From: Candidatus Aphodosoma sp.
GTDB lineage: Bacteria > Bacteroidota > Bacteroidia > Bacteroidales > Paludibacteraceae
Direction: 5' to 3'
NCBI GenBank assembly: GCA_045635445.1
Contig: JAZRCE010000014.1
Location: 1 to 37,610, forward strand
Length of the DNA: 37,610 bases
Position 1 is the first letter of the stretch. Each line of letters starts with the position of its first letter. This document shows, in pieces, positions 1 through 37,610 of the stretch. A program made the position numbers and the translations under genes. The notes beneath the pieces are model-generated. The model was given only the letters and a program-made list of their open reading frames with translations. It did no database searches and was not told where the DNA came from.

Positions 1-10
1 TTAATTCTTA

Positions 11-544
11 ATGGAAATATCGGTTATAAGTATTGTGGAGTCGACTTCGGTCGATGGTCCTGGATTGAGAACTACGGTGTACTGTGCTGGATGTGGGCAT
101 AGGTGCAAGGGGTGTCATAACCCTCAATCGTGGGACATCAATAGTGGCACTCTAACCGATGTAACCATATTGGCTGACAGACTTTTGGCAACAGGCGAAG
201 ATATCACATTCAGTGGTGGTGACCCAATGTTTCAGGCAGAGGCTTTCGGCGAATTGGCTGCCATAATCAAATCAAAAAGCAATCGGAACATTTGGTGCTA
301 CACAGGATACAAAATCGAGCAATTATTAAAAAAGCCAAAGGCTTTAGCTCTCCTAAAAAACATAGACGTATTGGTTGACGGACAGTTTGAATTGGCTCTA
401 CGAGATGAGAATATATTGTTCCGCGGCAGTAGCAATCAACGCTTGATAGACGTGCAGAAAACCCTCGAGAGAGGCGAAATAGTGATGTATGAACCAATCA
501 ATCTTCTATCTCCACTATTGATGAAATACAAGATAAATGCTTAA
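11..544 (+). CDS. nrdG: Anaerobic ribonucleoside-triphosphate reductase activating protein (radical SAM)
   Basis: 177-aa ORF. The N-terminal Cys cluster 'CAGCGHRCKGCHNPQSW' plus 'DGPGLRTTVY' and 'FSGGDP' are typical of NrdG-type glycyl-radical activases, and the size fits. Confidence 0.85.
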   Translation: MEISVISIVESTSVDGPGLRTTVYCAGCGHRCKGCHNPQSWDINSGTLTDVTILADRLLATGEDITFSGGDPMFQAEAFGELAAIIKSKSNRNIWCYTGYKIEQLLKKPKALALLKNIDVLVDGQFELALRDENILFRGSSNQRLIDVQKTLERGEIVMYEPINLLSPLLMKYKINA

Positions 545-615
545 AAAATCATTTACTAATATATGAAATTGAACATTTGCATAGCATAATGTTTCACATC
601 AGAACATTTAAGATT

Positions 616-3381
616 ATGATAAAAAGATTACTAAGCGCATTAAGCATAATTTTGTTATGCGTGCTTGTAAATGCACAAGTAACAACCGACCCAGCTTTTA
701 TCCAAAAAGGCTATAAAGGCGAAATAATCGTGACCTTCAACCCTGCCGAAGGAAACAAAGGTATGGTGGGAGCCACAGAATGTTATGCTCACACAGGTCT
801 TATCACATCAAAAAGTGCTTCTGGTAGCGACTGGAAATACGCAACACAAAAATGGCGTGGCGGCGAAGATAAATACAAAATGACTAAAAATGGCGATGTT
901 TGGACATTGACTATTCCTAACATCTACGAATACTACGGATGCCCTGAATCTGAAGAAATTTTGAAAATGGCATTTGTGTTCAACAATGGCCCTCAAACCA
1001 ATGCATCAAACGAAAAAGAGGGTAAAACAGCTGATGGTTCTGACATTTTTGTTGAATTAGTAGAAGCTGGATTGAACGTAAAATTCGAAACTCCTGCAAA
1101 CAATCAATTGGTAAATGTAGGCACAACAACCAACTTCAAATTATCCGCATCAGAAAATAGCTCTATTTCATTATTTATCAACGACAAAGAGATTAAAACT
1201 GAAGTAGGCACCGAACTTACAATCAATCATACATTCACTGCTATTGGCGACTACACTTGTGTTGCAAAAGCAGAGAGCGAAGGTGCTACCGACTACGACA
1301 CTATCTTCATATGCGTAGCATCAGGTCCAATAAACGCAGCTCGCCCTGAAGGTTTGCAAGATGGTATCACATACTACGACGACGATGCTACAAAAGTAAC
1401 TTTGTCGCTCTACAGCAAAAACAATAGTGGCAAAATATCACAAAATGTGTTCGTACTTGGCGACTTCAACAATTGGTCTTACTCAACCGATTATCAAATG
1501 AAAAAAGATGGCGAAACAGGCTATTTCTGGCTCGACATTACAGGTCTAGAACCTGGCAAAGAGTATGTTTTCCAATATGCTATCAAACGTCCTGACGGTT
1601 CGATAGTTCAAATCTCTGACGCATACACTCATAAAACCGTAGACCCTAACGACCACTACATCCCAGAAGATATATACCCAAATCAATTGATGTACCCTGC
1701 AGCTGCTGATGGTCCTTGCGCCGTTATACAAACTGGTCGCAAAGAGTTTGAATGGTCTGATGCTACACTCAACTTCAAACGTCCTAACAAAAACAACTTG
1801 GTTATTTATGAAATTTGGGCTTACGACTTCTCGCCTCTCCGCTCATTTGATGCTATCACAAAACGTTTGGATTATATCGAAAACCTTGGCGTAAACGCAA
1901 TTGAATTTATGCCTATCAGCGAATTCGAAGGCAACATTTCTTGGGGATATAACCCAACTCACTATTTTGCACTCGACAAAGCTTATGGCACACCGGAATC
2001 ATTTAAAACTTTGGTTGACGAATGTCATAAACGTGGCATCGCAGTGATTATCGACATGGTATTCAACCATGCTACAGGTTGGGCTCCGTTCAACAAAATG
2101 TTCCCTCTAGCCGAAAACCCTTATTTCAACGTCACTCCTCCTCACGGCGACAACGTATTCGAAGATTGGAATCATGACTGCGAAGGCACACGCAACATGT
2201 TCCACCGCACACTTAAATATTGGTTAGAAGAATATAAAATCGACGGTTATCGTATGGACTTAGCACATGGTCTATGCGGCAAAAGTTGTGAAAACTACGG
2301 CAACCAACACATACTCGAAGATTACTATGCAAATAGCATTAAAGCCATAAGCGAAGACGCTTATTTCATTCTCGAACATTGGAATCGTTGGAGCGAACAA
2401 TCAGCTCTAATTAGCAAAGGTATGATGTGCTGGGACAACACAAGTCATGCTTACTACGAACTTGCAATGGGATGGTACGATGGTTCTAATAGTAGTGCTC
2501 TTAACAATGCAAATAGAGACAATTATGTGTCATACGCCGAATCACACGACGAAGAACGTTGTCAATATAAAGCCATCCAATATGGCAATGGAGATATAAA
2601 AACAAACAAAGAAACTCGTCTCAGTCGCGTGGCTTCTTATGTTGCAATGAGCACAATGTTGAATGGTCCTCAAATGATCTGGATGTTCGAAGAGATTGGA
2701 TACGACATATCAATCGATCAAAATGGTCGTACAGGTAGCAAACCAGTACCTGAGGCAGAAAAATACTATGTTGATCCTAGTCGCATGAATCAATATCAAA
2801 TTATTGGACAAATTAACCAATTACGCACACGCATATTACCTCAAATATTCGAAGGTAATCCAACATCTCAAGATTTAGCACACAGACGTCCTATACGTAG
2901 TGTTATTTGGGGAGAAGGTATAAACCGCATGTTTATCGTGTCAAACGTTAGCACAACAACACAAGAAATATCATTACCTGAAGGAACGACTAATTGGTAT
3001 GATTATCTCACCAATAGTACAAATACGATATCGGCTGGCACTAAAATAACAATGAAAGCTGGAGAAGTGAAAGTGTATACAGCACAATACATTCCACTAC
3101 CTACCGTACCAAATAAATATACACCAGAAGATTTTACTGCTATAGATAATATTGAATTCAAAACCAATTGCATCATCTACCCTACTATTTCGGAAGACAT
3201 TATTTTCATTGAAACAACAGAAGATGTTAAATCAGTAGAAATAATAAACATTAGTGGTCAAAAAATGATGAGCGAAAACAACGTAAATTCAATCAATATT
3301 TCGTCATTACCACAAGGATTATATATGCTTATTGTAAACTTGGACAAAACACAAGAGGCGTATAAAATCTATCGCAAATAA
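616..3381 (+). CDS. Secreted multidomain GH13 alpha-amylase-family glycosidase with T9SS C-terminal sorting domain
   Basis: GH13 conserved regions are present: 'VIIDMVFNHA' (I), 'GYRMDLAHG' (II), 'ILEHW' (III) and 'YAESHDE' (IV). The track start at 577 is a TTG; the ATG at 616 gives the signal peptide MIKRLLSALSIILLCVLVNAQ. The last ~70 aa ('IYPTISEDIIFIE...LPQGLYMLIV...KIYRK') resemble a Por/T9SS secretion tail. Confidence 0.85.
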   Translation: MIKRLLSALSIILLCVLVNAQVTTDPAFIQKGYKGEIIVTFNPAEGNKGMVGATECYAHTGLITSKSASGSDWKYATQKWRGGEDKYKMTKNGDVWTLTIPNIYEYYGCPESEEILKMAFVFNNGPQTNASNEKEGKTADGSDIFVELVEAGLNVKFETPANNQLVNVGTTTNFKLSASENSSISLFINDKEIKTEVGTELTINHTFTAIGDYTCVAKAESEGATDYDTIFICVASGPINAARPEGLQDGITYYDDDATKVTLSLYSKNNSGKISQNVFVLGDFNNWSYSTDYQMKKDGETGYFWLDITGLEPGKEYVFQYAIKRPDGSIVQISDAYTHKTVDPNDHYIPEDIYPNQLMYPAAADGPCAVIQTGRKEFEWSDATLNFKRPNKNNLVIYEIWAYDFSPLRSFDAITKRLDYIENLGVNAIEFMPISEFEGNISWGYNPTHYFALDKAYGTPESFKTLVDECHKRGIAVIIDMVFNHATGWAPFNKMFPLAENPYFNVTPPHGDNVFEDWNHDCEGTRNMFHRTLKYWLEEYKIDGYRMDLAHGLCGKSCENYGNQHILEDYYANSIKAISEDAYFILEHWNRWSEQSALISKGMMCWDNTSHAYYELAMGWYDGSNSSALNNANRDNYVSYAESHDEERCQYKAIQYGNGDIKTNKETRLSRVASYVAMSTMLNGPQMIWMFEEIGYDISIDQNGRTGSKPVPEAEKYYVDPSRMNQYQIIGQINQLRTRILPQIFEGNPTSQDLAHRRPIRSVIWGEGINRMFIVSNVSTTTQEISLPEGTTNWYDYLTNSTNTISAGTKITMKAGEVKVYTAQYIPLPTVPNKYTPEDFTAIDNIEFKTNCIIYPTISEDIIFIETTEDVKSVEIINISGQKMMSENNVNSINISSLPQGLYMLIVNLDKTQEAYKIYRK

Positions 3382-3400
3382 TGTATAAATCCTATAAACA

Positions 3401-3431
3401 AAAAAGGAACCTTAAAAAAGGTTCCTTTTTT
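3401..3431 (+). terminator. Rho-independent terminator after the amylase gene
   Basis: Perfect hairpin aaaaaggaacc / ggttccttttt followed by a T-run, 20 nt after the stop codon. Confidence 0.7.
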
Positions 3432-3456
3432 ATTTTAATTATATTTAAAAATAAAA

Positions 3457-3488
3457 TTTGCCTATGTCAGTTTTTTTTATTAACTTTG
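3457..3488 (+). promoter_or_regulatory. Bacteroidetes-type promoter (-33 TTTG, -7 TAACTTTG)
   Basis: TTTG at 3457-3460 and TAACTTTG at 3481-3488 with a 20-nt spacer match the Bacteroides sigma-ABfr consensus TTTG/TAnnTTTG. They lie upstream of the 3573 CDS. Confidence 0.55.
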
Positions 3489-3572
3489 CATAAGGAAAAT
3501 ACTAGCCATCACACTAGTGCTAACAAATAGAAAATTAACAACTTAACACATACAACATTAACACAAAAAGGT

Positions 3573-4415
3573 ATGAAAGACCAAGAACCTGTAAAAATTT
3601 TATTTATTACACAAGAAATTGATCCTTACATTAAAGAAACAGAAATAGCAGAAATCTGTCGTAAATTTCCACAATACACACAAGATAAAGGATGTGAGAT
3701 TCGTACCTTTATGCCATGCTTTGGACATATCAATGAGAGACGTAACCAATTACATGAAGTTCAACGTTTGTCGGGTTTAAACATTATTATAGATGATTCA
3801 GACCACCCGTTAATCATTAAAGTTGCAACGATACAAGGCACTAGGATGCAAGTATATTTCATTGACAACGAAGATTTCTTTCATCGTCATGGCATCGCAA
3901 AAGACAAAGAAGGCAATTATTTCAATGATAATGATGAACGTGGTATTTTTTATGTACGTAGTGTTTTAGAAACCATAAAGAAATTGCGTTGGACTCCAGA
4001 CATCATCCATATTCATGGTTGGATTGCAGCGTTAGCACCTATATATATAAAAAAATCTTATGCGTCTGACCCATTCTTTGCTAATTCAAAAATTATCTAT
4101 TCTATATATAAAGATAGTTTTGAATGCAAAATAAGAGAAGGTTTCGATGAGCGTGTTTTATTTGACGAAATAGAAAGAAAAGATGTTGAGGCCTTAAAGG
4201 GTGAAACTTTCAATACCGACACTCTTCATAAATTAGCAATCAATCATTCTGATGCAATTATTTGTGCCTCTGAAACAATAACAGAGGATTTAGAACGTTA
4301 TATAGCAGAGAAAGATATCCCATTCTTACCATATTCGACAGAAGAAAGAGATGAAAACTATTGGAATTTTTTCACGAGCATATACCCAAAACTAAATAAC
4401 GAAGATAACGAATAA
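3573..4415 (+). CDS. Short glycogen/starch synthase-like protein (GT5 N-terminal-type domain only)
   Basis: 280 aa. 'KILFITQEIDPY', 'DIIHIHGWIAALAP' and 'DNEDFFHR' resemble the N-terminal Glyco_transf_5 half of GlgA. Short forms like this next to a DUF4270 gene are common in Bacteroidales (from memory). Confidence 0.65.
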   Translation: MKDQEPVKILFITQEIDPYIKETEIAEICRKFPQYTQDKGCEIRTFMPCFGHINERRNQLHEVQRLSGLNIIIDDSDHPLIIKVATIQGTRMQVYFIDNEDFFHRHGIAKDKEGNYFNDNDERGIFYVRSVLETIKKLRWTPDIIHIHGWIAALAPIYIKKSYASDPFFANSKIIYSIYKDSFECKIREGFDERVLFDEIERKDVEALKGETFNTDTLHKLAINHSDAIICASETITEDLERYIAEKDIPFLPYSTEERDENYWNFFTSIYPKLNNEDNE

Positions 4416-4432
4416 TACGTACATATAAAAGA

Positions 4433-4462
4433 GGGAGTTATACATTATGTTAATTCCCTTTT
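4433..4462 (+). terminator. Possible intrinsic terminator
   Basis: Stem gggagtta / taattccc (one G-U pair) followed by TTTT. Confidence 0.4.
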
Positions 4463-4492
4463 AATATATTTATAAACAAAAAAAGTTAAATA

Positions 4493-5866
4493 ATGAAAAA
4501 ATTATACATATATTTTGTAGTCGCATTAGCTTTCTTTATTATTTCTTGCAACAAAGATGAATCGGTTGGCGTTGAGATAAAACCACAAGAGGATGAAATA
4601 ATAGTAGAAAGTGACACATTCATAATAGAGAGCGAGAACTATTATATCCCTGCTATTTCGGCACAAGCAGACTCTATGATTTTAGGAGAATTTTATAGTG
4701 CAAAATATGGTACAACTAAAGCTGAATTATTAATACAAATTGCACCTCCTATTGACTACAAGTTTCCAGAAGCTAAATATAACCCTCAACCAGACTCATT
4801 AGTACTAATGATGTATTATAATAGTTGGTTTGGTTCGCCATATGCACCATTAGAATTTAGTGTTTATGAAATAAATAAGCAAACAATTGATTATAACACT
4901 CAATATTTATCAAATTTAGAAATAGGAGATTTCTGTGATTCCACAATTCTTATGGGTAAACGTTTAATGACTTCTATTGACTTATCGCGCGCGGACTCAG
5001 TACAAGAAGACACTGCAAAAACACCATACGTTAGATATAAGTTTAGTGAAGTTCAATTAAAAAGATTCTTCAACATGCCTCAAGATGTATACAAAAACGA
5101 ATCTGCCTTTTTAAATGAATTTAAAGGACTATACATAACAACAAGGTATGGTTCATCAACATTGATTAATTTCAATCAGATAAGCATGCATTTATATTAT
5201 CACTATACTTATCAAAAAAACGGTAAAGATACAATAGTCAATACATCTATCGTATACCCTTCAAATAAGGAAGTAAGACAATTAAACAAATTCACACATC
5301 CAAATATTGAAAATATTGCAGTTTGTGATGATAGCATAAATTATATCAAATCAGCAGCAGGCATATATCCTAAAATACGCATACCAATTGGAAAAATGAG
5401 TAAACGCATTTATGACAAAATAGGAAACCAACAATTAAATATCAACGCTGCTGAAATTTTAATTGAAACTATTAACTATGAAGATTCTGACACATATATG
5501 GGATTACCATACTATTTACTTGCACTAACTACCGAACAATTTGATGACTTCATAAAATATAATACCGTTCCAACAGCGACAGATACAACTGCAATCATTG
5601 CAAATTACAATGTAACTAAGGGAGGATATAAATTAGATTTAGCTTATTTTATCACAAAATATCTTCGCAATAAGACTGTCAATGAAGACGATGTCATAGA
5701 AATGATATTAATGCCAGTAAATATACAAACAGCAACATCATCAACAACTAGTACAACATCGGTAACAAACATAAAACCTTTGACTCAATTGGCAGCAACA
5801 ACTATTCGTAGTGGAAAAAACTCAACATCTCCAATGAGATTAAAAATACTTTACAACGGATTTTAA
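4493..5866 (+). CDS. Lipoprotein of unknown function (DUF4270-like)
   Basis: Lipobox 'FFIISC'. 457 aa with a Ser/Thr-rich stretch near the C-terminus. Its position after the glycogen-synthase-like gene matches the usual DUF4270 context. The family assignment is from memory and is not verifiable here. Confidence 0.55.
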   Translation: MKKLYIYFVVALAFFIISCNKDESVGVEIKPQEDEIIVESDTFIIESENYYIPAISAQADSMILGEFYSAKYGTTKAELLIQIAPPIDYKFPEAKYNPQPDSLVLMMYYNSWFGSPYAPLEFSVYEINKQTIDYNTQYLSNLEIGDFCDSTILMGKRLMTSIDLSRADSVQEDTAKTPYVRYKFSEVQLKRFFNMPQDVYKNESAFLNEFKGLYITTRYGSSTLINFNQISMHLYYHYTYQKNGKDTIVNTSIVYPSNKEVRQLNKFTHPNIENIAVCDDSINYIKSAAGIYPKIRIPIGKMSKRIYDKIGNQQLNINAAEILIETINYEDSDTYMGLPYYLLALTTEQFDDFIKYNTVPTATDTTAIIANYNVTKGGYKLDLAYFITKYLRNKTVNEDDVIEMILMPVNIQTATSSTTSTTSVTNIKPLTQLAATTIRSGKNSTSPMRLKILYNGF

Positions 5867-5953
5867 ATAATCAACAACAAACAATTAATAATTAACAATT
5901 TATTCTTACAGTTAGTCTTTTTTTTGTAGTTATTAATTTTTAATTATGTTAGA

Positions 5954-8380
5954 ATGAATTTAAGCAATAATATAACAACAAATATGCATGATGCCATTGA
6001 ATTCAGTAATGGCGAGAGAGAAAGATTAGGAGATAAACAAATATTTCCTAATCATATAATACTTGGATTAATGCGATTGACAGATTGTTCTGCTCTAAAT
6101 ATACTAATTAGATTAGGGGTAAATCTGAATCTTTTAAAAAAGAAATTAGAGGAAATTAAAAATGCTGAAGTTGTAGGAGGTAATGAAACATCACTACATA
6201 GAACTACAGAATCACTATTATTATTGGCAAATCTCGAAGCTCGTTTATCTAATTCTCCTAATGTGCATACTTATCATTTCATAATGGCAATATTGCGCCA
6301 AAAAGAATCGGAGTTGATGAAACTGTTTGGAGAAATGGACATTACATATGATAAATTCAAAGCATTAACCAACAATAATATACCGCAAAACAAACTTGGC
6401 TCGGTATATGACAGCGATGACGATCTAGAAGATGAAGAAGACGATATGCCTCGTCAACAAAACACAAATACTAGTGATAAGATTACGACACTTCCAACTA
6501 ATCAGAACTCGGCTACACCAGCGCTAGATAATTTCTCACGCGATTTATCAAAAGCTGCAGTCGAAGGAGAATTGGACCCAGTGGTTGGACGCGAAAACGA
6601 AATTCAACGCACAATACAAATCTTAAGTCGCCGCAAGAAGAATAATCCTGTGTTAATAGGCGAACCTGGTGTGGGTAAATCGGCCATTGTAGAAGGACTG
6701 GCTACACGTATTGCAAACCGACAAGTACCTCGTGCTCTATTTGATAAAAAGATTGTTTCACTCGATTTAGCTGCTATGCTTGCAGGTACAAAATATCGTG
6801 GACAATTCGAAGAGAGATTGAAATCGGTGATGAACGAATTGGAAGCTAACCCCAACATCATACTCTTTATAGATGAGATACATACGATTGTAGGTGCTGG
6901 TGCTACTACTGGATCGCTCGATACTGCAAATATGTTGAAACCAGCTTTATCAAGAGGCAAATTTCAATGTATCGGTGCTACTACATTGAACGAATATCGC
7001 CAATCTATTGAGAAAGATGGGGCGTTAGAACGCCGTTTTCAAAAAATATTGGTTGAAGCTACGACAAAAAAGGAGACATTGCAGATATTGCGCAATATCA
7101 AAGACCGCTATGAAGATCACCATCAGGTGCGTTACACAGATGAGGCTTTGGAGTTGTGTGTAAATCTGACAGAGAGATACATTACAGACCGCTCATTCCC
7201 CGACAAGGCGATAGATGCAATGGATGAGGCAGGAGCGCGCATGCACTTGACCAACCTTAGCGTACCTGCTCATATTGAAGAACTTGAAAACAATATTACC
7301 GAGTTTGATGGTTTGAAAAAAGAGGCTGTATTGCGTCAAGATTTTGAACTTGCAGCTAAATATCGCGATCAAGTGGCAACACTTGCTTCACAACTTGAAC
7401 TAGAGAAAAAACAGTGGTTGGCGGAGAATAAAGAGAATCGAGTGGAAGTGACTGGCGATGACATAACTGCCACTATATCAAATATGGCAGGAGTGCCACT
7501 CACACGCATTGCCGAAAGCGAAAATGAGAGACTGCTGAAAATGGGAGAAGCATTGCGCGGACAAGTGATTGGACAAGATGATGCAGTACAAAAAGTTGTA
7601 CGTGCCATCCGTCGCAGTCGTGTAGGATTGAAAGATCCTAACAAGCCAATCGGGTCGTTTATATTCCTTGGTCCTACTGGAGTAGGTAAAACATTGTTGG
7701 CTAAGAAATTGGCTGAATATATGTTTGGCTCAGTAGATGCGTTGGTGCGTATAGACATGAGCGAATTTATGGAGAAATTCTCAGTATCGAGATTAGTGGG
7801 TGCGCCTCCGGGATATGTTGGTTACGAGCAAGGTGGACAATTGACTGAAAAAATACGCCGTAAACCCTACTCTATCGTGCTATTTGACGAGATAGAAAAG
7901 GCTAATTCAGAAGTATATAACATATTGTTGCAATTACTCGACGAAGGCTTTATTACTGATGGTTTGGGTCGTAAAATAGACTTCAAAAATACAGTGATAA
8001 TTATGACCTCTAATGCTGGCACACGCCAATTAAAAGACTTTGGACGTGGTGTAGGATTTGCAACTGCGGATAAAACTGACAATCAAGAATATGCTCATGC
8101 AGTAACACGCAAAGCATTAGAAAAAACATTTGCACCTGAATTCCTCAATCGTATTGACGAAATAATCAACTTTAACCAATTGACGCGTAATGATATAAAT
8201 CAAATTATCAATCTTGAATTGGATAAATTTAAGGCACGTTGCGAAAATTTAGGTTTTGAGTTGGAGGTGTCGGATGCTGCAGTGAATTTCTTGGCTGATA
8301 AGGGTTTTGATAAACAATATGGTGCGCGTCCATTGCAACGCTCGATACAGACTCATTTGGAAGATTTGATTGTAGAATAG
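5954..8380 (+). CDS. clpC: ClpC-type AAA+ chaperone / Clp protease ATP-binding subunit (C-terminally truncated by an in-frame TAG)
   Basis: Two Walker A motifs ('GEPGVGKS', 'GPTGVGKT'), 'LFIDEIH', 'VLFDEIEKA', a UVR-like linker ('LRQDFELAAKYRDQ') and a Clp_N-like N-terminus. The ORF stops at TAG 8378-8380, but the frame continues with ClpC-like tail sequence to 8461. Confidence 0.9.
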   Translation: MNLSNNITTNMHDAIEFSNGERERLGDKQIFPNHIILGLMRLTDCSALNILIRLGVNLNLLKKKLEEIKNAEVVGGNETSLHRTTESLLLLANLEARLSNSPNVHTYHFIMAILRQKESELMKLFGEMDITYDKFKALTNNNIPQNKLGSVYDSDDDLEDEEDDMPRQQNTNTSDKITTLPTNQNSATPALDNFSRDLSKAAVEGELDPVVGRENEIQRTIQILSRRKKNNPVLIGEPGVGKSAIVEGLATRIANRQVPRALFDKKIVSLDLAAMLAGTKYRGQFEERLKSVMNELEANPNIILFIDEIHTIVGAGATTGSLDTANMLKPALSRGKFQCIGATTLNEYRQSIEKDGALERRFQKILVEATTKKETLQILRNIKDRYEDHHQVRYTDEALELCVNLTERYITDRSFPDKAIDAMDEAGARMHLTNLSVPAHIEELENNITEFDGLKKEAVLRQDFELAAKYRDQVATLASQLELEKKQWLAENKENRVEVTGDDITATISNMAGVPLTRIAESENERLLKMGEALRGQVIGQDDAVQKVVRAIRRSRVGLKDPNKPIGSFIFLGPTGVGKTLLAKKLAEYMFGSVDALVRIDMSEFMEKFSVSRLVGAPPGYVGYEQGGQLTEKIRRKPYSIVLFDEIEKANSEVYNILLQLLDEGFITDGLGRKIDFKNTVIIMTSNAGTRQLKDFGRGVGFATADKTDNQEYAHAVTRKALEKTFAPEFLNRIDEIINFNQLTRNDINQIINLELDKFKARCENLGFELEVSDAAVNFLADKGFDKQYGARPLQRSIQTHLEDLIVE

Positions 8381-8478
8381 ATGCTTGCTGTAGGCAAAAT
8401 GAATAGAGATAAGGTTGTGGTGGATGTTGATGAAAATGGTGACAAATTGAGAATTAACTAAACAAAAAAATATATGTT

Positions 8479-9431
8479 TTAGTTTTTCTTGAAAAATAGA
8501 GAGGGGTTAGTAAGTTTTGAGAATAATGGTATTTTTAAAAGTAAACCGATTACTATCATAATTAGCAAAACATATGCTATAGCGGCACCAAATGATGTTG
8601 GTAATCCAAATTTAGTAACAATCTTCATTAATATATAGATGATAAAAGCGTGATAGATGTAATATTGTATTGTTAATTTACCTTGTTTAGCAATCCACAT
8701 ATTTGTAGGGCATAAATTCATAAATGCAATAGACATAGGGATGCTTAATCCATAAATTAATATTCTACAATATACATAAAATGGGTTATTATAAGGTTCA
8801 GCTTGATTTAAATCGCCTAGGTATTGTGGGAAAAATATTGGTATTAAAATAGTAAATAATAAAAATAAAGCGCATACTATTTTATATTTTGAAGGAAGGA
8901 ATAAATTTTTACCTCTCATATAGTACCCTATAAAAAAGAATGGCATAAAAGAAAATGTTCATTGTAAAGATAATAATCTATTAAATGGTAAAAAACCAGC
9001 AAGTAGGCCTATACAGAATGCACATAGTAAAACTAGTTTTTTATTGTTGAGTATTTTATTAGGAATAATTTGAAGTATTGTCCTCCAATAGAGTAAACTA
9101 AGCAAATACCATAGAACCCACCATGGAGTTAGCATACTACTTACTGATATTGTACCTGATATGATAAATTGGAAGGAACGAATGATTAGTTGAAAAATTA
9201 ACAATGGTTCTGTTAGTTTCCAGCAACTTAGAAAAAATGATTTATTATCTTTCTTACAAGAAAAATAACCTGATAAGAAAATAAAAATGGCATATGGAAC
9301 ATGTATATCCAATGCCATACAATTGTACAGGTATTTATTGGAGAAAATTGGTTTTGTGAAAATACGTGGCCTATAATGACTAAAGTTATTAGCCAAAATT
9401 TAACTGAATCTATATTTTCATTGCGTATCAT
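8479..9431 (-). pseudogene. Acyltransferase family 3 (OafA/fucose 4-O-acetylase-like) membrane protein, disrupted
   Basis: Three track ORFs (9431-9228, 9396-8959, 8946-8479) together make one acyltransferase-3 protein. The N-terminus is 'IDSVKFWLITLVIIGHVF' and 'FHMP' continues in another frame as 'IFIFLSGYF'. This implies a 1-nt indel at the T5 run near 9283-9288. An in-frame TGA at 8959-8961 sits inside '...LLSLQ*TFSFMPFFFIGYYMRG'. Confidence 0.75.
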
Positions 9432-9442
9432 AGTTTATTTTG

Positions 9443-9450
9443 CAAAGATA
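9443..9450 (-). promoter_or_regulatory. Possible -7 promoter box (TATCTTTG) for the acyltransferase pseudogene
   Basis: The reverse complement of caaagata is TATCTTTG, matching TAnnTTTG 12 nt upstream of the ATG at 9431. No clear -33 element. Confidence 0.35.
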
Positions 9451-9571
9451 CATATTTTTTTAGAAATAATAAAATTATTTTTTTCTAAATTGTAGTAAAA
9501 ATGATAATATAGTTTCGATTAACTAAATATTATTAATTAATTTTCTTGGTATAAAAAATAACAAAAAACAT

Positions 9572-9602
9572 TTTGTTATATCAGAAAAAAGCAGTAACTT
9601 TG
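9572..9602 (+). promoter_or_regulatory. Promoter of tRNA-Lys (-33 TTTG, -7 TAACTTTG)
   Basis: TTTG at 9572-9575 and TAACTTTG at 9595-9602 with a 19-nt spacer, about 22 nt upstream of the tRNA 5' end. Confidence 0.55.
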
Positions 9603-9623
9603 CAGTCGCAAAAATAAAGGGAT

Positions 9624-9696
9624 GTATCCGTAGCTCAGTTGGTAGAGCAATTGACTCTTAATCAATGGGTCGAGGGTTCGAGCCCCTCCGGGTATA
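9624..9696 (+). tRNA. tRNA-Lys (anticodon CTT)
   Basis: Manual cloverleaf: D arm GCTC-AGTTGGTA-GAGC, anticodon arm ATTGA-CTCTTAA-TCAAT, variable loop GGGTC, T arm GAGGG-TTCGAGC-CCCTC. The acceptor GTATCCG/CGGGTAT contains G1-U72 and U4-G69 wobble pairs. No encoded CCA. Confidence 0.85.
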
Positions 9697-9702
9697 CAGA
9701 AG

Positions 9703-9740
9703 ATAAGGACAACTTCGGGATGAGGTTGTCCTTATTTTTT
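9703..9740 (+). terminator. Rho-independent terminator of tRNA-Lys
   Basis: Stem ataaggacaac / gttgtccttat followed by T6. Confidence 0.75.
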
Positions 9741-9864
9741 ATTGCAAAGGTAAGGTGAAAGTAAGGTTATCCTATGAAGAAGGTAAGAAGAAGGTAAGGA
9801 AAATATAGAGTTTAGGAAAGTTGATTTGAATTGGTATTTTTTAGATTTTTTAGCAATATTTGAA

Positions 9865-9896
9865 TTTGGATATTCAAATATTTTTTATTATCTTTG
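9865..9896 (+). promoter_or_regulatory. Promoter of gpmI (-33 TTTG, -7 TATCTTTG)
   Basis: TTTG at 9865-9868 and TATCTTTG at 9889-9896 with a 20-nt spacer. An 11-bp inverted repeat overlaps it. Confidence 0.5.
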
Positions 9897-9993
9897 CGTG
9901 TTATATTATACATAAAACAAAATCAATTATTAACTCAATATTTAGGCGGTTAATTCGTTGTAATACTGCCATTTAACACTTAGTATTAGAAAT

Positions 9994-11511
9994 ATGAATA
10001 AAGCACTTTTGATGATTCTCGATGGATGGGGAATCGGTAATGGAACAAAATCTGACGTAATTGCACAAATGCCAACTCCTTATTGGGACTCTTTGTTGGC
10101 TAAATATCCTCATTCTCAGCTACAAGCATCGGGCGAATATGTAGGACTTCCTGATGGACAAATGGGTAACTCGGAAGTAGGTCACTTGAATATTGGCGCT
10201 GGTCGCATTGTGTATCAAGACTTGGTGAAAATCAATCGCGCTTGTGCGGATAATTCTATTCTTGAAAATAAAGCTATTAAAAAGGCGTTTGAGTTTGCTA
10301 AAGCTAATGGCGGTGATGTTCACTTTATGGGATTGACTTCAGATGGTGGTGTGCACTCTTCGTTGGTTCACTTATTTAAATTGTGCGATATTGCAAAACA
10401 TTATGGTTTGGCTAACCACTATGTTCACTGCTTTATGGATGGTCGTGATACTGACCCTCGTTCGGGTAAAGGTTTTATTGCTCAATTGGAAGAACATTTG
10501 GCTACTACTGGAGGTAAGATTGCATCTATCATTGGTCGCTACTATGCTATGGACCGAGACAAACGTTGGGAACGCGTGAAAATTGCTTATGATTTGTTGG
10601 TGAATGGCGTGGGTGAAGCTACGGTGAATACTGTTGACGCTGTACAAAAATCATATGACAATGAGGTGACTGATGAGTTCATCAAACCTATCGTACACGT
10701 AGATGGCGAAGGACGACCAGTGGCTACTATCAAAGATGGCGACGTGGTGATTTTCTTCAACTATCGCAACGACCGTGCTAAAGAATTGACTCAAGTGTTG
10801 ACTCAAAAAGATATGCCAGAAGAGGGAATGAAAACATTGAAGTTGGACTACTACTGTATGACTCCATACGATGCTTCATTTACAGGTGTAAATATTATTT
10901 TCGACAAAGAGAATGTGGAAAACACATTGGGCGAAGTGGTGTCGAAAGCTGGCGCACGTCAGTTGCACATTGCTGAAACTGAAAAATATGCTCACGTTAC
11001 GTTCTTCCTCAATGGTGGTCGTGAAACTCCATACGAAAACGAAGACCGTATTTTGATTAACTCGCCTAAAGTGGCTACATACGATTTGCAACCTGAGATG
11101 TCGGCATTCGAAGTGGCAGATGCGCTTGCGGCAGAATTGGCTAAAGAGACTTACGATTTGGCAATTGTGAACTTTGCAAATGGCGATATGGTTGGTCACA
11201 CTGGTGTATATGAAGCAATTGAAAAAGCAGTGGTTACAATTGATAAATGCGTAGAACAAGTGGTGGAAACTGCCCGTGCTCACGGATATCAAACTATTAT
11301 TATTGCAGACCACGGCAATGCAGACAATGCAATGAATGCTGATGGTTCGGCTAATACAGCACACTCGTTGAACCCAGTGCCATTTGTATTCGTATCAGAC
11401 ACATACAAAGGCGAAGTGAAAGATGGTATTTTGGCAGACGTGGCTCCATCGATATTGAAAGTGATGGGCATTGAAACTCCTGCAGATATGACAGGTAACT
11501 CTTTGATTTAA
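9994..11511 (+). CDS. gpmI: 2,3-bisphosphoglycerate-independent phosphoglycerate mutase
   Basis: 505 aa. 'LMILDGWG', '[14 protein letters not shown]', '[13 protein letters not shown]', 'FMDGRDT' and 'ADHGNA' are hallmark iPGM motifs. Confidence 0.95.
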
Positions 11512-11638
11512 ATTTAAAATTAAAATTTGAGTATTGAGAATTCATTACTCATTTTAGAAATAGAAATACCCAAGAGTATCTTGGTTGATGCTCTTGGGAC
11601 AAAGTAAAAGAAAAAATAAAAAAAACTAATATAGAACT

Positions 11639-13555
11639 ATGAAAAAATTAATCATTGCAACGTTGGCTCTTATTGGAGCTGTGCAACTATCGGCTCAAGA
11701 AGAGGTGTTGATGACTATCAACGGTGAACCTATAACCAAAACAGAATTTGAATACATCTACAACAAAAACAATGGTGATAATGCTATTGACAAAAAAACA
11801 TTAGATGAATATGTAGAATTATTTATAAATTTCAAGCTTAAGGTAGCCGAAGCGAAAACTTTAGGTATTGATACAACTCCAGCATTCAAACGTGAATTAA
11901 ATGGTTATCGCAAACAATTGGCAAAACCGTATTTAACTGACTCTGAATTGGAAGAGGCTTTATACCAAGAGGCTTATAGCCATTTTAGTCAAGACTGTGA
12001 GGTTAGCCATATCTTGATAAAAACAACAGAAGGAGAAGATACTTTAGACGCCTATAATCAAGCCCTTAATGTGATTGCACGTTTAAAAAAAGGCGAAGAT
12101 TTTGCTAAAGTAGCAGATGAGGTCTCTGCCGATCAATCAGTTATTCGTAATCATGGCTATCTTGGTTGGTTTACCGCATTGCAATTAGTATGGCCATTTG
12201 AAAAAGCCATGTATGAATTGCCTATAAATGAGATTTCTAATCCTGTCAGATCTGACTTTGGATACCATATTATCAAAGTACACAATCGTCGCCCGGCATT
12301 GGGTCAAGTGAATGCTAGTCATATCATGAAAATAAGCAATGACCGTATGCCAAAAGAAATGCAAGAGAAAAAATATAATGAAATTGTAGAAATAAAAAAA
12401 CGCCTTGATGCAGGTGAAGACTTTGCCACTTTAGCAAAAGAATTAAGTGATGATAAACCATCAGCACAGAAAGGTGGCGATCTTGGTTGGTTTGGAATTG
12501 GACGTATGGTAAAAGAATTCGAGAAAGCTGCATTTTCTTTGAATGCAGGCGAAACTTCTGAGATTATAAAAACCCAATTCGGTTGGCATATTATCTATGT
12601 TAAGGATAAACGAGGTGTTGATTCTTTTGAAAAGAAAAAAGGGGATATTCAGCGTATGATGCAATATGACGATCGTGGTACCGCTGCAAAAGTATCATTT
12701 ATAAACAAACTAAAATCAGAGTATGATGTTAAAGTTGATATTTCAGAACTAAATAGAGTAAAGAAATTAGTTGAACAATATGCTGATAATGATTCACTTT
12801 TATTGATTAATTGCAAACAACAAGAAGGAAAACTTATTACCTATGCAAATCAATCAATACTTACAAGCGAATTTATTACTTATTATGTTACTACTAAAGC
12901 ATTAGGCACAGATGTAGACGCAAAAGTAGAACAAATCATTGAGATTAAACTAATGCAATATGAAGATTCGCAATTAGAAAAAAAATATATTGACTTTGCG
13001 AACCTAATGAGAGAATACCACGACGGAATTTTATTGTTTGAAATATCAAACCGCGAAGTATGGGAAAAAGCGATTAAAGATACAGAAGGATTGGAAAAAT
13101 ATTTCAAACAAAACAAGAAAAATTATACGTGGGAAACTCCACGATATAAGGGATTTGTTATAAAATGCAAAGATACAGAGACTGCAAAGAAATTGCAAAA
13201 GACAATTAAAAAAATGAATCCTGATTCTGTGATGAACTATATTCGCACGCAAGTAAACAATGATTCTATAACCTATGCTATTGTAGAACGTGGTTTATGG
13301 AAAGAAGGGGAAAATTGCTATATAGATGCTACAGAATTTGATATTGAAAGTAGATTTGCTGATGCAGAAATAGATCCAGAATTGCCAATTGTTGTTATCG
13401 TTGGTAAAATATTGAAAAAGCCAAAAACTTATACTGATGTACGTGGAGCCATCACTGCTGATTATCAAGCATATCTCGAAAAAAAATGGATTGAAAAACT
13501 TCGCAATAAATACGTTGTTGTAATAAACCAAGAAGTATTAAATACATTAAGATAA
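11639..13555 (+). CDS. Periplasmic parvulin-type peptidyl-prolyl isomerase (two PpiC domains)
   Basis: Signal peptide. Two rotamase modules: 'VSHILIK...GYLGWF...GYHIIKV' and 'ASHIMK...GGDLGWF...GWHIIYV'. Confidence 0.85.
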
Positions 13556-13556
13556 G

Positions 13557-14393
13557 ATGAAACAAAAACTTTTTATGTTGATAATAAACATAGTGATTCT
13601 TACTTCGTGCTCGTATATTGAAAAACAGATAGAACAATACGAAAATGATGATATAGTTGCTATTGTTGAAGATAAATATCTCTATAAAGACGATATCAAT
13701 AATTTAGTTCCTCAAGGGACTAATAGTACTGATAGTGCAGCTATTATTGAGTCTTATATTCAACGTTGGGCAACGAACGTATTGATGTTAAAAAATGCTG
13801 AACGTAATATTTCAAACCTAGAAGAAATAAATAAAATGGTCGAAGATTATCGTCAACGTTTAATAACACACAATTATCAACAAGAAATGGTCAATCAAAA
13901 AATAGATATACCAACAGATGAAGAAGCACTAGAATTCTACAACACGCATAAAGAGGCATTTATACTCGAAAACGTTATTATAAAAGGGGCAAGTATAACT
14001 TTACCTAACAATATAAAAACGGATAAAATTCAGAATAAATTCAAGAAACTTAATGATAATTTGGAAGAGATAGAAAAATATGCGCTTCAATATGCTACTA
14101 ATTATGTACTATTTATTGAGAATTGGATGCCTATCAACAATGTAATAGATGAAAAGACAATAAATATTACAAAAATCGGACAATATGAGCACAAAGATAG
14201 TTTGCATACAACTTTTATAAGTATAACGGACTATATGAATATTGGAGAAATCGCTCCTTTTGAATTTATAAAGGAGGATGTTAAACATGTGTTATACGAT
14301 CAACAGAAAATGGATTATCTAAATAATTTTGGTAAAGAATTGTATAATTACGGAATAAAACACGGACAAATTAAAATAAAAAATCAAGAGTAA
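13557..14393 (+). CDS. Lipoprotein, unknown function (chaperone-cluster member with no recognisable rotamase motif)
   Basis: Lipobox 'ILTSCS'. The start codon is 1 nt after the upstream stop, and the gene sits between two PPIase genes. No catalytic motif recognised. Confidence 0.5.
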   Translation: MKQKLFMLIINIVILTSCSYIEKQIEQYENDDIVAIVEDKYLYKDDINNLVPQGTNSTDSAAIIESYIQRWATNVLMLKNAERNISNLEEINKMVEDYRQRLITHNYQQEMVNQKIDIPTDEEALEFYNTHKEAFILENVIIKGASITLPNNIKTDKIQNKFKKLNDNLEEIEKYALQYATNYVLFIENWMPINNVIDEKTINITKIGQYEHKDSLHTTFISITDYMNIGEIAPFEFIKEDVKHVLYDQQKMDYLNNFGKELYNYGIKHGQIKIKNQE

Positions 14394-14400
14394 TTAGATT

Positions 14401-15753
14401 ATGAAAAAGTTCAATTTGATTTTATTGACTTTGTTATTATCAATATTTTCTTTTTGCCAAGAAAAGAATATGATTGATGGTGTTGTTTGGGTTGTAGGTG
14501 ACGAAGCCATACTCAGATCTGACATCGAACAGGAAAGAATTAGAGCTCAGTATGAAGGTCAACGTATTCAAGGAGACCCATATTGTATCATACCAGAACA
14601 AATAGCTATACAGAAACTATTCATCCACCAAGCAAAAATAGATAGTATTGAAGTAAATGAAGGTCAAGTGGAAAGTCAAGTCAATTCACAAATGAACTTC
14701 TTTATACGTCAAATTGGTTCTCGCGAAAAGTTAGAAGAATACTATCGCAAAAGTTATTCTGAAATAAAAGACGAAATGCGACAAACTGTTGCTGATCAAA
14801 CATTAGTACAACAAGTCCAGTATTCTTTGGTGCAAAATGTGAAAGTTACACCTGCTGATGTTCGTCGATTCTATTCAAAACTATCCCAAGACTCTATACC
14901 TACTATTCCGGCACAAGTTGAAGTACAAATTATTACTATTGAACCACCTATTCCAGAAGAAGTAATAGAAGCAACTAAGAATAGATTAAGAGAATATGCC
15001 GAACGAGTAACAAAAGGAGAAGCTGATTTTTCTATGTTAGCACGTCTATATTCAGATGATACGGAAAGTGCAAAACAGGGAGGGGAATTAGGTTTTGCTG
15101 GGAGAGGTACATTTGTGCCTGAATTTGCCAATACTGCATTTGCCTTAACAGAACCAGGTAGTATAAGTCGTGTTATCGAGACTGAATTTGGTTTTCATAT
15201 TATACAACTTATAGAAAAAAGGGATGACAGAGTAAATTGTCGTCATATATTATTGAGACCTAAGATAACAAGCGATATAAAAATCAGAACACTCAACACA
15301 TTAGACAGCATAGCAACAGATATACGAACAGAAAAAATATCATTTGAAGCAGCAGCTTCATTGATGTCATCGGACAAAGACACAAAAATGAATAATGGTT
15401 TGATGACTAATCAAAAAAGTGGATCTGCAAAATTTGAGTTTCAAGATTTACCTCCTGAAATTGCAAAATTAATTTATAAAATGAAACCCGGAGAAATATC
15501 TGAACCATTTGCAATGTTTTCTCAAAAATTAGGCCGAGAAGTGTATGCCATTGTTAAACTTAAGAATCACATACCTAGTCACAAAGCCAATTTAACTGAT
15601 GACTTTCAAATATTAAAAAATATGTGTGAAAGTCAAATTAAAGAAAAAACTATCAAAGAGTGGTTAAAGAAAAAAATATCTGACACGTACATATATATTG
15701 CCCCAGAATGGCGTGACTGCGATTTTGAATTTAAGGAATGGATAAAAAAATAA
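14401..15753 (+). CDS. SurA-like periplasmic chaperone / peptidyl-prolyl isomerase
   Basis: Signal peptide, SurA_N-like N-terminus and a parvulin domain ('GGELGFAGRGTFVPEF...GFHIIQL', 'CRHILL'). Confidence 0.8.
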   Translation: MKKFNLILLTLLLSIFSFCQEKNMIDGVVWVVGDEAILRSDIEQERIRAQYEGQRIQGDPYCIIPEQIAIQKLFIHQAKIDSIEVNEGQVESQVNSQMNFFIRQIGSREKLEEYYRKSYSEIKDEMRQTVADQTLVQQVQYSLVQNVKVTPADVRRFYSKLSQDSIPTIPAQVEVQIITIEPPIPEEVIEATKNRLREYAERVTKGEADFSMLARLYSDDTESAKQGGELGFAGRGTFVPEFANTAFALTEPGSISRVIETEFGFHIIQLIEKRDDRVNCRHILLRPKITSDIKIRTLNTLDSIATDIRTEKISFEAAASLMSSDKDTKMNNGLMTNQKSGSAKFEFQDLPPEIAKLIYKMKPGEISEPFAMFSQKLGREVYAIVKLKNHIPSHKANLTDDFQILKNMCESQIKEKTIKEWLKKKISDTYIYIAPEWRDCDFEFKEWIKK

Positions 15754-17531
15754 TTTTCAAATATTTACAAAACAAAGCAATATTACTGCCAGTAATGATT
15801 TTAATATTATTACTGAGCAGTAATATTATTTATGCTCAAATAGCAACAGAGCTCATTAAGATGCCTTCTAAACCTCAAACAGAGAACAACGAGAAAAAAA
15901 AAACAGAGAAAGGGAACAACAAAACTCGTCCCAAAACAGAAATATCAAAGGGGCCAACACAAACAGCAACAAAAACAGGGAAACAAACTCTTATATATCT
16001 AGAACGCAGTGATTTAATTAAATTCGACAATGAAAATCTACCTGACATTCAGGTTCTTGTTGGGGATGTTGTATTACGACATGATGATATTTATCTCTAT
16101 TGCGATTCAGCTCATATGAACCAAGCAAATAACTCATTCATTGCTTTTGGTAATATAAAAATAGAACAAGGTGACTCTATTGAAATATATTCAAAAAATC
16201 TAAATTATGATGGCAATACACGTATTGCAGAATTACACCGAGATGTAAAAATGATAAATGGAGAAGTCACTCTTTACACAGACACACTAATATATGATAG
16301 AACTAAAAATTTAGGATACTACAGATGTGGAGGAAAATTAGTAGATTCACTAAATACATTAGTTTCAGAGCATGGTTATTACCACGCTGATACAAAAATT
16401 GCTGAATTCAAATATGATATTATTGGAGAAAATAATAAATCAACACTAGAGAGCGATACTCTAATTTATAATACAGAAACAAAAATAGCAACGATTCTAG
16501 GTCCGACATATATATATCACTCGGATAGTACAATAATATACTCTGAATTAGGGTGGTATAATAGCATAAATGATAAATCACAATTATTGAAAACGCCATT
16601 AATTAATCATGGAGAAGGGAAACAACTAAAAGGGGATACTATATTCTATGATAAATTGATGGGGATAGGAGAAGCTTTTCATAATGTTGAGTTGATTGAC
16701 TCTCTAAAAAAAACAAGATTATATGGTCATTATGGATATTACAAAGAAGATGGCGAAATTGGTTTAGTTACAGACTCTGCTATGATGATAGAATATTCGC
16801 AAAAGGATACAACCTACATACATGGTGACACTTTATTTTCTTTTGCTCATGGCGACAATGAGAAAATGGTACTTGCATATCACAATGTGCGCCTTTATAA
16901 TAATACCTTTCAAAGTGTATGCGATTCCTTAACCTTTTTCTCTGGTGATTCTATACTCCACTTAATGCAAATGCCTATAATATGGAATGAAGAACAACAA
17001 ATAACAGGCGACACTATACATATATATCCTAAAAATGGAGAGATAGATAGGATACATATTGTTAATAATGCTATAATGATTCAAGAAGAAGACACTATCC
17101 ACTATAATCAAGTAGCAGGAAAAGAAATCATGGCATATATAGTTAATGAGGAGTTAGACATGGTGCAGATATCTAGCAATGTTGAATCAATATTCTATCC
17201 CAATGACCAGGGTGAATTAATCGGGCTAAATACAATAAAAAGCAGTTATATGACAATATATTTTCTTGAGGGAAAATTAGAAAGATTTAATGTATATCCG
17301 TCACCAACTGCAGTAATGTACCCTATGTCTCAAATCAAAAAAAACTTACTATATCTGCCAAATTTCACTTGGCAAATAGATATTAGACCTATTTCAAAGG
17401 AAGACATATTCAGACAACCACAAAGATTAACTCAAGCAGAAATAGATAAACACAAGAAAGAATTAAAAGCACAAGAACAAGAAGAAAAAAAGAATAAACG
17501 TAAAAAACAAAATCTAGAAGAAAAAAAATAG
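15738..17531 (+). CDS. OstA/LptD-N-terminal-like repeat protein
   Basis: Signal peptide. Repeated beta-rich 'GD.I.Y....' modules are typical of OstA-like domains, and there is a Lys/Glu-rich C-terminal tail. It overlaps the upstream stop by 16 nt. The family call is from pattern memory. Confidence 0.55.
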   Translation: MDKKIIFKYLQNKAILLPVMILILLLSSNIIYAQIATELIKMPSKPQTENNEKKKTEKGNNKTRPKTEISKGPTQTATKTGKQTLIYLERSDLIKFDNENLPDIQVLVGDVVLRHDDIYLYCDSAHMNQANNSFIAFGNIKIEQGDSIEIYSKNLNYDGNTRIAELHRDVKMINGEVTLYTDTLIYDRTKNLGYYRCGGKLVDSLNTLVSEHGYYHADTKIAEFKYDIIGENNKSTLESDTLIYNTETKIATILGPTYIYHSDSTIIYSELGWYNSINDKSQLLKTPLINHGEGKQLKGDTIFYDKLMGIGEAFHNVELIDSLKKTRLYGHYGYYKEDGEIGLVTDSAMMIEYSQKDTTYIHGDTLFSFAHGDNEKMVLAYHNVRLYNNTFQSVCDSLTFFSGDSILHLMQMPIIWNEEQQITGDTIHIYPKNGEIDRIHIVNNAIMIQEEDTIHYNQVAGKEIMAYIVNEELDMVQISSNVESIFYPNDQGELIGLNTIKSSYMTIYFLEGKLERFNVYPSPTAVMYPMSQIKKNLLYLPNFTWQIDIRPISKEDIFRQPQRLTQAEIDKHKKELKAQEQEEKKNKRKKQNLEEKK

Positions 17532-17556
17532 TATAAAACAATTTAAACAACTAATA

Positions 17557-18225
17557 ATGCGGCCTATATTCGTAATACATAACGAACAACGTACAAGTGA
17601 AATAATAGCACAACTTATTGCTTCTAGAATGAATTTTGCAATTCGAGAAGTCTCCTTTTATGAACTAGATGATATAAACAATTATATAGAGAAAGAGGAT
17701 GCTGCTCTATTGGTCATTGGCCTAAACAGATCTAAAGATATACAATACTACTTAAACAAATGTCGAGAATTACGCATTCCATATATATTTGTTAAGAATG
17801 ATATTGAAAAGGATTTTAATATTGAAAATATTATATTGCCCATAACAAATCTTGAGGAAGAGAGAGAAAAAGGTCCATATGCATCTTCTTTTGCTCGACA
17901 TTTTCGCTGCGACACAATAATTTATCAGCCAAATGATTATGGAACAAAAGCTGCTATGAATATAGAAACCATTACTATTTTATTTAATTCTTTTAACTTA
18001 CAATACACAATAATAAAAGGGAAAAAAAATAGCAGTTTAATAGAATTAGAAGCTTGCAGAACAACGAAAGCAACCAAAAACTCTATTCTAATTATATCGG
18101 CATCAAGAGACTATGGCCTTGATGACATAATCTTTGGTCCTAAAGAAAGAAAAATATTAATTGAAACCTCAAACCCAACAATGCTAATAAACCCTAGAGG
18201 TGATTTATATGCATTATGTGACTAA
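17557..18225 (+). CDS. Hypothetical cytoplasmic protein
   Basis: 222-aa ORF in operon context with no signal peptide and no motif I recognise. Confidence 0.45.
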   Translation: MRPIFVIHNEQRTSEIIAQLIASRMNFAIREVSFYELDDINNYIEKEDAALLVIGLNRSKDIQYYLNKCRELRIPYIFVKNDIEKDFNIENIILPITNLEEEREKGPYASSFARHFRCDTIIYQPNDYGTKAAMNIETITILFNSFNLQYTIIKGKKNSSLIELEACRTTKATKNSILIISASRDYGLDDIIFGPKERKILIETSNPTMLINPRGDLYALCD

Positions 18226-18239
18226 AAATATATAGAAAT

Positions 18240-20045
18240 ATGAAAAAATTAATTTTATGTGCATTGAGTATTATTTGTTTTACTTTCTGCTTTGCCCAAA
18301 CCAACTATCCAATAATTGAAAAAAATGGACAAAAATATTATGAATATACAATCAATCCTGGAGATGGGTTGTTGGCTATAGCTAAAAAATTTGGTATAAA
18401 ACAAACTGATCTACATATAGCAAATCAAAATTTATCGACAAATATAAAAGTTGGTGATAAAATATTAATTCCTATATTTGAAAAAAATGACAATGCAATA
18501 AGTAGTGCTTCAACAATACACATAGTTGAAGCAAAACAAACATTATATAGCATATCTAAAATGTATAATGTTCATGTAGATAGTTTAATTACATTAAACC
18601 CAGCGGCAAAAAAAGTGCTACAAATAGGAGACACTTTGATTATCTCATTAAATAAACCAAAACAAGTAGATTCTCAAGCAACTCAATGCACTACTCCTAA
18701 CGAAAACGAATTATCAAAAGTAGAAGACATTATTCATGTTGTAGAAAAAAAGGAAACACTTTTTTCTATATCAAAGAAATATAATGTTGCTATTCACGAC
18801 CTTATTGAATTAAATCCTGAATTAAAAGATGGTCTTAAGGCTGGATCCTCTATTATAATAAAAAAAAGCACAGATCAACCTGTAAATAATGGGAATAATA
18901 TTCAAGATAAAAAAGGGGAGAATAATGCATCAATACACAAAGAAAATGAAACAAAAGACTTACAAGACACTAAAATAGAAAACCCACAAACAGATTCTGT
19001 TATAAATCCGATAACTATTAATACAAACAACACAAACCTAAACATAGCATATCTACTTCCATTACTACCAGAATCAACACGAGACGATAGTTACAGACGT
19101 TTTGTTGAATTCTATCGTGGTTCGTTATTAGCTATGCAAGAAGCTAAAAACAATGGTAAATCAGCAAATATTTTCACGTATAACATACAAAAGAATAATC
19201 AAAAGATAGACTCTATACTTCAAGATATTAAAGATAAAAATATAGATATAATTATAGGGCCAGCTTATTCAACCCAATTAGATAAAGTTTTAACATTTAG
19301 CAAAGAAAACAGCATTGTAACAATAGTTCCATTTTCAAATAAAATAGATAGTATATATCACCATGATAAACTACTACAGTTCAATCCAACGAATACTACT
19401 TTATTTACTACCATTTCTAACAATTTATTAAATTCTCATAATTATAAATATATATTAGTTAATTTTGAAAATTGTACAAACAAGGGGGGGCAATTCACAA
19501 ATCATCTCAAAAATGAATTATTAACACGTAACAAAGACTTTAAAGAAATCACAATAAAAAATCAATTCGATCAAAAATTAATTAAGAATATCTCATCTGA
19601 TACAACAATTATTGTTCTTGGATCATCTAAAATAAATGATGTTGCACATATATTAGATAGTCTTAATCAATACAATATACCAACACTCAAAGTTTGGGGA
19701 TTTGAAGATTGGGGTATAAATATCATAAAAAAATATCCACAAGTATATTATTATTCATTATTCAACCCAAATATTACAGACAGATACAAGAACAACTACA
19801 AATTATGGTTTGGTGTACGTAAACAAACAATTGATGTACAATATGATTTATTAGGTTATGACATAACGACATTTGCACTTAACGAACTATCTATTTCAGA
19901 ATATGGTTTGACATTTAATACGGATTACTCGAAATCAGATTATCTTCAAACTCAACCTATCTTTAACTTTACAAATGGTCGTTGGCTTAATACCAAGTAC
20001 TATATTCTTTTTTGGAATAATGGAATAATAAAAGATATAAAATAG
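18240..20045 (+). CDS. LysM-repeat peptidoglycan-binding protein with a C-terminal periplasmic-binding-protein-like domain
   Basis: Signal peptide. Three LysM repeats ('YTINPGDGLLAIAKKFGI...', 'HIVEAKQTLYSISKMYNV...', 'HVVEKKETLFSISKKYNV...'). The C-terminal ~330 aa is PBP type I-like. Confidence 0.8.
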   Translation: MKKLILCALSIICFTFCFAQTNYPIIEKNGQKYYEYTINPGDGLLAIAKKFGIKQTDLHIANQNLSTNIKVGDKILIPIFEKNDNAISSASTIHIVEAKQTLYSISKMYNVHVDSLITLNPAAKKVLQIGDTLIISLNKPKQVDSQATQCTTPNENELSKVEDIIHVVEKKETLFSISKKYNVAIHDLIELNPELKDGLKAGSSIIIKKSTDQPVNNGNNIQDKKGENNASIHKENETKDLQDTKIENPQTDSVINPITINTNNTNLNIAYLLPLLPESTRDDSYRRFVEFYRGSLLAMQEAKNNGKSANIFTYNIQKNNQKIDSILQDIKDKNIDIIIGPAYSTQLDKVLTFSKENSIVTIVPFSNKIDSIYHHDKLLQFNPTNTTLFTTISNNLLNSHNYKYILVNFENCTNKGGQFTNHLKNELLTRNKDFKEITIKNQFDQKLIKNISSDTTIIVLGSSKINDVAHILDSLNQYNIPTLKVWGFEDWGINIIKKYPQVYYYSLFNPNITDRYKNNYKLWFGVRKQTIDVQYDLLGYDITTFALNELSISEYGLTFNTDYSKSDYLQTQPIFNFTNGRWLNTKYYILFWNNGIIKDIK

Positions 20046-20051
20046 AATAAT

Positions 20052-20663
20052 ATGAAAAGAATATATCTAATCATATTAGTTTGTATAATAACCAATTATC
20101 TCCTTGCTCAAAATGATTATCAAGAGCATGCAATAGGTATAAGAGGGGGGGCTACATTGTCGATGGTACAATTCAATCCATCAATACAACAATCTACCCT
20201 ACCTATAACATATCATGTTGGAGCACAATTTCGAATGGTATCAGAAAAATACTTTGGTTTAAAGGTTGAATTAAATTATTCTCAGAAAGGTTTTAAGGAC
20301 ATTAACGGACATCGTCGTTTAGACTATATAGAACTTCCACTTATGACACATATCACTTTTGGGCAAAAACTTTTCCGCTTCTTTATAGATCTAGGCCCAG
20401 AAGTTGCATATTTAATACAAGATAAAACTATTATTTCTACAGAACAACAACATAATCTTCTTGTTAAAAATCGATTTGACTATGGTCTTGTTGGAGGACT
20501 AGGTTTTGAACTTAACACTAAATATGGTATATACACTATTGATGCAAGATATAATTTTGGTTTAAATAATATATTTGGCAATTCTGCCAGTGAATATTTT
20601 AAAACATCTACAAACCAAAATATTACATTATCCTTAGCTTATCTATTCCCTATTAGAAACTAA
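20052..20663 (+). CDS. Small outer-membrane beta-barrel protein (PorT/OMP_b-brl family-like)
   Basis: Signal peptide, alternating hydrophobic beta-strand pattern, 203 aa. Confidence 0.6.
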   Translation: MKRIYLIILVCIITNYLLAQNDYQEHAIGIRGGATLSMVQFNPSIQQSTLPITYHVGAQFRMVSEKYFGLKVELNYSQKGFKDINGHRRLDYIELPLMTHITFGQKLFRFFIDLGPEVAYLIQDKTIISTEQQHNLLVKNRFDYGLVGGLGFELNTKYGIYTIDARYNFGLNNIFGNSASEYFKTSTNQNITLSLAYLFPIRN

Positions 20664-20693
20664 ATATCATTAACCATTAAAAACTAAATTATT

Positions 20694-22361
20694 ATGACAG
20701 ACTTAGAAATTGCTCAAGCAGCACAACCAGAAAAAATTAAACATATAGCAGCAAAGATTGGATTATCCCCTGAAGATATTGAATACTATGGTCCATATAA
20801 ATGCAAGGTTCGTCTTAATTCAATAGATGAACGTTTTAACAAACAAGGTAAAGTTATTTTAGTTACAGCTATTAATCCCACGCCAGCAGGAGAAGGAAAA
20901 TCGACAGTAACAATTGGTCTTACAGATGCAATGAATCGATTAGGTCATCAAACTCTAGTTGCACTACGCGAACCATCACTTGGTCCTGTAATGGGGGTTA
21001 AAGGAGGTGCTGCTGGGGGCGGCTATGCACAAGTGATACCTATGGAAGATATAAATCTGCATTTCACAGGTGATTTACATGCTATTACAACGGCAAATAA
21101 TCTTGTCGCAGCACTTATTGATAATCATATTTATCAAGGAAATCAACTAAATATCAATCCCACTCGCATTGTTTGGCATCGTTGCATGGACATGAATGAT
21201 CGCTCTTTACGCAATATAACAATAGGACTTGGTGGTCCTTTGCAAGGTATTCCTCGTGAGGATCATTTCGATATCACAGTTGCGTCTGAGATTATGGCAA
21301 TTATGTGCTTAGCTCGAGACATGGAAGATTTCAAGGAAAAACTTGGCAAATGTGTTATTGCTTATCGCTATGATAAAAGTCCAATTACAATAGCAGACCT
21401 TAACTGCGCTGGTGCGGTAGCAATGATTATGAGAGATGCAATTAAGCCTAATATGGTACAAACTCTTGAGGGAAATCCTGCATTCATACATGGTGGCCCA
21501 TTTGCTAATATAGCCCATGGATGTAACTCTATTATTGCGACTCAAATAGCTCGCAAATTAGCTGATTATGTCGTAACAGAAGCTGGCTTTGGAGCAGATT
21601 TAGGCGCAGAAAAATTTATGGACATAAAAGCTAGATATGCTGGTTTTGCCCCTAGTTGTGTTGTTATTGTTGCTACAATCCGAGCTCTTAAAATGCACGG
21701 AGGAGTTACCAAAACTGATTTAGGCAAAGAAAATATTGACGCATTATTACAAGGCATTGAAAATCTGAACAAACACATTGAAAATGTGAAAAAATTTGGA
21801 GTTCCTTATGTTATTGCTGTAAATCGATTTATAAATGACACAGATGACGAAATTAACACCTTACTCAATTGGGCAGAAGCTAATTGTCATGAAATAAGTC
21901 TAACCGAAGTATGGGCAAAAGGAGGGGAAGGTGGTGAAGATTTGGCTCATAAAGTTATTCGAAAAATAGAACAAAATGATGGTTGTTCTCATTTTCATCA
22001 CCTATATGATATTAATTTACCTATAAAAGAGAAATTAAATATTATAGCAAAAGAGATTTATGGTGCTGATGCTGTAGAATACTCCCCTACCGCCAACAAG
22101 CAAATTAAAACTTTTGAAGAAAATGGGTGGGATAAGTTGCCTATTTGTGTTGCTAAAACTCAATATTCTTTATCGGATAATGCTAAGTTACTAGGTCGCC
22201 CCCATGGATTTGTTGTCACAGTTCGTGAATTTAAACCTTCTATTGGAGCTGGTTTTATTGTTGCACTTATGGGCGACATTATGACAATGCCCGGATTACC
22301 AAAATCACCAGCTGCAGGTGCAATGGATGTTATTGATGATAAAATTATTGGTCTATTCTAA
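20694..22361 (+). CDS. fhs: Formate--tetrahydrofolate ligase
   Basis: 555 aa. '[14 protein letters not shown]', '[23 protein letters not shown]' and '[12 protein letters not shown]' are diagnostic FTHFS motifs. Confidence 0.95.
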
Positions 22362-22365
22362 TATA

Positions 22366-22398
22366 AATAATGCATACTATAGTATGCATTATTTTTTT
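22366..22398 (+). terminator. Rho-independent terminator of fhs
   Basis: 13-bp perfect palindrome aataatgcatact/agtatgcattatt followed by a T-run. Confidence 0.7.
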
Positions 22399-22421
22399 AT
22401 AATAAATTAATATTTAGCAAT

Positions 22422-22463
22422 AAAAAAAAGACAGATAATTCACATGTAATTATCTGTCTTTTT
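22422..22463 (-). terminator. Terminator of the tRNA-Tyr/tRNA-Gly operon (hairpin flanked by A/T runs, potentially bidirectional)
   Basis: Stem aaagacagataatt / aattatctgtcttt with A-run and T-run flanks, directly 3' of tRNA-Gly on the minus strand. Confidence 0.65.
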
Positions 22464-22464
22464 G

Positions 22465-22537
22465 AGCGGAAGACGGGGCTCAAACCCGCGACCCTCAGCT
22501 TGGAAGGCTAATGCTCTATCAACTGAGCTACTTCCGC
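22465..22537 (-). tRNA. tRNA-Gly (anticodon TCC)
   Basis: The reverse complement folds as acceptor GCGGAAG, D arm GCTC-AGTTGATA-GAGC, anticodon arm TTAGC-CTTCCAA-GCTGA and T arm GCGGG-TTTGAGC-CCCGT. Confidence 0.9.
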
Positions 22538-22626
22538 AATTTTTTTTTCAAGATTTTGCAAGATTTCTGTTAGACTCTCGTTTACCACAAAAATTCCGCT
22601 TATCCGAAAATTTGAACTTTCGTTCG

Positions 22627-22709
22627 TGGGCAGTGATGGATTCGAACCACCGAAGTCGAAAGACAGCTGAGTTACAGTCAGCCCCATTTGGCCACTCTGG
22701 TAACTGCCC
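22627..22709 (-). tRNA. tRNA-Tyr (anticodon GTA), class II with a long variable arm
   Basis: The reverse complement gives acceptor GGGCAGT/ACTGCCC, anticodon arm GCTGA-CTGTAAC-TCAGC, a long variable arm and T arm GGTGG-TTCGAAT-CCATC. Confidence 0.9.
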
Positions 22710-22744
22710 ATTACCACAATCAGGTCATCCCCGAATTGCGAGTG

Positions 22745-22776
22745 CAAAGTTACAACAATTATTTGATATTACCAAA
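22745..22776 (-). promoter_or_regulatory. Promoter of the tRNA-Tyr/Gly operon (-7 TAACTTTG, -33 TTTG)
   Basis: Minus-strand TAACTTTG (22745-22752) and TTTG (22773-22776) with a 20-nt spacer. The -33 element lies inside the last codons of ribH. Confidence 0.55.
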
Positions 22777-23259
22777 TATTTTTACCATTTTTAACGCAGT
22801 AACTGCACCTTCTATACCTTTATTACCTAAACAGCCACCTGCTCTATCGGTTGCCTGCTGCATTGTAAGTGTAGTTAACACACTGAATATCACAGGACAT
22901 ACAGCCTCCGCATTGATCTGTGTGATACCTTGAGTTACACCTTGACAAACATAATCAAAATGTGGTGTATCACCTTGAATTACGCATCCAATCACGATAA
23001 TTGAAGCATATTTTCCGGTTTTTTGGAGTTTTGAAGCGGCAAAAGTGAGTTCAAAAGTTCCTGGAACATGGAAAATTTCGACATTTTCTTCGGAAATTCC
23101 ATTAGAAATGAATGTTTCTACTGCTCCATCACAAAGGGCGTGAGTTACGTTGTCGTTCCAATCGGCAACAACAATTGCAAATTTTTTACCTGCTAATTCT
23201 TCTGCTGTTGGCAAAGTGTTAGCATCGTATTCTGAAAGATTATGATATTTTGTAGCCAT
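22759..23259 (-). CDS. ribH: 6,7-dimethyl-8-ribityllumazine synthase
   Basis: 166 aa. 'FAIVVADWNDNVT', 'VPGTFELTFAA' and 'VIGCVIQGDTPHFDYVCQ' match the lumazine synthase signature. Confidence 0.95.
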   Translation of the reverse strand: MATKYHNLSEYDANTLPTAEELAGKKFAIVVADWNDNVTHALCDGAVETFISNGISEENVEIFHVPGTFELTFAASKLQKTGKYASIIVIGCVIQGDTPHFDYVCQGVTQGITQINAEAVCPVIFSVLTTLTMQQATDRAGGCLGNKGIEGAVTALKMVKIFGNIK

Positions 23260-23301
23260 TTGAAAATTATAATTAAAAACTTAAATTTCTCTTGTTTTAT
23301 A

Positions 23302-23332
23302 AGAAAAAGGGACGACTCAATTGTCATCCCTT
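23302..23332 (-). terminator. Possible terminator/attenuator hairpin between the TPR gene and ribH
   Basis: Minus-strand stem aagggatgac / gtcgtccctt (one mismatch) followed by TTTTT. Confidence 0.4.
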
Positions 23333-23360
23333 CTATATCATCAATAAAATTTATTCAAAA

Positions 23361-24044
23361 TTATTTGTTAGCTTGGCAACGTTCAATGCGTTTGTCCATC
23401 TCCATTGCAAGTTGAGAATCAAAATATACGTCTTTGATTGTTTGATAGCATTTTTCAGCACTAGCCCATTCTCCCAAAGATTCGTAAGCGATACCTGCTT
23501 TATTGAGAGCTCGAGGAGCAGTAAGTTTATTTTCAATTGCTCCTGCTTTTTCAAAATATACAACTGCTGATTTCACATCTCCGTTTGCAACATAGCAATC
23601 GCCAATCAAAGTGATTGCAGCAGGTTCCATATTAACAGAAGATGTTGTAAAATCGTTCAAATAAGAAATTGCTGCATCATAGTTGCCTAATTTGTATTCA
23701 CAAACACCAGCATAGAAAGTGGCAAGATTTGAAGATTCAGTGATACCATAGTTATCTATAATTTCGATGAAACCTTCGTTCACACCATCACCATTAAGTG
23801 CTAAGGCAAAAGAATCGCGTTCAAAATAGCGAATAGCAGCTTCCATTTTATCTGCAGCTTCGATGTTTTTAGGACCTACATAACCATTAAAAAACCATAC
23901 TATTGCAGCAGCAACAACTGCAACGATTACTAACCCCCACACCAATTTTTTGCGGTTGTTTTCAATAAATTGTTCTGTTTTAGAGAGTGCTTGTTCTACA
24001 TTTTGCAACTCATCTGGTTCTTGTTGAATGTTTTTGTTTGACAT
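23361..24044 (-). CDS. Membrane-anchored tetratricopeptide-repeat protein (YfgM-like architecture)
   Basis: 227 aa with one N-terminal TM ('LVWGLVIVAVVAAAIVWFF') followed by TPR-like repeats. Confidence 0.7.
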   Translation of the reverse strand: MSNKNIQQEPDELQNVEQALSKTEQFIENNRKKLVWGLVIVAVVAAAIVWFFNGYVGPKNIEAADKMEAAIRYFERDSFALALNGDGVNEGFIEIIDNYGITESSNLATFYAGVCEYKLGNYDAAISYLNDFTTSSVNMEPAAITLIGDCYVANGDVKSAVVYFEKAGAIENKLTAPRALNKAGIAYESLGEWASAEKCYQTIKDVYFDSQLAMEMDKRIERCQANK

Positions 24045-24106
24045 AATTATATTCTGTTTTTTGTTATTATTTCATAAGTTAAATAGTGCCTCCACAATTT
24101 AGTGTG

Positions 24107-24114
24107 CAAAGTTA
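24107..24114 (-). promoter_or_regulatory. Possible -7 promoter box (TAACTTTG) for the TPR-ribH unit
   Basis: The reverse complement of caaagtta matches TAnnTTTG, 62 nt upstream of the ATG at 24044. Confidence 0.45.
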
Positions 24115-24462
24115 CAAAAAAAAGTTGAATTTTTAGCCCTATTATATATCTTTTTTTATAATAATCGTTGTTTTAGTTATATGGCAAAGAAAAAGACAAA
24201 AGTTATGTGAGATATTTTACCTTCTTTCCTCCTTTTTTTTATGTTTTATAATAACATAAAATACCGCCATTTTCAGAGAGTCTAAATAACAACTTGGTTC
24301 CTCTTTGCTTTATTCGAATTTTCTAAATCAACCCTCCTGTAAATAGAATAGTTAGAATAATTAATACAAAATTTTAACCCAATAATTATTCTATCTATTT
24401 TAAGTACTAATTTTCAAATTCACAAAAATGAATCTTTCAATTGTAAAATTAAAAAAATATAG

Positions 24463-24470
24463 TAACTTTG
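24463..24470 (+). promoter_or_regulatory. -7 promoter box (TAACTTTG) for the SGNH/MBOAT operon
   Basis: TAACTTTG overlaps the TTG 'start' given in the ORF track, so translation most likely begins at ATG 24513. Confidence 0.5.
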
Positions 24471-24512
24471 CGGTTGAATAAAAATATAATACATAGGTAT
24501 CAACTTATTTTT

Positions 24513-25358
24513 ATGCGAAAGTTGCTATGGCTATATACTAAATTGATAGCTCTGCTATTAATACCAATTTTATTTATTATTCTATATTCTAAGAGTAATC
24601 TCTCAATTTCTACTCCTCTTTTTGCTTTGGAAAAAGTTACATTATCCAATGTAGAGGATAACCTTTTCTCAGTGCCGAAATCATCTATTTCGACTCAAAA
24701 TAATACTGCTGATGATCCTATATTAATAGATTCGTTACTACAAGATTCGTGTGTAAATACAACATCATCTACTGAAGTAATAACAATAGATACTACAAAA
24801 CAACGGGTATTACTTATAGGTGATTCTATGGTAGAAGGTTTACAATTGCGCATGTCTGATTATGCTAATGAAAATGGTTACGATTTGATGGCTGTAATCT
24901 GGTATAGCAGTAACACAAATTGGTTCTCTAAGAGTGATACTTTGCGCTATTTTATGAAGAAACACAATCCTGATTTTGTGATGATTTCTTTAGGTGGAAA
25001 TGAACAGTTTGTTCGTGACTTGGATAAGCGAGCTAATTATGTGCGTAATATTGTTAACAAAATAGGAGACATTCCTTTTGTATGGATAGGCACCCCAACT
25101 TGGCGAGGTAATACTAACTTTAATGACACAGTACGTAATATAGTTGGAGATAAGCGTTTTTTTGTAAGTTCTAGATTGAATTTGAAACGTTGTAGCGATA
25201 ATGCTCACCCAACATTGGCAGCTGCATCTGATTGGATGGATAGCATAGCAATATGGATGTCTAGTCCCGAAACTGCTCATCCAATTCGCATGAATATTCC
25301 TACTGAAAAACGCAAACGAGTTCATAAAACAGTTATGTTAAAACCTCATTTTCCATAG
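24513..25358 (+). CDS. Membrane-anchored SGNH/GDSL-type hydrolase/acyltransferase
   Basis: N-terminal TM. SGNH blocks: 'LLIGDSMVEG' (Ser), 'ISLGGNE' (Gly), 'GTPTW' and 'DNAHPT' (Asp-x-x-His). Start moved from TTG 24468 to ATG 24513. Confidence 0.7.
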   Translation: MRKLLWLYTKLIALLLIPILFIILYSKSNLSISTPLFALEKVTLSNVEDNLFSVPKSSISTQNNTADDPILIDSLLQDSCVNTTSSTEVITIDTTKQRVLLIGDSMVEGLQLRMSDYANENGYDLMAVIWYSSNTNWFSKSDTLRYFMKKHNPDFVMISLGGNEQFVRDLDKRANYVRNIVNKIGDIPFVWIGTPTWRGNTNFNDTVRNIVGDKRFFVSSRLNLKRCSDNAHPTLAAASDWMDSIAIWMSSPETAHPIRMNIPTEKRKRVHKTVMLKPHFP

Positions 25359-25363
25359 CACTA

Positions 25364-26791
25364 ATGAATATTATTTCAATTTCTTTTGGGTTAGTCTTTT
25401 GCTTTTTTCTATTCGGTTTTGCGGTGCTCCGAGGAGCAAGTAGAACGGGGTTGATGGTCTATGTGGTTATCGCTAGTTTGTTGTTTTTCTATTTGACTAA
25501 TGGACTATTAATGTGGTTATTGCCTATTACAGGCCTTATTTCATGGAGCATATCACGTATATTACTACATGCAAAACGCTTACGTAAACTATGGTTAGTC
25601 ATAGGAGTAATTATTGATTTAATTCCGCTAATTTATTATAAATATATTAATTTCGGTATTGAAATAATCAATTCCATTTTTTCAACTAATTTCTCCTTAC
25701 TCTCAATTGCACTACCAATAGGTATATCGTTTTATACATTTCAGGCTATTAGTCATCTCGTAGATGTATATAGAGGTCACTTCCGGATAAAGGTTAATCT
25801 TTTGGAATATGGATTCTACCTTAGCTTCTTTCCACTACTATTAGCAGGTCCAATAACACGAGCAGAAACATTGATACCACAAATTCGCAGGCATGAATCA
25901 TCTGGGAAATGGTCAATGCCAGTGAGTACTCGTATGATATATATGGGACTTTGGTTAATCTTATTAGGTCTGCTAAAAAAATCAGTAATAGCCGATTATA
26001 TTGCACAATATAATAATTGGATTTTTGAAGATCCAGTCTCTTTTTCTGGGTTTGAAAATTTGATGGGAATTTTAGGATATACTGTGCAGATATATTGCGA
26101 TTTTTCGGGGTATAGCGACCTCAGTATTGGTATGGCAGCAATTATGGGTATTCGATTGCCAGACAACTTCAATATACCTTATCAATCAAAAAATGTAACG
26201 GAGTTCTGGCATCGTTGGCATATATCGCTGTCAACATGGTTTAGAGATTATGTATATATCCCATTAGGAGGGAATCGCAAAGGTAAATTGCGCACCTATT
26301 TGAATAATTTGACAACAATGTTGATAGCAGGACTATGGCATGGTGCAACATGGATGTTTGTTATTTGGGGAGGAATGCATGGTATTGCTTTGATCATTCA
26401 TAAATTAAACCAGTTTTGGCTACGTAAAATACCGAATAAATGGTATGTTATTTTCTTAAGTTGGATGCTGACTTTTACATTTGTAAATATTACTTTTGTA
26501 TTCTTTCGTGCTACAGATATGAAAACAGCATGGGCAATACTGCAACAAGCGACATTTAGTATGGATTGGGCATATATATGGCCATTTATCACAGCTAGAC
26601 CAACTTGGACTATTATGGTATTGCTAGTATTACTAATGCATATAGTACCAATGCGCATATATAGTCGTTTACAAACAAGATTTATTTGTTCTCCTTGGTA
26701 TGTGAAATTAATAATTGTAATCACCGTTTTTCAACTAGTAGTACAGTTTCATACTAGTAATGTGCAACCATTTATTTATTCCCAATTCTAA
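25364..26791 (+). CDS. MBOAT-family membrane-bound O-acyltransferase (AlgI/DltB/PatA-like)
   Basis: 475 aa, polytopic. 'FWHRWHISLSTWFRDYVYIPLGGNR' and 'GLWHGA' are the MBOAT signature with the conserved His. Confidence 0.9.
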   Translation: MNIISISFGLVFCFFLFGFAVLRGASRTGLMVYVVIASLLFFYLTNGLLMWLLPITGLISWSISRILLHAKRLRKLWLVIGVIIDLIPLIYYKYINFGIEIINSIFSTNFSLLSIALPIGISFYTFQAISHLVDVYRGHFRIKVNLLEYGFYLSFFPLLLAGPITRAETLIPQIRRHESSGKWSMPVSTRMIYMGLWLILLGLLKKSVIADYIAQYNNWIFEDPVSFSGFENLMGILGYTVQIYCDFSGYSDLSIGMAAIMGIRLPDNFNIPYQSKNVTEFWHRWHISLSTWFRDYVYIPLGGNRKGKLRTYLNNLTTMLIAGLWHGATWMFVIWGGMHGIALIIHKLNQFWLRKIPNKWYVIFLSWMLTFTFVNITFVFFRATDMKTAWAILQQATFSMDWAYIWPFITARPTWTIMVLLVLLMHIVPMRIYSRLQTRFICSPWYVKLIIVITVFQLVVQFHTSNVQPFIYSQF

Positions 26792-26841
26792 AAATTCTCA
26801 TCTTAGTAAAACAAAAAAATAAGTTTACTCAAACCATTTTT

Positions 26842-26876
26842 AGAACCTCAAAGATCTTTGAGGTTCTTTGTTTATT
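26842..26876 (+). terminator. Rho-independent terminator after the MBOAT gene
   Basis: Perfect 12-bp stem agaacctcaaag / ctttgaggttct followed by a T-rich tail. Confidence 0.8.
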
Positions 26877-26920
26877 TAATTAAACAGCAGAAACCTTAAT
26901 AAGTTTTTTTGAGTAAATAT

Positions 26921-26951
26921 TTTGTAGATTGGAAATTTATATGTATTTTTG
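26921..26951 (+). promoter_or_regulatory. Promoter (-33 TTTG, -7 TATTTTTG) of the CYTH operon
   Basis: TTTG at 26921-26924 and TATTTTTG at 26944-26951 with a 19-nt spacer. It lies inside the TTG-started track ORF, which supports ATG 26974 as the true start. Confidence 0.55.
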
Positions 26952-26973
26952 CAGATTAAGATTTTTTGACAAT

Positions 26974-27441
26974 ATGATAGAAATTGAACGTAAATATTTA
27001 GTTATAAATGAACATTATAAGAGTGGCACTCCAATCCGCATTTCACAGGGTTATATCTGTAGTGAGGAGGATCGTGTGGTACGAGTTCGCATAAAAGGTG
27101 ACAAGGCTTATATCACAATAAAAAATGCTACTATTGGTTTTGCCAGGAATGAATATGAGTATGAAATTCCTATTGCAGATGCCGAATCTATGCTAAGTAA
27201 TACATGCCAACAACCGATAATTGACAAGACGCGTTATGTATTAGAGCATAATGGTTTTATATGGGAAGTTGATGAATTTCATGGTGATAACGCAGGTCTT
27301 GTTGTAGCAGAAATTGAACTTAAAGATAAGAACACTAAATTCGACTTACCTGATTTTGTCGGTAAGGAGGTTACTGGTGATGCGCGTTACTATAATGCAT
27401 GTTTGTTTAAGAACCCCTATAAAATATGGAATAAAAAGTGA
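26974..27441 (+). CDS. CYTH-domain protein (triphosphate tunnel metalloenzyme)
   Basis: Starts 'MIEIERKYLV' (the canonical CYTH ExExK motif). 'VVRVRIKGDKAYITIK' and 'WEVDEFHGDNAGLVVAEIEL' are also typical. Confidence 0.85.
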   Translation: MIEIERKYLVINEHYKSGTPIRISQGYICSEEDRVVRVRIKGDKAYITIKNATIGFARNEYEYEIPIADAESMLSNTCQQPIIDKTRYVLEHNGFIWEVDEFHGDNAGLVVAEIELKDKNTKFDLPDFVGKEVTGDARYYNACLFKNPYKIWNKK

Positions 27442-27474
27442 AATTTAGGAATGAAATTAAATTATACTTATAAT

Positions 27475-28572
27475 ATGAAAAAAATTTTATTATTTACAAT
27501 TGTAATTACTTTATTTGTGGCTTGTGCACCTAAGAGTGATATTAATGGTTCGATTACTGATGCAGAGGGTAAAACTATTTATTTAGAGCATACTGGTTTG
27601 ACTACTACTCTAATATTGGATTCGATGAAACTAGATACTAAAGGAGAATTTGATTTTTCGATAGAAACGCCTCAATATCCCGATTTTTATCGTATTCGTT
27701 TAGAAAATCAATTTATTGTTTTTACTTTGGATTCAACAACTAGGAGTATTAACATTATGGCATCAGCTAAAGATTTTAATAATGCAACTATTACAGGTTC
27801 GGATGCATCAAAAGAAATTCAACGTCTTCGCAATTCAAATTTTGCATTACAACGTGCTGCAATAGATGGAGATACAACAAAAGTTGCACAAATGCTGACT
27901 TCACACAAACGTTTGGCACAAGAAATTGTATTAGCCAATCCGCGTTCAGCTGCAGCTTATTATGCTATAAACCAAACTTTAAAAGGTGCATATTATATGA
28001 CTCCTTATAACAAAGAAGATCTTCCGTTTTGGAATGCTGTGGCTACGGCTTGGGATTTACACTATACTAATTATGAGCGCGCTAAGGAATTGAAACAATC
28101 AGTCCTTTTGGCAATAGGTCAACAGAAAGTTGCACAAATATCAGCGAATGAGATAATTGAAAATATTACAGAAGAGGGTTTTATTGATATTGTATTACCC
28201 AATAGAATTGGCGAAACGACTAAATTATCAGCATTGGTTGGAGATGTCATTCTTATTGATTTTTCTGCATATGCAATGGAACAATCATCAGCTCACACAT
28301 TGTTTTTGAGAGAATTATATACAACTTACAACGAATTAGGTTTAGAAATCTTCCAAGTATCACTAGATGCAGACAAATTGTTGTGGCTTGAGCAAACTAG
28401 TAATATTCCTTGGGTGTGCGTAAGAGATGAGGCGTCGGCGCAATCGAGATACCTTATTACGTATAATGTAACAGAATTACCTACTTTCTATCTTATGGAT
28501 AGGGAGGGTAATATCATTGGTCGTTACAACTACGATAATGTAGAAAAAGAGATAAACCGACTCACAAGATAA
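27475..28572 (+). CDS. Lipoprotein with DUF4369-like N-terminal and TlpA/thioredoxin-like C-terminal domain, apparently lacking the CxxC motif
   Basis: Lipobox 'LFVAC' after ATG 27475 (alternative ATG at 27451). 'INGSITDAEGKTIYLE' is DUF4369-like. Thioredoxin-fold landmarks are 'VILIDFSA...' and 'LPTFYLMDREGNII', but 'YAMEQSS' sits where WCxxC is expected. Confidence 0.65.
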   Translation: MKKILLFTIVITLFVACAPKSDINGSITDAEGKTIYLEHTGLTTTLILDSMKLDTKGEFDFSIETPQYPDFYRIRLENQFIVFTLDSTTRSINIMASAKDFNNATITGSDASKEIQRLRNSNFALQRAAIDGDTTKVAQMLTSHKRLAQEIVLANPRSAAAYYAINQTLKGAYYMTPYNKEDLPFWNAVATAWDLHYTNYERAKELKQSVLLAIGQQKVAQISANEIIENITEEGFIDIVLPNRIGETTKLSALVGDVILIDFSAYAMEQSSAHTLFLRELYTTYNELGLEIFQVSLDADKLLWLEQTSNIPWVCVRDEASAQSRYLITYNVTELPTFYLMDREGNIIGRYNYDNVEKEINRLTR

Positions 28573-28578
28573 TTTTTT

Positions 28579-29502
28579 ATGCTTGAACACTCTACTCTTG
28601 AGTCGCTATTCTCAACATATTTCGATGCTTGGGGAGTAGCTCGTATCGAGTCAATTGATAATGAAATTACACACCTAAAAAAATGGCTCTCGCATAATTA
28701 TCATGGAGATATGCAATATTTGACGAGAAACATTGACTTAAGAGCTAATCCATGTGAGTTGCTACCAGGTGCTAAATCAATGATTATGGTGTTGATGAAC
28801 TACTACCCACATAAATGGCAATTAGACAATTCACCTCGCATTGCGGCATATGCCTATGGAAATGATTATCATCATATTGTAAAATCAAAACTAACGCAGA
28901 TAGCAGAAGAGATAAACAATCTAATACCACATAAATATTCTGTATTCTGCGATTCAGCACCTGTGATGGAACGCGTTTGGGCTTCAAAAGCTGGATTGGG
29001 ATGGATTGGTCGAAACGGAATGCTTGTAAATCCTAAACTTGGTACATTCACGTTTATTGGCACACTTATTACTACATTGGAATTAGAGTCTAGCACCCCT
29101 ATGGAAAATCATTGTGGTACGTGCAAAAGATGCATTGAAGCGTGTCCTACGAACGCAATACATAAAAATAAAACCATTGACGCACGCCGTTGTCTCTCTT
29201 ATCAAACTATTGAGAAGCATGGCGACATGGATGAAGAATTGTTTGACTTAGCGGGAAATACACTATATGGCTGCGACCGGTGTCAATTGGTTTGCCCATG
29301 GAATAGATTTGCAAAACCACACAATCATCCTGAACTTATGCCCATCGATGGTATATTCGAAATTGATTGGTCTACAATTTCCAGATCGGAATTTAACAAA
29401 CATCTAAAATTCAGTCCTATGCAACGCGCTGGACTAAAAAAAATAAAGTCGCGCTATAACCAAATAATCAAAGATAACAAATTAAACCCCGAACACCTAT
29501 AA
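28579..29502 (+). CDS. queG: Epoxyqueuosine reductase
   Basis: 307 aa. 4Fe-4S motifs 'CGTCKRCIEACPTNAI' and 'CDRCQLVCPWN'. 'GLGWIGRNGMLVN' is typical of QueG. Confidence 0.9.
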   Translation: MLEHSTLESLFSTYFDAWGVARIESIDNEITHLKKWLSHNYHGDMQYLTRNIDLRANPCELLPGAKSMIMVLMNYYPHKWQLDNSPRIAAYAYGNDYHHIVKSKLTQIAEEINNLIPHKYSVFCDSAPVMERVWASKAGLGWIGRNGMLVNPKLGTFTFIGTLITTLELESSTPMENHCGTCKRCIEACPTNAIHKNKTIDARRCLSYQTIEKHGDMDEELFDLAGNTLYGCDRCQLVCPWNRFAKPHNHPELMPIDGIFEIDWSTISRSEFNKHLKFSPMQRAGLKKIKSRYNQIIKDNKLNPEHL

Positions 29503-29512
29503 ACCATCAGTA

Positions 29513-29540
29513 ATCTGTAATCTACTATCTGTTATCTACT
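29513..29540. repeat. Tandem 14-bp direct repeat (atctgtaatctact / atctgttatctact)
   Basis: Two adjacent copies with 13/14 identity, ending exactly at the ATG of the symporter gene. Confidence 0.85.
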
Positions 29541-30938
29541 ATGTACCTAACCATACTTCTAATATATGTTGCAATTTTGCTTGGTGTTGGATATCTGACA
29601 TCACGAAAAAATGCATCTAACGAAGCTTTTTTCAGTGGCCACCATCGCTCACCATGGTATTTAGTTGCTTTCGGTATGATTGGGGCATCTATTAGTGGCA
29701 TTAGTGTTGTGTCGGTACCAGGTATGGTAGTAGCATCGGGATGGACATACCTACAGACTTGTCTTGGATTCTTTTTTGGCTATATCGCAGTAGCATATCT
29801 ACTTTTGCCTTTGTACTATCGTCTGAAACTCACATCAATATACGAATATCTCAACACTAGGTTTGGTGCATCATCATATCACACAGGGTCGATATTTTTT
29901 GTGATAGCCAAAATGGTCACCTCTGCCACCAAACTCTACGTAGCAGTACTTGTGCTACAACACTTTATATTCACCGAATGGAACGTTCCGTTTTGGATTA
30001 CGGTCGTAATATGTGTTGCTATAATTTGGCTATACACTCATCGGGCTGGAATTAAGACTATTGTGTGGACCGACACGTTACAGACTATGTTTTTTATTGT
30101 AGCAATCAGCATAATGTGCTACGAAGCATATAAACTAACCAATGTGCAACTCTCGACTTTCAACTTTCAACGTTTAACATTCAACTTCGACAATTGGCAT
30201 TCTACTCAATATTTTTGGAAACAGTTTATTAGCGGTATTTTTATTGTAATTGTGATGACTGGTCTCGACCAGGATATGATGCAAAAAAATCTCACGTGTC
30301 GCACACTCGGCGAAAGTCAAAAAAACATGCTCAGCTATGGCATTGCATTCGTGCCTATCAACTTTATATTACTGCTTTTAGGATCATTAATAATCAGTTA
30401 CACCCAACAATCAGGCATCGCACTTCCCGCCACACCCGACAAAATCATGCCATTTATGGTGTCGGACATTATGTCACCAATAGTGGGCATTTGTTTTGTG
30501 CTAGGCATTATCTCGGCATCATTCTCAAGTGCCGATTCGGCTCTAACTGCAATCACTACTACCCTTGCGATAGACATATTCAAATGGAAACACAGCGAAA
30601 ATCAACGCCGTATACTACACATTGCTGTATGTATACTGTTCGCCATTATTGTGATTCTATTTGGTTACACACAAAACAGATCAATAATTGATACAATATA
30701 CACTATCGTGGGTTATGCCTATGGACCACTACTTGGCATGTTTGCATTCGGACTATTCACTCGCTATCAAGTTTGCGATAGATTAGTACCACTCGTGGCA
30801 ATAGTCTCACCTATAATATGCTACATAATAAACTTTATCTCAACCAATTATTTCAATTACCAATGGGGGTATGAATTGCTACTACTCAATGGAATACTCA
30901 CATTCATCGGACTATTTTGTATAAGGAATAAGGAATAG
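29541..30938 (+). CDS. Sodium:solute symporter family (SSF) transporter
   Basis: 465 aa with about 12-13 TM segments. SSF-like N-terminal 'FFSGHHRSPWYLVAFGMIGASISGIS' and 'QDMMQK'. Substrate unknown. Confidence 0.75.
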   Translation: MYLTILLIYVAILLGVGYLTSRKNASNEAFFSGHHRSPWYLVAFGMIGASISGISVVSVPGMVVASGWTYLQTCLGFFFGYIAVAYLLLPLYYRLKLTSIYEYLNTRFGASSYHTGSIFFVIAKMVTSATKLYVAVLVLQHFIFTEWNVPFWITVVICVAIIWLYTHRAGIKTIVWTDTLQTMFFIVAISIMCYEAYKLTNVQLSTFNFQRLTFNFDNWHSTQYFWKQFISGIFIVIVMTGLDQDMMQKNLTCRTLGESQKNMLSYGIAFVPINFILLLLGSLIISYTQQSGIALPATPDKIMPFMVSDIMSPIVGICFVLGIISASFSSADSALTAITTTLAIDIFKWKHSENQRRILHIAVCILFAIIVILFGYTQNRSIIDTIYTIVGYAYGPLLGMFAFGLFTRYQVCDRLVPLVAIVSPIICYIINFISTNYFNYQWGYELLLLNGILTFIGLFCIRNKE

Positions 30939-30962
30939 AAAAAATTTAAATACATACATAAA

Positions 30963-31004
30963 TAACTAATAACTAGTAACTAGTAACTAGTAACTAGTAA
31001 CTAT
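30963..31004. repeat. Heptanucleotide microsatellite (TAACTAG)x6, outer copies degenerate
   Basis: taactaa-taactag-taactag-taactag-taactag-taactat. Contains four ACTAGT palindromes at 7-bp phasing and ends 9 nt before the engB ATG. Confidence 0.9.
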
Positions 31005-31013
31005 AAAAAAAAT

Positions 31014-31631
31014 ATGCATATCAGTTCATCAGAATTCGTAGTATCAAACACCGACTACAAACGTTGTCCTGAAGGACGTCTACATGAGTTTGCCTTCATC
31101 GGCCGAAGCAATGTAGGCAAATCTTCGCTCATCAATATGCTTTTACAGCATCCCGACTTAGCCAAAACATCATCAAAACCAGGTAAAACACTATTGATAA
31201 ACCATTTCTTAGTCAACAAGCAATGGTATATAGTCGATCTTCCTGGTTATGGTTATGCTCGCGCATCTAAAGAGCAACGCCGCAAACTTCGGGGTATCAT
31301 TGATGGTTACATTCTCTTCCGTCCACAACTCACCAACCTATTTGTACTCATTGACTGTCGCCACGAGCCACAACAAATCGATGTGGAATTTATGCGCTGG
31401 TTAGGCGAATCAGGCATACCATTCTCTATTGTTTTCACCAAAACGGACAAATTAAGTCAATCCCGTTTAGCCGCCAATATCGAAAATTACAAGAATGAAC
31501 TCCTAAAAGAGTGGGAAACTCTGCCGCCAATGTTTGCCACCTCATCAGAAAAAGCTCAAGGACGCGACGAACTTCTCAACTACATAGAAGATATTATGCG
31601 CCAAGTCAATGAAGAAGAAAAATCATTCTAA
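31014..31631 (+). CDS. engB: Ribosome-biogenesis GTP-binding protein YsxC/EngB
   Basis: G1 '[12 protein letters not shown]', G3 'DLPGYGY', G4 'TKTDK'. 205 aa. Confidence 0.9.
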
Positions 31632-31665
31632 AAAACTAATAGTAAAAAAATCATTAACAGCAAAA

Positions 31666-31702
31666 ACAAACTCCTCTCGCACATGATACGAGAGGAGTTT
31701 GT
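31666..31702. terminator. Hairpin terminator between convergent engB and the TPR gene
   Basis: 14-bp perfect stem acaaactcctctcg / cgagaggagtttgt. Confidence 0.7.
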
Positions 31703-31719
31703 CCTTTATAACATTCACA

Positions 31720-33357
31720 TTAATGCTGATTCTTATATCGTTCAATCAAAGCTTTAAATTCAGGCAAATCTCTAATATTATCAAAGTCCTTATCTAAATT
31801 GATATGCACAAAATTACGGAACCCACCATCCAACGAACGCTCTAGATAACGCAATGCCATCTCCTTTTGCCCCATCAACGAATACAAACAAGCTGCATTA
31901 TAATCATCTATTTCCTTTTCAGCATATCCTTCTACCAATATCTCCAACGCCTTCGCACTATCACCTAGATAGAAATAAGCAAATGCAAGTCTCACATCTC
32001 TACCACTTTCCAATTCTATAACTTTATTAAAATCTTCTTCTGCTGCAATTTTTTTATTTTTTTGTTGCAACAAAACGCCACGGTTCAAAAGATAATAACC
32101 CTCTGTTGGATCCAATGTTATCGCCATAGAATAATCATCAATTGCATCATCAATTCTACCCATATAATAATAAAGTTTGCCACGTAATTGATAAAAATCT
32201 GCCACCTCTGGATCCAATGCAATAGCTTCATTAATAGATTCAAGCGATTTATCCAACAACCCTTGTCCATAATATGCCCTATGATAAAGATAATGAGCTG
32301 TTATATCTAATGTATCTCGTTTCACCAAAGTATCCAAATCACACAATGCTTTATCATATTCTCCAAGTTCAATATGAGAAAGAGCCAATATCGTATAAGG
32401 AGTTAAATAATCAGGATACATCTTATTTAAATCTTCTGCATACTTAATAGCATTATGATAATCATCTAAATCCCAATAATAAACTCTCATCAAAAAATCC
32501 TTGATAACATCCTCTTTATTAGGATATTCAACCAAAGCTATTTTCAATCTAGCGACAAACAATTCAGGAGCTTCTCCCTTAAGAACATCAAACATATCCT
32601 CAACCCAATCAATTGGATCTAACATATACGAATCAATAGCAGGCTCTATTGCACTCTCAATATCACCCTTCTCTAAATAAGCACGAGCTAACTGAGCCAA
32701 AGCCCAAGGCAATCCACTATCTTCGTAGCTAATCGCCTGTTGAGCAGCCTCTATCGCCTCATCATACTGTCCAAGATTAATATAAGTAACAGCCAATCCA
32801 ATATAGTTGCCAGATGTTTGCTCTATTTCATTAGCTGCATTAAACATTTTTTTTGCCATGTCATATTTCTCTAAATAAATATAATTCTGACCCTTTTCTT
32901 GCAAAAAATCGGCGTTCTGATTCAACTTAAAACCTTTATCCAATTGTTTATTTGATTCAACATACTTTTCTAAATTTCTATAAACAAGCGCCTTATAATA
33001 ATAACACAACGAGTGATAAAACTTATCTTTTTTCGGTATATATTTCATTGCCTTATCATAAGTTTTAAAGAAAAAATCATGAACATACATTATCCTAGCT
33101 TCTTCCTCCGACACACCTAACTCTTCAAGCGACGAATAATACAACATATAAGCATGAAAGAAATGTGCATATCCATTCTTTGGATTTACAGTTAATTCTT
33201 GCTTAACTAGGTCAATAGCTTGTTTCACCTCTTCATTTTCATACAAACTAATAGCTTCAGCCAATCTACCCTCTTCAAGTTGAGGACGACTCATCTCTTG
33301 TGCCATTACCGAAAACATTGACACAAAAGCAACTAATAATAAAAATAACTTTTTCAT
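31720..33357 (-). CDS. Secreted tetratricopeptide-repeat protein
   Basis: The track start (33384) is a TTG. ATG 33357 gives the signal peptide MKKLFLLLVAFVSMFSVMAQE. Many TPR-like 34-aa repeats ('A..YYNLG.YDEAI..'). Confidence 0.8.
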   Translation of the reverse strand: MKKLFLLLVAFVSMFSVMAQEMSRPQLEEGRLAEAISLYENEEVKQAIDLVKQELTVNPKNGYAHFFHAYMLYYSSLEELGVSEEEARIMYVHDFFFKTYDKAMKYIPKKDKFYHSLCYYYKALVYRNLEKYVESNKQLDKGFKLNQNADFLQEKGQNYIYLEKYDMAKKMFNAANEIEQTSGNYIGLAVTYINLGQYDEAIEAAQQAISYEDSGLPWALAQLARAYLEKGDIESAIEPAIDSYMLDPIDWVEDMFDVLKGEAPELFVARLKIALVEYPNKEDVIKDFLMRVYYWDLDDYHNAIKYAEDLNKMYPDYLTPYTILALSHIELGEYDKALCDLDTLVKRDTLDITAHYLYHRAYYGQGLLDKSLESINEAIALDPEVADFYQLRGKLYYYMGRIDDAIDDYSMAITLDPTEGYYLLNRGVLLQQKNKKIAAEEDFNKVIELESGRDVRLAFAYFYLGDSAKALEILVEGYAEKEIDDYNAACLYSLMGQKEMALRYLERSLDGGFRNFVHINLDKDFDNIRDLPEFKALIERYKNQH

Positions 33358-33404
33358 AACCTTATTTTTAATATAAAAAAACAAATTATCTACTACATTT
33401 CACA

Positions 33405-34214
33405 TCACAACGTCCAATCTTGCATATTATCTTCACCCTCTATCTTATTTTCCACATCATCAGGTAAAGCATAAAACAAATCAATATTTGCCATATTCTC
33501 AATTTCATCAATAGTTCTGATGTAATACAATATTGGTTTCGATCCTGCTACATTTTCACACACAAAACCAATTGTAGTCCACGAATCACCTTTTTTTCGT
33601 AATATCGCTTTATAGAAAGCATCAGGTATAGCAATACGCTGATAATTACCCATATACTCTGGTTTATCAGCCACTATCGGACCACAAACTACATATACCG
33701 ACTCATATCGTTGTGCATAATCTCTCACCAACTCTTCTATATCATTCCAATCCCCACGATTAAGATTTGCATTTTGTGGACAAATATTTGTTGTATAAAA
33801 CGACTCCTTCATCGCCTGTTCACTCCATTTCATATCAGCCGCAGGAGCCATATGTCCTCTATCATATTTACCAGGATTGTTCGTATAATCCTTATGCACC
33901 ACAGCATTACCTTTTACTTTAGGGTCAGGCGAGAAACCATTACAACGTTCCACCTCGCCCATTGTTTCCTGTTTAGTCAATTCATAAGCTACCCAATTAG
34001 GCAATTTCCAATCATCATTATAGCTCACAGCATACGCCAAATGACTAATAACCTGCGACTTCCGGCCATCTATTACCTTCGCAAGTTTTGTCTCTTCAAC
34101 AATTGAGTTCTCTGTTGATTTAGTCTGAGTTTGAGATATAGGTTCCGACCGAGTCCATGCAAACAACCCAATACCACATAAAAGTACGACAAATAAAAAC
34201 AATTTCGACTTCAT
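33405..34214 (-). CDS. Secreted DNA/RNA non-specific endonuclease (Serratia NucA / Endonuclease_NS family)
   Basis: Signal peptide. The catalytic 'YDRGHMAPAADM' (DRGH motif) and 'NICPQNANLNRGDW' (metal-binding Asn) are diagnostic. Confidence 0.85.
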   Translation of the reverse strand: MKSKLFLFVVLLCGIGLFAWTRSEPISQTQTKSTENSIVEETKLAKVIDGRKSQVISHLAYAVSYNDDWKLPNWVAYELTKQETMGEVERCNGFSPDPKVKGNAVVHKDYTNNPGKYDRGHMAPAADMKWSEQAMKESFYTTNICPQNANLNRGDWNDIEELVRDYAQRYESVYVVCGPIVADKPEYMGNYQRIAIPDAFYKAILRKKGDSWTTIGFVCENVAGSKPILYYIRTIDEIENMANIDLFYALPDDVENKIEGEDNMQDWTL

Positions 34215-34236
34215 AACAAACTATATTTACTGACCA

Positions 34237-34267
34237 CAAAGTTACAACTTTTCTTCCAACTAACAAA
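34237..34267 (-). promoter_or_regulatory. Promoter of the nuclease-TPR unit (-7 TAACTTTG, -33 TTTG)
   Basis: Minus-strand TAACTTTG (34237-34244) and TTTG (34264-34267) with a 19-nt spacer, 23 nt upstream of the ATG at 34214. Confidence 0.5.
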
Positions 34268-34277
34268 AATATATCGT

Positions 34278-34308
34278 AAAAAAAGTTGACCAAAACAACT
34301 TGATCAAC
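34278..34308 (-). terminator. Rho-independent terminator ending the upstream envelope-protein operon
   Basis: Minus strand: GTTGATCAA-gttgtt-TTGGTCAAC (9 bp, one G-U) followed by T7. Confidence 0.7.
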
Positions 34309-34341
34309 CTTTTCTTTATTTCATTTATCACCAAAGCCAAT

Positions 34342-34623
34342 CTAAACAAAACAACGCCTCACCTTAATATATTTCCCATATTCACGACGAGCCGGAATTA
34401 ATACATTATCAATAAGAGCCTGCAAATTTTCCTCAACACCAGCATTTTCAGGAGTATTATCTATAGAATAACAAAGAGCAGTCCAACTGAAACACAACTC
34501 CTCAACCTCAAAGCAAGGAATATCTAACCAAACCTTAAATTCTTGTTCTATCCTATTATAATTCCAAGCAATTAAACCAATAATCAAGGCACCAAATAAA
34601 ACAACTATCAACCATCTCTTCAT
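34342..34623 (-). CDS. Small membrane-anchored protein resembling the N-terminal half of an M15 (Peptidase_M15_3-type) cell-wall peptidase; probable gene remnant
   Basis: N-terminal TM 'WLIVVLFGALIIGLIAW'. 'FEVEELCFSWTALCYSIDNTPENAGVEENLQALIDNVLIPARREYGKYIKV' follows the F..eF..S.TA...IdN.P...NL..L...L.P.R...G..I.V pattern. The ORF stops where SGxR and the Zn-ligand His/Asp motifs should follow. No continuation in any frame. Confidence 0.4.
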   Translation of the reverse strand: MKRWLIVVLFGALIIGLIAWNYNRIEQEFKVWLDIPCFEVEELCFSWTALCYSIDNTPENAGVEENLQALIDNVLIPARREYGKYIKVRRCFV

Positions 34624-34632
34624 AATAAAACA

Positions 34633-34923
34633 TTATTTCTTCCTCAACGCTAAAATAAGCAATAATATTGCAACAATAATATCTACCACTAACCAAATTT
34701 CTCTTCCCAAAGCAAATTTAATAAATGGTTGAAACAACAAAGCTATAACCAAAAAAGTTATAGCCAATTGCTGTTTCTTTTTATTATAATAATTATACGC
34801 TAAATATCCTGCTATAATAGTAGTAGCAACTCTAACAATCATATAAAAGCCATAAGGCATTGGCAAAATGCATAACAACAAAATTATTGCACCAACTATC
34901 TGAATTTTTTGTTGTGTTGTCAT
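34633..34923 (-). CDS. Small integral membrane protein (3-4 TM), unknown function
   Basis: About 96 aa, highly hydrophobic ('IVGAIILLLCILPMPYGFYMIVRVATTIIAGYLAY...LLFQPF...IWLVVDIIVAILLLILAL'). The track start at 34929 is a GTG; an ATG lies at 34923. Confidence 0.55.
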   Translation of the reverse strand: MTTQQKIQIVGAIILLLCILPMPYGFYMIVRVATTIIAGYLAYNYYNKKKQQLAITFLVIALLFQPFIKFALGREIWLVVDIIVAILLLILALRKK

Positions 34924-34935
34924 ATTCACAAAATA

Positions 34936-35325
34936 TTATTCATCATAATCTTCTCCGTCATCCAATGTAGTCCCAAGTTCTTCCATAAAACCTTCAAGCG
35001 CACCTTCAAACATTTTCATTTGAGTTTCAAATTCATCCATAGTTTTATTTAGATACTCTTTAGATATTTTTGCAAACAGTCGTCCCTTCAGTTTTCCAAT
35101 CTGGTGCAACTCCTCATCAGTATAATCATACATAGAAAGCTCTTGTTCTATTTGTTCATATTCCATCATTGCATTTTCCCAATCTTGTTCAGTAAACGAT
35201 TCTGATTTTTGCACCAATGCTCTATCCAATTTTTCTAATTTTTTAATTGGAGTTTGTTTATTTTCACAAGAAGAAAAAAGAAAGACACACGCCAATAAAT
35301 AAACAAAAATTTTAAAAATTTTCAT
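34936..35325 (-). CDS. Small acidic lipoprotein, unknown function
   Basis: Lipobox 'LFSSC'. 129 aa, predicted helical, with the acidic tail 'DDGEDYDE'. Confidence 0.55.
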   Translation of the reverse strand: MKIFKIFVYLLACVFLFSSCENKQTPIKKLEKLDRALVQKSESFTEQDWENAMMEYEQIEQELSMYDYTDEELHQIGKLKGRLFAKISKEYLNKTMDEFETQMKMFEGALEGFMEELGTTLDDGEDYDE

Positions 35326-35343
35326 AACTATAAAATTTAAAAG

Positions 35344-36078
35344 TTATTCTAAAACCCCAGGTTTTGGTACAATATGTATCACAAAACGCTGATTATCTGA
35401 CTCATTTTTTTCTCTAAACTCACTAAACACACCACTACCTGACACTATTAACTCAAATGGAAGATCTTCTTTTACCTTAAATCCATTTGCTTTAGACTCA
35501 AATAAAATTCCGCGTTTCTTCCAATAATTAACTAAAGCCAAAGCTCTTTCATAACTTAATTCATTATTTCTAGAATAAGCATCCTTAGAAGCTTGCCCTT
35601 CCACAATCAAAAGATACTCTGCCCCAGGAATATCTTTTTGTGCATCTAGCATAAAGTTATGTATTGCATAGCCAACAGAATCCAACTTTAATCTTGTATT
35701 TTGCGATATTGTTTTAGCATAAATATTACTTTCCCCTCTTTCAAAAGATACTTTAATATCCTCTTTTAATGTATGCCTCTTAAAGTTAGAGTTATAAACA
35801 AAAAACCTATCATCTATTTTTTCAATAGAAGCATTAAGTTGCTTAATTTTATTAAGTTCTTCTTCTGTTGCTCTTAACAATTCTACCAAATCTTTTTTTT
35901 GTTTTTCTATAATCTCCTGTTTTGTTATTAACTCATCTATCAATTCTTTTATATCTTTAGTTTTAACAAAAACTAAAACAATAGATAAAACAAATAATAC
36001 TAACATTACAAAAAACAAACTGGACATAAAATCAGAATATGTCGTCCAAAAATAGGATGTATTTTTTACTTTTCTCAT
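35344..36078 (-). CDS. MotB-plug/OmpA-like inner-membrane protein (paralog 2, 244 aa)
   Basis: N-terminus 'YFWTTYSDFMSSLFFVMLVLFVL' resembles the MotB/PomB/ZorB TM segment with its conserved Asp (compare MotB 'YADFMT'). A coiled-coil stretch follows. The C-terminal OmpA-like domain has 'LLIVEGQASKD...ELSYERALALVNYW...NQRFVIHIV' (compare GHTD...LSxxRA...NRRVEI). Confidence 0.65.
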   Translation of the reverse strand: MRKVKNTSYFWTTYSDFMSSLFFVMLVLFVLSIVLVFVKTKDIKELIDELITKQEIIEKQKKDLVELLRATEEELNKIKQLNASIEKIDDRFFVYNSNFKRHTLKEDIKVSFERGESNIYAKTISQNTRLKLDSVGYAIHNFMLDAQKDIPGAEYLLIVEGQASKDAYSRNNELSYERALALVNYWKKRGILFESKANGFKVKEDLPFELIVSGSGVFSEFREKNESDNQRFVIHIVPKPGVLE

Positions 36079-36084
36079 TACCTA

Positions 36085-36885
36085 TTACTTATAAATTTGC
36101 TCCCAATGCCAAGACTGATTCGAGTACATATATATATCAAATACATTTGATTTAACTGTATAATTTTGCCCTATATGTTTCTTTCCTTCACCCCAATCCA
36201 TGCTTAACCACACCCTGCCATTATCCGAAGTTGTATATATTCGAGAAACAAATTCAGATGAATGTTTCTTTACTTTATTTAAAATTTCATTTTCCGAACC
36301 CAAATTGGTTACATCAAGTTCAGCATAGGCATGTCCAGGCACTGTAACAATACGAGCATTTCCTCCAACAGCCATCATTAGCGATGCTACCAAAACAGCA
36401 AAATCATCACAATCTCCTCGCAAATTAGCACAAATTGTCTCAGATGCAGATGCCACATACTCTTGATCTACAGGATCGTTCACATATCCCCAACGACTCT
36501 TACAATAAGAATATATTTCACACGCCTGTTCAATACTGAAATTTCCAGGAAAACGAGCTGCTATATCTGCGGCAAATTTACGCGTATAAACCCTATTAAA
36601 ATCACAAGCCTCATATAACATATTTTCATTCATTTTTCCATCTGTATACCAATAAGAATATTTACGTTCGCTTGATGGACATTCTGGTAAAAATATACTA
36701 TCTTTTTCATATACAAATACAGTATCCCTCTTTACCAAAACATCAGGGTCGTAAATAGGTCTCTTATTACCAATAACAATAGCATTTCTTATTTTCCTAT
36801 TTTCTATTTTTGGTTTTGGATTCTCAATACAAGATACAAATGAAATTACGATAAAAACAACTAATAAAAAAACTTTATGTTTCAT
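36085..36885 (-). CDS. Transglutaminase-like cysteine peptidase-fold lipoprotein
   Basis: ATG 36885 gives MKHKVFLLVVFIVISFVSC (lipobox); the track start at 36897 is a TTG. The Cys-His-Asp core 'RGDCDDFAVLVASLMMAVGGNARIV', 'PGHAYAEL' and 'VWLSMDWG' is as in Transglut_core proteins. Confidence 0.65.
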   Translation of the reverse strand: MKHKVFLLVVFIVISFVSCIENPKPKIENRKIRNAIVIGNKRPIYDPDVLVKRDTVFVYEKDSIFLPECPSSERKYSYWYTDGKMNENMLYEACDFNRVYTRKFAADIAARFPGNFSIEQACEIYSYCKSRWGYVNDPVDQEYVASASETICANLRGDCDDFAVLVASLMMAVGGNARIVTVPGHAYAELDVTNLGSENEILNKVKKHSSEFVSRIYTTSDNGRVWLSMDWGEGKKHIGQNYTVKSNVFDIYMYSNQSWHWEQIYK

Positions 36886-36889
36886 AAGA

Positions 36890-37513
36890 TTATTCAATTA
36901 TTCCTGGTTTAGGTACTATGTGTATTACAAATCGTTGATTTTTCTTGTTTCCAGCATTATCTGGTTTTACTCTAAACTTACTAGATTGACCACTTCCTGA
37001 TATAATTACCTCGCAAGGTAAACCATCGAAAGTGATGCCATTTAAACTCCAAAATTGGACTAAAGATAAAGCTCTTTCATAACTTAAACGATAATTATAT
37101 CGATAATTATCCTTAGATGATTGACCTTCAACAATCAATAAATATTTAGCTGATGGCAATTCTTTTTGAGCCTCTTTCATAAATGTTACAATAGCTTGCC
37201 CTGCTTTCTTTAAATGCTCCCTATCATTAGGGTCTATATCCTCAATATTAGAACTATTAACATTAAATGAAACTTGAATATTTTTCAATGTATGTCGTTT
37301 ATAATCTGAATCATATTCAAAATATGTCGAGTCTATTTTTTCAATAGATTCATTGATTTCTTTTATTTTTTTTAATTCTGTTTCTGTTGCATTAATTCGT
37401 TTAAATAATAGAACTATAGACAACACAAACAAAACTAACATTACGAAAAACAAACACGACATAAAATCCGAATATGTCGTCCAAAAATATGCCGTTTTTT
37501 TAGTTTGCTCCAT
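36890..37513 (-). CDS. MotB-plug/OmpA-like inner-membrane protein (paralog 1, 207 aa)
   Basis: 'YFWTTYSDFMSCLFFVMLVLFVL' TM with Asp, a short coiled coil, then an OmpA-like domain 'LLIVEGQSSKD...RLSYERALSLVQFW...NQRFVIHIV'. The N- and C-termini are nearly identical to the 35344-36078 product. Confidence 0.65.
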   Translation of the reverse strand: MEQTKKTAYFWTTYSDFMSCLFFVMLVLFVLSIVLLFKRINATETELKKIKEINESIEKIDSTYFEYDSDYKRHTLKNIQVSFNVNSSNIEDIDPNDREHLKKAGQAIVTFMKEAQKELPSAKYLLIVEGQSSKDNYRYNYRLSYERALSLVQFWSLNGITFDGLPCEVIISGSGQSSKFRVKPDNAGNKKNQRFVIHIVPKPGIIE

Positions 37514-37515
37514 TA

Positions 37516-37610
37516 TTAATTAAGAACTAAAGCTAAAATATTAAAAACAATATAAGCAATACAAGTAAAAACAATAAGACCTAAAAAGATAAATATAACG
37601 ATTTTACCCC
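37516..37610 (-). CDS. 3' end of an unidentified membrane-protein gene running off the window
   Basis: Not in the ORF track. My translation of the minus strand is ...GKIVIFIFLGLIVFTCIAYIVFNILALVLN*, with TAA at 37516-37518 only 2 nt before the ATG of the MotB-like gene. The sequence is hydrophobic and looks like a terminal TM helix. Confidence 0.4.
   Translation of the reverse strand, partial: GKIVIFIFLGLIVFTCIAYIVFNILALVLN

Follow-up and report, generated by a model that had tools for sequence, protein, structure and literature searches.

Described systems closest to the locus

Zorya systems, of types I–III, have a ZorAB pair at their core, in which ZorB forms a continuous helix where MotB has a plug and linker instead (PMC11946911). 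The operon described here also joins such a pair, termed F (ZorA-like) and G (ZorB-like), with exchangeable partner modules. Protein G shares with its Zorya counterpart a single transmembrane (TM) helix bearing an Asp that is essential in Zorya, an OmpA-like domain, and a continuous helix to this peptidoglycan-binding domain without the MotB plug, while F shares the MotA/ExbB-type TM core and the long helical tail. In contrast to Zorya, the operon lacks ZorC/D, ZorE, and ZorF/G and instead pairs F and G with a tubulin-like GTPase and an ASKHA ATPase; F has a shorter tail (~270–300 residues), which in the tubulin-like operon class finishes with a TM helix; exported lipoproteins, rather than cytoplasmic proteins, are the candidate effectors; and the lineage is Bacteroidales. 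In a text search of two Zorya structure papers, "Bacteroid" occurred solely in a reference title of one, on the type IX motor.

Operons combining FtsZl1 (Pfam Tubulin_2) with OmpA were predicted by Makarova and Koonin in 2010, with an alignment that includes Bacteroides caccae (PMC2875224). As here, they contain a divergent FtsZ/tubulin GTPase, membrane or periplasmic proteins, and "OmpA-like" peptidoglycan-binding proteins. The latter were read as outer-membrane proteins, not stator subunits, and the paper makes no mention of MotA, MotB, or Hsp70 ("MotB" and "Hsp70" have zero occurrences). The initial annotation did not recognize the gene combination as a described system; the operon type had been predicted computationally in that paper. 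The operons differ in that the GTPase and kinase components described in 2010 are absent here, the vWA component is unconfirmed here in protein A, and the 2010 description includes no variable hydrolase slot. In the published literature, we found neither experiments on FtsZl1-type operons nor a link of these to a Zorya-type motor.

Kaur, Burroughs, Iyer, and Aravind proposed in 2020 that Tubulin-vWA-(HSP70) assemblies are conflict systems, with the tubulin and HSP70 themes drawn from Firmicutes and Actinobacteria (PMC7159879). The likeness lies in a tubulin homologue joined with an HSP70-fold protein, with components close to the membrane, and with effectors that vary. However, those systems center on paired TRAFAC GTPases with GAP1 (DO-GTPase/GAP1), whereas no GTPase besides the tubulin-like one was found in the present operon, and MotA, MotB, and ExbB have zero occurrences in that paper. 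The Tol-Pal and divisome set (FtsZ, FtsA, TolQR, Pal) is a further comparison, with an analogous tubulin-fold GTPase, actin-fold ATPase, ExbB/TolQ-fold ion channel, and OmpA-like peptidoglycan binder. There is no sequence-level orthology, G is ZorB-like and carries the peptidoglycan-binding domain on its own chain where the Tol-Pal set has TolR and a separate Pal, and the operon is accessory and patchy rather than universal.

The stator-type pair and its neighbors

The window, the whole stretch of 37,610 nucleotides analyzed, ends in six complete ORFs and one truncated ORF on the minus strand (Table 1), as the initial annotation had listed them. Their spacings are 2, −8, 6, 18, 6, and 9 nt along the block, where −8 becomes +4 if the first ATG of the transglutaminase gene is taken as its start.

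Table 1. Coordinates of the gene block and of the features past its terminator
Feature	Position	Strand	Basis
ZorA-like (MotA/ExbB/TolQ-family) gene, last 30 codons and stop	37516..37610	−	C-terminal match to P0121
ZorB-like stator subunit 1, 207 aa	36890..37513	−	PADLOC ZorB, PDB 8qyd_F, AF2/Foldseek
Transglutaminase-like (papain-fold) lipoprotein, 270 aa	36085..36897	−	Pfam Transglut_core, lipobox
ZorB-like stator subunit 2, 244 aa	35344..36078	−	Paralogue of subunit 1, PADLOC ZorB
Acidic lipoprotein, 129 aa, recurrent accessory	34936..35325	−	ORF, lipobox
DUF6804 3-TM protein, 98 aa, recurrent accessory	34633..34929	−	Pfam DUF6804
93-aa ORF, N-terminal TM helix, no detectable family	34342..34623	−	ORF
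Intrinsic-terminator-like hairpin followed by U7 run	34276..34315	−	17-bp A/U-rich stem, fold energy
Bacteroides-type promoter motif TTTG-N19-TAACTTTG, ahead of nuclease gene	34237..34267	−	Pattern scan
Exported Endonuclease_NS, DRGH motif	33405..34214	−	Pfam E 5.4e-52
Secreted TPR protein, 554 aa	31720..33384	−	TPR Pfam matches

The truncated ORF at the window edge (37516–37608), noted earlier as a partial membrane protein, translates to GKIVIFIFLGLIVFTCIAYIVFNILALVLN* and encodes a C-terminal TM helix. It matches the C-terminus of P0121, a protein of 483 aa encoded at L001, the 95%-identical locus; the remainder of the gene falls outside the window. All of the top 47 Foldseek matches to the AF2 model of P0121 are ExbB, TolQ, or ZorA proteins, and Pfam MotA_ExbB matched 3 of 36 members of the F family. 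The signature LGLxGT...AMxxS is conserved in F, with T120 invariant and S165 near-invariant, in parallel to the Thr147/Ser184 ion filter of Zorya ZorA. The edge gene is the C-terminus of a ZorA/ExbB/TolQ-type partner, the channel subunit that had been predicted to accompany the MotB-like proteins.

The 207-aa and 244-aa proteins are MotB/OmpA-like paralogues, as annotated (51% identity, E 1e-77), and the longer one has ~37 additional residues in the helix joining the TM segment to the OmpA-like domain. In the 207-aa protein, a TM helix with Asp16 leads by a continuous helix to a peptidoglycan-binding domain with Asp135 and Arg147, all three residues being invariant in the alignment of the ZorB-like family. 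Its AF2 model (pLDDT 81.7) has a single helix running from the TM segment to the binding domain, to which ZorB chains are the sole full-length Foldseek matches (8qyd_F at the top, TMq 0.69; 8vvn_A, 0.68); proteins matching by the OmpA domain alone reach a TMq of 0.35–0.44. ZorB chains are also its best matches among PDB sequences (8qyd_F first), and ZorB models are the best PADLOC matches of both paralogues (E 5e-12 for the 207-aa and 1e-10 for the 244-aa protein). Both F and G lie far under the curated Zorya thresholds, with NCBIfam ZorB1 at 34 bits against 400. Both MotB-like proteins are ZorB-type stator subunits with the MotB/ZorB-type TM helix and Asp first ascribed to them, and the full-length ZorB match and invariant Asp contradict a reading as ordinary OmpA paralogues devoid of such a helix.

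Between the two lies a transglutaminase-like lipoprotein, confirmed by a Pfam Transglut_core score of 33.2 bits (cut-off 23; E 6.8e-8), an intact Cys163, His189, and Asp234 triad within the motifs GDCDDFA, PGHAYAE, and LSMDW, and a VSC lipobox. As described, the 129-aa lipoprotein is acidic (29 D+E against 15 K+R); it has no family match in Pfam, PADLOC, or NCBIfam. The small multi-TM protein proved to be a three-TM member of DUF6804 (E 3.3e-29). For the 93-aa ORF, taken previously for a TM-anchored M15-peptidase remnant, the N-terminal TM helix stands and the peptidase does not, with no M15 or other match in Pfam, NCBIfam, PADLOC, or PDB sequences; its sole homologue is in the near-identical locus L003.

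The Bacteroidales operon and its hydrolase slot

The block was compared with the 95%-identical contig (locus L001) and 79 other genomes. The core order of the operon is a lipoprotein (A), a 4-TM protein (B), an FtsZl1/Tubulin_2 GTPase (C), a ~1100-aa protein whose ATPase domain has the actin/Hsp70 (ASKHA) fold (D), one or two variable membrane proteins (E), F, and G, after which comes a variable slot of exported hydrolases. Genes C or D are carried by 52 of 79 genomic loci; A, B, C, D, F, and the MotB-like gene occur in the same order in 43, and F and G remain adjacent in ~70. Protein C exceeds the Pfam Tubulin_2 threshold, and the sole PDB matches of its profile are CetZ and FtsZ; the profile of D matches MreB and Hsc70 at the phosphate-binding motifs. 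For A, a vWA identity was not confirmed; no further GTPase was found in the operon, and no component besides F and G matches any PADLOC model. The block is very probably the 3′ half of this conserved operon. Its seven genes are the tail of ~12, and the signature C and D genes lie beyond the window.

Among 105 slot proteins, there are 19 trypsin-like (trypsin/HtrA-like) proteins, 12 aspartic proteases, 11 Endonuclease_NS, 4 transglutaminase-like proteins, and 2 SNases, and nearly all slot hydrolases are exported lipoproteins. In the window, the slot is filled by the transglutaminase-like cysteine hydrolase, which only a few lineages have (4 of 52 related loci), together with a duplicated ZorB-like gene and two small accessory envelope proteins. 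Past the terminator, and with a promoter of its own, it also includes the genes for a non-specific nuclease and a TPR protein. Homologues of the 129-aa lipoprotein, downstream of the MotB-like gene, and of the DUF6804 protein each occur in 8 of 52 loci. The operon had been described as built around two MotB-like subunits; a single one is core, and two full-length copies are found in just a few lineages (4 of 52 related loci), with short and long pairs present too in L011, L035, and L046. The MotB–transglutaminase–MotB arrangement itself is confined to the closest relatives.

The annotated terminator is supported by folding: RNA 34278–34315(−) forms a 17-bp hairpin with U7 at −17.4 kcal/mol (z = −3.87; 1 of 200 shuffles equally stable), which a generic terminator scan missed because the stem is A/U-rich. 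It is not the functional boundary of the system, as "terminator-bounded" had implied, because the Endonuclease_NS and TPR genes past it recur at the same operon position in other genomes. Endonuclease_NS homologues follow the MotB-like gene(s) at a distance of one to three genes, in the co-directional run, at 10 of 52 loci, and homologues of the 554-aa TPR protein lie near the operon at 5 of 52. The nuclease probably also belongs to the hydrolase slot, as its second occupant, and is separately transcribed. The TTTG-N19-TAACTTTG consensus ahead of it is that of Bacteroides promoters; the pattern occurs nine times in the window (2.2 ± 1.4 expected), with several sites directly upstream of gene starts.

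These results bear on the reading that the block is a set of ordinary OmpA-family paralogues and unrelated lipoproteins, adjacent by chance and forming no motor or system. The sub-threshold Pfam OmpA and MotB_plug matches of the MotB-like proteins and the narrow spread of the exact MotB–transglutaminase–MotB arrangement agree with it. However, the F–G adjacency and the A-to-G order are kept across loci, and a motor is indicated by the Asp invariant in the TM helix, by the match to ZorB over the full length, and by the ExbB/ZorA fold next door. A family profile, moreover, retrieves 696 clusters among 1.84 billion representatives and no generic OmpA or MotB proteins. Contradicted by conservation and fold alike, chance adjacency is extremely improbable.

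Proposed mechanism and purpose

By homology, F and G probably assemble at 5:2 into a complex of the inner membrane, in which G would be tethered to peptidoglycan through its OmpA-like domain. Ion flow via the conserved Asp would drive or gate movement of F, and the long helical tail of F, re-entering the membrane by its C-terminal TM helix, may couple this movement to the cytoplasmic GTPase C and ATPase D. The evidence points, as had been suggested, to an ion-driven, non-flagellar machine of Zorya-like or remodeling type. The operon is probably an uncharacterized envelope conflict or remodeling machine, not an ordinary OmpA set.

A Zorya-like conflict purpose, anti-phage or anti-invader, is the likeliest one, proposed tentatively with confidence falling somewhat short of even; such a system would sense perturbation of the envelope and deploy or activate periplasmic proteases and nucleases. 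For the best overall explanation, which unites operon identity, ion-driven mechanism, and conflict purpose, our confidence is evenly divided. The F–G family is small, with a patchy spread over 203 of 185,579 species genomes, and at 12 loci it is fused into DarT and NADAR-like cassettes beside integrase or relaxase genes, the DarT–NADAR loci with a ZorAB-like pair being mobilizable elements. This coupling, the patchiness, the variable slot after G, and the Tubulin-vWA-HSP70 precedent are pointers to conflict. Counting against such a role are PADLOC matches limited to F and G, scores far under the Zorya thresholds, the unconfirmed vWA identity of A, and slot hydrolases that are exported lipoproteins as opposed to the cytoplasmic Zorya effectors. 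The module is also essentially absent from phages, the window's own surroundings are housekeeping chromosome, and the defense-island setting raised initially is seen as a weak signal in the flanks of related loci (~10 matches to listed families among 123 flanking proteins). The block, which had been called more AT-rich than the core genes to its left, is not a clear compositional outlier: its genes have a mean GC of 0.306, while the others in the window average 0.345 ± 0.046 and include several just as AT-rich.

The main rival, which we consider unlikely, is a membrane-remodeling, vesiculation, or secretion machine. Such a "mini-divisome" would pinch or reshape the envelope by means of the GTPase in the place of FtsZ, the ATPase in that of FtsA, and an ion-driven module that is linked to peptidoglycan and resembles TolQR-Pal. 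The proteases and nucleases exported from the slot would serve as cargo or remodeling enzymes. By analogy, the component set appears to parallel FtsZ, FtsA, TolQ, and TolR-Pal, and remodeling was proposed for FtsZl1 operons by Makarova and Koonin (PMC2875224). Since slot proteins are exported lipoproteins, cargo fits them better than cytoplasmic effectors; the mature lipoproteins, however, mostly lack the acidic signal for surface export that marks Bacteroides vesicle cargo (few N-termini, judged by eye). The housekeeping context and weak defense-island signal favor remodeling, whereas the patchy distribution and rapid turnover of the slot are traits more usual in conflict systems than in cell-biological machinery. 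Furthermore, Zorya proteins rather than TolQR are closest to F and G, and the pair is tied to a DarT toxin module on mobile elements.

Interbacterial antagonism, or a toxin-immunity locus, is considerably less probable still. Here the nucleases and proteases that are exported would act as effectors against other bacteria, their release being aided by the ion-driven module, with the 129-aa, DUF6804, and 93-aa proteins as immunity or accessory factors. Degradative enzymes that differ by locus and are followed by small envelope proteins suit this reading, as does the patchy distribution, but neither a recognizable secretion apparatus nor any toxin-delivery domain or polymorphic-toxin architecture turned up. 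In the gene maps, moreover, the small proteins are not matched to hydrolase types, and the hydrolases resemble periplasm-facing lipoproteins.

The ZorA- and ZorB-like proteins

The minus-strand block at the right end of the window encodes two MotB-like proteins of 207 and 244 amino acids that share 51% identity (E 1e-77) and, judged by sequence, are paralogues. Most of their difference in length falls within the helix that joins the transmembrane (TM) segment to the peptidoglycan-binding domain, where the 244-aa copy has ~37 extra residues. Generic Pfam models give a sub-threshold OmpA score of 22.5 bits and, for the 244-aa protein only, a MotB_plug score of 16.1 bits (cut-off 24). The best PADLOC matches are ZorB models (E 5e-12 for the 207-aa and 1e-10 for the 244-aa protein), and the best PDB sequence matches are ZorB chains 8qyd_F and 8vvn_B, with an alignment that spans the FW.(S/T)Y(S/A)D(F/L)M transmembrane motif. 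The NCBIfam model anti-phage_ZorB1 scores 34.3 bits, far under its cut-off of 400. An alignment of 14 sequences of this family (denoted G) shows no variation at Asp16, nor at Asp135 and Arg147, the two positions of the OmpA-like domain that contact peptidoglycan. An AF2 model of G (pLDDT 81.7) has an uninterrupted helix, residues 5 to 57, running from the membrane into the OmpA-like domain. Only ZorB structures match this model over its full length in Foldseek, with E. coli 8qyd_F at the top (E 3e-7, TMq 0.69) and Shewanella ZorB at TMq 0.68; Pal, YfiB, and periplasmic MotB/PomB fragments match the C-terminal domain only (TMq 0.35-0.44). The invariant Asp, the continuous helix, and the full-length ZorB match bear out the initial annotation, which had described a MotB-like TM segment with its Asp and an OmpA-like domain.

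Hu et al. (PMC11946911) describe ZorB as a TM helix that leads straight into the binding domain, with no MotB-type plug or linker in between and with an Asp that is essential. G shares with ZorB both the N-terminal TM Asp and the plugless, joined OmpA-like domain. The flagellar stators MotAB and PomAB have a MotB plug helix and a flexible linker, whereas G has neither; because G has no plug, the operon is not a flagellar stator. It is well established that Bacteroidales have no flagella, and no flagellar rotor genes are seen in the window. The family profile of G matches just 696 clusters among 1.84 billion representatives, and G is therefore a small, discrete family, distinct from generic OmpA or MotB proteins. 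That the two proteins are OmpA paralogues brought together by coincidence is very improbable, less likely than either a conflict system or a remodelling machine, the two readings weighed below.

The MotA/ExbB/ZorA-type partner predicted for such a subunit is found in the truncated gene at the window edge. Its translation is the C-terminal TM helix of P0121, the 483-aa ZorA-like protein (denoted F) of locus L001. This locus comes from a Candidatus Aphodosoma MAG, and its MotB-like protein and that of the window are 95% identical. An exact-sequence lookup of the 207-aa protein gave no match, and the genomic context is taken from this homologue. The first 47 Foldseek matches of an AF2 model of P0121 (pLDDT 71.5) are all ExbB, TolQ, or ZorA, with a probability of ~1.0 and TMt of 0.4-0.57. 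Pfam MotA_ExbB matches 3 of 36 members of the F family (best E 1e-5), PADLOC ZorA matches are weak (E 6e-4 to 3e-3), and NCBIfam has no match for F. A PDB sequence search with the ZorA-like profile is swamped by coiled-coil noise, so a fold search is needed.

F carries the signature PLYLGLxGTMxGI...AxAMIxSxxG, in which Thr120 is invariant and Ser165 nearly so. By analogy, these residues would be the counterparts of Thr147 and Ser184 in the ion filter of ZorA (PMC11946911), with which F shares a MotA/ExbB-type TM core. The tail past this core, ~270-300 residues, is predicted to be helical, with low model confidence mid-tail. Canonical ZorA has a long free cytoplasmic tail without a terminal TM helix, whereas in 38 of the 52 copies of the operon class the tail of F runs into a final TM helix. 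We conclude that F and G form a ZorAB-like pair.

Positions of the features discussed (window, the whole stretch under study; L numbers, related loci)
Feature	Position	Strand	Remarks
Truncated ORF (F)	window 37516-37608	minus	translates to GKIVIFIFLGLIVFTCIAYIVFNILALVLN*
Short ZorB-like gene	window 36890-37513	minus	207 aa
Long ZorB-like gene	window 35344-36078	minus	244 aa
ORFs of the block	window 34342-37610	minus	six complete, one truncated
Hairpin	window 34276-34315	minus	17-bp A/U-rich stem, then U7
Promoter motif TTTG-N19-TAACTTTG	window 34267-34237	minus	Bacteroides-type; directly past hairpin, 5' of Endonuclease_NS gene
Endonuclease_NS gene	window 33405-34214	minus	DRGH motif; beyond hairpin
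TPR gene	window 31720-33384	minus	beyond hairpin
Alpha-amylase/CBM48 gene	window 577-3381	plus	C-terminal T9SS sorting domain (Por_Secre_tail)
Tubulin_2 GTPase (C)	L001:2706-4133		Pfam Tubulin_2 30.4 bits, cut-off 27
N-terminal half of D	L001:4138-5800		~550 aa; precedes ATPase domain
E	L001:7443-8534		split into two ORFs
Acidic lipoprotein (J)	L001:12206-12595		split into two ORFs
DarT, DUF6939/NADAR-like, ZorA-like, ZorB-like cassette	L027:6499-10621		B. xylanisolvens XB1A
Same four-gene cassette	L087:5499-9621		also L014-L019, L023, L025, L026, L028
Stand-alone F-G pairs	L029, L031, L032, around 8570-10650		

The operon upstream of the pair

When GTDB species were screened, each represented by a single genome, relatives turned up in 203 of 185,579 genomes, and the 80 best of their loci were inspected. 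Nearly all of these 80 belong to Bacteroidales or Bacteroidia, with a few contigs in evidently mis-binned MAGs. Mapping by iterated HMM searches, with L001, L002, and window proteins as queries, left 79 non-redundant loci; 52 have upstream signature genes, and 43 of them the complete order A-B-C-D-E-F-G. ZorB-like contigs also occur in MAGs named Bacilli, Acutalibacteraceae, and Holosporaceae (L013, L047, L021, L064), with the full operon in L021 and L047 and a DarT-linked form in L013; these assignments are probably due to mis-binning, not to cross-phylum transfer.

The first gene, A, encodes a lipoprotein of 400-470 aa with conserved ENSGSM...TTD...SD motifs. The motifs look like a MIDAS site, but 0 of 24 members match Pfam VWA, and PDB sequence profiles give no match up to E = 10; these searches do not confirm for A the vWA domain with MIDAS motif that FtsZl1 operons encode. 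B is a small protein with 3-4 TM segments. C is a Tubulin_2 GTPase whose profile matches only CetZ and FtsZ in the PDB, at the GGTG loop, and which by its sequence is assigned to the FtsZl1 family; the C gene of the window's own operon would lie outside the window, its presence being expected from the 95%-identical L001. D, ~1100 aa long, has DFGTTNT and DIGGGTTD motifs and profile matches to MreB (1.7e-4) and Hsc70 (1e-3), and it therefore has an actin/Hsp70-fold ATPase domain. Its N-terminal half is strongly conserved (SIPSPFARIDLVKTAF, IGATSPxTLFF) and has no match in Pfam, NCBIfam, PADLOC, or PDB sequences. E has a TM segment and varies in length and copy number. PADLOC, NCBIfam, and Pfam give no family assignment for A, B, D, or E, and none of the proteins A to F is represented by an NCBIfam model. 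The splitting of two L001 genes, those of E and the acidic lipoprotein, could reflect decay or an assembly error; the window copy of the acidic lipoprotein is unbroken.

The operon had been described as built around two MotB-like subunits, a claim that does not survive the comparison: one MotB-like gene is core, and two full-length copies occur in 4 of the 52 loci. Two-copy loci always have one short and one long ZorB-like form, which suggests heterodimers or two reach lengths. The pairs measure 207/244 aa in the window and 216/250, 198/241, and 207/228 aa in L011, L035, and L046.

PADLOC finds no ZorC with ZorD, ZorE, or ZorF with ZorG among the window proteins or the upstream proteins of L001 and L002. 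Because these partners are absent and scores lie far under the curated cut-offs, the operon does not belong to Zorya types I-III. It does belong to the FtsZl1 (Tubulin_2) operons that Makarova and Koonin predicted in 2010 (PMC2875224), with which it has in common a Tubulin_2 GTPase and an OmpA-family peptidoglycan binder. A P-loop GTPase and/or Ser/Thr kinase is frequent, not universal, in FtsZl1 operons, whereas none was found among the A-G operon proteins. In the 2010 study, the OmpA-like proteins are taken for outer-membrane components, and MotB and Hsp70 go unmentioned. Since then, no function has been assigned to the FtsZl1/Tubulin_2 family. A full-text search of published papers yielded no experimental work on it, although a recent report, for instance on bioRxiv, may exist; for the FtsZ/tubulin family, a survey from 2023 refers to nothing beyond the 2010 prediction. 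Nor did the published full texts yield a paper linking ZorAB to tubulin-like systems. Tying FtsZl1 to a Zorya-type motor, an ASKHA ATPase, and exchangeable exported hydrolases gives a concrete, testable model.

By analogy with the family, F and G would assemble in a 5:2 ratio (F5G2), with G anchoring the complex to peptidoglycan. Ions flowing through Asp16 would drive movement, which the tail of F would transmit to the cytoplasmic GTPase (C) and ATPase (D). The main rival to a conflict system is the 2010 proposal of a membrane-remodelling or vesicle machine (PMC2875224), in which the hydrolases would be cargo. The parts of the operon, by analogy, mirror FtsZ, FtsA, TolQR, and Pal, and this remodelling machine is a possible but doubtful purpose; if it holds, bacteria would have a second, accessory tubulin/actin/Tol-like apparatus.

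Exported hydrolases and the limits of the block

The genes 3' of G form a variable slot, from which 105 proteins were counted. They include trypsin/HtrA-like proteins (19 of 105), retropepsin-like aspartic proteases (12), Endonuclease_NS (11), DUF6804 (5), transglutaminase-like (4), TPR (3), and staphylococcal-nuclease-like (2) proteins. Almost all slot proteins carry a lipobox or signal sequence, among them 18 of 19 trypsin-like, 8 of 11 Endonuclease_NS, and 4 of 4 transglutaminase-like proteins. The window's 270-aa protein had been read as a transglutaminase-like lipoprotein, and rightly so: Pfam Transglut_core scores 33.2 bits against a threshold of 23, and the Cys-His-Asp triad is intact (GDC163DDFA, PGH189AYAE, SMD234W). 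This protein is thus one among the alternative exported hydrolases of the slot. That the locus serves antagonism is improbable, and less likely than a conflict or remodelling role.

The ORFs of the window block are spaced by 2, -8 (or +4), 6, 18, 6, and 9 nt, and the last is followed by a hairpin with a 17-bp A/U-rich stem and then U7. RNA folding gives -17.4 kcal/mol and z = -3.87, with 1 of 200 shuffles as good; a generic terminator scan missed this A/U-rich hairpin. The ORFs and the fold uphold the minus-strand block and hairpin terminator first reported. As a boundary, the terminator delimits a transcript and not the functional neighbourhood, since the Endonuclease_NS and TPR families, encoded beyond it in the window, lie inside the operon at 10 of 52 and 5 of 52 related loci, respectively. 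In the window, these two genes have a promoter motif of their own. The window contains 9 sites with this pattern, where 2.2 +/- 1.4 would be expected, and several of them are just 5' of gene starts.

Two further readings of the block were abandoned. The 93-aa ORF had been taken for an M15-peptidase remnant; it has no Pfam or NCBIfam match at E <= 0.1, a PDB search at E <= 10 returns only unrelated proteins, and these databases offer no detectable similarity to an M15 or hedgehog-type zinc peptidase. Neither this protein nor the 129-aa protein has a family match in PADLOC, NCBIfam, or Pfam. The block had also been called AT-rich. Its gene GC is 0.306 against 0.345 +/- 0.046 in the window's other genes, several of which are as AT-rich, and being within one SD of them it is not a compositional island. 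Elsewhere the window has the content of an ordinary Bacteroidales chromosome, with genes for a Clp ATPase, iPGM, SurA-like PPIases, an OstA-like protein, FTHFS, an MBOAT protein, an EngB-type GTPase, and a T9SS amylase unrelated to the A-G operon.

A portable pair and its possible purpose

The F-G pair also lies 3' of a DarT ADP-ribosyltransferase and a DUF6939/NADAR-like protein in 12 loci (Pfam E 4.5e-30 for DarT, 2.6e-68 for DUF6939). The carriers are Bacteroides xylanisolvens XB1A, B. bouchesdurhonensis, Phocaeicola, Parabacteroides, Alistipes, Prevotella, and Barnesiella, and the cassettes adjoin integrase, Mob_Pre relaxase, or toprim/AAA/DUF3853 genes. A RefSeq Parabacteroides record names the DarT gene a 'DUF4433 domain-containing protein' and the other three 'hypothetical protein'. 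Cassette ZorB-like proteins are 60-62% identical to those of the window; the ZorA-like proteins have only the TM core in common (31% over 214 aa) and lack the C-terminal TM helix. The cassette looks like an undescribed Zorya-like/DarT hybrid on mobilizable elements, which thus carry the same F-G module. At L029, L031, and L032, the pair stands alone, with no A-E genes in 10 kb upstream, and adjoins housekeeping genes or a PDDEXK transposase; DarT was not found in the two adjacent upstream genes of L029 and L031, the loci scanned. Because the DarT form and stand-alone pairs exist beside the operon form, the F-G pair behaves as a portable module with a partner-specific tail. The Zorya types follow the same logic (PMC11890865).

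The preferred purpose, held with slightly less than even confidence, is a Zorya-like system for conflict at the envelope, in which proteases and nucleases of the periplasm are deployed or activated. In its favour are the Zorya-type nature of the pair, a variable slot that resembles a set of effectors, a patchy distribution, and the DarT-linked sibling; tubulin-vWA-HSP70 assemblies have also been proposed, independently, as conflict systems (PMC7159879). Against it, only F and G match PADLOC, the candidate effectors differ from those of Zorya in being exported, the window neighbourhood is housekeeping, and the defence signal in the flanks is weak: 123 flanking proteins of related loci give scattered matches only (PDC-S01, AbiE, RT, MkoA), with no baseline for comparison. 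If the conflict system is real, Zorya-like sensing would reach the dominant gut phylum and periplasmic effectors. More tentatively, the operon may represent an unrecognised envelope-spanning class, in which a Zorya-type peptidoglycan-anchored ion motor would be linked mechanically, by a membrane-returning coiled-coil tail, to a tubulin-like GTPase that polymerises and to an ATPase of actin/Hsp70 fold. Such a machine would set off periplasmic proteases and nucleases, or bring them into position, against invaders, with the ZorAB-like pair as a portable sensor found also in the DarT-NADAR cassettes.

The operon is present in the cultivable gut Bacteroidales Bacteroides muris, Lepagella muris, Prevotellamassilia timonensis, and Parabacteroides distasonis, and the DarT form in the likewise cultivable B. 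xylanisolvens XB1A. A prophage, phage, or plasmid origin of the operon was considered and rejected, with no match in INPHARED, one among 2.9 million IMG/VR contigs, and one PLSDB record, which holds the DarT form and not the A-G operon. The single IMG/VR contig (L088, IMGVR_UViG_7000000200_000241) has ORFs of 152-464-1157-305-501-210 aa, in sizes and order as in the operon, and may have been called viral in error or be a fragment from beside a prophage.
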